From Candidatus Krumholzibacteriia bacterium (GTDB taxonomy: Bacteria > Krumholzibacteriota > Krumholzibacteriia > Krumholzibacteriales > Krumholzibacteriaceae): a DNA stretch of 64,000 nt. The DNA is taken from positions 2,163,309 through 2,227,308 of the forward strand of contig CAWIIQ010000001.1 in assembly GCA_963836185.1 (NCBI GenBank), written 5' to 3'. This document shows, one piece after another, positions 1-64,000 of the stretch. Within the stretch, counting starts at the first letter, position 1. Each line of letters begins with the position of its first letter. Made by a program: the position numbers and the translations under genes. The notes below the pieces were generated by a model. The model did no database searches. It was given only the letters and a program-made list of their open reading frames with translations, and was not told where the DNA came from.

Positions 1-675
1 GGTCAGGCCGGAATCAAAGACCATCCTTACAGGCGGATCGAGCGGCCGCTCGTATAGCCGCCTGTCGAGAGAGGGATCGTCCGCTCTCAGCGTACCCGAT
101 CCGACAGCTATCGCCTCGAGCTTCGCCCTGAGGCCGTGAACGCATTCGAGCGATCCTGAACATGTTATGTATTTCTCGTCACCGAGGGTGATCTTTCCAT
201 CGAGCGTGACTGCGAGCTTGAGCAGCACGAAAGGTGAGCCGGAGATAGAGCGATGGATGTACGGAAGATTGAGCTCGAGGGTCTCTCTCGCCATGACGCC
301 GGTCTCCACCTCGATGCCGTTTTCCCTCATCTGCCGCGCTCCCCCGCCCCGTACCCGCTCGTCCGGGTCGAATATACCGAAGACGACGCGCGATATCCCC
401 GCTTCGATGATAGCGTCGGTACAGGGAGGCGTCCTGCCGTGATGACAGCACGGTTCGAGATTGAGATAGAGGTCGGCGCCCCTGGCCTTCTCCCCGGCTG
501 CGGCGATCGCTTCTATCTCCGCGTGCGGCTTTCCCGCTCCTGCGTGGAAGCCCTCTCCAACTGTCTCGCCGCTGGAGACGATGACAGCTCCGACGAGAGG
601 ATTCGGAAAGGTCAGGCCTGTGCCGCGGGCGGCCAGTTCGAGGGCCCTTTCCATATACTTACGGTCGTCGTTCAT
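1..675 (-). CDS. ribD: riboflavin biosynthesis protein RibD (deaminase/reductase); C-terminal part runs off the window edge
   Basis: Minus-strand translation from ATG at 675: MNDDRKYMERALELAARGTGLTFPNPLVGAVIV...GKPHAEIEAI...LNLEPCCHHGRTPPC (deaminase zinc motif), continuing in frame into reductase-like sequence to position 1. Absent from ORF track because no stop lies inside the window. Confidence 0.85.
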   Translation of the reverse strand, partial: MNDDRKYMERALELAARGTGLTFPNPLVGAVIVSSGETVGEGFHAGAGKPHAEIEAIAAAGEKARGADLYLNLEPCCHHGRTPPCTDAIIEAGISRVVFGIFDPDERVRGGGARQMRENGIEVETGVMARETLELNLPYIHRSISGSPFVLLKLAVTLDGKITLGDEKYITCSGSLECVHGLRAKLEAIAVGSGTLRADDPSLDRRLYERPLDPPVRMVFDSGLT

Positions 676-770
676 AGCGCGGACGCGCCTTCCTGCCTGC
701 TGTACTATCGGGTAATAAGGGGAGAGGACGGACACGCACGGCGCGCACCCGCAGGGGGATCGTATCTCGA

Positions 771-890
771 ACCACCTTCTCCCATCCAGACTGTAACTGT
801 CGGCTCCGGAATTTCACCGGATCGGTGAGCCTTTCGGCCCATTCGCGGGCTTTGACCGCCGGTGGGGAATCTCACCCCGCCCCGAAGGTT
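771..890 (-). promoter_or_regulatory. FMN riboswitch (RFN element) in ribD leader
   Basis: Minus-strand RNA CUUCGGGGCGGGGUGAGAUUCCCCACCGGCGGU...AGCCGACAGUUACAGUCUGGAUGGGAGAAGG matches the conserved RFN cores (UUCGGGGCAGGGUGAAAUUCCCGACCGGCGGU and AGCCGACAGUGAAAGUCUGGAUGGGAGAAGG) and sits directly upstream of ribD. Confidence 0.8.
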
Positions 891-896
891 GTAATT

Positions 897-1817
897 TCAT
901 ATAAATCTACACGAGTCGCAGCTCTGTGTCAAGCCTCTGACGGGCCGCATCAGGGCCGAGATGAACTCGGAATGATCGAACGGTTCGAGGTCGTCGGCGC
1001 TCTCGCCGACCCCGACGAAGAGCACGGGGACGCCGAGCTTCTGCTGTATGGGGATAACGGCACCGCCCTTGGCCGTGCTGTCGAGCTTGGTGAGGACTAT
1101 GCCTGTCACGGGCAGCCCGTTAGTGAAGGCCTCTGCCTGCCGAAGCGAGTTCTGCCCCGAGTTGGCGTCGATGACGAGCCATGCCTCGAGAGCTATTCCA
1201 TCCATCCTGTCCCGCAGGACCCTGAAAATCTTGCCAAGTTCCTCCATCAGGTTGACCTTTGTGTGCAGCCGCCCTGCGGTATCGACGATGACGATGTCTA
1301 TTCCCTTCGCTTTGGCAGACTGCACGGCGTCGAAAGCGACCGCCGCAGGATCGGAGCCCATATTCTGCCTGACGACCGGCGTTCCTGTCCTCTTGCCCCA
1401 CAGTTCGAGCTGGTCTATCGCCGCCGCGCGGAAGGTGTCGCACGCGGCGAGCATCACGCTCTTTCCCTCTTCCTTGAACCTCGCTGCCAGCTTGCCGATC
1501 GTCGAGGTCTTGCCGACGCCGTTAACGCCGACGATCACAATCACCCTCGGGCTCCCCTCGGGAAGGGGAGGCGCTGGGATCTCGTCGATTATCGAGAGGA
1601 GCTCATCGGCCACCGCCTGCATGTGGTCACCCGCTCCGCGCAAGCGGATGCTCTCGACGATCCGCTCGGTCGCCTCCACGCCGAGATCGGCGGAATAGAG
1701 GATCGACTCCGCCTCCTCGATAGCTTCGTCGTCCAGCTCGCCGGATGACAGGGCTTCACGCAGAGGGCGCAGAAAACGCTCCCTGGTCTTCCTCAATCCC
1801 TGGAAGATGCGTTTCAT
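897..1817 (-). CDS. ftsY: signal recognition particle receptor FtsY
   Basis: 306 aa ORF with SRP54-type GTPase motifs (GVNGVGKTSTIGKLA, DTAGR, TKLD) and an N-terminal helical domain; C-terminal tail is slightly longer than typical. Confidence 0.9.
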   Translation of the reverse strand: MKRIFQGLRKTRERFLRPLREALSSGELDDEAIEEAESILYSADLGVEATERIVESIRLRGAGDHMQAVADELLSIIDEIPAPPLPEGSPRVIVIVGVNGVGKTSTIGKLAARFKEEGKSVMLAACDTFRAAAIDQLELWGKRTGTPVVRQNMGSDPAAVAFDAVQSAKAKGIDIVIVDTAGRLHTKVNLMEELGKIFRVLRDRMDGIALEAWLVIDANSGQNSLRQAEAFTNGLPVTGIVLTKLDSTAKGGAVIPIQQKLGVPVLFVGVGESADDLEPFDHSEFISALMRPVRGLTQSCDSCRFI

Positions 1818-1832
1818 CGACCGTTGATTCTC

Positions 1833-4800
1833 CTAGTTGGACGATACCGGAGCCGCCTCGGGCTCCTTCTTCTTCGGGGCCGGCTGCCGCCTGGCGAGCA
1901 GGTCCTCGATCTCGGTGAGGTCGACCGAGACCAGCCTGGAAACACCCTTCTCCTCCATCGTCACCCCGAAGAGCTGGTCCGCGGCCGCCATCGTCCGCTT
2001 GTTGTGAGTGATGATGATGAACTGCGTCTCCACGGAGAACTTCTTCAGCATCTTTACGAACCTCTGGATGTTCGCGTCGTCGAGAGGCGCGTCGACTTCG
2101 TCGAAGATGCAGAAGGGGCTCGGCTTTGCCTTGTAGAGAGCGAACAGGAGGGCGAGCGCGGTAAGGGCACGTTCACCGCCCGAGAGGAGCGAGATGTCCT
2201 GTATACGCTTGCCCTTGGGCCTGGCCCTGATGATGATATCCGCCTCGAGAGGATCGCTTCCCTCTCCGAGATGAAGATCGGCCTCGCCGCCCTCGAAGAG
2301 CACTGTGAATATCTCTGAGAAATGACCCTTCACCGCGGTGAAGGTATCGAGGAACATCTTTCTCGCGCGCCTGTTTATCTTTTTTATCGCTTCGTCCAGT
2401 TCCTCCCTCGCCTTGACAAGGTCATCCTTCTGGGTAGTGAGGAACTCGAAGCGCTGGTTCTTTTCTTCATACTCCTCGACGGCGGCCAGGTTGACCGGCC
2501 CGAGGCTCTCGAGTTTGCGTTTCTCCCCGTCGAGCATCTCCTTCGTTATCATCTTCTCTTCCTCGGTCAGAGGGATCTCGACTCCCTCGAGGTAGCCGCC
2601 GAGTTCCTCCTCGTACAGCTCCCTCCCGCGATCGACGAGGTCGTTCATACGGGTCTCGACCGATGACAGGCTTACACGCAGGTCGTTTATCTTCTCGAAG
2701 ATCGATTCGCGCTCAGCCTTGCGTTCCTTCAGGGCTCCCTCGATACCGGATATAAGCTCTCGTTTCTCCTCGAGCAGGTCGTGCATCCTGCCGAGTTCCT
2801 CCTCACAGGCGGTCTCCTCATCGAGGAAAGTCTTTACCCCCGCCCGTTCTTCCCCTATCGAGCGCTCGAGCCTCGCCGTCTCTTCCTTCGCCGAGCTGAT
2901 CTCGACACTTCTCTGCTCGATGATCGCCCGGAACTGTTTCTCCATCTCGCCATGGCCCCGAAGCTCCTCGTTCTGCCTGTCGAGAGTTCCCTGCAGAGAG
3001 GCGTGCCTGACCTTGCGGGAAGTGAGCTCCGCATCGAGTTCCTCCCTGTTCTTCCTGTAATCCGAAAGCTCGGATTCGAGCCTCTCGGAATCAGAAATAT
3101 CGCCTGAGCTCTGCTGCATGGCGAGAGCGAGCTTCGCTTCTTCGAGCTTTGACAGCATCTCTACACGGCCGTTCTCGAGCTCGTCTAGAGACTTCATCAT
3201 CATCGAGGTCTTCTCTTTGCCCATGATGAATTCGCGCTCGACCTCCTGGAATGCTTCGCGCCTCAGTCCGAGTTCCTCTCGGCCCCGGGTGGACAGTCTC
3301 GCGATCTCCTCGATCCTCTCCCTCAACGACTCCTTCTCGCCGCGCAGGGATCCGCCTTTCTTCTCGAGGCCGTCGATCTCCTTCTCGAACTCGTTTATCT
3401 CACCGGCAAGTCTTTCGATCTCGCCGGTCCTGCCCAGTATCGAAACTTCTTCTCCGGGCGAACCTGAGAAATAGATCCCCCTGCCTCTCGAAAAGTAGAT
3501 CCCGGAAAGCGTCACCGCTCCCGCCGCGTTTCCATCACCGGACGCGATGAAAGCGAGGGCGTTCTCTATCGTATCGAAGAGGAATATCCCGTCGAGCAGC
3601 TGGTCGATCGCTCTCTTCGCACCTGATGGAGTATCGACAAAGGAAGCGAGAGCGCCCAGCATCCCGGCCGCTTCAGGCCCGTCCGCTCCTGGCGCTTTCC
3701 AGCCCGGATCGTCGGCGAGCAGCCTGGCCCCTCCGAATTTTCCCTCGGAGAGTTCCCTGGCGAGATCGACCGCTCCGCCGAGACTGTCGATCACGACTCC
3801 GTCCATCAATCCGCCCATAACGGCTTCGAGCGCCGCGCGGTATTCCTTCTTCGTCTTTATCATATCGGCAAGGGGGCCCCTGACCCTGGAGTCGCCCTTC
3901 TTGAGAACGTGCCTGGCCCCGCCCGGGAATCCTTCAAGATCTTCTTTCATCCTTATGAAGAGCTCATGCCTGCTCCTCATCGCGGCGATCGATTCTTTCT
4001 TTTCCGCGGCTGCCGCCGCATTCGAGGCGATCTGGGTTTCGACCGTTTCGAGTCTCGCGGTCCGTTCTATGTTTTCGCTTTCGAGAGACGAGAGCACCCG
4101 TTGAGCGTCACTGAGAGCTCCCTGCCTGGCGTCGCGCTCGCCTGCAAGCTCGGCCGTCTCCGATTCGAGGGAGACGATCTGCTCGCGCATGTTCCCCGCC
4201 CTCTCATTGAGATCGGCAAGTATCTTCTCGAAGTGCTCAACCGAACTCTTGACCCGCGCCTGGTCCTGGATGAAATCGAGCTGAGTCTGCTTCAGGTCGA
4301 TGAGCTCCACCTGTATCCGTTCCATCTTTATGGAGATCTCCTCGAACAGGCCGCCCAGCTTCTTGATCTCCGCCTCTTCCGAAGCCATCGATTCACTCGT
4401 CACGGCGACCTCGGTCGCCACTCCCTCCATCCGCTCCGCGATCCTTCCGAGACGCGTCTTAGCCTCCTCGATCTCGCGGCCCGCACGGTCGATCAGGCGT
4501 TCCGCTTCGCCCTTTCGCTCGCTGAACTGGATCGTCTTTTCCTCGGCGCCCTGGATCTTTCTCCTGACCTCGTACCGCCTGTTCTGCAGATCGGTGTTCT
4601 TCTTCTCCAGATCGATGAGCAGCAGCTTCTCTTTCTCGACCTTCTTCTCGCTTTCCTCGAGCGACACATCATCACGGTCGGTGAGCTCCCGGCTGCCGGA
4701 GAGTTCCTTCTCCGCCTCTCTCTTCTCGGCCAGAAGCCCGGAGAGGCTTCTTCGAAGATGAACGATGCCGTACTCACGGATCCTTTCGCTTATCGTGCGG

Positions 4801-5444
4801 TAGCGCCTGGCCTTTCCAACCTGGTATTTCAGGGCCCGGACGTTCTTGCCCAGTTCCTCGAGTATGTCATCGAGCCTGAGAAGGTCGTTCTCAGTCAGCT
4901 TGAGTTTCCTCTTCGCCTCTTCGCGCCGCATCCTGTATTTGACGATACCGGCCGCTTCCTCGAACATCTCTCTTCGTTCGCCGTGCGCATCGTTGAGAAC
5001 ATATTCGACCATCTCCTGCTCGATGACCGAGTATGAATGGCTGCCCGTTCCCGTATCGGCGAAGAGTTCCCTGATGTCCTTGAGCCTGCAGGGTGATTTG
5101 TTGATGAAGTACTCGCTGATACCCGACCGGTAGACCTTTCGCGTTATCGTGATCTCAGCATAATCCAGCGGGAAGGCGCCTCTCTCGTTGCTCACGGTCA
5201 TATTTACGAGGGCGAAGCCGGTCGGTTTGTGGACCTCGGTGCCGTTGAAGATGACATTCTCCATCTTCGTACTTCGAAGCTGCCTCGCGCTCTGCTCACC
5301 GAGCACCCACCTGACGGCGTCGACTATATTGGTCTTCCCGCATCCGTTCGGACCGAGGATGCATGTGATGCCGTTCCTGAGATTCAGTGTGGCGGGATTC
5401 ATGAATGATTTGAATCCGACTAGTTCCAGTCTGGATAGACTCAC
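1833..5444 (-). CDS. smc: chromosome segregation protein SMC
   Basis: 1203 aa; N-terminal Walker A (GPNGCGKTN), long coiled-coil arms, hinge, C-terminal signature LSGGERALTALALLFAL and Walker B (IFDEVDAPLD). Confidence 0.95.
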   Translation of the reverse strand: MSLSRLELVGFKSFMNPATLNLRNGITCILGPNGCGKTNIVDAVRWVLGEQSARQLRSTKMENVIFNGTEVHKPTGFALVNMTVSNERGAFPLDYAEITITRKVYRSGISEYFINKSPCRLKDIRELFADTGTGSHSYSVIEQEMVEYVLNDAHGERREMFEEAAGIVKYRMRREEAKRKLKLTENDLLRLDDILEELGKNVRALKYQVGKARRYRTISERIREYGIVHLRRSLSGLLAEKREAEKELSGSRELTDRDDVSLEESEKKVEKEKLLLIDLEKKNTDLQNRRYEVRRKIQGAEEKTIQFSERKGEAERLIDRAGREIEEAKTRLGRIAERMEGVATEVAVTSESMASEEAEIKKLGGLFEEISIKMERIQVELIDLKQTQLDFIQDQARVKSSVEHFEKILADLNERAGNMREQIVSLESETAELAGERDARQGALSDAQRVLSSLESENIERTARLETVETQIASNAAAAAEKKESIAAMRSRHELFIRMKEDLEGFPGGARHVLKKGDSRVRGPLADMIKTKKEYRAALEAVMGGLMDGVVIDSLGGAVDLARELSEGKFGGARLLADDPGWKAPGADGPEAAGMLGALASFVDTPSGAKRAIDQLLDGIFLFDTIENALAFIASGDGNAAGAVTLSGIYFSRGRGIYFSGSPGEEVSILGRTGEIERLAGEINEFEKEIDGLEKKGGSLRGEKESLRERIEEIARLSTRGREELGLRREAFQEVEREFIMGKEKTSMMMKSLDELENGRVEMLSKLEEAKLALAMQQSSGDISDSERLESELSDYRKNREELDAELTSRKVRHASLQGTLDRQNEELRGHGEMEKQFRAIIEQRSVEISSAKEETARLERSIGEERAGVKTFLDEETACEEELGRMHDLLEEKRELISGIEGALKERKAERESIFEKINDLRVSLSSVETRMNDLVDRGRELYEEELGGYLEGVEIPLTEEEKMITKEMLDGEKRKLESLGPVNLAAVEEYEEKNQRFEFLTTQKDDLVKAREELDEAIKKINRRARKMFLDTFTAVKGHFSEIFTVLFEGGEADLHLGEGSDPLEADIIIRARPKGKRIQDISLLSGGERALTALALLFALYKAKPSPFCIFDEVDAPLDDANIQRFVKMLKKFSVETQFIIITHNKRTMAAADQLFGVTMEEKGVSRLVSVDLTEIEDLLARRQPAPKKKEPEAAPVSSN

Positions 5445-5497
5445 CTTGCAGCACCTCCACGCTCATTGGCGTAAATCAGTTGTTATTATCCCTTGAT

Positions 5498-6991
5498 CTA
5501 ATCCTTTAACGTCACGACTTTCGCGTAACCGATCTGACGAAGATCGAGAAGATCCAGCCTCGTCGCCACGGCCTCCTCCTTCGTCCGGAACTCTCCGACG
5601 TAGACCCTGTACCATTTCTGCCCGTTGACCTCAGTCTCAAGAACGATCGAGTCGTATCCGTTCTTCTCGAGATAGTCCGTCTCCGTACCGGCCCTGCTCA
5701 TCTCCCTGAAAGAAGCTACATGGACCGAATAGTGCGAACCTTCCGGCGCGGGCGTGACGGTACCGGGTTTTGAGACTGGCTGAGTCACGGCGGGTTCTGT
5801 ATCACCTCCGCCGGTCACGGCTTCGTCCGTCTTCTCTTCAACCGGTTTCTCGACCGTTTCCCCGGCAGGCCCGGGTTCCGTGACAGTCTCGACACTGTCT
5901 TCTTCCGCGCCGGTGACGGCAGCGCCATCATCCTGCCCGCGGTCCTTTTTCTCCTGGACATCACGCTGCTTCTGCACGAGCTCCGCGGTCCTGCTTTCAC
6001 CTTCCTTGTTGCTTATCGACTTGTGGATCTTGAACCACCAGACAAGGAATATTACGACGACGACAACAACGACCGAAGTGACGACTCTCGGAAGGCTCAT
6101 CCCGCCGCCTCTATGTTTTCCGTCGCTGTCGAGGTCGGCTGTCTTTTCTATCGCGCCCGCTTCATACCGCTCCTCGCCTTTTTCCTCATCTCCGGCCCCT
6201 TCTTCCCCGGACCCGTCATCGATGCGGACAGGCGGCATGAACGACCCTTCCCCCGGGGAACCCGAGGCATCCTCTCCGAAACAGACAAGATCGGCAGGAG
6301 GAAGATCTGCGCCCAGGTCTCCGAGGTTCTTCTGAAGCTGGCCCTCGGGCATCTCCTCTAGCCTGCACGAAAGGAAAATAGCGTCTGCGAGCGACGCGAG
6401 CGGATTGACCGCCCCGTCATCGGTATAGAGAGTCGAGCAATATATGATAACGTCATGGCTGCGGCTGAGAAAATCTCTCACTTTTGTGAATTCCTTCTTC
6501 GCGAAGGGGATCGTGCGTGAGACGGGGAATGAACCGGGGCCTACCACGGTCACGCCGTCGATACCAGTCGGCCGGGCGATCGTTTTAAGCGAACTTCCGT
6601 AGAGCAGCAGGTCCAGGAACCCCTGATCCTCCGTGTTCTCCACAAGGCCGCTGAGCCCCGGCGAGAGAAAATCGAAGTCGACGATCAGGACATCCCTGCC
6701 GTGCTTCGCGAGGATATGAGCGATCTGCAGAACGGCGAAGTCCCTCGCCAGCCTGTTCTCCCCGACAGACATCGCCAGGATGGAACGGTTTCCTTCCTCC
6801 GTGAATCTTCCCTCGATCCTCGCACCGAGTTCTATGAACCGGTCCAGTTCACGAGCCGATGAAAAATCTCCCGATGACATGAACGCCCTGATGCTCTCCT
6901 CGCCAAGCAGGATCGAGAACCCGCCTTCGACGTGATCGCCCTTTCGTCCTTCGTCGGGCATTCCGCGTTCTTCATCGCCCATGTGGATCAC
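5498..6991 (-). CDS. membrane protein: degenerate ParA/MinD-like N-terminal domain, one TM helix, C-terminal SPOR domain
   Basis: N-terminal region resembles a P-loop ParA/MinD fold but lacks a canonical Walker A (SILAMSVGENRLARDFAVLQ...VLIVDFD); acidic linker; TM helix VVTSVVVVVVVIFLVWWF; C-terminal SPOR-like sequence YSVHVASFREMSRAGTETDYLEKNGYDSIVLETEVNGQKWYRVYVGEF. Start overlaps selA stop by 4 nt. Confidence 0.7.
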   Translation of the reverse strand: MIHMGDEERGMPDEGRKGDHVEGGFSILLGEESIRAFMSSGDFSSARELDRFIELGARIEGRFTEEGNRSILAMSVGENRLARDFAVLQIAHILAKHGRDVLIVDFDFLSPGLSGLVENTEDQGFLDLLLYGSSLKTIARPTGIDGVTVVGPGSFPVSRTIPFAKKEFTKVRDFLSRSHDVIIYCSTLYTDDGAVNPLASLADAIFLSCRLEEMPEGQLQKNLGDLGADLPPADLVCFGEDASGSPGEGSFMPPVRIDDGSGEEGAGDEEKGEERYEAGAIEKTADLDSDGKHRGGGMSLPRVVTSVVVVVVVIFLVWWFKIHKSISNKEGESRTAELVQKQRDVQEKKDRGQDDGAAVTGAEEDSVETVTEPGPAGETVEKPVEEKTDEAVTGGGDTEPAVTQPVSKPGTVTPAPEGSHYSVHVASFREMSRAGTETDYLEKNGYDSIVLETEVNGQKWYRVYVGEFRTKEEAVATRLDLLDLRQIGYAKVVTLKD

Positions 6992-8406
6992 TCCTTCTCT
7001 TTCACATCATTCATCGCCGAAGCGAGACTTTCGATAAGCATATCTTCCTGATCGGAGGGTACCGTTCTGAGGTCCACGAATACGGAGTCACCCCGTACCC
7101 TCGCCAGCACCGGCGGATCGAGCCTTCTCAATCCGCGCTCGAGCCGCTGCGGCCCGCCGGTTGTGAGATTAATCCGCAAAAGCACCGTCCGCAAGGGATT
7201 AATAGGAAAGCTTCCCCCGCCGATCGATGATTCCCCTTCTAATACCTCGATCCCGAACCCTTCAGGCGTCATCTTTTCGAGTTTCTCCGCCGCCCGGCGC
7301 GTACGTCCCTCAAGCCCGCTCAGGTCCTCGAGTATCATCCCGAGGGCCGGGATCCGTTCTATCTCTCCGTTCCAGTAGTGGACGAGCACCTGCTCGAGCC
7401 CCGCAAGCGTCATCTTGTCGATGCGAAGCGCCCTCGACAGATGGTTACCGCGCATCCTGCCGATCATGCCCGCCTCCCCGAGGAGTATCCCCGCCTGCGG
7501 GCCGCCGAGTACCTTGTCGCCGCTGAACGAAACGATATCGACTCCCGTGTCGAGCAGGGGAAGGAGGCTCTCCTCTCCTTCGAATCCCTCATTCTCGACG
7601 GGATAGAGGATACCGCTCCCCTGATCGTACATCACGGGGATATTTCTTTTCCGCCCCAGCTCCGCCAGGGCGGCGACCGGTACCTCGTCTGTATATCCGA
7701 CTACCTTGTAATTGCTCGTATGCACCTTGAGGAGAAGAGTGGCTCCCTCGTCTATCGCCCTCTCGTAATCCCCGAGGTTGGTCCTGTTCGTCGTCCCCAC
7801 CTCGATGACCCTCCCCGCGGCCCGGGTAAGGATCTCGGGAAGCCTGAAGCTCCCTCCTATCTCGACGAGTTCTCCTCGCGAGACGGCGACCGCACCTTCA
7901 CGGGCGAATGTATCGACGGCAAGAAGGACGGCGGCCGCGTTATTGTTCACGACCAGGGCCCCTTCGCACCCCGCGATCGCGCGGAGCAGGGCGGTGACCC
8001 TTCTCGAACGGCTCGCTCTCGAACCTGTCGCGACATCCATCTCCAGGTCTGTGTACCCGGAAGCGGCAGTCAGTACCGCCGATGCCGTCGCCGAATCGAG
8101 CACTGCCCTGCCGAGGTTGGTATGGAGGATGACTCCCGTCGCGTTGATCACGCGGCGCTGCCTGTCAGCGACCAGGGATCCGATCTCCTTCGCGGCCGCG
8201 GCGACGATACTCTCAAGGATAAGGCCGGCATCCTCGACAGCCTCTGCCCGGCCGCTGACGATCCCCTGCCTGTACGATTCTATCCTGTCCCTTACGATAC
8301 GGGTTATGCCGCGGCGCGAGACAAAGTTGACCCGCGCGGCGATCCTCTCGTCTTCGAGAACCCGTTCGACCGAGGGTAAATTCCTCAGAGAGGCATTCCT
8401 GTCCAT
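6988..8406 (-). CDS. selA: L-seryl-tRNA(Sec) selenium transferase SelA
   Basis: SelA-like throughout, including the PLP-lysine region FSGDKVLGGPQAG; start placed at internal ATG (MDRNASLRNLPSVERVL) that aligns with SelA N-termini; the longest ORF extends to 8451. Confidence 0.88.
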   Translation of the reverse strand: MDRNASLRNLPSVERVLEDERIAARVNFVSRRGITRIVRDRIESYRQGIVSGRAEAVEDAGLILESIVAAAAKEIGSLVADRQRRVINATGVILHTNLGRAVLDSATASAVLTAASGYTDLEMDVATGSRASRSRRVTALLRAIAGCEGALVVNNNAAAVLLAVDTFAREGAVAVSRGELVEIGGSFRLPEILTRAAGRVIEVGTTNRTNLGDYERAIDEGATLLLKVHTSNYKVVGYTDEVPVAALAELGRKRNIPVMYDQGSGILYPVENEGFEGEESLLPLLDTGVDIVSFSGDKVLGGPQAGILLGEAGMIGRMRGNHLSRALRIDKMTLAGLEQVLVHYWNGEIERIPALGMILEDLSGLEGRTRRAAEKLEKMTPEGFGIEVLEGESSIGGGSFPINPLRTVLLRINLTTGGPQRLERGLRRLDPPVLARVRGDSVFVDLRTVPSDQEDMLIESLASAMNDVKEKE

Positions 8407-8646
8407 TCCACCCCTGCCCGTTCTCCTGTTAATCCTGCCATTTTCTACCATATGTTGTGGTGCCCGTCAACTGTTTTAACAATATATTGTAAGCGGGTTT
8501 GTCGGTTTTCTTTACATCTCTTTGCAGGGGAGGTACGGGCCGTCTGGAGGACCTTCCCTGGGCGCGGCGAAATTTGCCGCTTGATGAATGAGGGGACTAT
8601 CTGATACACAGCAGATGTAACGAGTTACGGACCCGGGGAGGAACTG

Positions 8647-10740
8647 ATGAAACGCACGGTCATTACCATATCGATCTCGCTGCTGCTGGCGGCCGCCCTT
8701 CTTGCGGGGTGCGGAGGGCGCAGGACTGCATACGATTCACTCTACGCCGAACTCTCCGAGGACCTTTCCGGTTCCGATCCTTCCGTCCTTGCCGGGCGCA
8801 GGATCGTCATCGACCCGGGGCATGGCGGTGAATACAACGGCGCCATCGGAGCCGACAGCCTGAGTGAGGCCGAAGTCAATCTCGGCGTCGCACTATACCT
8901 CTGGGGCCTGCTCGAGGAAGCGGGGGCCGAGGTCCACATGACGAGGTCGTCGGACAGGGACTTCCTTCCCGAGGGCTCTTCGGAACCCGGAGCCGACCTT
9001 GCCGCCCTGCTCAGGGACGACCTTGAGGCCCGGATCGAGAAGGCGAACGAATTCGAGCCGGAGGTATTCATCTCGATCCACCACAATTCGAACATCGCTC
9101 TCGACCGTGAACGGAACGGTATCGAGATATACTACAGAGGCACCGATCACGGAGCCTCCCTCGAACTCGCCACCGATCTTCATACTCACCTGGCGAGAAA
9201 CCTCGGCATATCTGTCACGACTATCAAAACGGGGAACTACTACGTCCTTCGAAACTCGAAGGCCGGCGCCGCAGCGCTGGGCGAGGCGAGCTATCTTTCC
9301 AATCCGGGCGTGGAGGAAAAACTCAAGCTGTCGGCCAAGCAGAAGCTCGAGGCCGAGGCATATTTCCTCGGCCTGGTCGAATACTTCTCCAGGGGCGTCC
9401 CGGTGATAGAGATGACCGGGGCGGACACGGATACATTTACAGCGCCGGCGAGGCTCGAGTTCTTCGTCGAACCCGGCGCGGGAGTCCCTCTCGATCCGGC
9501 ATCGTTCGAAGCGAGGATAAACGGGAAAAGGAGGGCCTGCTTCCAGCCTGAAGATGGCGGGAACCCCTTCTGCCGGATGCCGGCCTCGATGCCGAACGGG
9601 ATATTCTCAGTCACCTTCTCGGCAGGAAGCGTCAAAGGGGCGACGGCGACATACGGGCCGAAGAAGATGCTGCTCGACCGTCCCTTGAGATTCTTCCTTC
9701 CGATGGCCCCGACAACGAGTTCTGACGGGTCGAAACGCCTCGAAGTGCTGGTACTCGATGCTGGGGGACGGCCGGTCTCCGACGGAAAGGCGATATCCCT
9801 GGTCGGAGAGGATGGAAAGAACAGGAGCACCTCGTTTACGAAGAAGGGAATCGCCCACTTCATCAGCGGTACGGCAACCGGATCCTTTTTCGTTTCCTCT
9901 GGTACTTCCATCGACACACTGAGATTCGATGAAGGAGGAGCGGGATCGGTCCTTTATACAGTCGCGGTGAACGACCTTACCGACAGCCCGATCCCTGGCG
10001 CGATCCTTCGTTTCGCCGATGGAAGTACGGCAGAGAGCAACAGGAAAGGACAGATCATCTCGGCGCCGGCGGAAACAGCCGGAGCCATCCTCTATGCGCC
10101 TGGATATGAACCGGCGCCAATCGGATCGATGGACTCGGAAGCCTACATGGATCGCGTCCTCTTCACGAGGATGACCCCTCTCTACGGAGGAGCCCTGCTC
10201 GGAAAGAAGGTCGTCATCGATCCCGCCGGAGGAGGCACGGACGACGCGGGCAGGGGCGCGGGAGCACTGCGCGGCGCCACTGTCAACCTGCGCCTCGCGA
10301 GAGGACTCGAAAAGCTGCTCACTGCAGCAGGGGCATCAGTCCTCTTAACGAGGGCGGGCGAGGAGCAGCTCTCAGATCAGAACAGGATATTCAGGGCAAA
10401 CAGGGTCGGGGCACACATGGCGATCGGGCTTAGATTCGGAGGTGCTGAAGTTACGGACGCGGGATGCTCCGTCTACCACTATCCGGGCAGCGTCAAGGGA
10501 ACAGCGTTCGCAGACAGCCTTGTCTCAAGCCTCTCCGGCATGCCTCCATGCGAATCGTTCGTCAAGGCCGGATCATCCGATCTCTTCCTCCAGCAGACGA
10601 ACTGTCCGGCGGTATTGTTATCTGGCGGCTCGCTCTCCGATGCCGGGACCGAGAATATCCTCGGCTCACCAAAGTGGATCCGGCTTGAGTCGGAAGCGAT
10701 CCTGAGAGCCCTTGCCGGATACTTCGGCGGCGGAGACTGA
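8647..10740 (+). CDS. N-acetylmuramoyl-L-alanine amidase lipoprotein with two Amidase_3-like domains
   Basis: Lipoprotein signal (LLAGCGG); two amidase_3-type domains (VIDPGHGG...ISIHHNS near the N-terminus, VVIDPAGGG...HMAIGLRFGG near the C-terminus). Confidence 0.8.
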   Translation: MKRTVITISISLLLAAALLAGCGGRRTAYDSLYAELSEDLSGSDPSVLAGRRIVIDPGHGGEYNGAIGADSLSEAEVNLGVALYLWGLLEEAGAEVHMTRSSDRDFLPEGSSEPGADLAALLRDDLEARIEKANEFEPEVFISIHHNSNIALDRERNGIEIYYRGTDHGASLELATDLHTHLARNLGISVTTIKTGNYYVLRNSKAGAAALGEASYLSNPGVEEKLKLSAKQKLEAEAYFLGLVEYFSRGVPVIEMTGADTDTFTAPARLEFFVEPGAGVPLDPASFEARINGKRRACFQPEDGGNPFCRMPASMPNGIFSVTFSAGSVKGATATYGPKKMLLDRPLRFFLPMAPTTSSDGSKRLEVLVLDAGGRPVSDGKAISLVGEDGKNRSTSFTKKGIAHFISGTATGSFFVSSGTSIDTLRFDEGGAGSVLYTVAVNDLTDSPIPGAILRFADGSTAESNRKGQIISAPAETAGAILYAPGYEPAPIGSMDSEAYMDRVLFTRMTPLYGGALLGKKVVIDPAGGGTDDAGRGAGALRGATVNLRLARGLEKLLTAAGASVLLTRAGEEQLSDQNRIFRANRVGAHMAIGLRFGGAEVTDAGCSVYHYPGSVKGTAFADSLVSSLSGMPPCESFVKAGSSDLFLQQTNCPAVLLSGGSLSDAGTENILGSPKWIRLESEAILRALAGYFGGGD

Positions 10741-10813
10741 CCGCTCAGCCCTGCGCGCGTTTTACCCATCCTTGACCTTTTCGTCTTTCATCGCGATATT
10801 TACAGAGAACAAC

Positions 10814-11479
10814 ATGGTAGAGAAGATAAAACAATATGACCGCAAGTGGAGAAAGAGGCTGATCTACCTCCTTCCAGTCTCCATCCTTCTGCTCATCATC
10901 ATAGTGCTGAGCGTTGAAAAGACCGGTATAGCAGACAGGATATTCAACGTCGGATATGAAGGCCCGATGGAGATCCTTCCCCAGATCACGATCCTCGAAG
11001 ACGCCGGTATAGAGGCGGAGATCTTCGAAAAGGAGAGGCACGACATGGTCGCTCGCGAGGTAGAGGTCTACAGCGAGGAGATCGAGGACGAGAACGAGGA
11101 AGCGGAGACATCGCTCTCCCCTAAGGAGGATCCCGAGGAACCGATATACGACGACTTTGAAGGATACGACCCGATCCGCACATACGAATCTCACGCCTCC
11201 GTTCCCTACAGGGAAGACTACGTCATCAAGAAGATGATCGAGCCCGTCTATCCGTCGCAGGCGATGCTCCTCGGCCACGAAGGGTATGTGCTCGTAGAGG
11301 TCTACGTCAACGACGAGGGTTTCGTTCAGGAAGCCTGGGTAAGGAAGATCAAGGGGGACGAGAGTTTCGAGGAGGCCACCCTCGATGCGGTCAGGCAGTT
11401 CGAGTTCAGGCCCGTCATGGAAAGGGGAAAGCCTATATCGTTCTGGCTGAGTTTTCTGGTGAGATTCGAACTGAACTGA
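10814..11479 (+). CDS. TonB C-terminal domain protein
   Basis: Internal ATG (MVEKIKQYDRKWRK) followed by a TM helix (LIYLLPVSILLLIIIVL), acidic linker and TonB_C-like end (YPSQAMLLGHEGYVLVEVYVNDEGFVQEAWV...FRPV); ORF extends upstream to 10712. Confidence 0.7.
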   Translation: MVEKIKQYDRKWRKRLIYLLPVSILLLIIIVLSVEKTGIADRIFNVGYEGPMEILPQITILEDAGIEAEIFEKERHDMVAREVEVYSEEIEDENEEAETSLSPKEDPEEPIYDDFEGYDPIRTYESHASVPYREDYVIKKMIEPVYPSQAMLLGHEGYVLVEVYVNDEGFVQEAWVRKIKGDESFEEATLDAVRQFEFRPVMERGKPISFWLSFLVRFELN

Positions 11480-11484
11480 CCCGG

Positions 11485-13218
11485 TCAGCGGACCGGTGCC
11501 GAAATGGTCACAAATTCCTCTACCTTTTCCCCCCTCACGATATTGAACCTGATCCCGTCACCGGACATCAATTCTATGAAGTTGTGCTGCTTCTCCATGA
11601 GCATCCTCTCCATCTCATCGCGCAGCGATTCTTCGGATGCGGAGGATGCAGCCATCGCCTCAAGCACCTTCCTCACCCCGTCGTATCCTCCCGTGACGAA
11701 CCTGTTGATATCGCCCCCCTCGTACCCTGTCAGCACCGCCGCGGCCAGGTATCTCTCCTCGCTCGAACCAGATATGTCTTCGGCGGGGAAGACAGCTCCC
11801 TCCAGGTCGCGGCCCGTCATCCTCAGGAGCTTGCTCGAGTTCCACGACGATGTGCCGAGCAACTGAACACCGAACTCATAGAATGAAAGCTGCGGAAGGA
11901 TCAGAACGAGATCCTCGGAATCCGGCGGGAGGAAGAGCGCTTCAGGAACGGCATCCCTTATCCTCTCGATATCGTATCTGAAATCGGTGCTGCCCGGCTC
12001 ATAGAAGTCCGCGATGCAGAGCGTCCCTCCGAGCCCCTCGACCTCGAGCCTCAGAAGCTCGGCGAGAGAATGCCATCTCGGTGAATCCTCGGCCATGAAG
12101 GCGATCCTGCGTATGCCCATCTCGAGGATGGCCACTCTCGCTACGGCAGCTATCTCCGTCTCGTAATCCTGCGAATGCTGGAATATATACGGGCCTATCC
12201 CCGTTATCCCCTCCTCCGACGCCACGGGAGAGTAGAGGACCGTTCCGGCATACTCCGCAGCCTGCGCCGCGGCTATCGTCGTAGAACTGAGAACGCCCCC
12301 TACGATAGCGTCTACATTCTCCTCCTCTATCAGGACGACAGCGGCACTTCTCGCATCGAGCGCGTTAGACCGCGTATCTCCTACGACCAGTTCCACTCCG
12401 GTCACGCCGTACTCTCTCGCCTCGCGTATCGCTATGGTCGCGCCGCGCAGAAATTCCCTGCCCAGAGGTGCGAACCTGCCGCTCAGGGGGCAGAGCAGTC
12501 CTATCGAACCGGCAGCCTCGCCAGCGCCCGGATCTCTCGGCCTTACTGCTCCCGGTGCGACCGTCCTTCCCGGGATAGGCGCGATCGTCGTCTCCATCGT
12601 GTCGAGCTCCGCGATGTGCGACCTGATCTCCCTCACAGAAGCTGTATCTCCGGCCGCCTCGGCTATCAGGAGCGAACCTTCGTATACAAGCTCGATGCCA
12701 GGAGCTGCCGGGTACGTCTCCTCCAGGCCTGCCAGCTGGCTTCCTGACAGAAGTGGTACTATCTGCGACAAGCCCGCCCTGGCCTCCCCGCTTACCGAGG
12801 GATCGAGGGCCATTGCGGTCATGAAACGTGCTGCTGCGTCCTCGAATCTACCCTTGTCCCTGTCTATCCCGGCCAGAAGGATGTTCACCTCAGCGGCAGT
12901 CCCGGCGCCGGTCTCGGGAGAGGCCAGCGGCGAAAGGATCTCATATGCCTCTTCGGAGAATCCGAGCTCGATGCAGGATCTTCCTGTCTCCAGGCTTACC
13001 TCTCCGGCGGCATCCGAATCGGGATATGTATCGAGAAATTGCTTTCCGGACTTGCGAACGGCACGATCATTACCGCTCGAGACATATGAACGCAGCTCTT
13101 CGAGTTGCTCATCCTGTATCTGCTGAGGGGATACTTCTGTCTCGACAGACGCCTTCTTCGTCGCGCACGAAGTCAGCAACAGCAGGATGAGTCCAGGTAT
13201 GAAGATCTTTTTCATCAT
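11485..13218 (-). CDS. lipoprotein with TPR-like N-terminus and periplasmic-binding-protein (LivK/LpoA-like) C-terminal domain
   Basis: Signal plus lipobox (LLLLTSC); C-terminal half resembles type-I periplasmic binding fold; overall architecture like penicillin-binding-protein activator LpoA. Confidence 0.55.
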   Translation of the reverse strand: MMKKIFIPGLILLLLTSCATKKASVETEVSPQQIQDEQLEELRSYVSSGNDRAVRKSGKQFLDTYPDSDAAGEVSLETGRSCIELGFSEEAYEILSPLASPETGAGTAAEVNILLAGIDRDKGRFEDAAARFMTAMALDPSVSGEARAGLSQIVPLLSGSQLAGLEETYPAAPGIELVYEGSLLIAEAAGDTASVREIRSHIAELDTMETTIAPIPGRTVAPGAVRPRDPGAGEAAGSIGLLCPLSGRFAPLGREFLRGATIAIREAREYGVTGVELVVGDTRSNALDARSAAVVLIEEENVDAIVGGVLSSTTIAAAQAAEYAGTVLYSPVASEEGITGIGPYIFQHSQDYETEIAAVARVAILEMGIRRIAFMAEDSPRWHSLAELLRLEVEGLGGTLCIADFYEPGSTDFRYDIERIRDAVPEALFLPPDSEDLVLILPQLSFYEFGVQLLGTSSWNSSKLLRMTGRDLEGAVFPAEDISGSSEERYLAAAVLTGYEGGDINRFVTGGYDGVRKVLEAMAASSASEESLRDEMERMLMEKQHNFIELMSGDGIRFNIVRGEKVEEFVTISAPVR

Positions 13219-13754
13219 CGCTTCTTAGGCGGCAGCCCGGCCGTCCCTTTACCGAGATAGGACAGTGCGAGCTCGTAATATTCCATTGACTGCCCGATCA
13301 GTCTCTCGATGACCGCATCGTCGACCTGCCTGCGTACCTTTCCCGGCACACCGGCAACGAGCGATCCCGGCGGTATCCCGGTCCCTTCGAGCACTACCGC
13401 GCCAGCCGCGATTATACTTCCTTTTCCTATCCTGGCGCCATCAAGAATTACGGCTCCCATTCCGATCAGTGCCCCGTCCTCCACCGTACAGGAATGGAGG
13501 ATCGCCCCGTGCCCTACGGTCACGTTGTCACCGACAACGAGTCCGGGGCCGCCTGTCGTACAATGACATACGCAGACGTCCTGTACGTTCGAATATCTGC
13601 CGATGGTAATCGGTCCGCAGTCGCCCCTTACCGACGCTCCGTGCCATACACTCGATCCGTCCCCTATGGTGACGTCGCCGATGACGCTGGCGCTCGGCGC
13701 GATGAATACATCCTTCCCAACTACCGGTATCATCCCCTGTAATTCCTCTATCAT
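13215..13754 (-). CDS. gamma-carbonic-anhydrase family protein (hexapeptide repeat)
   Basis: Left-handed beta-helix hexapeptide repeats (IAPSASVIGDVTIGDGSSVWHGASVRGD...), CaiE/PaaY/YrdA-like; start chosen at internal ATG. Confidence 0.8.
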   Translation of the reverse strand: MIEELQGMIPVVGKDVFIAPSASVIGDVTIGDGSSVWHGASVRGDCGPITIGRYSNVQDVCVCHCTTGGPGLVVGDNVTVGHGAILHSCTVEDGALIGMGAVILDGARIGKGSIIAAGAVVLEGTGIPPGSLVAGVPGKVRRQVDDAVIERLIGQSMEYYELALSYLGKGTAGLPPKKR

Positions 13755-13779
13755 ACCCGTCCCTGCCCTGTCAGGAATC

Positions 13780-14244
13780 CTACAGCTCCCCGGGATCGAT
13801 CTCCTCCAGACCGTTCCCGCCGGCTCCATCCTCGACCCTTCCTATCTGGAGGTTTCGCTTGTACTTCTCGAAAAGTTCTTCCTCTACCTGTATGGTCGAT
13901 CCTGCCCGAAGCGCCAGAGCGACGGCGTCGCTCGGACGGGCGTCGAGGTAGAAGAGCTCCTCGCCCCGTCCCAAGACGATCCTTGCGAAATATGTGTCCT
14001 CGTGGATACCGGTGATCTCTATCCACTTGACCTCGCCGCCAAGTTCCTCTACGACGAGTTTCAGGAGATCGTGCGTCATCGGCCGCTCGAATGTCTTCCC
14101 CGCCAGAACGGTGTAGATAGCGGTGGCCTCCGCCGCACCGATCCAGATCGGCAGGACCTCCTCACCCTCTTCCGATCTGATGAGGACGACTGGAAACTCC
14201 CTCTCGCGGTCGAGGGCGATTCCGCTCACATATACCTCTTTCAT
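13780..14244 (-). CDS. bifunctional nuclease family protein (DUF151)
   Basis: MKEVYVSGIALDREREFPVVLIRSEEGEEVLPIWIGAAEATAI...ARPSDAVALALRAGSTI matches the BFN/DUF151 fold; start at internal ATG. Confidence 0.7.
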   Translation of the reverse strand: MKEVYVSGIALDREREFPVVLIRSEEGEEVLPIWIGAAEATAIYTVLAGKTFERPMTHDLLKLVVEELGGEVKWIEITGIHEDTYFARIVLGRGEELFYLDARPSDAVALALRAGSTIQVEEELFEKYKRNLQIGRVEDGAGGNGLEEIDPGEL

Positions 14245-14254
14245 GTTCACCCTG

Positions 14255-15466
14255 TCAGTCCTTGCCGCTCTTGTCTTCCTCAATATGGTCCTTCATCTGA
14301 TCGACCGACTCGAACCTGGGATGAGGTTTGTCGAGGTTCTCTATCATCCACTTCGCCGACTCCGCCACTTCCGTATCCGGGTATTCTCTGATGAGCTCTT
14401 CGAAGGCCCTTCTCGCCGATACGAGATCCATCAGTTCCTCGGCATAGACGAAACCGATCATGAACAGGGCCTGAGGGGCAAACTTGTGATCGGGATACCT
14501 GTTGACCAGATTTCTGTAGTACTGGATCCTCGTATAGTTAGCATCCTCTTCCTGGGCGATCTCCCAGAGTTCCTCGGGCGATCTCGTCGTCTCAATGATC
14601 CTCTCGCGAACGAAGTTTTCCGGTTTGTACTCCTGCCTCAGACTTTCGATCTCAGCCTTCAGGCCGACCTTGGCCTTTTCGCCGCGGAGACGATCGGATA
14701 TATCATTCCTGACCTCGGAGAGCGGTTTGAGGTTCTCGGGCTTCTTGTCCGATATCTTGACGATCGAATATCCCTTCTTGGTAACGACGACATCGCTTAT
14801 CTGGCCGATATTGAGATGTTTTATCTGGTCGGAGAACTCCTCCGAGTCCCCGTAGAATTTTACATATCCGCCGGGATTGAAGTACCCGAGTTCACCATTT
14901 GCCTGAGCGGTCGTCCGGTCCTCGCTCTCGTACTTGGCTATCTTGTTGAACTTCTCACCGTCATCAAGCCTCTTCTTCCATTCCGCGACCTTCGCACTGT
15001 CTGTGGAGAAGGCGTGCTGAGCCTTGATGATAGCCTTGTTCGTAAACTCTTCCCAGTGGTCTTCATAGTACTTCTGTATCTCCTCGTCGGTCACATCTAC
15101 TTTCTGCCTGATCGTCTTGTCGTAGTATGAGGTGATCAGGATGTTCTTTTCAGCCTGCCGTATCTGCTTTTTTACATCCTCATCGTACATGAGATCGGAC
15201 TTTCCCGCCGCCAGGTACAGAAGCTCCTCGTCAATCAGGGCATCGACGAGTTTGGCGCGGCCGCTCTTGCCCTTGTACTGCGCTTTAAGCTGCGGAGGCA
15301 TAGACTCGAGCCTGTCGTCGATATCCTTTGCCGTGATCTTGTTGCTGCCTACCCGGGCATCCAGGCCCTGGTTCACCTCTATCTTGTTGCTTTGTTCAGA
15401 GCATGAGGCCGCGATCAGGGAGATCGATACCACCAGCGCCATGAAAACTGCCATCCTCTTCGACAT
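14255..15466 (-). CDS. peptidyl-prolyl cis-trans isomerase lipoprotein (parvulin type, SurA/PrsA-like)
   Basis: Lipoprotein signal (LIAASC), SurA-like N-terminal chaperone region, parvulin domain (GELGYFNPGGYVKFYGDSEEF), TPR-like C-terminus. Confidence 0.75.
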   Translation of the reverse strand: MSKRMAVFMALVVSISLIAASCSEQSNKIEVNQGLDARVGSNKITAKDIDDRLESMPPQLKAQYKGKSGRAKLVDALIDEELLYLAAGKSDLMYDEDVKKQIRQAEKNILITSYYDKTIRQKVDVTDEEIQKYYEDHWEEFTNKAIIKAQHAFSTDSAKVAEWKKRLDDGEKFNKIAKYESEDRTTAQANGELGYFNPGGYVKFYGDSEEFSDQIKHLNIGQISDVVVTKKGYSIVKISDKKPENLKPLSEVRNDISDRLRGEKAKVGLKAEIESLRQEYKPENFVRERIIETTRSPEELWEIAQEEDANYTRIQYYRNLVNRYPDHKFAPQALFMIGFVYAEELMDLVSARRAFEELIREYPDTEVAESAKWMIENLDKPHPRFESVDQMKDHIEEDKSGKD

Positions 15467-15491
15467 CGGGTCCTCCTTTTGTCAGTCGATC

Positions 15492-16562
15492 TTACAGGTG
15501 TTCCTTACTGTTATTTCTCTCGAGTCTTTCGAGTATCTCACGGACTCTCTGGCTGTCGCCCTTTCTGCAGACAAGGACTCGTCCGCCGCTGACAGCCACG
15601 ATGACGTCATCGACGCCTATCGTCGCGGTAAATCCGCCGGGATTATAGATGATATTACCTTTTGAATCGATCAGCTCCATCTCGCCGGCCCTCGCGTTGC
15701 CTGCCGCGTCCAGGGGCAGAATGTCACCGAGGGCGTCCCATGAGCCGACGTCGCTCCAGCCAAAAGAGACGGGCAGGACCACGACATTTCCGGCCTTTTC
15801 CAGTATCCCGAAATCGACCGAGATCGACGGCATCGAGCCGTAGTGCTCTCCCGCTTCTTCGTCGAGACGGCCCTGCGCCGCGGCGGTCTCCAGGCCGAGA
15901 AGGGGACCTTTCCCCTCGGGCAGGAACGAGTTCCACGCCTCGATGAATACAGAGGGTCTCCAGACAAAGATGCCGCTGTTCCAGAAGTAATTTCCGCTGT
16001 CGAGATATCGACGCGCTGTCTCACGGTCAGGTTTTTCATGGAACTTCTCGACCCTCAGGGGAACGGGAGTCTCTCCCGCAGGCATATCCGTTGATGTCTC
16101 TATATAACCATAGCCGGTCTCCGGCCCGGACGGTTCTATGCCGAATGTCACGAGTACATCCCCGCCGGACGCGGCATCGGCCGCTGTCCGCACGGCTTCC
16201 AGGAAACCGGCCTCATCCCGGATAAGATGATCCGAGGGACAGCAGAGGATAGGATCATCGGAGCCTCTCGCTCTTATCATGATCGCGGCCGCCGCAAGAG
16301 ATGGAGCTGTATTGCGCGATACTGGCTCAGCGAAGAGGTTCTCAACGGGAAGTCCGGGAAGGTCCTGCCTGACCGATTCCGCCTGGTCGGCGGCAGTCAG
16401 TACGAGTATCCGTTCAGCGGGGAGAAAAGAGCGCATCCGCTCCCATGTGAGGGAAAGCATGCTCCCTTCTCCTGTAATATCGAGGAACTGCTTCGGGGTC
16501 CCGGCAGTGCTTGCCGGCCAGAACCTTGTTCCTTTTCCTCCTGCGAGGATCGCAGCGTACAC
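15492..16562 (-). CDS. manC: mannose-1-phosphate guanylyltransferase
   Basis: N-terminal nucleotidyltransferase motif MYAAILAGGKGTRFWP and overall ManC/GMP-like sequence. Confidence 0.85.
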   Translation of the reverse strand: MYAAILAGGKGTRFWPASTAGTPKQFLDITGEGSMLSLTWERMRSFLPAERILVLTAADQAESVRQDLPGLPVENLFAEPVSRNTAPSLAAAAIMIRARGSDDPILCCPSDHLIRDEAGFLEAVRTAADAASGGDVLVTFGIEPSGPETGYGYIETSTDMPAGETPVPLRVEKFHEKPDRETARRYLDSGNYFWNSGIFVWRPSVFIEAWNSFLPEGKGPLLGLETAAAQGRLDEEAGEHYGSMPSISVDFGILEKAGNVVVLPVSFGWSDVGSWDALGDILPLDAAGNARAGEMELIDSKGNIIYNPGGFTATIGVDDVIVAVSGGRVLVCRKGDSQRVREILERLERNNSKEHL

Positions 16563-16598
16563 GGGCCACCCCCTGGTCTACGCCCGCCTGCGGGCGGA

Positions 16599-17999
16599 TT
16601 AATCAGAGTACAGTCCGGAGACGTCAATATGACCGGTCAGCGCGTCAGCGAACGCCTTGCGTATCTCTTCGAGAGATTCCCTGTCGTCCGCCTCGAACCT
16701 GAGAACAAGCACGGGCTGAGTATTTGACGCCCTGATCAATCCCCAGCCCTTATCGAAATCTACGCGGGCGCCGTCGACATCATTTACCTTGTTGGTCTTT
16801 CTGAAATGGTCGGCCACCTGTTCCACTACACCGAATTTCTTCTCGTCAGCGCATTCGACCCTGATCTCGGGAGTGCTCTCGTATTTCGGATAGTCGGCGA
16901 GCATCTCGCTGAGACTCAATTCACTCTTCGAGACGATCTCCAGGATCCTGCACGCGGCGTATATCGCGTCATCGAATCCGAAGTACCTGTCGGCGAAGAA
17001 CTGGTGCCCGCTCATCTCGCCCGCCAGCGGAGCGTTCTCGTCGCGCATCTTCTTCTTAATAAGTGAATGCCCGGTCCTCCACATTATCGGCCTGCCGCCG
17101 CGTTTCTCTATCTCCTCGGGGAGGGCTTTTGAGCACTTCACCTCGAATATGACAGCCGCGCCGGGATTCGTCGCCAGCACGTCCCTCGCGTAAAGAGCGA
17201 GAAGGGTGTCGCCCCAGATTATCTCACCCTTTTCATCGATGACTCCTATCCTGTCCGAATCACCGTCAAATCCTATCCCGAGTTCCAGCCCGCCATCGAT
17301 GACCGCCTGTCTCAGGTCGACGAGATTCTTCGCGACGGTGGGATCGGGATGATGATTGGGAAAGTTCCCGTCAGGCTCCATGTAGAGAAGTACCGGATCG
17401 CATCCGAGCTTCATGAAGAGTTCCGGAGCGGCCAGGCCGGCCGTCGCGTTCCCGCCATCGGCGGCAAAGCGTACCGGCCTCTCGAGATGTATGTTGTCAG
17501 CGAGATAATCGATGTACTCGGCGGTCGCACCCCGGGAGGTCATCGATCCCTTATTTTCCGCCGGCGCTGCGCTTCCCAGAAGGGTATGGAGCTCGGTTAT
17601 ATCTTCACCGTATATCGTACCTTCGCCGCGCAGGATCTTGAACCCGTTGTATTCGGCGGGATTGTGACTGGCCGTGATCATTACCCCGCCCTTTATATCC
17701 CACTTCTTTGCCGCGAAGTAGAATATCGGAGTCGGGACAACGCCTATATCGACGACATCGATACCGCCCGCCATCAGGCCGGCGGTAAGAGCCTCGAAAT
17801 AGAGATCACCGCTCAACCTGACGTCCCTGCCTACAACGGCGGTTGTGATCCCTTCACGCGATAAAGTGGAAGCGATCGCCAGGCCGAGGCCGCTTACCCC
17901 GTCGGGGGTCAGATCCACGTCTACTAGCCCGCGGATATCATATTCCCTGAATATCTTTCCAGGCAGTTCGATGACCGGCCTCCCTTCGATCCTGTCAAC
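16599..17999 (-). CDS. manB: phosphomannomutase/phosphoglucomutase
   Basis: IFREYDIRG N-terminal motif, active-site TASHNPAEYNGFK, metal-binding GFDGDSDR and sugar-binding GEMSGH; start approximate (alternative start codon just downstream of rplI). Confidence 0.85.
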   Translation of the reverse strand, partial: VDRIEGRPVIELPGKIFREYDIRGLVDVDLTPDGVSGLGLAIASTLSREGITTAVVGRDVRLSGDLYFEALTAGLMAGGIDVVDIGVVPTPIFYFAAKKWDIKGGVMITASHNPAEYNGFKILRGEGTIYGEDITELHTLLGSAAPAENKGSMTSRGATAEYIDYLADNIHLERPVRFAADGGNATAGLAAPELFMKLGCDPVLLYMEPDGNFPNHHPDPTVAKNLVDLRQAVIDGGLELGIGFDGDSDRIGVIDEKGEIIWGDTLLALYARDVLATNPGAAVIFEVKCSKALPEEIEKRGGRPIMWRTGHSLIKKKMRDENAPLAGEMSGHQFFADRYFGFDDAIYAACRILEIVSKSELSLSEMLADYPKYESTPEIRVECADEKKFGVVEQVADHFRKTNKVNDVDGARVDFDKGWGLIRASNTQPVLVLRFEADDRESLEEIRKAFADALTGHIDVSGLYSD

Positions 18000-18030
18000 T
18001 CGCCCCGAATCGCGGTCAGGCGACAGAGGG

Positions 18031-18474
18031 CTATTCCTTGACGACCCAGACCTTTGCCTGGATCTCGATATCCTTGTGAAGCTGTACCGGCACAGTATAT
18101 ACACCGAGAAGCTTGATGTGTTCCTCGAGCTTCACCATGTTATGATCGACAGCGTATCCGAGCTCGGTGATGGCGCGCGCGATATCGTACTCGCCCACCG
18201 AACCGTACAGCTTGTCCTCTTCGCCGGCCTGAACCACGATCGTGACCGAGAGATCTTTCATCTTCGCGGCCGTTTCGAGGATGGTCCGTTTTTCCTTGTC
18301 GTCCCTGATGTCACGAAGCTTGTTCTCTTCGTTCATCACCTTTTTCATCGCCTTGGTGGCGGGAAGGGCCATCTTGCGCGGCAGCAGGTAGTTTCTCGCG
18401 TAACCGTCCTTTACCTTGACGATCTCGCCGCGGCTGCCGAGGCCCTCTACGGACGTGGTAAGAATGATATCCAT
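18031..18474 (-). CDS. rplI: 50S ribosomal protein L9
   Basis: MDIILTTSVEGLGSRGEIVKVKDGYARNYLLPRKMA is a typical L9 N-terminus. Confidence 0.93.
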   Translation of the reverse strand: MDIILTTSVEGLGSRGEIVKVKDGYARNYLLPRKMALPATKAMKKVMNEENKLRDIRDDKEKRTILETAAKMKDLSVTIVVQAGEEDKLYGSVGEYDIARAITELGYAVDHNMVKLEEHIKLLGVYTVPVQLHKDIEIQAKVWVVKE

Positions 18475-18486
18475 ATTCCTGTCTCC

Positions 18487-18747
18487 CTACCTGTAATAGA
18501 TCTTCACGAAAGGCAGAATGGCGATCGCCCTGGCGCGCTTGATGGCATGAGCGAGCGCCCTCTGGTGCCTGGCGCACGTCCCCGTGATCCTGCGCGGAGT
18601 GATCTTGCCCCTGTCCGTGACGAATCTTCTGAGAAGGGCCTCATCCTTGTAGTTGATCGACAACTTGTCCGCACAGAACCTGCACGGTTTGTTGGTGGTC
18701 CTCTTCTCCTTCTTCTTCTTTCCTTTATTGGATGGCGTCTTCGACAT
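18487..18747 (-). CDS. rpsR: 30S ribosomal protein S18
   Basis: [42 protein letters not shown] is the S18 signature. Confidence 0.93.
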
Positions 18748-19085
18748 TATCCTGTCTCCTCAGTTTCTCCGGCGGACTCGGCCGGCTGTTCGGTAACGGG
18801 ATCCTCATCGATGACGATAAGATGCCTGAGCACCATGTCGTCGAACCTGTAGACACGGTTAAGCTCGTTCAGGATCTCGTTGTCACCGTCGAAACACATG
18901 AGGATGTAAGTGCCCTCGAAGCGCTTGGCGATCGGATAGGCCAGCTTGCGCTTGCCCCAGAGATCTACCTTGCGGACCGTTCCTCCCCTGGAGGTGACGA
19001 TCTCATTGAACTTCTCCGTCTTTTCCTTAACGGCAAGTTCTTCAAGGGTTGGATCGAGGATATAAACGCACTCATAAGCACGCAT
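18747..19085 (-). CDS. rpsF: 30S ribosomal protein S6
   Basis: [16 protein letters not shown]... is a typical S6 N-terminus; stop overlaps the rpsR start. Confidence 0.9.
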
Positions 19086-19187
19086 TGGGTTGCTCCTCCC
19101 TTCGGACTCATTCGACCTTCCCCGTCCCGGGCGGGACTGGAAGGTAGGGATTTATGTACCGCTCCCCGCAAAGGGGTGCGGATGCGA

Positions 19188-19216
19188 AATATAGCAGAAC
19201 CGCCCGGCCGAGTCAA
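19188..19216 (-). promoter_or_regulatory. sigma70-like promoter for rpsF-rpsR-rplI
   Basis: Minus strand TTGACT-N17-TATATT about 100 nt upstream of the rpsF start, followed by a structured GC-rich leader. Confidence 0.45.
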
Positions 19217-19246
19217 CCCCGCCTTTGAGGGCCATATCCGGGATCT

Positions 19247-19843
19247 TTACTCCTCTTCTGCCTCACCCTTGCCGCCGCCGGGCGCTTTCCTGTTATAACG
19301 GCCCTGCGCAGCGGCCAAGCCGCGTATAAGCATCAGTTCCACGGCATCGGCCGCGTCGGAAGCCATTGCGCTCACTGCCTCGGCCTCGCTTTCCTCGAAC
19401 CTCCCCAGGACAAAGTCGCTCCAGAGAGCTCCCGTGGGCGCCGGGCCGGCTCCAAGCCTCAGCCGGGCGAAACCCGGGGTGCCGAGAGTATCGGTGATCG
19501 ATTCGAGCCCTCGATGCCCCCCGCTCCCCCCGCCCGCTCTTATCCTTATCAGCCCGACGGGCAGATGTATATCGTCACATACCACTAGAACGGAATCGGG
19601 GGAGGCGCCGGTGATCCTCAGCGCGTCCCCCGAAAGATTCATGAATGTAAGAGGTTTGAGCAGTGTGATGTGCCGGCCGGCGAACCGCCATCTCGTCTCC
19701 AGCGCCAGCCCCCCGCGTTCGTTCCAGCCGAGCCTGTGCCTCCTGGCCAGTTCATCCAGGGCGCCATAGCCCAGATTATGCCTCGTGCCGGCGTATTCCT
19801 GTCCCGGATTGCCTAGTCCAAGAACTAGAGTGATCTCCGGCAT
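19247..19843 (-). CDS. pth: peptidyl-tRNA hydrolase
   Basis: LGLGNPGQEYAGTRHNLG and the conserved His region match Pth. Confidence 0.9.
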   Translation of the reverse strand: MPEITLVLGLGNPGQEYAGTRHNLGYGALDELARRHRLGWNERGGLALETRWRFAGRHITLLKPLTFMNLSGDALRITGASPDSVLVVCDDIHLPVGLIRIRAGGGSGGHRGLESITDTLGTPGFARLRLGAGPAPTGALWSDFVLGRFEESEAEAVSAMASDAADAVELMLIRGLAAAQGRYNRKAPGGGKGEAEEE

Positions 19844-19849
19844 CCGCTA

Positions 19850-20536
19850 TCAGGCTTCCTCTCCGCCCTCTGCGGCGCCCTCGCCTTCGGCTCCTTCGCC
19901 CTCCTCGACGCCCTCGGCTCCTTCTGCTGCGGCGGCAGCCTCGATTTCCTCGGCGGTGACCTCCAGCTTCTTCGGCGGAGATACGTGAGCGAGGTTGATA
20001 TGTCCCTCATCAAGGAAATCAATGGCGGGGTACAAGACCGCGAGGTCCGATACGTGGATCGTATCGTTTATCATCAGGTGCGATACGTCGATCTCGAGAT
20101 GCTCGGGAACGCTCGAGGCGGTCGTAGCGACCATGACCTCCCGGACACCCTGGTCGAGGATTCCGCCGAATTCCTTGACTCCCCTGGCAACACCGGTCAG
20201 AAGCACGGGGATACCGACCTTGATGGCCTCGTCCATCGATATCCTCTGGAAATCGACATGCAGGATATCTCCGGAAACGGGGTGGTGCTGTACGTCGCGG
20301 ACGAGCGTCGTATGTTCTTCCATATCCACTCCATCGACTTCGAGCTCGATGATGAGATGCTCGCTTGTCGCGCTGTGCAGGATGGTCCAGAAATCGTGCT
20401 CGGGAATCGCCAGGTGAACGGGATCCTTTTTGTGCCCGTAGAGAACTCCGGGAATCTCGCCTGCCTTGCGCAGGCCGTGAACGTTCTTCTTACTGGCTTC
20501 TTTCCGTATGCGTGCTTTCAACTTGATCGATTCCAT
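19850..20536 (-). CDS. rplY: 50S ribosomal protein L25 / general stress protein Ctc
   Basis: Start at internal ATG (MESIKLKARIRK) preceded by GGAGG; L25/Ctc beta-barrel sequence with acidic Ala/Glu/Gly-rich tail. Confidence 0.85.
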   Translation of the reverse strand: MESIKLKARIRKEASKKNVHGLRKAGEIPGVLYGHKKDPVHLAIPEHDFWTILHSATSEHLIIELEVDGVDMEEHTTLVRDVQHHPVSGDILHVDFQRISMDEAIKVGIPVLLTGVARGVKEFGGILDQGVREVMVATTASSVPEHLEIDVSHLMINDTIHVSDLAVLYPAIDFLDEGHINLAHVSPPKKLEVTAEEIEAAAAAEGAEGVEEGEGAEGEGAAEGGEEA

Positions 20537-20549
20537 CTTTTCCTCCGTA

Positions 20550-21482
20550 TTACACGAACAACATGCTGATTGATTCTTCCGTATGGATCCTCTTGATGGC
20601 CTCTCCGAGAAGGGGCGCCACATCGAGGATCTTGACCTTGCTGCACTCCCCGTTGTCTTTGAACGGTATCGAGTTTGTGACCACCGTCTCCTCGATACAC
20701 GATTTCTCCAGCCTCTCGAGAGCCTTTCCGGAGAATACGGGATGCGTGGCCATCGCCATTATCCTGCCAGCCCCGGCATCCTTGAGGACCCGGGCGGCCT
20801 GCGTTATGGTGCCGGCCGTACTGATGATATCATCGAGGATGATGATATCGCTGCCAGCCACCTCGCCGATCACATTCATCACTTCAGACTCGTCGGCCCC
20901 GGTCCTGCGTTTGTCGACTATCGCGAGGTTCGCGTCGAGTCTCTTGGCGAAGGCCCTGCCCATCTTGATCCCGCCGACATCCGGGGATACGACGGTCAGG
21001 TCATGGAAATTTTTCTCCCTAATATATTCAAGCATGACCGGCGCCGCAAAAAGATTATCGACCTGGATGTCAAAAAATCCCTGTATCTGGGCGGCGTGCA
21101 GTTCGAGGGCCAGGACTCTGTGAGCTCCGGCCGTCTCGATCAGGTTGGCGACGAGCTTGGCCGTTATCGGGACCCGGGGCTGGTCCTTCCTGTCCTGTCT
21201 CGCGTACCCGTAATACGGCATGACCGCAGTTATACGGTTCGCCGAAGCGCGGTAACAGGCGTCTATGAGGATAAGCAGTTCCAGAAGGTTGTCGCCGGGC
21301 GGGAGAGTGGGCTGGATGATGAATACATCCTTGCCCCTGATATTCTCATGGATATTGATCCGGATCTCCCCATCGGAAAACCTGCCTACCTCGACATCAC
21401 AGAGTTCCCTGCCTAGATACGAGGCGATCTTCCCGGAAAGCTCCTTGTTGGCGTTCCCGCTCATCAATGTAACAAGATCCAT
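20550..21482 (-). CDS. prs: ribose-phosphate pyrophosphokinase
   Basis: PRPP synthetase motifs (DLHA-like ALELHAAQIQGFF, PRPP-binding IILDDIISTAGT). Confidence 0.92.
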   Translation of the reverse strand: MDLVTLMSGNANKELSGKIASYLGRELCDVEVGRFSDGEIRINIHENIRGKDVFIIQPTLPPGDNLLELLILIDACYRASANRITAVMPYYGYARQDRKDQPRVPITAKLVANLIETAGAHRVLALELHAAQIQGFFDIQVDNLFAAPVMLEYIREKNFHDLTVVSPDVGGIKMGRAFAKRLDANLAIVDKRRTGADESEVMNVIGEVAGSDIIILDDIISTAGTITQAARVLKDAGAGRIMAMATHPVFSGKALERLEKSCIEETVVTNSIPFKDNGECSKVKILDVAPLLGEAIKRIHTEESISMLFV

Positions 21483-21547
21483 CTTTGCTGTTCCTCCGAA
21501 TCCTCCGAAAAAAAAGTGACCTGTCCGGCCACCGGTCCATCCTTGAA

Positions 21548-21621
21548 TGGTTGGGGCGGGAGGATTCGAACCTCCGATCCAGGAACCAAAATCCTGTGTC
21601 TTGCCACTTGACGACGCCCCA
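21548..21621 (-). tRNA. tRNA-Gln (anticodon UUG)
   Basis: Minus strand UGGGGCGUCGUCAAGUGGCAAGACACAGGAUUUUGGUUCCUGGAUCGGAGGUUCGAAUCCUCCCGCCCCAACCA: U1-A72 pair, anticodon loop UUUUGGU, T-loop GGUUCGAAUCC, encoded CCA. Confidence 0.85.
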
Positions 21622-21639
21622 AGCAGTTCTGTTGTATTT

Positions 21640-21933
21640 TTACTGCTCAGCTACTTCGATCCCAGCCTCTGTCTCGGTGTTCTCGAGCTCCTCCTTGTAG
21701 GCCTCCAGTATCAATCCCTCCATCCAGTCCCTGGTCTCGTTATTGATAGGATGAGCGACATCCTGATACGTGCCATCAGGCCTCTTGCGGCTGGGCATAG
21801 CGACGAAAACGCCCTTGGCGCCCTCGATGATCTTCAGTCCCCTGATAACGAAACAGTCATCTAGGGTGATACTCGCAAAAGCCTTCAGCTTGTTGTCGTC
21901 CCGAAGTGAAATCCTGATCTCAGATATCTTCAT
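21640..21933 (-). CDS. spoVG: septation protein SpoVG
   Basis: MKISEIRISLRDDNKLKAFASITLDDCFVIRGLKIIEGAKGVFVAMPSRK is near-canonical SpoVG. Confidence 0.9.
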   Translation of the reverse strand: MKISEIRISLRDDNKLKAFASITLDDCFVIRGLKIIEGAKGVFVAMPSRKRPDGTYQDVAHPINNETRDWMEGLILEAYKEELENTETEAGIEVAEQ

Positions 21934-21955
21934 GTGGCCCCCCCTGAATTCTTGC

Positions 21956-22840
21956 TTACTCCCTTTCTGGGAGTTCCATTGTCCGTCTGGCGGGATGTAC
22001 GATCCAGGCTGAATGGCCTTCGTCGGACATCAGGGCCCTCACCCTTGACGCCGTTGTATCGTCTTCGTAAAGCGCGAAACACGCCGACCCGCTTCCGCTC
22101 ATCGAACTGAGCCGCGCGCCCTCACGCTCCAGGAGAACCAGGATCTGCTCTATTACCGGATACTCTTCAGCAACGACTTCCTGAAAGCTGTTGCACGTTT
22201 CAAGAGCGACATCCGGAAATTCCTTCAATCCCCCCAGCAGACAATTCAGTTTATGACCGCCCCCAGACCTTGTCAATATTAAATTGGGATTTTGATAAGC
22301 CCACCTCGTGGAAACATTTATATCCGGTTTGACAATCAGTATCGTACCGTTTCTCAATCCCTCGATCTTCTCGAGGATCTCACCCCTGCCCCTCCCCGTC
22401 GCCGGTGAACCGAACAGAAAAAACGGGACGTCGGAACCTATCTCGAGCCCCATCTCCATCAGGCGCGAGCGTTCCACTCCCAGGCCGAGCAGCTCGTTTA
22501 TACCGGCGAGGACCCCTGCGGCATCCGAACTGCCGCCACCGAGTCCCGCCCCGGCAGGTATCCTTTTTTTCACGTCTATAGAAACGCCGTGCGATCCGGC
22601 AGCTTCGCTGAGCAGAAGCGAGGCCGCCTTCCAGCAGAGATTCGAGTCGTCCCACGCTATATCCCGGTCATCGCCCGTAAGCGAGATGCCGCCCGGCGTG
22701 CGCCCGATGAATATGGTGTCGTGGAGGGTCACAGGCTGAAAAACGGTCTCGATATCATGAAATCCGTCATCCCGCCTGCGGATGACGTCGAGGTAGAGGT
22801 TTATCTTTGCGAAGCATCTGACCGTGATCTGGTCGGTCAC
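21956..22840 (-). CDS. ispE: 4-diphosphocytidyl-2-C-methyl-D-erythritol kinase
   Basis: GHMP kinase motif (KRIPAGAGLGGGSSDAAG); start assigned to GTG at 22840, which overlaps the upstream gene's TGA (GTGA); ORF extends without stop to 23143. Confidence 0.85.
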   Translation of the reverse strand: MTDQITVRCFAKINLYLDVIRRRDDGFHDIETVFQPVTLHDTIFIGRTPGGISLTGDDRDIAWDDSNLCWKAASLLLSEAAGSHGVSIDVKKRIPAGAGLGGGSSDAAGVLAGINELLGLGVERSRLMEMGLEIGSDVPFFLFGSPATGRGRGEILEKIEGLRNGTILIVKPDINVSTRWAYQNPNLILTRSGGGHKLNCLLGGLKEFPDVALETCNSFQEVVAEEYPVIEQILVLLEREGARLSSMSGSGSACFALYEDDTTASRVRALMSDEGHSAWIVHPARRTMELPERE

Positions 22841-23910
22841 CTGTAGCTCTCCCAGAGATCGCCCCACTTGGTCTTTCTGAATTTCCTTATCTTCGAGCGC
22901 CCTACAGTCGGATACCAGAAGAAATCGTGGTAGATATTGCTCGCCATCGGCGCCCAGCCGACCAGGGGCGAATGCAGAGCCGGCTTCTCGAGGAACTGGA
23001 GGGGTCCTTTCCTCAACATCTGGTCGCCCCAGATGACGAAACTCTTTTTCACGGAGAACTCGAAGTTCAGTTCTTCGATATCCTCTCCGACTATTTCGAG
23101 ATTCTCGATCCTCGCCTCGCCCAACCCCCTCTCTGTCGACCACCTCAGGTAATCGATCGACATCGGGTCAAATCCCATAATCTTCGCTGCGACCGCGTCT
23201 ATCGCCACCGAATCGGCACTCGCAAGGATCAGGTCACCCTCGTAAGGATCCATCGTCCTCGGGCCGGCGCCGTTGCCGCAGACCGTGCCGTCCATGACGG
23301 CGAATATATTAGGATGAAGTTCACGCTGCATCAGCAGCAGGTCGACGAGGACCTCGTGCATATATTTATGGGCATAGTGCCTGACCTCCTTGAGCAATCC
23401 GCCGAAGGAGTTCTTGATAGCTCCCGTCGTCGTCGAATGGCCATGCGTCTTGACGGTCGGAAGGTGCATCACATCCCTGCCGATATACATCTTGGGAATC
23501 TCGATCCCCTCCGGGAATATCTCGCCGAGCTTGAGCAGCTTGGAGCGAAACTCGTAGACTGTCCATTCGACCTCGGTCAAAGGGGTGAACGGCAGCCCAT
23601 ACCTGTCGAGGACGGGCATCCAGAGGTTGTTTACCGCGCCCTTTCGAGGATCGGTGACGACGGTCCTGTTTTCTACCGGGATAAGCGAGTCCTTCGTGTA
23701 ACCCCTGCCGAGAAGGTCCCTGACAACGCCTTCGAGCTGCCATGGCTGACTCGAGCAGGAGGGGAAGTATTTTGTCCACGAGAGGTTGAGTTTCAGCAGC
23801 AGGTCCCGTTCGGCGGTCAGGATATCTCCGGCGCCGGCCATCTCCATCAGTCTGTGGTAATCCTCTACTACTGTTTCAGGAACCGTCCTTAGAACCGCTA
23901 CTTTGCTCAT
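22837..23910 (-). CDS. DUF362 domain protein
   Basis: 357 aa, resembles the DUF362 family (function unknown) from recognition of the translation; no catalytic motif assigned. Confidence 0.6.
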   Translation of the reverse strand: MSKVAVLRTVPETVVEDYHRLMEMAGAGDILTAERDLLLKLNLSWTKYFPSCSSQPWQLEGVVRDLLGRGYTKDSLIPVENRTVVTDPRKGAVNNLWMPVLDRYGLPFTPLTEVEWTVYEFRSKLLKLGEIFPEGIEIPKMYIGRDVMHLPTVKTHGHSTTTGAIKNSFGGLLKEVRHYAHKYMHEVLVDLLLMQRELHPNIFAVMDGTVCGNGAGPRTMDPYEGDLILASADSVAIDAVAAKIMGFDPMSIDYLRWSTERGLGEARIENLEIVGEDIEELNFEFSVKKSFVIWGDQMLRKGPLQFLEKPALHSPLVGWAPMASNIYHDFFWYPTVGRSKIRKFRKTKWGDLWESYR

Positions 23911-23958
23911 AATATCATCTTCTCTCCATATTAACTGCCCAGGCGACAGAGGGCCCGA

Positions 23959-24846
23959 TCATCTGACGATTATATATATAACTACCGCGAACCAGAGAAA
24001 GAGATCGATGATGATCGCTTTTTCAGTGAGCAGGACACCCGACGGATCGCCGCCCTCGTGCCTGCTGTATACGAGATAGAGATACCTCATGATCCCGAAG
24101 ACGACGAAAGGTATCGTGTAGACCAGGTCCCTCGTGCCGAACTTCAGCACTGTCGAGGGCCAGACCGTGTAGATCGAATACGAGATGATCGATGCGGTCG
24201 CGGAAAGGCTGACGAGCTGGTCGAGCAGCGTCACGGAGTAGTCCCTCAGTGACGTACGGTGATCACCCGCCGATACGAGATGCGTGATCTCGTTGCGCCT
24301 CTTGCAGATCGCCAGAAAGAGGGAGAGAAACAGTGTGCAGATCCAGAGCCAGGGCGAGAACTCGAGGTCAGGAATAACCGGGTGAAGCACCGCTACTCCC
24401 GATGCCGCCCTGATCAGAAAACTGAACGAGATCGCGATAACATCGAGTATGACGACATTGCGGAATATCAGTGAATAGGCGAGGTTGACTGTTACAAACG
24501 CCACGGACAGATAAAAGAACTCGCGTCCCAGGGTCCACGCGACGGGGAGCAGTACCGCAGTCACGAGTATCGCAATACTGGCCGCGAGACGCGGACTTAT
24601 CTTCCCCGCAGCTATCGGCCGGGCCGTCTTCTTCGGATGCTCCTTGTCCCTGTCTCTGTCGAAGACGTCATTGAGAATATAGATCGCACCGGACAGGCCG
24701 CAGAATACGAGAAATCCGTAGAGACTCAGACGGACGAGCTCAGGATCGGTAAATCTCTTGGAGAATACGATGCCGGCGAAAAGAACCAGGTTCTTGGTCC
24801 ACTGCTTGGGGCGCATCGAGATTATCAGGTACCAGATCTTGTTCAT
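23959..24846 (-). CDS. UbiA-family prenyltransferase (decaprenyl-phosphate phosphoribosyltransferase-like)
   Basis: Polytopic membrane protein with the UbiA Asp-rich motif NDVFDRDRDKEHPKKTARPIAAG; start at internal ATG (MNKIWYL). Confidence 0.7.
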   Translation of the reverse strand: MNKIWYLIISMRPKQWTKNLVLFAGIVFSKRFTDPELVRLSLYGFLVFCGLSGAIYILNDVFDRDRDKEHPKKTARPIAAGKISPRLAASIAILVTAVLLPVAWTLGREFFYLSVAFVTVNLAYSLIFRNVVILDVIAISFSFLIRAASGVAVLHPVIPDLEFSPWLWICTLFLSLFLAICKRRNEITHLVSAGDHRTSLRDYSVTLLDQLVSLSATASIISYSIYTVWPSTVLKFGTRDLVYTIPFVVFGIMRYLYLVYSRHEGGDPSGVLLTEKAIIIDLFLWFAVVIYIIVR

Positions 24847-24866
24847 GTCGGCAAATATACACATCC

Positions 24867-26084
24867 TTACGGCTGCCGGTCAAGAGGCGCGGTCGACACC
24901 CCTGCTCCATTCCCTCTGTACACGGCCGCGCAGAGGCCGACAATGATCAGCATCATCGTCAGTACCTCGGCGTCGCCGAAGTTCCAGTCGAACAGCCCGT
25001 TGATGATGAAACCTGTCAAGGCTCCGAGGGACCCGGCTGCCAGTGCTCTTTCAGGCGGCGGCAGGTCGAGGCGCAGGTTCCTCCCCACGATAATAAACAT
25101 CGCGGCGAGGAGCCAGACGAAAGCGGCGAGCCCGACCGATCCCAGGGTGACCGCCACCTGGAGGAAGATGTTGTGCATGTGGCCATGCACATGGACTGCC
25201 TCCGGAGGCATGTTCTCCCTGTATATGTCCCCGAGGTCCACCGGCCCGGTGCCGATCACGGGGTGCTGCCTGAATATGGAGGCCCCGCCCCTGATCATGT
25301 TGATTCTCTGGACATTCGTCCTGTATTGCGGATCCCAGATCGTCCTGATCCTTTCACGGTAGGGCTCCGGCGCGAACAGCACCAGGGCGACGGCGGCAGC
25401 GGCATAGAAAGGGATCCAGCGCCTGCGCACGACCGCAAGTATCGCCATGCCGGAAACGAACATTGCGAGCCATGAGGATCTTGTCTGGGTGAGCAGAAGT
25501 GCCGCGGAGGCCGCGGCAGCCGCGGCGATCGAGAATATCCTCAGTTTTCGAGGTATCCGCGGGGCGACTGACACTCCCGCGTAGAGAGAGAGCAGCAGCA
25601 TCATGATCCCGCCGAATGTCATCTCGTTGGAGAATGCTCCCGGTGTCCTGCCCATGCTTCCCCTGCCCATCCCAAGGAAATACAGCATGATACCGTAGAT
25701 GGCCGAACCCGTCCCCGAGACGAGCAGGACGAGGTATATCTTCTCGCGGACCGTCCGATCGACGGCCAGTGAAGCCGCGAGCCAGACCGTTACGAACAGC
25801 GTGTAGTTCTTCATGTTGCCGATAGCACCGGCCGGATCGCCTGAGAGCAGGGATGATAATATAGAGACAAGTGTGAATGCCGCCAGAGGCAGAGCGAGCG
25901 GCAGCCATCCCGGCCTCATCGAGCGGTCGAGCAGACATAGAACTGTCCAGAGAAGGACCGTGATCACGAGGGATGTCTGGTTGGCGGCAATCGAGAAGGT
26001 CGACGTGAAGATGAAGATCCCGAAGAAGAGAAGGGTCACCTGTCTCAGGCGGACGACGGCCGTGCGGCCGTCAGCCCTTCTCAT
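24867..26084 (-). CDS. O-antigen ligase / polymerase family membrane protein (Wzy_C-like)
   Basis: Multi-TM protein with a large periplasmic loop between helices, typical of the O-antigen ligase family; start uncertain (ORF runs to 26240). Confidence 0.6.
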   Translation of the reverse strand: MRRADGRTAVVRLRQVTLLFFGIFIFTSTFSIAANQTSLVITVLLWTVLCLLDRSMRPGWLPLALPLAAFTLVSILSSLLSGDPAGAIGNMKNYTLFVTVWLAASLAVDRTVREKIYLVLLVSGTGSAIYGIMLYFLGMGRGSMGRTPGAFSNEMTFGGIMMLLLSLYAGVSVAPRIPRKLRIFSIAAAAAASAALLLTQTRSSWLAMFVSGMAILAVVRRRWIPFYAAAAVALVLFAPEPYRERIRTIWDPQYRTNVQRINMIRGGASIFRQHPVIGTGPVDLGDIYRENMPPEAVHVHGHMHNIFLQVAVTLGSVGLAAFVWLLAAMFIIVGRNLRLDLPPPERALAAGSLGALTGFIINGLFDWNFGDAEVLTMMLIIVGLCAAVYRGNGAGVSTAPLDRQP

Positions 26085-28314
26085 GTTCCTCCACCCCGAT
26101 ACTGTTCGCAAAGTCGAGGAGGATACCTGATACCTTCCCGGATCCGCCTTCGGCCATCGCTCTCGAAATCTCCATGAGAACGCTGGATACATCCTCCGGA
26201 ACAGGAACAGGATCAGCCGGATTGAAACGCACCTTTCCATCGCCGGCCGGCGCCCCCGCTTCCCATACAGTCCCCTCCGCCCCGGAGAGCCGCCCCGCCG
26301 CGTCGGCCAGGCTCGCTGTACCGGCCATACCGTCTGTGCGGATGATCACGAGATCCTCAACCGAGTCCCTGAACAGGTTGCGCAAGAGAGTCTCACCGAG
26401 TAGAGAGGCGCGCCTGATATCATCGCTGCTGTGCGTTCCTCCACGGCTGATCACGACAAGTCTCGAGCCCGCAAGTACAGCAGCCGCCCCCAGCCTCTCG
26501 AGCGGCATGACGACCTTGCGGATGCAGGCGTCGAGCGGATTCGAGAGCTCGCGCGCGGGCATGTCGAAATCTGCGACCATCACGTCGGGGGATATCTCCT
26601 CGACGAGCCTGATCGTAGCCGGCCGGTCCTCCAGCAGGCCAAGATATACCCCGGCGGGAGACTCGAGGCAGGCGGAGCTCTCCCTTACGACGAACAGGTC
26701 GTCCGTGATCACCGACAGGCTCGCAGCCGTGCCGAATCTCGCGGGAGCCCCTCGTACGATCGGCCCGTTGCCGGCTGCCGCCACCTTCATCCCGGCAAAC
26801 GGCCCTTTTCCCGCGGATACGGTGCCGGCCGATTCCGATGGATCGCCGAGGATCCTGACAGGAACGCCGTAGCGCTCGAGCTGGTCGAATCTTTCCGGCG
26901 GGATCCGGCCCGCGTAGGTAGCCGAGATGACCACTTCATCGACTCCGTGATGGGCGGCGATACTCTCGATCTCACCCATGCTGCCGAGGACGGGTATACC
27001 ATGTATCCTTCTTCCATGCATCGAGCGCCTGTCGTCGAGCCAGCCGACAGGGTGCAGCCCCTTCGTCTGCTTAACCCGGTGAAGGACCGCCTCGGCGACA
27101 TGTCCCGTTTCACCGATGACGACTCTGCGCCCCTCGACCTCCTCGTGAGCGGGGAGCTCGTGGAACCAGCGTGTCACGACCCTCGCCCCCGCCATGAATA
27201 CTGTCAGTATGAAGAGGTCGATAAGAAAGACCGAGCGCGGGAAGGACTGAAATCTGAACAGGAATGTGAAAAGGACCACCATGATCGCCGAACCGACTGC
27301 GACCGCCTTGAATATCCTTACGATATCGTCAAATGTAGTATAACGCCAGACTGCCTTGTACAGGCCGTAGTAATAGAAGACAGCCGTCCTTATCACGACC
27401 GCTATCGGAAGGCTCACCATCATCGTGCGGGTCTCCGCCTCGGGGAAAGTGAAGTTGAGGCGGATCATATAGCTGAGGATGTAGCTTCCTCCGATCAGAG
27501 CGAGATCGGTCAGGGCGGCTGCGAAGATCCTCCTCGCGCTGCCCGCCTCACCCCCCTTTTCGAGTTTCCTGATCTTGAAGACTGCCCAGAGAAAGAATCC
27601 CGTCCAGATGACCGCCAGGCCCGAGATGAATTCGCTCTCGCCGCTCACAAGGAGAAACGCGCTCCCCCCCAGCAGGGCCGCGATGAAGTATTCGAGCAGC
27701 GTGACCTGCTTGTGTGAAAGGCCGAGATCGGTCAGCCTCTGGTAATAATGCGTCCTGTGTGCTGTAAATATCCTCTTTCTCTGTATCGTCCTTCTCGCCA
27801 GAGTCAGGGCAGCGTCGATGAGCACCCCCCCCATCAGGAGGATCGTTATGAAAGCGGGAACGCCGTGCCGGGCCCCGGCGACTGAGAGAACGGCGAACAT
27901 GAATCCGATAAACGTCGATCCGCAATCACCCATGAATATCCTGGCAGGCGGAAAATTATAGCGGAGAAAACCGAAGAGCACGCCGGCAATGGCGGCATAG
28001 ACTATCCCCAGGGCCGGATCTCCGACCGCGAACCCGAGCAGTACGAGAAAGACGGCAGCGATCATACCGACGCCGGCCGCCAGCCCGTCGAGCCCATCGA
28101 CGAAATTGTAGAAGTTGACGATAGCGGTGATCCAGACGATCGTCACCGGAATCGCCGCCGGTCCGAGTGAAACGGTCCCTACCAGGGGGATCATGACTTC
28201 ATCAAGCACGACGCCGGAGGCTATGACAGCACCCGCCGCAACGAGCTGCGCTGCCAGTTTCAGCCTCGCGTCGAGGCCGCGAAGATCATCCAGGAGCCCG
28301 ATCGCAGCTATCAT
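26071..28314 (-). CDS. fusion protein: WecA/MraY-like phosphoglycosyltransferase, PglF/CapD-like 4-TM plus CoA-binding domain, uncharacterised Ala/Gly-rich C-terminal domain; N-terminus displaced by a frameshift
   Basis: NFVDGLDGLAAG...RIFMGDCGSTFIGF (GT4 phosphoglycosyltransferase), then TM helices and RRVVIGETGHVAEAV...VGWLDDRR...GIPVLG (CoA_binding_3-like), then about 300 aa of unknown fold. The ORF begins mid-WecA domain. Confidence 0.65.
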   Translation of the reverse strand: MIAAIGLLDDLRGLDARLKLAAQLVAAGAVIASGVVLDEVMIPLVGTVSLGPAAIPVTIVWITAIVNFYNFVDGLDGLAAGVGMIAAVFLVLLGFAVGDPALGIVYAAIAGVLFGFLRYNFPPARIFMGDCGSTFIGFMFAVLSVAGARHGVPAFITILLMGGVLIDAALTLARRTIQRKRIFTAHRTHYYQRLTDLGLSHKQVTLLEYFIAALLGGSAFLLVSGESEFISGLAVIWTGFFLWAVFKIRKLEKGGEAGSARRIFAAALTDLALIGGSYILSYMIRLNFTFPEAETRTMMVSLPIAVVIRTAVFYYYGLYKAVWRYTTFDDIVRIFKAVAVGSAIMVVLFTFLFRFQSFPRSVFLIDLFILTVFMAGARVVTRWFHELPAHEEVEGRRVVIGETGHVAEAVLHRVKQTKGLHPVGWLDDRRSMHGRRIHGIPVLGSMGEIESIAAHHGVDEVVISATYAGRIPPERFDQLERYGVPVRILGDPSESAGTVSAGKGPFAGMKVAAAGNGPIVRGAPARFGTAASLSVITDDLFVVRESSACLESPAGVYLGLLEDRPATIRLVEEISPDVMVADFDMPARELSNPLDACIRKVVMPLERLGAAAVLAGSRLVVISRGGTHSSDDIRRASLLGETLLRNLFRDSVEDLVIIRTDGMAGTASLADAAGRLSGAEGTVWEAGAPAGDGKVRFNPADPVPVPEDVSSVLMEISRAMAEGGSGKVSGILLDFANSIGVEEHEKG

Positions 28315-28340
28315 CGCCGCCGCCCCGAGGATCCCGGCCT

Positions 28341-28568
28341 TCAGTCGACGCCTGGAAGGGGATCGAATCCGGCTATCCTTGCCGTAAGTATCGTCAGGTA
28401 GAAGTCGAGGACGATGGCGACCCCGCCGAGACGCGGTTTGGGCACCTCGTGGGAGCCGCGGTCGGTCGGCATATCGAGCAGGGACCGGCGAAGCGAATAG
28501 CGGAGTATCGCTCCTGTCATCAGGAACGAGATGAGTAATGCTTCCAAAAAGAACAGAAGTTCACGCAT
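28341..28568 (-). CDS. N-terminal fragment of the WecA-like phosphoglycosyltransferase (different frame from 26071..28314)
   Basis: MRELLFFLEALLISFLMTGAILRYSLRRSLLDMPTDRGSHEVPKPRLGGVAIVL is a WecA N-terminus; separated from the downstream part by a frame change near 28340-28370. Confidence 0.6.
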   Translation of the reverse strand: MRELLFFLEALLISFLMTGAILRYSLRRSLLDMPTDRGSHEVPKPRLGGVAIVLDFYLTILTARIAGFDPLPGVD

Positions 28569-28765
28569 GCCGAGCTTCCCGGGCGAAATGCCGCTTTCCG
28601 CAAAGCCTGATAATACTTTATGAGAGGGGGGCGGACAAGCGATTTCGGGCGTTCTCGCGCATCCCGGGCACGGACTCAATTAATAACCTTGCCGGTGTGC
28701 CGGATGCCTATTAATATGCTCCGGGATCAGGATATCTGACACCCTTTCCCCGGATCTGCAGCTTT

Positions 28766-29939
28766 ATGAAGGACAGGATATCAGTCGCGCATCTGATAAC
28801 GGGCACCTCTACCGGAGGCGCCGAGACGATGCTCCATAAGCTCGTCTCGAGGATCGACAGGGAAAGCTTCGACGTCAGCGTGATCTCGCTGACGACGGCC
28901 GGAGAGATAGGCAGGAGGATGATCGAGGAGGGTGTCCCTTTCCATTCGATCGAAGCATCGAGAAGCGGGCTCGACCCCGCGGCGCTCGCCAGGCTGATCC
29001 GGCTCCTGCGCCGGGCCCGTCCAGATATACTTCAGACGTGGATGTATCACGCCGACCTGGCCGGCGGACTGGCCGCCAGGTTCGCGCGCTCGATCCCCGT
29101 CGCCTGGAACATCCGCCACAGCGACCTCGATCCCGGCCACATGAAAAAACGTACGATACAGATCGCGAAATTGTGCTCCCGCCTGTCCCGGCGCCTCCCC
29201 GACAGGATCGTCTGCTGCTCGCGAGCCTCATGGAGACACATGCGGCGATTGGATACGACAGGGAGAGGATGGTAGTCATACCGAACGGATTCGACACATC
29301 TCTCTTCGTTCCCGACAGCGGAGCGCGGAGCTCGGTCCGCGAAGAGCTCGGCCTCGACAGGGACACGCCCCTGGTCGGCCTCGTCGCCAGGTACCATCCA
29401 CAGAAGGACCACGCGACATTCATCCAGGCGGCCGGCATCCTGCGCTCCGAGATGCCCTGAGTGCGCTTCGTCCTCTGCGGAGAGGGAGTGTACGGCAGAG
29501 AACGGCGACCTTGCCGGTATGATCGAAGGGGCCGGGCTGCGATGAATGCGGCCTTTCTCCTCGGACGCCGTTCCGACATCCCGCGGATACAGGCGTCACT
29601 CGATATCGCTTCGTCCTCCGCTTCGAGCGGTGAGGGGTTCCCCAATATCATCGGAGAGGCGATGTCGTGCGGGGTCCCCTGCGTCGTGACCTCTGTCGGC
29701 GATTCGGCCGAGATCGTGGGAGATTGCGGCATCGTGGTCGAGCCCGGGGACCCGGAAGGCACTAGCCGCGGGATGGAAGAAGATACTCACTATGAGAAGC
29801 GGGGACCGGAGCGCGCTCGCTCGGCAGGTGCCGCGAGAGGATCGAAAAAAAGTTCGAGATAGGCGCCGTGACCGCCCGGTACGAAGTGATGTATCTCGGG
29901 ATGTGCGGGAAACGCGGAAGATCCGGCAGCGGCGCGTGA
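28766..29939 (+). pseudogene. GT4-family glycosyltransferase, disrupted (at least two frameshifts and one in-frame TGA)
   Basis: GT4 N-terminal domain in frame 2 (28766..29275), middle in frame 1 (to 29460), in-frame TGA at 29458..29460, EGFPNIIGEAMSCGVPCVVTSVGD (GT4 E-x7-E region) in frame 1, C-terminal tail in another frame ending at TGA 29937..29939. Confidence 0.65.
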
Positions 29940-29951
29940 GGATCCAGTCAA

Positions 29952-31095
29952 TTACGCCCGGTAAGTGAGATCGAGCCTTTCGACCTGAAGCCGTGTCACG
30001 CGGTGTTCGTCGAAGTGATCGAGGACCCTCTGCCTGCCGGCCCTTCCCATCCCTGCTGACATATCGGCGTCCGAGAGGATCTTCAGCATCGCCTCTCCCA
30101 GGGCATAGTGATCACGGGGCGGCACGAGAAGCCCGGTCTCGCCGTCGACGACCTCCTCCCTGCACCCCCTGATATCGGTCGCGGCCACAGGCAGGCCGCT
30201 GGCCATCGCCTCGAGCAGCGAACGAGGCATCCCCTCGCGATAGCTCGGCATCGCGAATAGATCGAGCAGCGAGAGGATCGCAGGGACGTCCTCCCTGTAT
30301 CCTGTCATAACAAGCCGTCCAGACAGCCCCTCGCTCTGCACCAGGCCCTCGATCTCCGCGAGGCAGCCGTCGCGGTCGCTCTCGAGAGGGGCTCCGATCA
30401 TGATGAACATCGAACCGGGAAGCTCGCGCGAGACTATCCCCGCCGCTTTTACGAACTCGACCGCTCCCTTCTCCCTGACGATCCGCCCGGTGAACCCCGC
30501 GACAGGGGCGCTGTCGATACCTAGCTCTTCCCTCAGAACAGCTGCCGCCGAGGCGTTCGCCTCACGTCCGAAGAGGGAAGGATCGACACCGTTTCCGATA
30601 TGTACGAGCTTTTCCACCGGCGCGATCCGGGACTCGACCGCTTCCTCGAGGTCTTCGCCGCTCTGTACGAAGACAGGTCGCATATCGATGCCCCGAATCG
30701 TTCGATCGAGCGCATCACACGGCGCTGCGTTCCGCGCATGTCCTCGTGGAAATAAAACCCGTGGGCGGTATACACGACCCATTTCACACGGGCCATCCTG
30801 GCCGCCACCCGCCGAGCAGCCCCGCGACGGGAGTATGGGTATGTACTATATCGAATCTTTCCCGGAGCATCAGACGGTACAGACGGACAAGCGAGATTGT
30901 ATGGGAGAAGATATTGTACGACCTCGAGACAGGGATCCTGAATACGCTGAAGCCCTCCTGCTCCAGGCGATCGAGCCCCCTGCCCGGTGAGCAGCAGAAC
31001 GACACCTCATAACCCGAATCACGAAGAGCGAGGCCGAGAGGCCTGAGAAGATGGTATGCAGTAAAATCGACAGCGCAGAGCTGCAGGATCTTCAT
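29952..31095 (-). pseudogene. GT4-family glycosyltransferase, disrupted (two frameshifts)
   Basis: N-terminal domain (MKILQLCAVDF...HTHTPVAGLLGG) in ORF 30784..31278, middle (MARVKWVVYTAHGFYFHED) in ORF 30533..30808, C-terminal domain (REKGAVEF...PSYREGMPRSLLEAMASGLPVAATD) in ORF 29952..30782: three frames for one gene. Confidence 0.65.
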
Positions 31096-31126
31096 TCCGC
31101 CCCTCCGCCATGGGACCGGCCGGCTC

Positions 31127-31730
31127 TCACGCCTGGCCGGGAGAAGAAAGAATCTCCTCGACCAGCCCGCAGAGGATATGCCCGAGGGCCATATGGATCT
31201 CCTGTATGCGGGCGAAATCGTCATCCGGCACGATGATAGCGAGATCGGCCTGTCCGGCCATAGCTCCGCCGCCTGCACCGGTAAACGCGAGCGTCTTCAT
31301 GCCGAGACTCGCCGCCATCGACAGCGCCTCGACGCAGTTGGCCGAGTTGCCGCTCGTCGACAGCGCCAGCAGCACGATCGCCTTCGCTGCCGAGCGCCTC
31401 TATCTGTTTGGAAAAGACATCGTCGTAACCGAAATCATTCGCGATCGCCGTGACGACCGAGCTGTTCGTTGTCAGAGCGAATGCCTTGTATCCACTGAGT
31501 TTCTTTCTGCGGAACCTTCCGACGAGCTCGCCGGCGATATGCTGCGCGTCCGCCGCGCTTCCGCCATTGCCGCATGTGAGGACGACCTTGCCCGATCTCG
31601 ATCGCGCGAGACATAAGTCCGCCATCTCGACAAGAATCACGGCCTGCTCGCGAGGAAACGATTCGAGAGCACGCCTGAGGGCATCGATCTCGCCGAGTAC
31701 CTGTTCGATATATCCGTCACTCTTTTCCAT
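31127..31730 (-). CDS. gmhA: phosphoheptose isomerase (SIS domain), interrupted by a +1 frameshift near 31385
   Basis: N-terminal part [11 protein letters not shown]...[19 protein letters not shown]...EALGSEGD in one frame, C-terminal part [16 protein letters not shown]...[19 protein letters not shown] in the next; one extra base in ggcgatCgtgctg. Confidence 0.75.
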
Positions 31731-31752
31731 ATTCTCACCCTTATCGCAGAGG

Positions 31753-33237
31753 CTATGACCGTGACAGCGCCACGATCGAGATAACGAGCGTTCCGACCCC
31801 GATGAGCCCTGTAAAGATGTCTGCGAATATCCTCGTCTTGCTCCGCTTGATGATGATGACGTCTCCGCTGTTCGGCCGGTAGGTGCTGTCAGTACCGATC
31901 GAAGTCCCATCTTTCGAAATGACTATGACCCTGTCGATACTGCCCTCGTGCGTGGGGCCTCCCACCGCGCCGACATACTGCGCGACTGTCCAGTTACTGA
32001 CGAACATCACTTTCCCCGGCAGCTGGACCTGGCCGCCGACAGCCACGGTCTGTTCGACAGTCGGAATGTGCAGGATGTCTCCATCTATCAGGGGGATATC
32101 CTCTGCTGTGCTCGGCGGCACGAATGACTTGAGGTCGACCGGTATCAGCTCACCCGTCGTCCTCTCGAGCGTCGCGGCGGTAAGGTCGGCATTCGGATTA
32201 TAGATCGCCACGCGGCCGAGGAGGCTCCGGAGCCCCTCCCCCTCGGTGATATAATAATCGCCCGTCTGCTGAGTCGCTCCGAAGACAAAGACCCTGCTCG
32301 TACCGGTCATCCCGTCTATCACATTCACCTCGTCGCGGTCATCGAGGATCATGTCGAATTCGGAGGACGGGACCTGCATCGTCGTTACCGAACCGTCTTC
32401 GTGGATCCTCGTGAGCAGGACCCTGTCCCTCAGCGCCTCCGCCCTGAATCCCCCGGCGAGGTCGATCAGGTCGCCGACCGTCTCACCCGGCAGGATCTCG
32501 TAGTTAAGCTGTTTATGTACCGCACCTCTGATCGAGGCGTGCCGCCTGGCGACCGGGACGTGTATCCGGTTACCGTTTGAGAGGAATGGATTGGTTGAGA
32601 AATCACCTTTCAGGACATACCGCAGGATATCCACTTCGAGAGTGTCGGCATCCCTGTACAGAAGGACCCGCCTGTTCGACCCCTCTGATATTATGCTGCC
32701 CGCGAGCTCGACCGCGTCCGATACACGCTGCACCGCCGAGACATTGACGGCCCCCGGAGTCGAGACCTCGCCGGTCACGAAGACCCTGAACACACGCGGT
32801 TCCTGCAGGTAACAGAAGATCCGCACGTTCTTGAAGAACCTGTTGACCTCCTCGTCAAGCCTCTTCCTGAACTCGTTGAGGGTCAGACCGTCCGCCTTTA
32901 TCGCGCCGACACTTGGAACGAAAACGTCGCCTTCCGGCAGGACCACCATGGCGAAGGTCCTCGACTCTGTCCCGATGACGTTGACAAGAAGCCTGTCGTA
33001 CGGTCCGAGGACATACTGGTCGGGGTCGATCGCTTTTTCGAGTTTCGGGATGTCATAACTCGATCTCTGCCGTTCGACGACCTGGCCGTAACCTGATTCC
33101 TTCTTTTCCAGCTCTACCTGGCTCGTCGGGTCCTGCAGCTGTGTGTCGATGCTCTGTGCCGGAGCGCCTACGGTCGAAAGTGCCACCGCGGCGCAGACGG
33201 CGGCGATCATAACGAGTATACGTTTCATTTTCCTCAC
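31753..33237 (-). CDS. polysaccharide export protein (Wza-like)
   Basis: Signal peptide, Poly_export-like N-terminus and repeated SLBB-type segments, C-terminal hydrophobic helix; sits in the polysaccharide locus. Confidence 0.75.
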
Positions 33238-35915
33238 CGTCCGTTGATCAATCTCTCAACTAATCCGGGGATAGCCTCGAAGACCCGCTGCTCACTGTCG
33301 AGTTCCTTCGTGCCCAGCTGGGCGAGATGTTTCTTCCCGCCCCCTCCTCCTCCGGCCAGGGGACCGAGTTCCTTGACGATATCGACAGCTGTGACTCCCT
33401 TTCCGACAAGATCGTCGGTAACGGTGATCACGAAATGCATCTTTCCCTTGTCCGGCATCGAGAGGACCGCGACACCAGAGGGCACCTTCTCCCTGAACGA
33501 GTCGGCAAGGCCCCTCAAGGCTCCAGCGTCTCTCGCGCCCGGCCTGCCCGTCGCGATCATGAATCCCGAGATCTCATTCGCCTCTCTTATGATATTATCG
33601 AGCTGGCTGCCGCCGCCCTTCTCGAGTATCTTTATCTCCTTCTTCATCTCTTCCACTGTCTCGAGCATCGCCCCGATCCTAGCCTTCATCTCTGCCGGGG
33701 TCGTCCTGAGAAGGGACGCCGCTTCTTCCTCACGGTCGAACGAGTCGTGGACATGGCGCAGGGCTCCCTGTCCGGTCACGGCCTCGATCCTGCGCACCCC
33801 GGCCGCGACACTGCTCTCCGACACTATCAGGAAAAGTCCTGCCTGGCCAGTCGATGAGAGATGAGTGCCGCCGCACAGTTCGGTAGACACGTCTCCCATA
33901 TGGACCACGCGGACCTTCGTCCCGTACTTCTCGTCAAAAAGGGCGATGGCTCCGGAATCGATCGCTCCCTGGTAGTCCATCAGCTCTGTTCTCACCTCGA
34001 GAGCGTCCCGGATCCACCGGTTGACGAGTTCCTCTATCCTTCTCTTTTCCTCACCGGTGACCGCCTGGAAATGATTGAAATCGAATCTCAGCCTGTCCGG
34101 CCCGACGAGCGAGCCGGCCTGCGCGACGTGCCCGCCGACGATCTCCCGCAGCGCGGCATGAAGCAGGTGAGTCGCGGTATGGTTTGCCGCCGTCGCCAGC
34201 CTCGCCTCGTTATTGATATGAAGTGTTATCTTTGGATCCTTCTCTACCAGTTCCCCGATACCGGAAATATCATCGGCAGCCTCGGCAAGGTGGATTATCT
34301 CTCCGCCTCTCTTGAATACGTCGCGGATCTCCAGCCTGCCGCCGGTCATCTCGATCCAGCCGCTGTCGGCCATCTGCCCGCCCGATGTGGCGTAGAACGG
34401 AGTCCTGTCGAGGACGAGTTCGACCGCGGGAGTATTCGCCCGGGACCATGTGACATCTTTCCTCTCCGCTTTATCGAGCACCCTGTACCTGCGCACCTCG
34501 GCCTCGCCGCCGACGCTCTCGTACCCGGTGAAGATCGAACTCTCCCCCTCGGACAGTTCTGTCATCTCGACAAGCGCCTGCTCGCCCGCGTCGAAGGCGC
34601 TGCTCCTCTGAGCGCGTTTCCGCTGCTCCTCCATGGCGGCAGCGAAACCTTCCTCATCGACTTCGAGCCCTTCTTCCGCAGCGAGGGCGATCGTCAGTTC
34701 AAGAGGGAACCCGTACGTATCATAAAGTAAAAATGCCTGTTCGCCTGCGATCGCCTTGCCCTTGTCGTTCCTTATATCATCGACGATGACGGCGAACCTC
34801 GACTTGCCGTCCTCCAGGGTCCTGTAGAAGCTCTCCTCCTCCGCCCTGATTATCATCGCGGTGTCAGGCGCCCTCTCGACAAGCTCGGGATAGTCCTCTC
34901 CCATCACCCTGACTACCTCGTCGACCATGCCGTAGAGGACCGGCCCGTCGATCCCGAATGTATGAAGCCGCGTCAGCGCACGCCTCAGTATCCTTCTGAG
35001 TATATATCCCCTGCCTTCGTTCGACGGGTATATCCCCTCTGAGATCGTGAATGTCAGCGCCCTTGCATGATCGGCGATCATGTTGATACCGAGTTTCGCC
35101 TCGCCGGCCGTATCGGTGCCTTCGGGAAGAAGCGCGATAACGGCATCGACGAGGGGCTGGAATATATCTGTGTGAAAATTGTCCTCGGCCCCCTGCATGA
35201 TCATCGCGATCCGCTCGAGGCCGGCGCCCGTATCGATACCAGGTTTCTCAAGGGGCCTGTACGTCCCGTCCTCCTCTAGGAAGAACTGCGGGAATACGAG
35301 GTTCCAGAACTCGAGATAGCGGTCGCAGTCGCATCCCGGGGCGCACTCCGCGCTTCCGCATCCCCTGGCCTCGCCCGCGTCGTAATAGATCTCCGAACAG
35401 GGGCCGCAGACACCGGTACTGCCGACGGGGCCCCAGAAATTGTCCTTGCGGCCGAGCCTGACGATCCTGTCGGCAGGCACTCCTATCTTCTCGTTCCATA
35501 TCCCGTAAGCCTCGTCGTCATCCTCGAAGATGCTGACGTAGAGACGGTTCTCGGGGAGCTGGAGCACATCGATGACAAACTCCCAGGCCCATTCGATCGC
35601 CTCGACCTTGAAATAGTCGCCGAAACTGAAATTACCGAGCATCTCGAAGAAGGTATGGTGGCGAAGCGTCCTGCCTACGCTCTCGAGGTCTCCGGCCCTG
35701 AGGCATTTCTGGACGCTGACCGCCCTAGTATAGGGAAGGTTGTCGGGCGAGAGGTAGAAATCCTTGAACTGCACCATCCCGGCGGAGGTAAAGAGGAGCG
35801 TCGCGTCGCCCTTCGGCACCAGCGGCGCGCTAGGCACCTCAGTGTGCTTCCTCTCGAGGAAGAAATCGAGGTAGGCTTTCCTTATATCGTGAGCTGTCCT
35901 GATATTACTGTTCAT
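33234..35915 (-). CDS. alaS: alanine--tRNA ligase
   Basis: 893 aa with class II aaRS catalytic domain (FTSAGMVQFK), editing-domain zinc motif (HTATHLL...CGGTH) and C-terminal C-Ala-like region. Confidence 0.95.
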   Translation of the reverse strand: MNSNIRTAHDIRKAYLDFFLERKHTEVPSAPLVPKGDATLLFTSAGMVQFKDFYLSPDNLPYTRAVSVQKCLRAGDLESVGRTLRHHTFFEMLGNFSFGDYFKVEAIEWAWEFVIDVLQLPENRLYVSIFEDDDEAYGIWNEKIGVPADRIVRLGRKDNFWGPVGSTGVCGPCSEIYYDAGEARGCGSAECAPGCDCDRYLEFWNLVFPQFFLEEDGTYRPLEKPGIDTGAGLERIAMIMQGAEDNFHTDIFQPLVDAVIALLPEGTDTAGEAKLGINMIADHARALTFTISEGIYPSNEGRGYILRRILRRALTRLHTFGIDGPVLYGMVDEVVRVMGEDYPELVERAPDTAMIIRAEEESFYRTLEDGKSRFAVIVDDIRNDKGKAIAGEQAFLLYDTYGFPLELTIALAAEEGLEVDEEGFAAAMEEQRKRAQRSSAFDAGEQALVEMTELSEGESSIFTGYESVGGEAEVRRYRVLDKAERKDVTWSRANTPAVELVLDRTPFYATSGGQMADSGWIEMTGGRLEIRDVFKRGGEIIHLAEAADDISGIGELVEKDPKITLHINNEARLATAANHTATHLLHAALREIVGGHVAQAGSLVGPDRLRFDFNHFQAVTGEEKRRIEELVNRWIRDALEVRTELMDYQGAIDSGAIALFDEKYGTKVRVVHMGDVSTELCGGTHLSSTGQAGLFLIVSESSVAAGVRRIEAVTGQGALRHVHDSFDREEEAASLLRTTPAEMKARIGAMLETVEEMKKEIKILEKGGGSQLDNIIREANEISGFMIATGRPGARDAGALRGLADSFREKVPSGVAVLSMPDKGKMHFVITVTDDLVGKGVTAVDIVKELGPLAGGGGGGKKHLAQLGTKELDSEQRVFEAIPGLVERLINGR

Positions 35916-36585
35916 CTGCCTCTCCGGTGATCTCTCCTCTCAATATCCCCGCGCATATGCTTCCGACGACACCGGACGCGAAGCCTCTACGGGAGAGATA
36001 GCCTCCTATCCTTCGCGCCGCCTTTTCCCTGCCGGACCTGGATTCAGCCGCTGCGGCGCGCGCAAGCCTGTCCAGGGCCATCTTCGAGGCCAGCCTCTCC
36101 TCCTCGCCGGGAGGAAAAGCGTCTGAGAGCAGTTCGTCTATGACCTCGGCCTCGACCCCGGCCCCCGACAGCTTCCTTCTCAGAAGAGCCGGCCCGGCGG
36201 GGTTGTGCCTCAGCCTGTATCCTATGAGCTCCGAAGCGAACCGCCTGTCGTTCAACAGGTTCTTCCTCTTGAGCGTCTCGACAATATAATCCATCGAGGC
36301 CGGATTATCTATACCTTCCGCCTCGAGTTCCTCGCGCACCTCATGCTCGGTCCGTTCGCGTCTTGACAGGAAACTGAGGGCGCGGGCCATTCCCGCCTGC
36401 CGGGCTACCGGCCCCTCAAGCTCCTCGATGTCGCCGGGGTCGAGCACGGCGCCTTCCTCGAGGAAACGCTCCGTCGCGGGGGTCTTCAGGACGAGATAAA
36501 TCTTTCCCGACGAGGTCGTTACCCTGCGGAGCGACCCGGTGCTTCTCGATACCGATACTATCTCAGTGCTGCTGCTCAAGGTCAT
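35905..36585 (-). CDS. recX: regulatory protein RecX
   Basis: Directly downstream of recA; helical-repeat protein of RecX size and composition. Confidence 0.7.
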   Translation of the reverse strand: MTLSSSTEIVSVSRSTGSLRRVTTSSGKIYLVLKTPATERFLEEGAVLDPGDIEELEGPVARQAGMARALSFLSRRERTEHEVREELEAEGIDNPASMDYIVETLKRKNLLNDRRFASELIGYRLRHNPAGPALLRRKLSGAGVEAEVIDELLSDAFPPGEEERLASKMALDRLARAAAAESRSGREKAARRIGGYLSRRGFASGVVGSICAGILRGEITGEADEQ

Positions 36586-36594
36586 GGTCCGGGC

Positions 36595-37761
36595 CTACAC
36601 CTGTTTCAGATCGGCCTCGCCGCCGTCACCAGCAGGAGCCGCCGTCTCTTTCGCCACGGTAGAAGCAGGTGCGGCAGCGGGGACCGGCGAAGCGTCAAGC
36701 CCGTAGTGCTCGCGCACACTGGTCTCTATCTCGGCTCGTATATCGGTGTTCTCCTTGAGGAAAATCCGGGTATTGTCCTTGCCCTGGCCGAGTCTTGTCT
36801 CTCCCCAGGAATACCAGCTGCCCATCTTCGTCAGTATGCCGGAGACTACGCCCAGCTCGATCAGGTCGCCCTCGAGGCTGATACCCTCGCCGTAGAGTAT
36901 CTCGAATTCGGCCTGGCGGAATGGCGCGGCGACCTTGTTCTTGACGACCTTGACCCTCGTCATGTTCCCGATGATGCTCTCGCGGTCCTTTATCTGTCCG
37001 ATGCGGCGGATGTCCATCCTCATCGTCGCGTAGAACTTCAATGCGTTTCCACCCGAAGTAGTCTCGGGATTACCGAACATCACGCCGATCTTCATCCGGA
37101 TCTGGTTGGTGAATATCATACATGTGCGCGATTTTGAGACCGCGCCCGCTATCTTTCTGAGGGCCTGCGACATCAGCCTCGCCTGGAGGCCGACATGCGA
37201 GTCACCCATATTGCCCTCGATCTCGGCCGAAGGCACGAGTGCCGCGACCGAGTCGATCACTACAACGTCGATCGCGTCGCTGCGGATGAGGACCTCGGCG
37301 ATCTCGAGCGCCTGCTCGCCCGTATCAGGCTGGGATATGAGAAGGTTGTCGATATCGACCCCTATCTTCCTCGCGTAACCGACGTCGAGAGCATGCTCGG
37401 CATCGATGAAAGCAGCCACGCCTCCGAGCTTCTGCGCGTTCGCGACTATCGAGCAGGCAAGGGTCGTCTTGCCCGATCCCTCGGGCCCGTAGATCTCCAT
37501 CACCCTGCCCCGCGGCACTCCCCCGATCCCCGCCGCGATATCGAGCGCGAGGCTGCCGGTAGGAATAGCCTCTATCTCCTGGTGCGCGCCTTCCTCGCCC
37601 AGGCGCATGATCGCTCCTTTTCCGAACTGTTTCTCTATCTGGTCGACAGCAAGCTCGATCGCCTTGCCCTTGTCGCCCTGTTTCAAAGCCGGTTTTGTGC
37701 TTTTTACCATCTTTGACACCTTCTGGGTCCTTGTCTTTTTACCGAATCTGTCCGCGTTCAC
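36595..37761 (-). CDS. recA: recombinase RecA
   Basis: Canonical RecA ([16 protein letters not shown], Walker [13 protein letters not shown]1/L2 loops). Start is either GTG 37761 (preceded by GGGAGG) or ATG 37710. Confidence 0.95.
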
Positions 37762-37923
37762 TTTCTTCCTCCCACTTCTTCCCCCGATCTATCATGCGGC
37801 TGATTTATCCCGGGCCGCCACGGCGGCGGCCCGTCAGACTGCTTTTATATCACCAACCTGTCGATTGTTCAATGAATTTCACGATTTTGAGGGAAGGTGT
37901 TTTCCCGTGTCTTTCGCCCGATA

Positions 37924-38484
37924 TCAGCGTCCGAGCTCGAATTCTCCGGCTTCTTCGTATAATGCGCCTGAAGGGGTCAAACGGCTGCTCATCAGCGTAA
38001 AATGGCCGGCATCGAGAAAGGCGGCTGCATCCAGGGGCGGGAAGGACCGCAGGGCACAGAGGGCCTCATCTCCGGGAGGGCGTTTTACCCGGGCGAGAGT
38101 CAGGTGGGCCCTGAATCTCTTTTTATCCCTCTCGAACCCGATCTTTTCACATTCATCCTCTATCCGCCCGGCAAGATCCCTGAGCTTCTCGAATCCACTG
38201 TCGATACCATAGTAGATCACCCGAGGATCATCAAGATCGGGGAACCCGCCGATACTCCCCATCGTCAGGCGGAACGGCTCCGTCCCCGATGCCGCGCTCC
38301 TCGCCGCTTCATGGATCGACGGAAGCATACTGCCGTCGACCTCTCCGAGGAATTTCAGTGTGAAGTGATAGTTCTCCGGCCGGATCCATCTCCACGGAGC
38401 GCGGCGGATGCTGGAATCCTCTATGATACGCGAGATCCGCCCCGCTATCGATTCTCCCGCATGAAGGGCGAAGAAGAGCCTCAC
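37924..38484 (-). CDS. thpR: RNA 2',3'-cyclic phosphodiesterase (2H family, ThpR/LigT)
   Basis: Two H-x-T/S-x motifs (HFTLKFLG and HLTLARV); start at GTG overlapping the cinA stop (GTGA). Confidence 0.75.
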   Translation of the reverse strand: MRLFFALHAGESIAGRISRIIEDSSIRRAPWRWIRPENYHFTLKFLGEVDGSMLPSIHEAARSAASGTEPFRLTMGSIGGFPDLDDPRVIYYGIDSGFEKLRDLAGRIEDECEKIGFERDKKRFRAHLTLARVKRPPGDEALCALRSFPPLDAAAFLDAGHFTLMSSRLTPSGALYEEAGEFELGR

Positions 38485-39699
38485 GGGTACCGGCCCTCCT
38501 GTCCGAGCAACCTCCGCCTCAGCATATCGAGGCAGGTGCAGGCGGTCCTGAGCCTGATCACTTCCCGCCACCCGGCCATCTTTCTCTTCCGGCACTCAGT
38601 CATGCCGGCAAAGGCCAGTCCCATCCAGCACAATCCCACAGGCTTGCCTTCGACAGCTCCGCCGGGGCCGGCTATCCCTGTCGTCGAGAGTCCGATATCC
38701 GCTCCCGAGATCCTCGCGGCACCCTCGGCCATCTGCCCGCAGACCTCCTCGCTTACCGCCCCTTCAGTGGCTATGGCAGTCTGCCCGACGCCGAGGATCC
38801 TCGTCTTCGATTCGTTGCTGTAGGTTATATATCCTTCGAGGAATGTCTCGCTCGCACCCGGCACCGAGACGATCAGCGAGGCAAGCATGCCCCCCGTCAG
38901 GGATTCGGCTGTTGCAAGGGTCAGCTTCCTCTCACGAAGCATGCCGACGACTACATCTTCGAGCCTGTCCCTCCCCTCACCGAACAGATCGTCCCCGAGG
39001 CTCTCCGAGGCCCGCGCGGCGATCTCCTCATCGATACCGGGAGGAAGATATACACTGATCCCGGAGGGGGACGAGATTATCGAGAGATGCTCGAGGAGGT
39101 CTTCCCCGAGCACTGGCGCCAGCCTCTCCTCCACGGCTGTCTCCATCAGGCCGAAGACCCGCAGTACTTTTCTCCGGTCTTCCGAGCCGGATACCAGGCG
39201 TGGAAGGACGAGGCGTTCGAACATATCTTCCATCTCGCCCGGAACGCCGGGGAGAAGGAAGATGCCGCACTCCTCCCGCCTCGATCGCGAGACCGGGCGC
39301 CGCTCCCACCAGGTTCTCGAGAAGTTCCGCGCCCGCCGGGACCCGCGCCAGATCCCTGTAACCTTCAGGCATCGTGAATCCCAGCTCGGTGAAACGCCGC
39401 TCGATCCCGGCTATGATCCCGTCACGGATCTCTACTTCCCCCCCGAACGCGTCGATGGCCGCCTGCCGCGTCACATCGTCCACGGTCGGGCCGAGCCCGC
39501 CCGTGACCACGACGGCGTCGCTCCTCTCCGCCGCAGCGGCGAGCTCATCGCGGATAAGATCTGTCCTGTCGGGAAGAGCCGTCGTCCTCCACGGAGAGAT
39601 CCCGGCCGATGTAAGGGATATGGAAAGCCATACTGTGTTGTTTTTAACTGTCTCGCCGCGGAGGACCTCGTCCCCGACCGTGATTATCTCGACCCTCAT
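38481..39699 (-). CDS. cinA: CinA family protein (MoCF-binding domain plus nicotinamide-nucleotide amidohydrolase domain), interrupted by a frameshift near 39236
   Basis: N-terminal domain (MRVEIITVGDEVLRGE...VVTGGLGPTVDD) in ORF 39028..39699; C-terminal domain (LATAESLTGGMLAS...TGIAGPGG) in ORF 38481..39233; junction at GVRH / IFLLPGVPGEM. Confidence 0.8.
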
Positions 39700-40156
39700 A
39701 GCAGTTCCGTGAAATGTCTCAGCAGTACCATCACCGCCAGAGCGTAGAGCCCCGCGAGTATATCATCGACCACTACGCCCACTCCTCCCGGAAGTCTCTG
39801 GGACCTGCCGGCGGGAAATGGTTTCGCGATATCGAATATCCTGAACAGTACGTATCCGACAAGCCCGGCCCTGAGGGTGACTGGCGACAGGAGCAGGGTG
39901 ATCTGCATACCGACGACCTCGTCGATCACGATACAGGAAGCGTCCTCGCCATAATATTTCTCCATGATGTGTGAGATGATGATCGCAACGGGGATCAATC
40001 CGGCGATGACGGCCCAATGAGTCATCCAGTGCCCGCCAGGTACAAAGAGCCAAACGAGCAGCCAGACCATACTGGCAAACGACGCGGGTGCGAACGGGAA
40101 GAACCCCGTATAAAAAAAAGAGCCGAAGATCGTGACGAAGAACCGTTTCATCTGCA
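39696..40156 (-). CDS. pgpA: phosphatidylglycerophosphatase A
   Basis: FGSFFYTGFFPFAPASFASMVW...IVIDEVVGMQITLL...GLVGYVLFRIFDIAKPFP is PgpA-like; start at internal ATG. Confidence 0.8.
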
Positions 40157-40240
40157 TCCTTTGACAGGTACAGATGTCAGGATATAGACAAGGGCGGGAA
40201 TCGGCAATCAAATAATCACCGAAAGGCGGGCAGGATCTGC

Positions 40241-40819
40241 CTACGAGAGATTACGAAGGACTCCCTTTGCCACCGCTTTCAGCGTGTCAAACACGCCTAC
40301 ACCCTTGACCGCGACGGCCTCGAAAGCGGGGTAGTGCTTGGGATTGAGCTCCTCTTCGAGATCTGGCACCTCGATCAGATCGGGCAGGTCCCTCTTGTTG
40401 TACTGGATCGCATAGGGAAGTTCGTCGATCTTGAGATTGTACTCGGCGAGGTTCTCGTGAAGGTTGTAAAGGCTCTCGATGTTCGCGTCATACCTGTTTG
40501 TCTGGGAGTCGGCGACAAAGACGACACCGTCTGTCCCGCGAAGGATAAGTTTCCGTGACGCGTCGTAATAGACCTGTCCCGGCACCGTGTAGAGGTGGAA
40601 CCTGGTCTTGAATCCCTTGACCGTTCCAAGTTCCAGAGGCAGGAAATCGAAGAAGAGCGTCCTGTCCATCTCGGTGGCGAGCGTGATCAGCTTGCCCTTG
40701 GTATCGGGAGACACCTTGTCATAGATGTACTGGATGTTCGTCGTCTTCCCGCACAGCCCCGGTCCGTAGTAGACGATCTTTACGTTGATCTCACGCGAGG
40801 AGTAATTTATCAGCGACAA
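40241..40819 (-). CDS. mglA: MglA-type Ras-like small GTPase
   Basis: INVKIVYYGPGLCGKTTN (P-loop), TLATEMDRTLFFDF (switch region), NKRD (G4); strongly MglA-like. Confidence 0.85.
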   Translation of the reverse strand: MSLINYSSREINVKIVYYGPGLCGKTTNIQYIYDKVSPDTKGKLITLATEMDRTLFFDFLPLELGTVKGFKTRFHLYTVPGQVYYDASRKLILRGTDGVVFVADSQTNRYDANIESLYNLHENLAEYNLKIDELPYAIQYNKRDLPDLIEVPDLEEELNPKHYPAFEAVAVKGVGVFDTLKAVAKGVLRNLS

Positions 40820-40836
40820 CTCAGGCCCCTCCCCGT

Positions 40837-41337
40837 TCAGTCTGAGAACAGACTGTCTATCTCCATCTCGGCCTCGGCGGTAAATTCTTCACCGAGCTCC
40901 TCGTGGTATTCCTCGTTTTCATACTCGAGCTTGTCATACAGGCCCCTGATGACAGCGGCGAGTCCCTCGACCGCTTTTTTCGTCCTGAGCCTGACAAGGC
41001 CGAGCGTGGTCTTCTTGTCGAACAGCACTACCAGGATGATATCCTTCTCTACCCTTGCCAGGTACATACTCTCGTTGCTCCCCTGATGATACAGGGTCGA
41101 GAAATCCTTTTCCCCGATCAGCTTGGCCAGCTGTGCGTTAGCCTCGAAATCGGCTGCGCAGAGAGAAGCGAAGCTGTACATATCGAACCGCGGTTCTTCT
41201 CCCACGCTCGAGATCAGCTGACCAGTCTTGTCGAGAAGGATCACGCTGGTAGCGTTCGAGTTCTTCAGTAATTCCTGGAGCGTCGTACTGATCGCCCAGT
41301 AATCCTCTTCGAATACTTTCCAGTTCGTTCTGACCAT
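40837..41337 (-). CDS. mglB: MglB-type Roadblock/LC7 domain protein (GAP partner of MglA)
   Basis: Roadblock/LC7 fold sequence with acidic C-terminal tail, immediately upstream of mglA. Confidence 0.75.
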   Translation of the reverse strand: MVRTNWKVFEEDYWAISTTLQELLKNSNATSVILLDKTGQLISSVGEEPRFDMYSFASLCAADFEANAQLAKLIGEKDFSTLYHQGSNESMYLARVEKDIILVVLFDKKTTLGLVRLRTKKAVEGLAAVIRGLYDKLEYENEEYHEELGEEFTAEAEMEIDSLFSD

Positions 41338-41364
41338 TCTGCTTTCTCTCTCCCTTGCCCGGGA

Positions 41365-41967
41365 TCAATCGACCAACTCTCGCCCATCGAGGGCCTTGCT
41401 TATCGTACCTCTGTCGACGAACTCGAGGGAACTGCCGAGGGGTAGTCCCCTTGCCGGCCTCGTCACCTTCACATCGCATTCCCTGAACATCCGCGCGATG
41501 TAGAGTGTCGTCGTATCTCCCTCGACGCTCGGGTTTGTCGCTATGATGAGTTCAGTTATCTCTTCCTTTTCCACCCGCTCCTTCAGCACCGCCAGGTTCA
41601 ACTGCTCTGGTCCCACTCCATCAAGTGGTGAAAGAACTCCGTGTAGAACATGGTAGCGGCCCCTGAAATGGCCCGATCTTTCAAGAACGTAAAGGTCAGC
41701 GGGCCGTTCAACGACGCATAACACTCCTTCGGTTCTTCCCGGGTCGCCGCAGATCGAGCAGATATCACCTTCTGCGAGACTCCCGCATCTGTTGCAATAT
41801 CCGATTTCTTCTTTGACTCGCCTGAGCGCTTCGGCAAAACTCCTGACCTCCCCCTCGTTCATGTCGAGGATGGCAAATGCCAGTCTTCGCGCCGTTTTCT
41901 CCCCTACTCCAGGCAGTTTCCTGAAATGTTCTATCACTTCCTGAAGCAGCGGAAGACCCTGATCCAT
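41365..41967 (-). CDS. recR: recombination protein RecR
   Basis: HhH motif (LPGVGEKTARRLAF), C4 zinc finger (CNRCGSLAEGDICSIC), Toprim domain; start at internal ATG. Confidence 0.9.
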   Translation of the reverse strand: MDQGLPLLQEVIEHFRKLPGVGEKTARRLAFAILDMNEGEVRSFAEALRRVKEEIGYCNRCGSLAEGDICSICGDPGRTEGVLCVVERPADLYVLERSGHFRGRYHVLHGVLSPLDGVGPEQLNLAVLKERVEKEEITELIIATNPSVEGDTTTLYIARMFRECDVKVTRPARGLPLGSSLEFVDRGTISKALDGRELVD

Positions 41968-42073
41968 TGCTTTCTCCCTGTGTTTAGCAAGAATCTTGCC
42001 TTGTTTCATGTTCTGAGGCACGATGGGAAAAGATAAGCCGCGAAAAAGAATGGTGTTCCCTGCGGCGGAAGGT

Positions 42074-42385
42074 CTAGAACATCCCTGGCAGGCCCATTCC
42101 GCCGGTTATCGAGCTCATCCCGTCCTTCAGCATCTCTTCAATACGGCTGGCCGCCTCTGTAACCGCCGCGGCTACGAGATCTTCGAGCATCTCCACATCC
42201 TGCGGATCCACGACTTCCGGATCGATCGTCACGGAGACTACCTCGTGTCTGCCGTTCATGACCACCTTGACCATACCGCCCCCGGCTGAGGCCTCAACGC
42301 TCTTTTCAGCCAGTTCTGCCTGCATCTGGGCCATTTTCGCCTGCATCTGCTGCGCCTGTTTGAGAAGCTTGCCCATGTCCTTCAT
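42074..42385 (-). CDS. ybaB: nucleoid-associated protein YbaB/EbfC
   Basis: MGKLLKQAQQMQAKMAQMQAELA...GMGLPG is YbaB-like. Confidence 0.88.
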   Translation of the reverse strand: MKDMGKLLKQAQQMQAKMAQMQAELAEKSVEASAGGGMVKVVMNGRHEVVSVTIDPEVVDPQDVEMLEDLVAAAVTEAASRIEEMLKDGMSSITGGMGLPGMF

Positions 42386-42434
42386 TATGTTCTCCCCGTC
42401 TTTCTTGTTTATTGTTTTCTCCGGGACCGCCGAA

Positions 42435-44301
42435 TCAGTCCAGGAGCTCCGCGTCCAGGCTCTTCATGATCCGGTCCAGTGCCGGGCTTTCGGTTTTTGC
42501 GGCTCCGGCTTTCTTTTTAGCGGCGCGGGGGCCCTTTTTCCCGGGCTTCGCTCCGGCAACCTGCCTGTCTGCCGGCTCAGGACCCTCTTCTGCCCCTTCC
42601 GGCTCTTTGCCGCCCGGACGCGGTTTTGTCCGCGCGTCTATCTCCATCTTTGCCTGGTTGTCGGGACTGCCCACTTTGATATCGACCGTTTCACATGTCT
42701 CCACGGTAAATTTTCTTCCATAGAACTTTTCGAGATGATCCTCTATCAGCCGCCTGTTCTTCGCGTCTCTTATCATCGCCATGGCGAACCTGTTCTGCGG
42801 CGAAAAGGAGAGGATCAGGTTCCCATCCTCGATACCGGCGACCTCCGCCGACATCAGCCATATACCGACGGTGAGCTTCGCTTCCCTGACCTGCGCGAGA
42901 AACCGCTCCCACTCATCCCTGCCACCGAGAGCTTCAAGAAGGGGATTCTCCCTGACCGGTATCTCGGGGGTCCCGGATGGCCCTGCCGCCGGTTCTTCCG
43001 CCGGGGATGCCCCGGCCGCGGGCGAGTCGGACGGCGCGGCAGCGTCGACCATTGCCGACGACATCGCCGGCCCGGATCCTTCCGCTGCTCCCGGCCTTTC
43101 AGCCTGTCCCCGCCTGGCGGCTCCGCTGCCGTTCGCCGCGCTCCCTGATACCGCGGATGCGCCACCCTCTCCGGACTCGAGCCTGCTGATAAGTTCGCCT
43201 ATCTCCACCGCCGATTCCCAGGATGCGGCTTCCGCCACGGCTGCTTCAATATGATATCGCGGATTGCTCGTACCCTTTAGCTCACGGTGCGCCCTCGACA
43301 TCGAGCGGAAAATAAACAGCAGGTCCTCTATCTCGAACTTCTCCGCGATCGCGGACAGTTCCTCTATCTCGCCCGAAGTGAGGTCGAGCCAGTCGGTCCG
43401 GCCTGCCGATACCGAGATGACCAGCAGATTCCGTATCCCTTCGATGAAGCCGATGAAGAACTCTTCGAGATCCATGCCGGAAGCGGTCACCCGGTCCACT
43501 ACCGAAAGCGCCTCGTTCCTGTCACGGCGGCTCACCGCGTCGAGCAGTCCGGAGACGATCTGTGAATCGACCAGTCCCAGGACCTTCCGGACGGTATCGA
43601 GGTCGATCTTTTCTTCGGCGGCCGAAATACACTGGTCCAGCAGTGATTCCGCGTCGCGCATCGAACCGTCGGCCCTTCTGCATATCAATGTCAGCGCTTC
43701 AGCGATCGTACTTTATCTTCTCGGAATCGCATATCCTTTTGAGCTGCCCGGAGAGTTCGGACAGTTCGAGCCTCTTGAAATTGAATCTCTGGCAGCGCGA
43801 CAGGATCGTAGCGGGGACCTTGTGCGGCTCTGTCGTCGCGAATATCAGGTAGACATGTCCCGGGGGTTCCTCGAGAGTCTTGAGCAGGGCATTGAAAGCC
43901 TGCTGAGTGAGCATGTGGACCTCGTCGATGATATAGATCTTCGAGCTGGACTGCGAGGGGGCGTACCCGATCTTCTCCCTCAGGTCCCTTATCTCATCGA
44001 TCCCCCTGTTGGATGCACCGTCGATCTCTATCATGTCGAGATGGTTGCCGCTGTTTACGGAGACGCATGAGGAGCACTTGTTGCATGGCTCGCCGTTGTC
44101 GGGTTCCTCGCAGTTGATGATCTTCGCGAGCAGCCGAGCCGTCGTGGTCTTGCCGCAACCGCGCGGTCCAGAAAAGAGATAGGCATGCGCCAGCCTGCCC
44201 TTCTCGTAGGCCTTCTGGAGTGTGGACGTGACATGGTCCTGGCCGACTACCTCGGCGAAGGTCCCGGGTCTCCATTTTCTGGCAAGCACGAGATAAGACA
44301 T
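42435..44301 (-). CDS. dnaX: DNA polymerase III subunit gamma/tau, interrupted by a 1-nt frame change near 43695
   Basis: N-terminal AAA+ module (GPRGCGKTTTARLLA, zinc module CNKCSSC, SRCQRF) in ORF 43699..44301; continuation (IAEALTLICRRADGSMRDAESLLDQ...) in ORF 42435..43688; reading is restored by inserting one A in tacgat^tcgctg. Confidence 0.9.
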
Positions 44302-44379
44302 GAGCGCAGTCCCCCGGTAAGAAGTTCAGGAGACCGTGCACCCGGAATCGAAAGGCACCCCCGGCTCTTGCGTCAGGGT

Positions 44380-44495
44380 TAGCTCCTGTCAGGATACCCG
44401 CGGCACATAAGAATGACTGCGTACCGCTGCTACCTTCCGGTCCTGACGGGGTTGGCAGGTTCTCATTGCGCGGGTCCTGGCACTCAACACCACTT
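44380..44495 (-). ncRNA. ffs: signal recognition particle RNA (small, 4.5S type); boundaries approximate
   Basis: Minus strand GUCAGGACCGGAAGGUAGCAGC (44447..44426) matches the conserved domain IV motif GUCAGGUCCGGAAGGAAGCAGCC; location immediately upstream of dnaX is the conserved ffs-dnaX-ybaB-recR synteny. Confidence 0.75.
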
Positions 44496-44611
44496 CCCGC
44501 CGCCGATCGCTCGGAGACAACGCTCCCTCAACCGGGAATTCGGCCCCGCTATAGCGGATTGCGGGTGCAGGGCACCGCTAATTCCCCGCCTAGCACGATC
44601 TCTGATAGAAA

Positions 44612-44687
44612 TGGTGGAGATGATCGGATTCGAACCGACGACCCCCTCGTTGCGAACGAGGTGCTCTCCCAGCTGAGCTACATCCCC
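44612..44687 (-). tRNA. tRNA-Ala (anticodon CGC)
   Basis: GGGGAUGUAGCUCAGCUGGGAGAGCACCUCGUUCGCAACGAGGGGGUCGUCGGUUCGAAUCCGAUCAUCUCCACCA; G3:U70 identity pair; anticodon loop UUCGCAA. Confidence 0.9.
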
Positions 44688-44740
44688 ACCCTTTATTATC
44701 AACGCCGGCCCGCTTACCACGGCCCGGCAGTCCAATCCAA

Positions 44741-44830
44741 TGGCGGAGAGAGAGGGATTCGAACCCTCGGAGGAGTTGCCCCCTCAACGGTTTTCGAGAC
44801 CGTCCCGTTCAACCGCTCCGGCATCTCTCC
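44741..44830 (-). tRNA. tRNA-Ser (anticodon CGA)
   Basis: Type II tRNA with long variable arm; anticodon loop CUCGAAA; T-loop GGUUCGAAUCC; encoded CCA. Confidence 0.88.
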
Positions 44831-44839
44831 GTCGGGAAC

Positions 44840-44866
44840 TATATATAATCGGCGCCAAGATATCAA
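44840..44866 (-). promoter_or_regulatory. candidate sigma70-like promoter for tRNA-Ser(CGA)/tRNA-Ala
   Basis: Minus strand TTGATA-N15-TATATA ending about 10 nt upstream of the tRNA 5' end. Confidence 0.35.
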
Positions 44867-44900
44867 TAGCGGAGAGTCGTATTGTCTGCTGATTATGTGA

Positions 44901-44990
44901 ATTAATGGCCGGGACGGACATAATTAATGGCCGGGACGGACATGATTTACGCCAGGATTGGATATAATTTATGCCGGGATGGACATAAAA
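44901..44990. repeat. four tandem copies of a roughly 22-bp repeat (ATTAATGGCCGGGACGGACATA and diverged copies)
   Basis: ATTAATGGCCGGGACGGACATA / ATTAATGGCCGGGACGGACATG / ATTTACGCCAGGATTGGATATA / ATTTATGCCGGGATGGACATAAAA in direct tandem, in AT-rich spacer between two tRNA-Ser genes, ending at the 3' end of tRNA-Ser(GGA). Confidence 0.8.
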
Positions 44991-44991
44991 A

Positions 44992-45082
44992 TGGCGGAGA
45001 GAGAGGGATTCGAACCCTCGGAGGAGTCACCCCCTCACACGATTTCCAATCGTGCCGATTAAGCCAGCTCTCGCATCTCTCC
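44992..45082 (-). tRNA. tRNA-Ser (anticodon GGA)
   Basis: Type II tRNA with long variable arm; anticodon loop UUGGAAA; encoded CCA. Confidence 0.88.
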
Positions 45083-45090
45083 GCTAATAA

Positions 45091-45140
45091 TCTGTCAGGG
45101 ACCAGTCCACGCAGTATCGGAGACCAGTCCACGCACCATC
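45091..45140. repeat. two direct copies of GACCAGTCCACGCA, 23 bp apart, immediately upstream of tRNA-Ser(GGA)
   Basis: gGACCAGTCCACGCAgtatcggaGACCAGTCCACGCAcc read directly from sequence; lies between tadA stop and the tRNA 5' end. Confidence 0.7.
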
Positions 45141-45165
45141 GAGTGTCATATCAACCGGGTGCGTC

Positions 45166-45615
45166 TCAGTCCTCACGTAATCTAGTAAAAAACTTCCTCA
45201 GAAGCAAAAGACATTCTTCCTCGAGCACCCCGCTCTTGACGATCAGCCTGTGACCGTACAAGTCCGCGTGGTGAAGGTCACCTACAGATCCGCAGGCGCC
45301 GCTTCTAGGCTGCCTCGCCCCGTAGACGACACGTTCCGCCCTGGCGAGATACAGAGCCCCGAGGCACATGTGACACGGCTCGGATGTGACATAGACGCTG
45401 CAGCCGTCGAGTCTCCAGTCTCCCGTCACGGCTGAAGCGCTGTCGATCGCAAGGATCTCGGCGTGAGCCGTAGCGGTCTTTCTCGTCTCGACCTCGTTAC
45501 GGCCCCTCCCTATAACCTCGCCGCCACGGACCACGACGGCGCCAACCGGCACTTCACCCGCCTCAAGGGCCAGCGCAGCCTCGGCCAGCGCCTCCTTCAT
45601 CCATCTCTCATCCAT
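45166..45615 (-). CDS. tadA: tRNA-specific adenosine deaminase
   Basis: CDA zinc motifs HAEILAI and SEPCHMCLGAL; size and sequence typical of TadA. Confidence 0.9.
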   Translation of the reverse strand: MDERWMKEALAEAALALEAGEVPVGAVVVRGGEVIGRGRNEVETRKTATAHAEILAIDSASAVTGDWRLDGCSVYVTSEPCHMCLGALYLARAERVVYGARQPRSGACGSVGDLHHADLYGHRLIVKSGVLEEECLLLLRKFFTRLRED

Positions 45616-45655
45616 CGGGTATATCTTTCAGCGTGCCTGCCGGCTGTCACCTCTG

Positions 45656-46369
45656 TCAGGAGCCCGATTTTTCGGGTATCGCCCCGACGAGCGACTCCAG
45701 GACAAGGACCACCACATCATCGAACGGAGGCGCCGCGTAGATATCTCCTCCCGATATCGAGGTCCCTGATACCCTCCTGTCGATACCTGCGGATGAGGAC
45801 TGGACCCTGTCCCCTTCACTCCGGACCGATTCCTTGTAATTCTCATCGGTCGCGTCCCAGAGAACATGCCCGTTGCCCGGATCTATCAGGCTGAGCGTCA
45901 TGCCTACCTGAGTCACCGATGCAGCCGCAGCTTCACGATAATCCGTCTCGTCCTTGTGCCACAGATATACTACGGGGACGAGCAGCAGGTCTACGTCCAG
46001 TTCCGCCTTGATCGCCCGGCACAGGTCCATATGCACTATATGCTCCCGGCTCCACTTGGTCTTGAATTCCTCGGACCTCTCCGCGAGGTCCGCTTTCGCG
46101 ACGACCATCCTGAACTGCTCCGGCGAAAGGAACTTGTAATCGTATCTATCGGAAACGAACTCCCAGAGGACCCTGTTGGGGATCCTCTCCGAATCGCGCT
46201 TCGGATCCTCGCCCCTGGTGATAGTGCTTATCGTCGGCAGGACCAGTATCGTCGTGTATTCTCCCGGGTTGAAATCAGGTTCGGCCTCTATGCTCACCGG
46301 ATGCTTCGATTTGCATCCGGCCATCGCGAGCAGTACGAGCGCGATTACTGATATTACTGTTTTTTTCAT
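45656..46369 (-). CDS. hypothetical lipoprotein
   Basis: Signal peptide with lipobox (LLAMAGC); no recognisable catalytic motif. Confidence 0.55.
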   Translation of the reverse strand: MKKTVISVIALVLLAMAGCKSKHPVSIEAEPDFNPGEYTTILVLPTISTITRGEDPKRDSERIPNRVLWEFVSDRYDYKFLSPEQFRMVVAKADLAERSEEFKTKWSREHIVHMDLCRAIKAELDVDLLLVPVVYLWHKDETDYREAAAASVTQVGMTLSLIDPGNGHVLWDATDENYKESVRSEGDRVQSSSAGIDRRVSGTSISGGDIYAAPPFDDVVVLVLESLVGAIPEKSGS

Positions 46370-46723
46370 CTTCCACTCCGGTTTCCAGTTGAAGGACTAG
46401 AATATCGCTCTGAAAGATACCAGTGTGATTATCGCAGTGTCAATCCGTATCAGGGCAAGACGTACAGGAATGAACTTCAGTATCAGGATCACCGGATCTA
46501 TCTATTACTGTACAGTTGCGCCTCCAGTCAAACTGCTCCATAAGATAATTTGGAAATCTTTCTTAATTTCTATATTGACAACATTTTGGAGGTATTTTTC
46601 GACCCGTCCGGACAGGCCTGCGGGATACCCGCCAGAGCGATACAGGCGGCCCGGGAGACCCGCCGGGGGAACAGGCCATCATCTCTTTTTCGCCTCCCAC
46701 AGGAAAACGCCTCTACGTTCTCC

Positions 46724-46753
46724 TGTCACGTCCCCGGGATCCCGTGTTATAAT
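46724..46753 (+). promoter_or_regulatory. candidate promoter (TGTCAC-N18-TATAAT with extended -10 TGT) upstream of the HNH gene
   Basis: cctGTCACgtccccgggatcccgTGTTATAATg about 40 nt upstream of ATG 46791, which has a GGAGG ribosome-binding site. Confidence 0.45.
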
Positions 46754-46790
46754 GTCTGTGCGTGGTGGGTGGACAATGGGAGGTGGAAGT

Positions 46791-47969
46791 ATGAACGACT
46801 CAATCCGGCTCGATTCCCTGGGCACTCTTTCAGACAACAGGCTGATACGACAGCTCGAATCCCTGAGGGGGAAGGAACGCATGCTCCTCGCTGCGGTCCT
46901 TCGGCACCTTCTGGAGATGGAACGTCGAAAGCTCTACCTGCCAAGGGGATATTCGTCTCTGTTTGAATTCTGCACTCAGCACCTGAAATATTCGAGATCC
47001 GCCGCAGGGAGAAGGATCGCAGCTGCCAGGACTATCGGGAAGTTTTCTTCTCTCGAGGGATATCTCCTCAACGGCGAGATCAATCTCTATTCCCTGTCCC
47101 TCATCTCGGGGATCCTGACCAGGGAGAATTTCAGGGAGATCGTCCAGGGGATCAGGAACAGGCCGACCCGTGAGGTCGAGGCCTTCGCGGCTGCGTACAG
47201 GCCCGCCCGCGTCCTGAAGGACCGAGTCAAGCCGGTCTGCGTGATGGTGCCCGCTGCCGCAGACGGAAAAACCGCCCGTCCGGGAAGGACCTCTTCCAGT
47301 CCCGGCACCGGTTCCAGTCACGGCACCGCCGGGTTCGACCCCACTCCCGGTGCCGGGAGTGCCGGATCTACTCCCGGCGCCGGGAGTGGAAAATTCCCCG
47401 CACCGGGATCGGGAAGACCGGGGCCCGAGATTTTCGAACATGTAAGGATCAGCAGGAAGTTCAAGTTCGAATTTGCCGTAAACAACGAGTTCAAGAAAAA
47501 GTTCGACCGCATGAAGGCCCTGCTCTCTAGCAGATATCCCCAGGGTATCAGTTTCGAGGCTCTCTTCATGTTGCTGATGGACGAATACATCGAACGTCAC
47601 AGCCCTGAGGGAAGAGCCGCCAGGCGGGAAAAACGACTGGCAGCGGGGACCAGCTGCGGGACCGGATCGTCAAACGCCGTCAATGGATCGGGCGGCGGCG
47701 ACAGATCCGGCCGGAGAACGCGCAACATACCGGCAAAGGTCCGCGACGAGGTCTTTCTACGCGACGGAGGGAGATGCACCTTCAAAGGCTCAGATGGCAA
47801 AAGATGTAACTCTAAATGGAACCTGCAGATAGACCATATCGTACCTTTTGCGCTCGGCGGGGACGATTCACCCGGGAACCTCCGGCTGCTGTGCGGGAAA
47901 CACAACCGGCTGGAAGCGGAGCGCGTCTTTGGAAGCCGGCACATGGAAAGGTTTAAAAAACGGGAATAA
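46791..47969 (+). CDS. HNH endonuclease with DUF222-like N-terminal domain and Gly/Pro/Ser-rich linker
   Basis: C-terminal HNH motif (CTFKGSDGKRCNSKWNLQIDHIVPFALGGDDSPGNLRLLCGKHN); N-terminal region resembles DUF222; start at ATG 46791 with GGAGG upstream (the upstream in-frame extension is low-complexity). Confidence 0.75.
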   Translation: MNDSIRLDSLGTLSDNRLIRQLESLRGKERMLLAAVLRHLLEMERRKLYLPRGYSSLFEFCTQHLKYSRSAAGRRIAAARTIGKFSSLEGYLLNGEINLYSLSLISGILTRENFREIVQGIRNRPTREVEAFAAAYRPARVLKDRVKPVCVMVPAAADGKTARPGRTSSSPGTGSSHGTAGFDPTPGAGSAGSTPGAGSGKFPAPGSGRPGPEIFEHVRISRKFKFEFAVNNEFKKKFDRMKALLSSRYPQGISFEALFMLLMDEYIERHSPEGRAARREKRLAAGTSCGTGSSNAVNGSGGGDRSGRRTRNIPAKVRDEVFLRDGGRCTFKGSDGKRCNSKWNLQIDHIVPFALGGDDSPGNLRLLCGKHNRLEAERVFGSRHMERFKKRE

Positions 47970-48114
47970 GGCAGGATCATCGAGCGCCATCTGATAACAT
48001 ACTTAAATAATATTGATTACTGTCTTGATTATCAGGTACGCGTGGTATAGCATCATGGCGTCTGAGGTCGCCCCGCCGGCAATACCACAGTGCCCTATGC
48101 TCTGGAGGTCTCAC

Positions 48115-49416
48115 ATGCACCGTATCATCCCGGTCCTGGCCATAACACTAGTCGTACTCTCAGGATGCGGAGACGATTCTACGAATCCCGGTGAAAACGG
48201 CGGAGGTTCGACTGTTACCGGTGAATATGTCGTATTCGCCTGGAACGATCTCGGGATGCACTGCCTTAACGACACATACGATCAGGCAGTGATCCTTCCC
48301 CCCTACAACAATGTCTGGGCCCAGGTGATCGAACGGGGCGACCCGCCCCGGATAGTCACGGCCGGCCTTACGGTCGACTTCAGGCTGGACAACAACACAT
48401 ACTCTTACGGCAAGGAGGAGTACGGGGGATTCTGGGATAATGCTGACGCTCTTTTCCGGTTCGTCCCCGGATTCACAGCCCCCGCCAATAATATCGGCCT
48501 GACGGGAACGGGGCTCTCCGGCCATATGGAAAATGCCTCCGACCATTTTGTCGCCGAAGGGATACCGGTCGTGCCCGTCAGCGATTCATCCGATTACAGC
48601 GCGTACCAGACGGGGATAATCACGGTGAAGGACAACGAGGGGAAGACTGTCGCATCGACGAGGGCGACTGTACCGGTCTCGGACGAGATCACCTGTTCGA
48701 AGTGCCATACCGCCGACGCGTGGACCGATGTCATCGCCGACCATGACCGCCTTCACATGACGAGCCTAGCCGATTCGGTACCCTTCCTCTGCGCTTCCTG
48801 CCATGGAAGCCCCGCGCTGGGCACGGTCGGTACCGGCAGCGCCGGCATATACCTCTCGGAAGCTATTCACGGGGCCCACGCTTCCCGGGAGGCCACATGC
48901 TACGATTGCCACCCGGGGATAAACACGAAGTGCATGAGAAGCGAAAAACACACGGCGGCAGACGGCAATTGTGAGACCTGCCACGGTGACCTGGCCGAGA
49001 TGGCTTCATCGATCGTAGAAGGCCGGGTACCCTGGGCCAACGAGCCGTCATGCGGATCGTGCCATACCGGTGTGCCGGGGATGGAGCCGTCGGGCACCCT
49101 CTTCCGCAACGCCATGGGACACGGTTCTGTCTACTGCGCTGCCTGCCATAACTCGCCTCACGCAATGTACCCCTCGACGCTGATGGCCGACAACTACCAG
49201 CCTATCGAGTACCAGGGCGGAGCAAAGACGATCGGAAGCTGCGGCGTGTGTCATGAGGATTCCAGAGGCGACGTCGACGATATACACGAATTCGAGGAAA
49301 AGCACGGCACCGCCGATCCCGACAGGATCATCAACTGCCATGTGTGCCATACAGTGGTCAGGGACAATACGATGAGCTGGCCACACCAGTGGAAGTGGAA
49401 CAACAGCAACGACTGA
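48115..49416 (+). CDS. octaheme c-type cytochrome lipoprotein
   Basis: Signal peptide plus lipobox (VVLSGCG); eight CxxCH motifs (CSKCH, CASCH, CYDCH, CETCH, CGSCH, CAACH, CGVCH, CHVCH); heme-free N-terminal domain of about 190 aa. Confidence 0.8.
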   Translation: MHRIIPVLAITLVVLSGCGDDSTNPGENGGGSTVTGEYVVFAWNDLGMHCLNDTYDQAVILPPYNNVWAQVIERGDPPRIVTAGLTVDFRLDNNTYSYGKEEYGGFWDNADALFRFVPGFTAPANNIGLTGTGLSGHMENASDHFVAEGIPVVPVSDSSDYSAYQTGIITVKDNEGKTVASTRATVPVSDEITCSKCHTADAWTDVIADHDRLHMTSLADSVPFLCASCHGSPALGTVGTGSAGIYLSEAIHGAHASREATCYDCHPGINTKCMRSEKHTAADGNCETCHGDLAEMASSIVEGRVPWANEPSCGSCHTGVPGMEPSGTLFRNAMGHGSVYCAACHNSPHAMYPSTLMADNYQPIEYQGGAKTIGSCGVCHEDSRGDVDDIHEFEEKHGTADPDRIINCHVCHTVVRDNTMSWPHQWKWNNSND

Positions 49417-49440
49417 TCATCAGGCTCTGGATATATCTAC

Positions 49441-49480
49441 AAAAAGGGACCGCTCCTGTGAGCGGTCCCTTTCATTTGTC
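49441..49480. terminator. bidirectional rho-independent terminator between convergent cytochrome and porB genes
   Basis: aaaaaGGGACCGCTCctgtgAGCGGTCCCtttcatttg: 10-bp GC-rich stem flanked by an A-run and a T-run. Confidence 0.65.
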
Positions 49481-49504
49481 ATACTGACCTCGGAATCGAC
49501 CCGC

Positions 49505-50410
49505 CTATTCCATCCCGGGGATGGCCGCCATCATCTTTTCCTTGGCGAGCAGCCTCTGCCATTTTCTCTCGACATCCTTCTCGATCCCGTCGAGTTCCTC
49601 GTCGGTCAGGTGCCTGAAGCGCCCCTGCGGCTTGAGGTATTCGCGTACCGATGTCGGCTCGAAGTCCTTCCAGACCTCGAGCTTCTCGCCGTACTCGGTG
49701 ATCTCGAGGATCGGGAAAACACGCGATGTGACGGCCCTTCTCGCGCTCTGGATCGAGAGCTCGGGAGCGAGCTTCCAGCCTGTCGGGCATGGCGCGAATA
49801 TATGGATGTACCTCGTTCCCTTCATCTCCTTCGCCTTGCGGAACTTGTTGATCACGTCCTCGGGCCATGCGACCGAACAGGTTGCGATGTAGGGGATCGA
49901 GTGAGCAGCCATGATATCGATCATGTTCTTCTTCGGCTCTCTCTTGTAGTTATCGACCGGCGTTGTGGTGGTCCATGCCCCGACAGGTGTCGAGGATGAG
50001 CGCTGGATACCGGTGTTCATGTACGCCTCGTTGTCGTAGCAGACGTAGATGATGTCTTCGTTACGCTCGGCGGCGCCGGAGAGGGCCTGAAGACCGATGT
50101 CGTACGTGCCTCCATCGCCCGCCCAGGCCATCACGGTCGTCTCGCTGTCGCCCCTCATCTCGAGCCCGGCCTTGAGACCGGCGGCCACGACCGCGGCCGT
50201 CTCGAACGCCGTATGGAATATCGGCAGGTTGACGGCCGAGTGGGGAAACGTGCCGTCGATCACTGCCCAGCAGCATGCCGGGATGGTGAGCGCGGTCTTC
50301 GGACCGAGCGCCTTGAGGGCAAATCTCATAGCCTGAGTAGCTCCGCATCCCTGGCAGGCGAGATGCCCGGAGCCCATCAGCTCTTCCATCGGAATACGCG
50401 GCGCTTTCAT
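49505..50410 (-). CDS. porB: 2-oxoacid (pyruvate):ferredoxin oxidoreductase beta subunit (TPP-binding)
   Basis: Cys ligands for the [4Fe-4S] cluster (CQGCG...PACCW) and the TPP-binding GDG region (AWAGDGGTYDIG). Confidence 0.85.
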   Translation of the reverse strand: MKAPRIPMEELMGSGHLACQGCGATQAMRFALKALGPKTALTIPACCWAVIDGTFPHSAVNLPIFHTAFETAAVVAAGLKAGLEMRGDSETTVMAWAGDGGTYDIGLQALSGAAERNEDIIYVCYDNEAYMNTGIQRSSSTPVGAWTTTTPVDNYKREPKKNMIDIMAAHSIPYIATCSVAWPEDVINKFRKAKEMKGTRYIHIFAPCPTGWKLAPELSIQSARRAVTSRVFPILEITEYGEKLEVWKDFEPTSVREYLKPQGRFRHLTDEELDGIEKDVERKWQRLLAKEKMMAAIPGME

Positions 50411-51559
50411 ATCTTCACTCCTATCCAGTTGATATATCTCTCCGGATCCTTGTCGCCGATCGCCTTGTCGGCGATCTCGCGGACGACCTTCGGCGTGATG
50501 TCGCGGCCACCGAGGCCCGCGATATAGCCGAGGATCGGGATGTCGGTTCGGCCGTAAAGAGCACTCTTGATCTCCTGGTAGAAGATACCGTGCGCTCCGA
50601 ACGAGATGTTACGGTCGATCACGGCGACCTTCTTAGCCTTCGAGAGGACCGCGAAAACCTCTTCGATCGGGAAGGGCCTGAAGACCCTTATCTTCAGCGA
50701 CCCGGCCTTGATCCCCTCGTCGCGGAGATCATCGATAACGACCCTCGTCGTAGAGGCCACGGTGCCCGAGGTCACGAATATGATCTCGGCATCGTCGCAG
50801 CGATAGGGCTCGATGAGCCCGTATCCGCGGCCGAACATCTCTTTGAATTCATTGTCGACCCTCTTGATCACCTCGAGGCCCCTGTCCATCGCTTCCTGGA
50901 TCATGTAGCGCAGCTCCATGTAGTGGTCGGGACCCGCCAGGTTGCCGAACGAATGCTGATCGGCCGTATCGATCTTGATATCGGGCTCGTACGGCGGCAG
51001 AAATTTCCTGACCTCTTCCTTCTCGATGATATCTACGATCTCGTATGTATGAGAGAGGAAGAAGGCGTCCATGACGAGCATCACGGGCATCTGGAGTTCC
51101 TCGGCTATCTTGAAGGCCTGGGGAACTGTATCCTGTGTCTCCTGGTTAGACTCGCAGTATATCTGAAGCCAGCCGACGTCTCTCTGGGAAAGGGAATCGT
51201 TCTGGTCGGTCCAGATCGACCACGGAGGCCCGACGGCCCTGTTGACATTAGCCAGCACGATCGGGAGCCTCGCGCCCACGGCCCAGTGAAGCATCTCGTG
51301 CATGAGGAGCAGTCCCTGGGACGATGTCGCCGTGAAGGTCCTCGATCCGGCGGCCGACGCTCCGACGCAGGCTGCCATCGCGCTGTGTTCCGATTCCACC
51401 TTGATGAACTTCGCGTCCAGTCTCACCGTTCGCACACATCTCGGACAGGAGCTCCACGATATGGGTCTGCGGCGTGATCGGATAGGCCGAGATGACCTTG
51501 GCCTCAGAAGCTTTTACGCCGTAACTGACGGCGTGGTTTCCCATGATGACCTTCTTCAT
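50407..51559 (-). CDS. porA: 2-oxoacid (pyruvate):ferredoxin oxidoreductase alpha subunit, interrupted by a frameshift near 51440
   Basis: N-terminus MKKVIMGNHAVSYGVKASEAKVISAYPITPQTHIVELLSEMCANGE in ORF 51248..51598; remainder (LDAKFIKVESEHSAMAACVGASAAGSRTFTATSSQGL...) in ORF 50407..51435; one extra base at gagActggac. Confidence 0.85.
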
Positions 51560-53235
51560 TTTCCCTCCTCCCGTATCGATATGGCGTTGCGCGGGCACTC
51601 GAACGCGCAGACGAGACAGCCTTTGCAGTAATCGTAATCGAATTCATATTCGTCCTCGTGCCGCTTGATGGCGACGTCGGGACAGTATACCCAGCAGTTA
51701 TCGCAATAATTGCACACACCGCACGAGAAGCACCGGTCCGCCTCAGCGGCGAGCAGCTCCGGTGTGAACCCCGTCTTTATCTCCGAGAATCCAGCCTTCG
51801 CTTCGGATGTCGAGATACCCGGAACGAGGTTCCTCTTCGAGTGGGTAAAATAATCCGTGTTCATATCCTCTATGCCGACAGTCTTCGGCTCCTCGATCTC
51901 CGGCTCTGCCTGACCGGCAAGCATTCGGCCGATCTTCCCGGCTGCCTTGCGTCCGGCTGCGATGGCTTCGACCACACTAGCCGCTCCGGTTACTACATCG
52001 CCACCGGCGAAGATCTTCGGATTGGAAGTATCGCCTGTCTCGCCGCCTGTCTTTATAAGGTTCCATTCAGTCTCGACCGAAGATTCGATCCCTTCGAGAT
52101 CGGCCTGTTCACCGATCGCGGTGAAGAGCCTGTCCACCTCGAGCTCTATCGTCTCGCCCTCGACCGGTACCGGCCTGCGCCTTCCCGAATCGTCGGGCTC
52201 GCCGAGCTCCATCTTCTGGAAGATACCCCGAACGAGCTTTCCGCTCTCGATAACGAGTTCCTTCGGAGCGGCGAGGAAATGGAACGCCACTCCCTCTTTC
52301 TCCGCTTCCTCTATCTCCTCGGCGATCGCCGGCATCTCGTTTCTAGTACGGCGGTATACGACCGTGACCTCACTGCCTGACCGGAGTGCGCACCTGGCGA
52401 CATCCATCGCGGTGTTCCCGCCTCCGACCACGACTACCTTCGCGCCCGGATCGACCTTCTCGCCGCTGTTGACCCTGCGGAGGAAATCGAGGCCGGGCTC
52501 GATCCCTTCCTTGTCCTCGCCATCCACTCCGAGGCCGCGGCTGCTCATCAGTCCCAGGCCTAGGAAAACGGCGTCGTAATCCTTCTCAAGCTGATCGAAA
52601 GTGATATCTGTCCCGACCTTGACACCGGCCTTGACCTCGATCGGCCCCGAGTCGAGGATCTGTGAGACGACCCTGTCGAGGAGTTCATTGGGGAGCCTGT
52701 ACTCGGGTATTCCCCACCTGAGAACGCCGCCGAGAGCCTTGTCCCTCTCGAACAGAGTCACGGCGTATCCCTGCCTGGCGAGATAGAAGGCGCACGATAG
52801 CCCGGCGGGGCCGCTTCCTACGACTGCCACCTTTTCTTTCTTTCCCGCCTTCGTCTTTTCCATCCAGCTGCCGTTCTCGAGACCAAGGTCCCCGAGTGAC
52901 CTCTCGATAGCGTTGATGTTTACTGCCTCATCGTAATCCTTCCGTGTGCACTTCGTCATACACGGATGAAAACAGACCCTGCCCGTCACCGCGGGCATCG
53001 GGTTGCTGTCGATGATCGTCTTCCATGCCTCCTCGTACTTTCCCAGCGTAACGAGATAGATGTACTGCTGTATATTCTCGTTAGTGGGACATCCGAGGAT
53101 GCACGGTGACGTCTTGAAATCGTAGAGAGGCCTTACGTTCCGCCACGATCCGGTGAGGTTCCACATCATGGAACCTGTCGTCATCGGACGGATCGGCATC
53201 TCTTTGTAACTCTCGAATTCGATTTTCTTGACCAT
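51556..53235 (-). CDS. GltD-like NAD(P)H-dependent FAD oxidoreductase fused to a C-terminal 2x[4Fe-4S] ferredoxin (PorD-like)
   Basis: N-terminal Fe-S region and GltD-like FAD/NAD(P) Rossmann motifs (VAVVGSGPAGL, VVVVGGGNTAMD); C-terminus CFSCGVCNYCDNCWVYCP...CKGCLVCAFECP; occupies the slot where porD normally lies between porG and porA. Confidence 0.8.
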   Translation of the reverse strand: MVKKIEFESYKEMPIRPMTTGSMMWNLTGSWRNVRPLYDFKTSPCILGCPTNENIQQYIYLVTLGKYEEAWKTIIDSNPMPAVTGRVCFHPCMTKCTRKDYDEAVNINAIERSLGDLGLENGSWMEKTKAGKKEKVAVVGSGPAGLSCAFYLARQGYAVTLFERDKALGGVLRWGIPEYRLPNELLDRVVSQILDSGPIEVKAGVKVGTDITFDQLEKDYDAVFLGLGLMSSRGLGVDGEDKEGIEPGLDFLRRVNSGEKVDPGAKVVVVGGGNTAMDVARCALRSGSEVTVVYRRTRNEMPAIAEEIEEAEKEGVAFHFLAAPKELVIESGKLVRGIFQKMELGEPDDSGRRRPVPVEGETIELEVDRLFTAIGEQADLEGIESSVETEWNLIKTGGETGDTSNPKIFAGGDVVTGAASVVEAIAAGRKAAGKIGRMLAGQAEPEIEEPKTVGIEDMNTDYFTHSKRNLVPGISTSEAKAGFSEIKTGFTPELLAAEADRCFSCGVCNYCDNCWVYCPDVAIKRHEDEYEFDYDYCKGCLVCAFECPRNAISIREEGK

Positions 53236-53294
53236 TCAGCCTCCAGCCTTATCTGATCCCTCTTCGGGACCGGGCCTGTTGTACGGCCCCGGAT

Positions 53295-53855
53295 CTATTT
53301 TTTGGAGATGATCTTCACCCCGTTGAAGGCGTCCTCTGCCGCCTGCATATTCGCTTCCTTCTTGAACGGAACGAAGCCCTCGATCGCCTGTTTGACCGCG
53401 TCGAGTCCGACCAGGCCGGTCGCTCCGGCGAACGCGCCGATGATCGACGTGTTCACGATCGGAGCTGCGAGCGATCCGAGCTTGTGACTCAGCGCTATCT
53501 TAGCCGCGTCGACCGTCGCGATGCTGAACTTCTCGAGCAGTTCATCGTCATCGCACTCCATGTTCGTGTTAATCACGATCCAGCCGCCGTCCTTCAGCCC
53601 GTCTGTTATATTGACGGTCTTCAGAAGCACGCGGTCGAGGACAATGAGATGATCGGGCTCGTAGATCTGACACCTCTCGCGGATCTCACCCTCTGAGGCG
53701 CGGGTGAATGCCATCACGGGAGCGCCCCTGCGCTCGACACCGAAGGCCGGAAACGCCTGGACAAACTTCCCTTCGTGGAAGAAAGCATCTGCCAGGATCT
53801 CCGAAGCGATCACCGAGCCCTGGCCACCCCGGCCATGGGTCCTGATTTCCAGCAT
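53295..53855 (-). CDS. porG: 2-oxoacid (pyruvate):ferredoxin oxidoreductase gamma subunit
   Basis: MLEIRTHGRGGQGSVIASEILADAFFHEGKFVQAFPAFGVERRGAPV is the canonical PorG N-terminus. Confidence 0.88.
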   Translation of the reverse strand: MLEIRTHGRGGQGSVIASEILADAFFHEGKFVQAFPAFGVERRGAPVMAFTRASEGEIRERCQIYEPDHLIVLDRVLLKTVNITDGLKDGGWIVINTNMECDDDELLEKFSIATVDAAKIALSHKLGSLAAPIVNTSIIGAFAGATGLVGLDAVKQAIEGFVPFKKEANMQAAEDAFNGVKIISKK

Positions 53856-54149
53856 ATCCTGTCCCTTTCCAGTGGGTTGACGGTTACCCGTTTCTTTGTG
53901 AATTTTTCTGATAATAACCGGGTTTCCCCGGACGGGAAAAACCCGAAAAAAGACTACAATGGCCCTATACCGCCCGTCAAGTGCTTTTTTGTTATCTCTT
54001 ATAAATTAATGTTTATTTGTATCCGGCGCAAGATATTACCGCCATCTCCCGCAGGGAATCTCCCGAAGGGTTTCACGGTATCCACATGCACCACGGCTCG
54101 GATACCACATGACCCTCCAAGCATATAATCTTCTAACAATAACATTCCA

Positions 54150-54180
54150 AACGACATTCGGCGGCCCGAAGGCCGCCGAA
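54150..54180 (-). terminator. candidate terminator hairpin after the tRNA-Arg/tRNA-Ser cluster
   Basis: Perfect 11-bp stem ATTCGGCGGCC-cgaa-GGCCGCCGAAT; only a weak U-tract (GUCGUUUGG) follows on the minus strand. Confidence 0.45.
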
Positions 54181-54189
54181 TGCGATTAA

Positions 54190-54263
54190 TACGCCCAGGA
54201 GGATTCGAACCCCCAACCTCCTGGTCCGTAGCCAAGCGCTCTATCCAATTGAGCTATGGGCGC
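54190..54263 (-). tRNA. tRNA-Arg (anticodon ACG)
   Basis: GCGCCCAUAGCUCAAUUGGAUAGAGCGCUUGGCUACGGACCAGGAGGUUGGGGGUUCGAAUCCUCCUGGGCGUA; anticodon loop CUACGGA; CCA not encoded. Confidence 0.8.
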
Positions 54264-54290
54264 ATATTCTGTCGAAACTATCTCAAATAG

Positions 54291-54382
<92 letters not shown>

Positions 54383-54401
54383 GCTTGACTTCATCTTTTC
54401 A

Positions 54402-54488
54402 TGGCGGAGGGCGAGGGACTCGAACCCCCAAGGGCTTACGCCCGGCGGATTTCAAATCCGCTGCCTTACCAATTAGGACTAGCCCTCC
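54402..54488 (-). tRNA. tRNA-Ser (anticodon UGA)
   Basis: GGAGGGCUAGUCCUAAUUGGUAAGGCAGCGGAUUUGAAAUCCGCCGGGCGUAAGCCCUUGGGGGUUCGAGUCCCUCGCCCUCCGCCA; anticodon loop UUUGAAA; long variable arm; atypical D-arm. Confidence 0.8.
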
Positions 54489-54520
54489 AAAAAAAACCGC
54501 TTCCGCAGACCCGCGGAAGG
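54489..54520 (-). terminator. hairpin plus U8 tract immediately 5' of tRNA-Ser(UGA); candidate terminator of the upstream metalloprotease gene
   Basis: Minus strand CUUCCGCgggucuGCGGAAGcgg followed by UUUUUUUU, ending one base before the tRNA 5' end. Confidence 0.45.
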
Positions 54521-54528
54521 TACCGGTT

Positions 54529-54557
54529 AGTATAAGAAGTGCCCGTCAGGCTGTCAA
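54529..54557 (-). promoter_or_regulatory. sigma70-consensus promoter (TTGACA-N17-TATACT) upstream of the tRNA-Ser/tRNA-Arg cluster
   Basis: Minus strand cTCTTGACAgcctgacgggcacttctTATACTaacc; exact -35 hexamer and 17-nt spacer. Confidence 0.55.
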
Positions 54558-54580
54558 GAGCAGACAGGCATCAGGCAGTT

Positions 54581-55582
54581 TCAATGCTCCGACCGGGACG
54601 CAGGGTCCTCCATCTCCCACTCTTCGACCCTCTTTCTGCTTCTGTTTCTCTTGATCAGGTATGCAAGCATGAAAAGGAGCGATAGTGTAAGACCATAAGG
54701 AGAGATATTGAGGAACAGCGCCGTCTTCCGATACCTGTTTCTCATGGCCGCTTCGAACCTGCCTGAAAACTCACTGGCCGTTTCCCCGAAAGTCAGCGTG
54801 AAAGCCTTCTCGAAATCTCCGCTGTCCCTGAGAAAAGCGGTAAACGTTACCAGGTCCCTCTCTTCTCCCCCGATCAGTTCGTCGACCGCGGCGTAGCTGA
54901 TCCGGTAGGCCATGGCCGCCTTCCCCGCGTTCTTCGGGAACCTGCCCCTTATGTCCTCGAGGCGCGGCGCGTCATCCCTCGCCACGGACAGTGCGAGGCG
55001 CCACTGATCGCCCATAGTCCACTCCCTCGACTGCCGCATCGCTACCCCCTCGACAAACCAGGAGGGGCAGCGTGCTCCCGCCGTCCGCTGCGCCAGGAAT
55101 ACATGTGAAAGCTCATGCAGGATGACAGTCCTGACCGGCCGGTTCGACATCAGGATCCGGGAAGCGTCGATGCCGATGATCATTCTGCGCGAATCCCCGA
55201 ACGCCTCACCCCACTCCGGAAGGCGGCCGCCGTGCAGCAGCCTGAATGACGGTGTATCAGGAGCTATGATGAAGGCTATAGGGGCGACTTCCTCGAGCCC
55301 GATGCCGGCTGCTACATCGCCCGCCGACCTGCATACTATCTTCTCTATCTCGCCGGCAAGCTTCTCCCCACCGTCCGCGAAGCAGATGACATATGTTCCG
55401 CACGTTGCGGATCTCTCGTAATACCCTTCGAGACCGTCGACGAATCTTCTGTCGTACGCTTCGGCCGGTTGGGCCGGAAGAAGGATCGAAAGCAGAACGG
55501 AAAGGATCAGAAGCACTGCGCAGCCGCGGCTTGAATATTCACGGCCGAAGTATTCTGAAAGAGATCCAGTCGGATTGGTCAA
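54581..55582 (-). CDS. putative zinc metallopeptidase (HExxH) with N-terminal signal and C-terminal TM anchor
   Basis: HELSHVF motif with a downstream Glu (SWFVEGVAMRQ); N-terminal hydrophobic signal; C-terminal helix LTLSLLFMLAYLI. Confidence 0.6.
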   Translation of the reverse strand: MTNPTGSLSEYFGREYSSRGCAVLLILSVLLSILLPAQPAEAYDRRFVDGLEGYYERSATCGTYVICFADGGEKLAGEIEKIVCRSAGDVAAGIGLEEVAPIAFIIAPDTPSFRLLHGGRLPEWGEAFGDSRRMIIGIDASRILMSNRPVRTVILHELSHVFLAQRTAGARCPSWFVEGVAMRQSREWTMGDQWRLALSVARDDAPRLEDIRGRFPKNAGKAAMAYRISYAAVDELIGGEERDLVTFTAFLRDSGDFEKAFTLTFGETASEFSGRFEAAMRNRYRKTALFLNISPYGLTLSLLFMLAYLIKRNRSRKRVEEWEMEDPASRSEH

Positions 55583-55586
55583 GAGA

Positions 55587-56769
55587 TCAGCTCTCTCCCT
55601 TTATGGGGGACAGCTCGCGAAGCCTTTTGACTACTTCGGGGAAGGTATCCAGGAATGCGTCGACATCCTCGTCTGTATTGCAGATGCCAAGGCTGATCCT
55701 GAGCGCGCCCTGCGCCTCGACGGGATCAAGGCCCATCGCCTTGAGGACATGGCTCGGTTCGGGGTCCCCGGTCGCGCAGGCGCTGCCGCTCGAAAGGGCA
55801 AAGCCGAGCATGCTGAGATTGAGTGACATCGCCTCGCCTTCTATGCCTGGAACTGTGACGTTACATGTATTCGGAACCCGCGGAGCTCCATCGCCGTTTA
55901 TATGCACATTGGGCACTTTCTCGAGTATTCCCTCCTGGAGCCTGTCGCGCAGGGCGCATAACCTCGCCATCTCCTCCTCGAGATTCTCCTCGGAGAGCCT
56001 GCACGCCTCGCCGAATCCTACGATTGCGGGGATATTCTCCGTGCCGGGCCTGAGGCCTTCTTCCTGGTGGCCGCCAGTGTATACCGGCTCCAGCGGCGTG
56101 CCGCGCCTGACGTACAGTGCCCCTACACCCTTCGGCCCATAGAACTTGTGGGCCGAAATCGAGAGCAGATCGACTATGGGATCGCCAACATCGACCGGTA
56201 TCTTCCCCATGCCCTGGACGGCATCAACGTGAAGGATGATCCCACGTTCCTTTACGATCCTCGATATCTCCTGCAGCGGCTGGATGACGCCGGTCTCGTT
56301 ATTCGATGACCATTATACTGGCCAGGATGGTGCGGTCGGTCACGGCCGCTTCGAGATCAGCGGCATCGACGGAACCGTCCCTCCTGCAAGGAAGGTAAGT
56401 GACGGTCACGCCTTCTTTTTCCAGAGCTTCACATGTCCTCAGGACCGCCGGGTGCTCTATCGCGGATGTGATGAGGTGCGGCTCGGGGACCTTTTCTCGA
56501 AGCGCCTTTACGACTCCCCTTATCGCCATGTTGTCCGACTCGGTACCGCCCGATGTAAATATGACCTCGGAAGGTTCAGCTCCTATGAAGGAGGCGACGT
56601 GACCACGGGCCTCATCGATGACGCCGCGGTTCTCCTGCCCGAAAAAATGCAGGCTGCTCGCATTGCCGAATCTCGTATGCAGGAAAGGAAGCATCGCCTC
56701 GATTACTTCCTCCCGCATATAGGTGGTGGCGTTATGGTCGAAATAGACCCTGCGCTTCGAATCGTTCAT
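55587..56769 (-). CDS. iscS: cysteine desulfurase (IscS/NifS family), interrupted by a frameshift near 56298
   Basis: N-terminal part (VYFDHNATT...FTSGGTESDN...ASIMV) in ORF 56299..56826; C-terminal part (NNETGVIQP...HVDAVQGMGKIPVDVGD...SAHKFYGPKG...SSGSACA) continues upstream of the annotated ORF 55587..56210; one extra base at gtcAtcgaat. Confidence 0.85.
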
Positions 56770-56864
56770 ATCTTGATTATCCCTGGTGGCAATGATAGTC
56801 CCCAACGCCGGTACTGGCACTGGCACTCTGCTGCAGATATCATCCTGTGGCCGGCGACGCAGTG

Positions 56865-57305
56865 TCAGTCGGCCTTTTCCATGTCGAACAGCCCTTGTAT
56901 ATCAGACAGGTTATACGACGAAAGGACGTTCGATATATCACCCTCGAGTTTCTTCAGCATCGGCACTACTGTGCAGTCTTCGAATTTATCACAGGGATTC
57001 TCATTTTCTCCCTCGCAATCCCCGTTGAGACAACTCGCGACGTAGAATGGCCCTTCCAGAGCCTCTACGACATCGCCGATCTTGATCTCCTCGGGAGGCC
57101 TCTTCAGCCGGAATCCGCCTCCCGGCCCTCTCACCCCTACGATGATCTCATGTCTACGAAGGTGGGCGAGAAGCTGCTCGAGAAAGCTGGAAGAGATATC
57201 CTCCTTTTCCGATATCTCCTTCGCCGATACGGGCTGTCCTCCGTACCTCTCGGACATGACAGCCAGAGCCCTCAGACCATACCTGAACATAGCGGTAAAT
57301 CGCAT
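56865..57305 (-). CDS. iscR: Rrf2-family transcriptional regulator (IscR-like)
   Basis: N-terminal wHTH typical of Rrf2 (MRFTAMFRYGLRALAVMS...SAKEISEKEDISSSFLEQLL) and three Cys (C-x5-C-x7-C-like, CLNGDCEGENENPC) for an Fe-S cluster; directly upstream of iscS. Confidence 0.8.
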   Translation of the reverse strand: MRFTAMFRYGLRALAVMSERYGGQPVSAKEISEKEDISSSFLEQLLAHLRRHEIIVGVRGPGGGFRLKRPPEEIKIGDVVEALEGPFYVASCLNGDCEGENENPCDKFEDCTVVPMLKKLEGDISNVLSSYNLSDIQGLFDMEKAD

Positions 57306-57351
57306 TCTTCGTCCTTCATGTTACGGTCCAGTCATCGCTCGCAGCCATATA

Positions 57352-57381
57352 TATATACCTGAAAGTGGGTTCTCAGGTCAA
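57352..57381 (-). promoter_or_regulatory. candidate promoter of iscR (TTGACC-N17/18-TATATA)
   Basis: Minus strand cacTTGACCtgagaacccactttcagGTATATATATatgg; a second TTGACC box lies 43 bp upstream (57424..57419). Confidence 0.4.
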
Positions 57382-57457
57382 GTGCCTGACCGCATCCGAA
57401 GGACAAAAATATTATATAGGTCAATACCCCTATCCATGCATGTCTGATCTTCATCAG

Positions 57458-58084
57458 CTATTCAACGAACTTTATCTCTTCTATCTTGGCTCCCTTCTCG
57501 ACTTTCATCACTACATCCATCCCCTCGACCACGCACGCAAAGATCGTGTACTCGCCGTTGAGTGCATTCTTGCACTCCTTGAGGATGTAGAACTGAGTGG
57601 ATCCAGAGTCATAATCGTCAGGATAGCGGGCCATGCCTACCATCCCCTTGTCGTGTTTGAGGCTCTGGAAGAACATCTCGCCCTCGATCGGCTCGAGATC
57701 TGTATCCTTCTTGCCTGTCTGGATCAACCACGACTCCACCCTGTGGAACTTGAGCCCGTTGTAGAAGCCGTCATTCACCAGCAGGGTGAACCGCTCCACG
57801 GTAAGAGGCGCCTCCTTCGGCATGAGTTCAATCACGATCTCGCCCCCTTTGTCGAGGACGATCACGACCCTCTGACCCGCGGGCGCCTCCGGACCCTCTT
57901 CTTCATCATTAGCGGCCGCTGGCGCGTCAGCCTGCGGCGCTTCCTGCTGCGGTGGAACTGATTCGGTAAGTACGGCATTGGTATCGGCGGCAGTAACGGG
58001 AACCGTAGCGGCAAACATCAGAACGATGAGCGCTGCCAACGGTACTCCCGGACGGCGCCTGCGCGTCTTCCCGGAAGAGACCAT
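57458..58084 (-). CDS. peptidyl-prolyl cis-trans isomerase, cyclophilin type, secreted
   Basis: Signal peptide (LAALIVLMFAATVPVTA) and cyclophilin-like core (GFYNGLKFHRV...MVGMARYPDD...STQFYI); start at internal ATG. Confidence 0.75.
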   Translation of the reverse strand: MVSSGKTRRRRPGVPLAALIVLMFAATVPVTAADTNAVLTESVPPQQEAPQADAPAAANDEEEGPEAPAGQRVVIVLDKGGEIVIELMPKEAPLTVERFTLLVNDGFYNGLKFHRVESWLIQTGKKDTDLEPIEGEMFFQSLKHDKGMVGMARYPDDYDSGSTQFYILKECKNALNGEYTIFACVVEGMDVVMKVEKGAKIEEIKFVE

Positions 58085-58178
58085 CGATCTCACCTCCGTC
58101 CAGTAAAAGACGGAGCCTCCCCACTCTTTGGGGAGGCTCCGGAAATGAGCACTGGTCATATAAGGATCAGGAATGGGT

Positions 58179-59349
58179 CTATTCGTACTGTTCCTGCTCC
58201 TTCTTGGCCTCCCGTATCTTGATCAGTTTCTGCTGACGGTCGACCTGCTTGGCCGCAGGGCCGGACCATAGAGGATCACCCATACCGGCGACCTTTTCAA
58301 ACTTGGCGATCGCGCCTTCATAATCGTTCATCTTGGAAAGCGCCTCGCCCCACTGATAGTTGAGGAAAGCGAGCTCACCGCCGTTGAGGGCGACACCGGC
58401 CTTCGCCGCGTCAGCCGCCTTCTGGTACATCTTGTTCTCATTGTAGATCTTCGCAATGATCGCGTATGTAAAGGCGTCTCCGCCACTGAGCTCGATCGCT
58501 TTCTCCAGCTCGGCCGGCGCCTCGGCTTTCCTGTCGGTCTGCGAAAGCGCGAATCCAAGCCTCTGATGATAGTTGGCGTCATCGGGAAATTCCGTCACGA
58601 GCGACTCATAGAGAGGAATAGCATTCTCATAATCCTTCTCGTTGAAGTACGCCTTCGCCAGCTGCTTCTTGAACTGATGGTTCTCCGGCGCCGCCTCTAT
58701 GGCCATGTGGAGATACTCGTATTTCTTTTCCTTGTTGCCGAGAGTTCCGTACAGGGAAGCGAGCGTACCCATCGTCGTCGCGTCCCCTGGATTCGTCTTC
58801 AGCGCCCGCTCGTAGTAGGTGATCGCCCCGCGTGTATCGTCGCGCCTCTGCGCGATGAAGGCGAGGTTGACATTGCCGTTGTAGTTGAGCGTGTCTTCCT
58901 CGACAAGCATCAGGTAGTAGATCTCGGCGTTGTCGAAATCATCGAGGTTGAGATAGTTGTATCCTATCGAGGCGATCAGCGCCTCGTTGTCGGGAGACAG
59001 CTCGAGAGCTTTCTGGTAGGCGGCTATCCCTTTCTCGTAATCTTTCCTGTCGGTGTATGCCCTGCCCAGGTCGGACCACGCCGCGAGATATGTCGGCTTG
59101 ATGGAGACCGCTTTTTCCAGGTTCGCGATCGCTTCGGTGTAGTTGCCGGCCGACATGAACTGTTTTGCCGACTGGTAGGCGATCTCCGCCGGGCCCGAGG
59201 TTTCGCTCGAATCCCTGTGAATCGGTCGAGGAGTCGCCCGTGTTCGCGGCAGGATCGGTCTCGACGGAGCTGTCCTCCGCTCGATCCCGCCGCACCCCGC
59301 GAACAAGGCGATCAGCCAGAAGGTCAGTACAGATCAAGGTTCTTATCAC
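58179..59349 (-). CDS. tetratricopeptide-repeat lipoprotein, frameshift inside the signal peptide near 59330
   Basis: Multiple TPR units; joining ATG 59349 (MIRTLI) to the main frame by removing one base gives a perfect lipoprotein signal MIRTLIVLTFWLIALFAGCGG. Confidence 0.7.
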
Positions 59350-59460
59350 GATCCCATCCTTTCACACACATGGGTATTCATCTGGATTTCCACTCATAAT
59401 AACCCTTTACCCTGTTTAAATCTAGAAAAAGCTTCCTGAACTGTCAAGATGAAGATTGAA

Positions 59461-60145
59461 TCAATGTTCGGGGTGCCAGTCGCCGTCCGGAGAAGGAGAT
59501 TCGAGCGCTTTCTGCAGCATTACTATGTTGTCCCGGGCCTTGGCGGCGAGAAAACCCTCCGGTTCGAGCTCCATGACCGTCTCCCATTCCCTCATGGCCT
59601 CCCTGAATATCCTCGCCTCCCAGAAGAATACCGCGAGATAGAAATGCGGCTGAGGATGGCCGGGATCGAGCTCGAAGGGCCGCGTCAAGGTGGTTCCATG
59701 CCTCCCTGTGATCCCCGTTCTGGTGGAGGAGAAAGGCGAGGTGAGAATGGGCGAGGACATCTTCCGGATTAAGAGTAGCCGCCATGGCGAAACTCTGGAT
59801 CGCACGGGCATAGTCGCCCTCATCATCGAAGATGACTCCCTTGTTCACATGAGATTTGAAATCATCGGGGGCTATCGCGATCGTCCTGTCATAATAATAC
59901 AGGGCTGAATCGGTCAGGCCGAGCTCGTGAAAGGCGACAGCGGTCTGGAACATCACATCGGCATCTACGCGCCCCTGTCGGGCCAGGTGACGCAGATAGG
60001 CAAGCCTCGGCTCGGGCCCCAGCCCTTCAAGCTGCTGGGAAAGCGGCATCTCGCCGGCCTCTCCGGAAGACTGACCCGCGGAGATACCCGGCGTCACACC
60101 GATCGCCGCTGACATGATCATGATCGTGAATACTGCCGATCTCAT
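59461..60145 (-). CDS. secreted TPR-repeat protein, frameshift near 59650
   Basis: Signal peptide then TPR units in ORF 59444..60172 up to ...EAWNHLDAALR; TPR continuation (LDPGHPQPHFYLAVFFWEARIFREAMREWETVMELEP...) is in the frame of ORF 59461..59826. Confidence 0.65.
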
Positions 60146-60161
60146 CTTGTCCCTGTCTGTC

Positions 60162-61375
60162 CTACGCATCAATGCCTCTCGTCTTGCGCTTTGACCAGGG
60201 CTCGGACAGGCTGAAACTCAGCCCGAACCGGAAGATGTTCTCCTCGACGAAGTTCTCCTCCTTCGATCCCGTCCGTCCGAACTCCAGGGTAAAGTCGATC
60301 GCTCCGTGCGAATCGCCCAGCGGTATTGCCGACCCCGCGGTCAGGAACATCGAGTTGACTTCCTGTCCCGCCGGGAACTGCAGATGCCAGGTGTCCGTAT
60401 AGAATCCCAGCCTGATCGGAATCTGGTTGAGGACGTTCCCTTCCAGTGCCCGCTCTTCGCTCGATGCCGATCCCGATATGCGTCTCGTCCCCCACATTCC
60501 CCTCGAGCTGGGAATAACCGACCGGGGCCGCCGCCGACCTCGTCCAGTACGATGACGGAAAGCCACCACCGTCCGAAGGGTTGAAGCGAGAGCCCGACAT
60601 CCCAGGCGAGGGGCAGCTTATAATCGTATGTAAGATTGGTGTCGCGCTCGGAAACAGTATTTTCGATCGACTCTTCCACCCGGTAGTCGACCGCTCCGTC
60701 GACATTGCCCCCCAGCCACAGGCGGGGGTGCGCCTCCCATAGCAGGGCGGCTCCCCATGACAGGCCGGTGTAGCTCCTCGTGCGTTTCGAATCGACATTC
60801 TTGTAGTTCAGGTCGTCAAACCAGACATTGACCTTATCGATGATCGAACCGAGATTGAACTGCGCTTCGCCCGCGACGCGGAGGGAACTGAAAGGCTTCC
60901 AGGCTACGATCACGGGGATCATGTACATGTTGCTGTCGAGCTTGTAGTTCTGGTACCCGGTCGGCGCCCCTTCGATGTCGATCTGGTAGGCGAAATCCGC
61001 CCTCCCATAATATCTGGTCCTGTATCCCGAAGTAAGGACCAGCCCCTCTCTGAACGGGAATGAGGCGGTGAAAGTCGGAACCGTGTATCTCGTCTGTTTT
61101 GAGGTATATTCGAGATAGTAGACCCTGCTCGCGCTGAGTACCTGCTGTACGGTCAGGGTGACCATCCGCAGATCCGCGGTCGAGGCGGGATTGGCGGTCA
61201 CCGAGTTGCTCGTATCCTGTACGGCGATCGCGGAGTAGCCGAGGGCCTCGTGCCTCGAGCTCCCTAGATGAACGGCTTCGCCGATATAGTTCATGCCGTA
61301 TATCGACTGCGCCCTCGCGCCGCATGGAAGAAGAAGGGTGAGAAGGGCGGCCGCGTATAATACGACTGTCCTCAT
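60162..61375 (-). CDS. outer-membrane beta-barrel-like protein, hypothetical, with two frame changes in the C-terminal third (60440..60560)
   Basis: Signal peptide MRTVVLYAAALLTLLLPCGARAQ; alternating aromatic/hydrophobic beta-strand pattern; the C-terminal region is split across three frames (ORFs 60341..61375, 60169..60798, 60162..60569). Confidence 0.55.
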
Positions 61376-62580
61376 TTCTTCCCCCCGAAATCGGTCGGCA
61401 TGGTGTAGATGACTTCAAGGTACGGCCTCAGGGAGTCACCCGATGCCGAGTCATAGATCGCCAGGATCTGGATCCTCGAGGCCTCTAGGTCGGACTGCAG
61501 AACAAGGCCGTGATTTACTCTCGTTCCGTCAAGGATGTCGATCGTATACTGCCCAAGGGGTATCTTGATCTTCGCGTCGATATTGACAGGGATCACGTTC
61601 GATGAGACACCTGTACCCTTCAGGATCGCGGGATCGTCCGGATCTGATGAGTCAGGCGTGTAGAGGTAATATGAAAAATCGGTAGTCGCCCCGAGAAGCT
61701 GTTCACCGTATGTAGCCCCGAGTCCCGATGATCCCTCGGTGTGAAAGACAAGGGACGAGTAGTGAAGAGACGCCAGCTCCGGGACCCCGGCCAGATCGAA
61801 TTCAAAGAATAATCTGCGCGCGGTCCCCCCCGCCGCGGCCAGGGCCGTGATCTGGTCAGAGGTGACCGCGTAGTCCGAGATATCGGGAAGCCTCACTACT
61901 TCGCCTCCCTCGAATATCACCTTTATAAGGGGAGGGTTGGATCCATAGTTTCGCGAATACATCTCGATAAGGCCGAGCGTGTCGGGTTGATAGGCCCAGT
62001 TGATCGAGATCCCGTTCGCCCAGGGGTCCAAGGTCCCGTCGATCCATCCCTGAACGATCGTCTTGTCGATACTGAACTCTGTTCTCTCGAAACTGATATC
62101 CCTTACAGTCTCTCCGTGAGCCCCGGGAATCGGATCGGGATCGTATGCCGGGGGCGAAGTGATCGTATCTTCCTCGGCAAATCCTTCCAGAAGTTCGTTG
62201 AAGGTCACTCCTAGATGAAACAGTGTGTCCTGAACGATGATCACAGGCAGGTCGAGGATCACCGAATCGACAGTCATCCCCTCAAAGTTGACGAGGGAAT
62301 CGTAACTGAACTGCATCAGCAGGGTCGTAAAGACCACACCCTGCGTCTCGCCGAGCTTCAGGGTCGAGCTCGCTCCCAGACCCATCGGGATCTCGATCAT
62401 CGATACGCTGCGCAGCGTATCGATGTATCTCTCCGTATCCCCTGCCAGGGGGGAGTACCAGCCCGATTCGTGGAACGGCCTGGTGACCGGCCCCTCGGCA
62501 TCGGTACCACAGCCGGCCGTCAATCCAAGGACACCGAAAGCGGCGACAATAACGTATGCAATATATATTCGTTTCATCAC
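61372..62580 (-). CDS. hypothetical lipoprotein
   Basis: Signal plus lipobox (VLGLTAGCG); 402 aa with no recognised motif; stop overlaps the start of the downstream outer-membrane-protein gene (ATGA). Confidence 0.6.
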   Translation of the reverse strand: MMKRIYIAYVIVAAFGVLGLTAGCGTDAEGPVTRPFHESGWYSPLAGDTERYIDTLRSVSMIEIPMGLGASSTLKLGETQGVVFTTLLMQFSYDSLVNFEGMTVDSVILDLPVIIVQDTLFHLGVTFNELLEGFAEEDTITSPPAYDPDPIPGAHGETVRDISFERTEFSIDKTIVQGWIDGTLDPWANGISINWAYQPDTLGLIEMYSRNYGSNPPLIKVIFEGGEVVRLPDISDYAVTSDQITALAAAGGTARRLFFEFDLAGVPELASLHYSSLVFHTEGSSGLGATYGEQLLGATTDFSYYLYTPDSSDPDDPAILKGTGVSSNVIPVNIDAKIKIPLGQYTIDILDGTRVNHGLVLQSDLEASRIQILAIYDSASGDSLRPYLEVIYTMPTDFGGKK

Positions 62581-62685
62581 TTTTCCGTTCGGCCCCGCAC
62601 CGCGGGGCGCCTGTGGAAGTTACATCAGCGGGTATGCCCCGTCAAGGCGGAATGCCCCGGCACGGCGTCGGCCACCGCCTTTAGA

Positions 62686-63486
62686 TCATCCCTTTTTACG
62701 CAGAACCGCTGTTACCGTTCCGGTAAAGAGTTCGCCGAGGCGGGGAATAGACGTCAGTGGACCGAGGACCCTGAATCGAGGCGGCTTGAGCTCTTCGAAT
62801 ACTGTCTCCAGCGAAGGAACGCCCTCAAGGATGCTCCGGTAGGACGCTACATCGATCCTGTTGTTCCCTGCCCGGTATTCAGCCATCATCCTCGCCGCAT
62901 CTCCCGCCGGGTCACTGTTCCCCAGCCGCTGAAGAGAGAGTTCGAGGAGCTGTTCGAGCATCCTCTCGCTGTAAATAAGATGGCACCAGGGTGTATGGAT
63001 ATGGTCGTACAGATGGGATGCCAGGGGAGAGCCCCACGGGGTAAAGAAGAGAAAGACCAAGCCTCCGGCCCGGGTCACCCTTGCGAATTCCGCGAGGGCA
63101 GGCGCCGGCCTCGAGAAATGTTCCATCGAATCGTTCGCGATGACCAGGTCGAAAGAGCCTTCGAGAAAGGGAAGGTCGGCCGCGTCGCCAGTAACGACTT
63201 CTATCGGGCTGCCTCTCTTTATAGCGTAGCCCAGCGCGCCGGCAGCATGCACGGGATCGAGATCCACACCCGTCACCCCGGCACCGGCCTCGGCATAAGC
63301 GACCGATTTTCCGCCGAGGCCGCACCCGATATCGAGCACCCTCTTCCCCTCGAGGGCGCCGAACCATTCCGAATATTCTTCGAGAAGGGATTTCCCGATT
63401 CCGTATTCCCACTCGGAGTAGGCCTCGTGAGAATCCCTGCCGCCGACCCTCGGCCCGGGAAGGATCCGGTCGACGGCATATATCAT
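62686..63486 (-). CDS. class I SAM-dependent methyltransferase
   Basis: Motif I VLDIGCGLGGKS and post-I acidic residue (VTGVDLD), Rossmann-like methyltransferase fold; start at internal ATG. Confidence 0.75.
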   Translation of the reverse strand: MIYAVDRILPGPRVGGRDSHEAYSEWEYGIGKSLLEEYSEWFGALEGKRVLDIGCGLGGKSVAYAEAGAGVTGVDLDPVHAAGALGYAIKRGSPIEVVTGDAADLPFLEGSFDLVIANDSMEHFSRPAPALAEFARVTRAGGLVFLFFTPWGSPLASHLYDHIHTPWCHLIYSERMLEQLLELSLQRLGNSDPAGDAARMMAEYRAGNNRIDVASYRSILEGVPSLETVFEELKPPRFRVLGPLTSIPRLGELFTGTVTAVLRKKG

Positions 63487-63534
63487 CCTCGCTGCTGGTC
63501 CGGCCACTTTCACATCCCTCTTGTCGTCCCGGCC

Positions 63535-64000
63535 CTAAGCGGCCCTCTTCGAATCCCAGTAGACATAGAAGCAGAGGCCCGCGAAGAGGATCACGCTGAG
63601 GACCTCTCCGAAAGCGGTCTCACCAAGCCCCGTATGGAGTATCGTGTCCCATTCAAAGAACGCGATCAGCGCGCTCACGACTCCCATAAGTGCGCCGCCC
63701 GCGATGAATCCCGAAGCAATGAGCGTACCGCGCTCCTTCCGCCTGTTGCTGATCTCGGAATCGCTGCTGCTGTTGATGACGAAGTGGGATACGAGTCCGC
63801 CGATGAGGATCGGTGTGTTGAGCTCTATCGGCAGGTACATACCGAGAGCGAATGCCAGGGGCGATATCTTCAGGAACTCGAGGATCAACGCCATGAATCC
63901 GCCGGCGATGTATAGACCCCACGGTGCGCTGGCGTCCGACATCAGCGTCTTGATGACCGCCGCCATCGCGTTTGCCTGCGGGGCGGCCAGCTTACTGTCG
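63535..64000 (-). CDS. OPT-family oligopeptide transporter, C-terminal part (gene continues beyond window end)
   Basis: Polytopic membrane sequence (LYIAGGFMALILEFLKISPLAFALGMYLPIELNTPILIGG...) resembling the C-terminus of OPT transporters; ORF is open to position 64000. Confidence 0.6.
   Translation of the reverse strand, partial: DSKLAAPQANAMAAVIKTLMSDASAPWGLYIAGGFMALILEFLKISPLAFALGMYLPIELNTPILIGGLVSHFVINSSSDSEISNRRKERGTLIASGFIAGGALMGVVSALIAFFEWDTILHTGLGETAFGEVLSVILFAGLCFYVYWDSKRAA

Follow-up and report, generated by a model that had tools for sequence, protein, structure and literature searches.

A flavoprotein module within the PorD subunit of a por-type 2-oxoacid oxidoreductase operon from uncultured bacteria

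Background

What becomes of a 2-oxoacid:ferredoxin oxidoreductase when its ferredoxin-like delta subunit (PorD) shares a polypeptide with a pyridine-nucleotide-dependent flavoprotein? The question is raised by a por operon of a Candidatus Krumholzibacteriia bacterium (GenBank assembly GCA_963836185.1, contig CAWIIQ010000001.1), which lies in a stretch of 64,000 nucleotides (positions 2,163,309 to 2,227,308; hereafter the window) and contains a 559-aa gene at the place where porD would be expected. An original prediction, made from the letters of the window, read this gene as PorD fused to a GltD-like NAD(P)H/FAD oxidoreductase, possibly giving an NAD(P)-linked enzyme. Here we examine the architecture of the protein, its conservation in related loci and the electron path that it would allow.

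Results

The por operon in the window

The operon and its surroundings comprise the following features:

53295..53855, minus strand: porG, gamma subunit, 186 aa (Pfam POR, E = 1.4e-36; NCBIfam)
51556..53235, minus strand: the 559-aa gene, PorD plus an inserted NfnB/GltD-type flavoprotein module (NF009410 match, 7993 homologues, 43 orthologues)
50407..51559, minus strand: porA, alpha subunit, with one extra base at about 51417-51421 (two frames; relatives without the base)
49505..50410, minus strand: porB, beta (TPP and [4Fe-4S]) subunit (Pfam TPP_enzyme_C; NCBIfam)
49443..49472, no strand assigned: hairpin with a 13-bp stem between the convergent porB and cytochrome genes (terminator-like scan)

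The 559-aa reading frame lies exactly where it had been placed, and the predicted order porG, 559-aa gene, porA, porB holds, with all four genes on the minus strand. The ATG of porA overlaps the TGA of the fusion gene (ATGA), the start of porB overlaps the stop of porA by coordinates, and the hairpin likely marks the operon end. PorG scores 202.5 bits on TIGR02175 (PorC_KorC; cutoff 81.1) and 215.9 bits on PRK08534 (cutoff 225); the porA product, 383 aa after repair of the frame, scores 510.6 bits on PorA_Arch over profile positions 3-386 of 387 (cutoff 550); and PorB scores 402.3 bits on the VorB-type model PRK11864 and 344 bits on the PorB model PRK11865 (cutoff 405 for both). None of PorA, PorB and PorG reaches a pyruvate synthase equivalog cutoff, and the nearest models differ, being archaeal PorA for PorA and VorB-type for PorB. 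In a six-frame scan of the 64-kb window the two CxxCxxCxxxC motifs of the fusion are the only ones, so that neither a separate porD nor, by the same motif, a ferredoxin gene is found in the operon or elsewhere in the window.

A composite delta subunit

The 559-aa protein can be divided into four parts:

53104..53235, minus strand: PorD N-terminal arm, residues 1-44, with an invariant TGSWR at 28-32 (profile matches, chimera test)
51901..53103, minus strand: flavoprotein core, residues 45-445 (Fer4_20, Pyr_redox_2, structure alignments, AF2, Foldseek)
51715..51822, minus strand: permuted 'N-terminal' NfnB/GltD helix, residues 472-507, ending in R501-C502-x-x-C505 (alignment, de-permutation, AF2)
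51559..51714, minus strand: PorD 2x[4Fe-4S] domain, residues 508-559 (PorD_Arch, TIGR02179, VorD and 9bt4_G matches)

Pfam finds the three anticipated domains, namely Fer4_20 (residues 41-121), Pyr_redox_2 (135-428) and Fer4/Fer4_9 (508-553), and the two C-terminal CxxCxxCxxxCP motifs are present as described (C508/511/514/518-P and C537/540/543/547-P). The N-terminus alone matches VorD and PorD_Arch (E of about 3e-4), while the C-terminus scores 72 bits on PorD_Arch, is also matched by VorD, and aligns with the delta subunit of a PFOR (PDB 9bt4_G, E = 1.5e-12). On TIGR02179 the native protein scores 60.0 bits (cutoff 60.05) and the C-terminus alone 63.1 bits (profile 26-77), whereas a chimera of arm and dicluster scores 77.5 bits (profile 5-77 of 78) and aligns with stand-alone PorD in one unbroken alignment (44% identity, E = 2e-18). 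Residues 1-44 are thus the arm of PorD, and the flavoprotein sits inside PorD rather than behind it: the fusion envisaged in the original prediction stands as a covalent one within a single chain, but it is not end-to-end. The AF2 single-chain model gives no usable geometry for either PorD piece (pLDDT < 50).

The protein matches NCBIfam NF009410 (PRK12771, named 'NAD(P)-binding protein') end to end, with 567.8 bits (cutoff 516) from residue 26 to 556 and from profile position 31 to 564 of 566, and has 7993 homologues at E <= 1e-20. Related loci yielded 43 full-length orthologues, 551-583 aa long. A missing stop codon would have made the fusion an artefact; such read-through is ruled out by these same-length orthologues, by the end-to-end family match above cutoff, and by the retention of gene and operon in 50 related loci from several candidate phyla. 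Identity with GltD was rejected (207.5 bits on TIGR01317, cutoff 447.7; 303.5 on TIGR01318, cutoff 483; the neighbours are por genes), as was identity with the selenate reductase subunit YgfK (373.2 bits on TIGR03315, cutoff 835.3); AegA and formate dehydrogenase beta annotations are below cutoff and in the wrong gene context.

The inserted module is permuted

The core carries the invariant motifs GSGPAG (140-145, FAD), GGGNTAMD (271-278, NADPH) and Y294-R295-R296, together with the Fe-S ligands C45, C49, C88, C92, C96 and E111, and it aligns to 9bov_A, 8oh5_C, 5jca_L and 4ylf_B. The Fe-S, FAD and NAD(P) motifs that had been assigned to a glutamate-synthase-like N-terminus are therefore present, but the Fe-S motif has five cysteines and not the classical eight. 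Two further cysteines, C502 and C505, stand after the flavoprotein domain. NfnB has a helix followed by CxxC at its N-terminus; here the helix with RCxxC occupies residues 472-505, behind the core, and aligns to residues 12-47 of PfNfnI-L and 15-42 of TmNfnB. Moving the helix before the core raises the Fer4_20 score from 61.1 to 86.0 bits (coverage 4-111 of 113) and the TIGR01316 score from 326.4 to 350.3 bits (coverage 8-446 of 449), a gain of about 24-27 bits that restores full model coverage. Read from these alignments, the NfnB/GltD-type module shows the circular permutation also seen in StnC and NfnABC-NfnA. AF2 models the core with a pLDDT of about 85-97 and the permuted helix with 90-93, and the best Foldseek matches of the core are StnC and NfnABC-NfnA (TMq 0.81). 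Hence the flavoprotein, predicted to be GltD-like, is indeed of NfnB/GltD type, but it is nearer to the NADPH-input domains of StnC and NfnABC-NfnA and to NfnB-type Fnor than to GltD proper. Taken as a whole, the protein is very probably a permuted NfnB/GltD-type module set between the N-terminal arm and the two-cluster ferredoxin domain of PorD. The two ends of the cassette meet at a single cluster-binding loop.

Cofactor sites

Fifteen cysteines, E111, R180 and Y294-R295-R296 are invariant in the 43 orthologues, including all eight cysteines of the PorD domain (C508, C511, C514, C518, C537, C540, C543 and C547); the 15 cysteines and Glu111 would fit four [4Fe-4S] clusters. We transferred the ligand map from Csac NfnA, in which cluster A7 is bound by C108, C147, C151 and K170 (PMC11829005). 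By this homology C49, C88, C92 and E111 would form a proximal cluster, and C45, C96, C502 and C505 a distal cluster placed at both splice points. A Glu-ligated proximal cluster combined with Fer4_20 and Pyr_redox_2, a trait of NfnB/NfnL, is present. In the alignments the YRR motif falls on the Arg pair with which NfnL binds NADPH, and two such arginines have been assigned to the 2'-phosphate (PMC8965080); the predicted nucleotide of the module is NADP(H), not NAD(H).

Conservation and spread

A survey of por operons found the same fusion and operon in 50 loci across phyla. In all 50, fusion and porA are contiguous on one strand; porG and porB are present wherever the contig reaches, and in every locus long enough to show it porG directly precedes the fusion. 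A tblastn search of loci L001-L049 and L072 with the PorD part as query matched no stand-alone PorD besides the fusion. A separate porD, which would have told against the original prediction, is found neither in the window nor in these related loci. The full architecture occurs in at least 66 of the 150 representatives at 50% identity. Complete genomes with the fusion include CP070727.1 and OY969815.1. Variants exist as well, as independent further fusions: PorG, arm, module and PorD form triple fusions, which in Dehalococcoidales stand before a fused PorA-PorB in a two-gene version, and elsewhere the module is joined to IOR-like chains. In 20 diverse clusters inspected for cultured carriers every named member is a metagenome-assembled genome (MAG), and the flavoprotein-in-PorD design is widespread among uncultured bacteria. 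Our literature search found no description or experimental study of this architecture and no biochemically characterised enzyme with such a delta subunit.

Locus L059 has the order porG-porD-porA-porB, followed by a GltD-like gene. We rejected it as an unfused ancestor: its GltD-like gene has a NuoF-type N-terminal domain and a NuoG-like gene next to it, and is probably part of a Stn/Bfu-like operon.

Discussion

Proposed electron path

A covalent link between a pyridine-nucleotide flavoprotein and a por-type delta subunit, as had been proposed, is borne out by the conserved operon, the ATGA overlap, the lack of another PorD motif in the window, the invariant ligands and NADPH motif, and the independent fusions with PorG and IOR-like chains. 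As to function, we lean towards a hard-wired 2-oxoacid:NADP+ oxidoreductase that would operate without free ferredoxin, with pyruvate as the most likely substrate. By homology to Csac NfnA, StnC, NfnL and the four-subunit PFOR, electrons would leave the TPP site for the PorB cluster, pass through the two PorD clusters to the distal cluster of the module, and from there reach the proximal cluster, FAD and finally NADP+. The net reaction would be 2-oxoacid (most likely pyruvate) + CoA + NADP+ -> acyl-CoA + CO2 + NADPH, for which neither free ferredoxin nor electron bifurcation would be needed, and NADPH would probably be made directly in place of ferredoxin reduction. It counts against this reading that passing electrons from about -500 mV to NADP+ at -320 mV wastes energy that a ferredoxin-linked PFOR conserves. 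In the proposed arrangement the ferredoxin domain of PorD would take the place at which soluble ferredoxin binds to NfnB-type enzymes. Precedents for the parts exist: NfnB-like proteins that stand alone act as Fd:NADP+ oxidoreductases (PMC12221290), and a formate dehydrogenase of T. onnurineus is made NADP-dependent by an NfnL-like subunit (PMC8965080).

Alternative readings

An exposed cluster might still reduce free ferredoxin. The enzyme would then be a dual-acceptor one, or have a built-in Fnor, with the module acting as a valve that equilibrates ferredoxin, or the internal clusters, with NADP(H), the product ratio being set by the redox state. T. onnurineus Fdh3, with its NfnL-like subunit, works with NADP+ as well as with ferredoxin (PMC8965080), NfnB-like Fnors meet free ferredoxin via the distal cluster (PMC12221290), and the PorD domain here is intact and PorD-like in sequence. 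We nevertheless regard this as unlikely: the distal ligands lie exactly at the PorD splice points, so that the usual ferredoxin-docking face is probably occupied, and no ferredoxin gene accompanies the operon in the window.

The interrupted porA invites a different doubt: in the present genome the operon might consist of pseudogenes in decay, and the fusion might be without current function here. The gene is read in two frames, with a +1 frameshift from a one-base insertion relative to six close relatives. This reading is improbable, however, for nifS and dnaX (the latter an essential gene) are also split in the 64-kb window and intact in relatives. The fusion, porG, porB and porA outside its break are of full length and share 85-95% identity with relatives. 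Since nifS and dnaX are broken in the same window, all three breaks are likely assembly indel errors.

Could the FAD instead behave as it does in NfnSL, splitting electron pairs or merging them? Given a third partner, such a bifurcating or confurcating OFOR might let NADPH assist in pyruvate synthesis, or pass the electrons of pyruvate oxidation to two acceptors; with a second acceptor or donor it could link NADP(H) reversibly to the synthesis or oxidation of pyruvate. If real, it would be a bifurcating enzyme of a new class, through which NADPH could support CO2 fixation. The module falls within the NfnB/StnC clade, its proximal cluster keeps the NfnB-type Glu (E111) and not the Lys of StnC and NfnA, and this low-potential cluster would lie beside FAD, wired to an OFOR chain at about -500 mV. 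Yet we find the idea very improbable, since Glu126 is conserved in non-bifurcating Fnors as well, the nearest relatives of known structure have a FAD that does not bifurcate (PMC10482914, PMC11829005), and both published discriminators of a bifurcating NfnB, Arg333 and an adjacent nfnA (PMC12221290), fail. The equivalent of Arg333 (PfNfnI-B numbering) is I304 here and Ile or Val in 43/43 sequences; the gene immediately upstream is porG, not nfnA, in the window and in related loci that reach far enough, and an nfnA-like or other third-site subunit occurs in 0/50 loci. By those discriminators the module is Fnor-like, not Nfn.

The view that the flavoprotein serves another purpose (as glutamate synthase small subunit, YgfK or formate dehydrogenase beta) and is a mere neighbour of por, as source annotations of homologues and significant scores on GltD, YgfK and AegA models might suggest, is effectively refuted by YgfK, TIGR01318 and TIGR01317 scores far under cutoffs, by PorD arm and dicluster in the same polypeptide with an invariant por context, by the existence of PorG-fused versions, and by the absence of GltB, molybdopterin and FDH genes next to it in the window and of any called beside the Dehalococcoidales triple fusion.

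Comparison with known systems

The NADP+-linked reading can be set against several known systems. With archaeal-type PorABGD/VorABGD (e.g. PDB 9bt4) the locus shares the gamma-delta-alpha-beta order; PorG, PorA and PorB span their models at full length, and the delta subunit keeps the TGSWR arm and both CxxCxxCxxxCP motifs, but it has a flavoprotein insertion of 460 residues, and its predicted acceptor is NADP+, not ferredoxin. The NADPH-input domains of StnC (8oh5_C) and NfnABC-NfnA (9bov_A, 9n5u_A) are the best matches in both sequence and fold. Like the 559-aa protein they are permuted, the RCxxC helix following the flavoprotein domain, and they too are inserted modules that feed an Fe-S wire; their FAD is non-bifurcating, as is predicted here. 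Their host is NuoG/Fdh-like, whereas here it is PorD, without NuoG-like domains (Pfam); the proximal cluster has a Lys ligand there (Lys170 in Csac NfnA) and Glu in ours; and the flow expected here, towards NADP+, would be opposite. NfnB/NfnL and monofunctional Fnors of the Cac_0764 type (PMC12221290) likewise combine Fer4_20 and Pyr_redox_2 with a Glu-ligated proximal cluster, the NADPH Arg pair and the FAD-N5 Arg (R180), and the 559-aa protein resembles Fnor in lacking Arg333 and nfnA; it differs in being permuted and covalently joined to its electron donor, whereas Fnor uses soluble ferredoxin. Dihydropyrimidine dehydrogenase and YgfK-type proteins have the same string of Fer4_20, FAD/NADPH and C-terminal 2x[4Fe-4S], but no FMN/DHODH or molybdoenzyme partner is present here, the dicluster is PorD-like, and the PorD arm precedes it all.

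A por-type core made pyridine-nucleotide-linked by an extra flavoprotein has reportedly been described before, in the PadEFGHI of Azoarcus/Aromatoleum (by Hirsch et al. 1998, cited in PMC5109826). In that phenylglyoxylate:NAD+ oxidoreductase the flavoprotein is said to be a separate fifth subunit, with NAD+ rather than NADP+ as acceptor and another substrate. The por proteins of the window match the Pad models for gamma, alpha, beta and delta, all far under cutoffs. Eukaryotic PNO (Euglena, Cryptosporidium, ciliates) is PFO fused to an NADP-reducing flavoprotein, turning pyruvate oxidation into NADPH (PMC6993867), but it joins a single-chain PFO to a C-terminal cytochrome-P450-reductase (FMN/FAD) module and is an independent, unrelated solution.

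Conclusions

One permuted NADPH/FAD/2x[4Fe-4S] cassette has been plugged into NuoG-like proteins (Stn, NfnABC), PorD and IOR-like chains. If the proposed function is true, a large family now labelled inconsistently as 'NAD(P)-binding protein', 'YgfK', 'formate dehydrogenase beta' or 'glutamate synthase beta-like' would receive a functional name. PFOR and a separate Fnor have recently been engineered for higher ethanol yield (PMC12221290), and the PorD-inserted flavoprotein complex would be the natural one-complex form of that pair. Many uncultured anaerobes, including Krumholzibacteriota, Latescibacterota, Kryptoniota, WOR-3, Fraserbacteria, Dehalococcoidales and Ca. Hydrothermae, would turn the oxidation of pyruvate (or another 2-oxoacid) straight into NADPH, and reconstructions of their metabolism that assume ferredoxin as the output, with its consequences for H2 production, Rnf-based energy conservation and reductive pathways, would need revision.

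Operon and domain layout

The 559-aa open reading frame (hereafter, the fusion) lies exactly where it was originally predicted, and the predicted gene order of porG, fusion, porA and porB was recovered, all on the minus strand.

Genes of the por operon and flanking features
53295..53855 (-), porG, POR domain
51556..53235 (-), fusion; Fer4_20 (residues 41-121), Pyr_redox_2 (135-428) and Fer4 dicluster (508-553), all minus strand (Pfam)
50407..51559 (-), porA, POR_N + PFOR_II
49505..50410 (-), porB, TPP_enzyme_C
54189-54488 (-), tRNA-Arg(ACG), tRNA-Ser(GCT) and tRNA-Ser(TGA) cluster, upstream of porG
48013-49416 (+), 467-aa multihaem cytochrome, matches to cytochrome c7/c3 and MtrC/MtrF-like domains
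46425-47969 (+), 514-aa ORF, C-terminal HNH endonuclease domain, start uncertain

The TGA stop of the fusion overlaps the porA ATG (ATGA), and the coordinates indicate the same type of overlap at the porA/porB junction. All three domains expected in the fusion were found by Pfam search, and the two C-terminal cluster motifs do occupy the position of PorD: the last 50 residues match PorD_Arch (72 bits) as well as the VorD and Pad-delta models, the C-terminus matches the delta subunit of a solved PFOR (9bt4_G, E = 1.5e-12), and the fusion scores 60.0 bits against TIGR02179 (cutoff 60.05). A six-frame scan of the 64-kb window revealed no CxxCxxCxxxC motif outside the fusion; its two copies being the only ones, no separate classical PorD is encoded in the window.

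A sigma-70-like promoter (11/12 match, 54557-54529) and a hairpin (54519-54500) precede the first tRNA gene, and a further hairpin (53946-53918) between the tRNA cluster and porG leaves ~60 nt for a por promoter. The cytochrome gene is convergent with porB, with a strong 13-bp hairpin (49443-49472) between them, and the HNH ORF has a long low-complexity middle rich in Gly, Pro, Ser and Thr.

A permuted flavoprotein inserted into PorD

The original prediction of PorD fused to a flavoprotein with a GltD-like N-terminus stands insofar as both parts share one chain and Fer4_20 and Pyr_redox_2 are present, but the flavoprotein is inserted into PorD rather than appended to it, and residues 1-44 look like the arm with which stand-alone delta subunits begin. 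By itself this N-terminus matches VorD and PorD_Arch (E ~3e-4), and within the arm T28-G-S-W-R32 is invariant. An artificial chimera joining residues 1-45 to the C-terminal dicluster scores 77.5 bits against TIGR02179 (profile positions 5-77 of 78) versus 63.1 bits (positions 26-77) for the C-terminus alone, and gives one unbroken alignment with the 92-aa stand-alone PorD of locus L059 (44% identity, E = 2e-18).

The inserted module itself is circularly permuted. Its phmmer alignment with PfNfnI-L (5jca_L) splits in two, with fusion residues 42-440 corresponding to NfnL 49-471, and residues 472-507 to NfnL 12-47, the N-terminal helix bearing the first two cluster cysteines; the alignment with TmNfnB splits likewise. 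Moving residues 466-507 ahead of 42-450 raised the Fer4_20 score from 61.1 bits (profile 30-111) to 86.0 bits (4-111 of 113), TIGR01316 from 326.4 (36-446) to 350.3 (8-446 of 449), and TIGR01318 from 289.9 to 317.0. The closest solved structures, StnC (8oh5_C), Csac NfnA (9bov_A) and T. sibiricus NfnA (9n5u_A), have the same permuted order, although their host chain is NuoG/Fdh-like whereas that of the fusion is PorD. An AF2 model (mean pLDDT 82) reached 85-97 for the core and permuted helix and fell below 50 for both PorD pieces; its Foldseek TMq was 0.81 to StnC and NfnA versus 0.67 to classical NfnL.

Cofactor ligands and a predicted electron wire

In alignments of 43 to 64 members of the family, with identities as low as ~45%, invariant residues comprise C45, C49, C88, C92, C96, C502 and C505, the dicluster cysteines C508, C511, C514, C518, C537, C540 and C543, and E111, R180 and Y294-R295-R296; C547 never varies in the 43 orthologues, and with 64 sequences aligned it is still nearly invariant (>=90%). 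Conservation is also high in GSGPAG (140-145), the FAD motif, and in GGGNTAMD (271-278), the NADPH motif, where most positions do not vary. The 15 cysteines and one glutamate add up to the 16 ligands that four [4Fe-4S] clusters need. The ligands of the FAD-proximal cluster A7 of Csac NfnA (C108, C147, C151 and K170; PMC11829005) map to C49, C88, C92 and E111 (alignment offset 59), and by elimination and classical ferredoxin cross-ligation those of the distal cluster would be C45, C96, C502 and C505. In NfnL and Fnor (monofunctional Fd:NADP+ oxidoreductase) the distal cluster faces soluble ferredoxin; in the fusion, C45 comes right after the PorD arm, and the first PorD cysteine is reached three residues past C505, which places the distal cluster where the module is spliced to the PorD ferredoxin domain. 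Electrons are predicted to follow a linear wire from TPP through the PorB cluster, the PorD clusters, the distal and proximal clusters and FAD to NADP+.

Distribution of the architecture

The fusion is no artefact, and it is not rare. A curated family named merely 'NAD(P)-binding protein' (NF009410, PRK12771) matches it end to end (567.8 bits, cutoff 516), so that the protein family is already recognised, if unnamed. At E <= 1e-20 a database search returned 7993 homologues, with Krumholzibacteriota MAGs supplying the closest (94% identity). In a genome-collection scan, 50 of 80 loci (L001-L049 and L072) keep the dicluster, spanning Krumholzibacteriota, Latescibacterota, Kryptoniota, 'Bacteroidetes' MAGs, WOR-3 and Fraserbacteria; porA directly follows on the same strand in all 50, porG and porB accompany the fusion wherever the contig extends far enough, and no stand-alone PorD was seen in these loci. 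The end-to-end family match and the 50 loci speak against a missing stop codon, and the lack of a stand-alone PorD in the window and the 50 loci against a mere neighbour of a separate porD. Among 1.84 billion representatives clustered at 50% identity and searched exhaustively, 4753 matched at E <= 1e-30, and by strict sequence patterns at least 66 of the best 150 carry the full pattern (arm motif, core and RCxxC-dicluster junction).

The other 30 loci (~40% identity) hold GltD-like paralogues without the dicluster, and the fused por operon is absent from them all; four have a distantly related OFOR (2-oxoacid oxidoreductase) cluster in divergent orientation a few kb away. In L059 (5542-8212), one of the 30, the paralogue follows a canonical porG-porD-porA-porB operon directly: a 634-aa protein with a NuoF-type Fe-S region and a permuted GltD-like module ends just after 'RCLRC', and a gene for a NuoG-like 2Fe-2S/4Fe-4S protein comes next. 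Most Kryptoniota and 'Bacteroidetes' loci (L030-L047, except L032, L034 and L041) have a second two-gene OFOR after the fused operon (at ~9.9-12.3 kb of the locus), distantly related (alpha ~25%, beta ~30% identity) and probably korAB-like.

Annotations of homologues are inconsistent, no cultured carrier was found among 20 clusters checked, and our literature search found no published description of a PorD with an inserted flavoprotein; as far as it showed, the family is functionally uncharacterised.

Predicted function

YRR lines up with the Arg through which NfnL contacts NADPH, and two Arg of a related NfnL-like subunit have been assigned to the 2'-phosphate (PMC8965080). The predicted wiring of a pyridine-nucleotide flavoprotein into a 2-oxoacid oxidoreductase is supported in silico by domains, ligands and a conserved operon, and we favour, with some confidence, a hard-wired 2-oxoacid:NADP+ oxidoreductase. 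As to substrate, the subunits point different ways: the best-matching model for the repaired PorA is archaeal PorA (510.6 bits, cutoff 550), for PorB a model of VorB type (402.3 bits, cutoff 405). A dual enzyme serving both ferredoxin and NADP+ is a possible but distinctly weaker candidate.

It is rather improbable that the operon is dead in this genome, as a frameshift in porA might suggest. One extra base at ~51417-51421 ('GAGACTGGAC' in the window, where six relatives read 'GAGATC-GAC' or 'GAGCTC-GAC') breaks porA in two, an N-terminal 45 aa and the remaining 342 aa. However, a nifS/iscS-like cysteine desulfurase gene (55587..56826, minus strand) is also broken, its pieces of 175 aa and 207 aa lying in different frames, while a single frame holds both halves in the intact genes of L002 and L003, and dnaX (42435-44301, minus strand) is split at ~43690 into ORFs for the first 200 aa (43699-44301) and for everything after them (42435-43688), well ahead of the usual programmed-frameshift site. 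With three conserved genes broken, one of them (dnaX) essential, assembly indel errors rather than decay are indicated. An Rrf2-family regulator gene (56865-57305) lies just upstream of nifS. In the long-read MAG locus L026, the C-terminal part of the fusion is read in two frames (7492-7678), an apparent frameshift within the dicluster region that is probably another assembly indel.

Electron bifurcation is quite unlikely. Bifurcating NfnB and monofunctional Fd:NADP+ oxidoreductases are told apart by Arg333, an upstream nfnA and an N-terminal extension (PMC12221290); all fusion-family members have Ile or Val at the position of Arg333, and porG, not nfnA, lies upstream. StnC and NfnA likewise carry a non-bifurcating FAD. 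E111 corresponds to the NfnB-like Glu ligand, where StnC and NfnA have Lys, but is not diagnostic, since Glu is also conserved in non-bifurcating Fnors.

Further fusion states lend independent support to the module's link to POR, and an unrelated role for the flavoprotein is scarcely credible. Three proteins of 745-780 aa from Dehalococcoidales and Ca. Hydrothermae MAGs (P0136, P0150 and P0165) join PorG, arm, module and PorD; in Dehalococcoidales (L081-L083, 5001-11796) such a gene (755 aa) is directly followed by a PorA-PorB fusion (707 aa), giving a two-gene enzyme, and then by lactate racemase (Lar_N) and Ldh_2-family dehydrogenase genes, which point to pyruvate as substrate there. The same module is also joined to a TPP-binding beta-like domain (P0212, 991 aa), an IOR-like alpha chain (POR_N+PFOR_II+TPP_enzyme_C; P0214, 1108 aa) and a DHO_dh domain (P0267, 914 aa; DPD-like, in a different order).

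A 2-oxoacid:NADP+ oxidoreductase of this kind would have functional analogues that are built differently: PadEFGHI, reportedly (Hirsch et al. 1998, cited in PMC5109826), NADP-dependent Fdh3, and eukaryotic pyruvate:NADP+ oxidoreductase. The last combines PFO with a P450-reductase module (PMC6993867). The architecture of the fusion is a new combination of a por-type OFOR and an NfnB/StnC-type NADPH module, each of them known.
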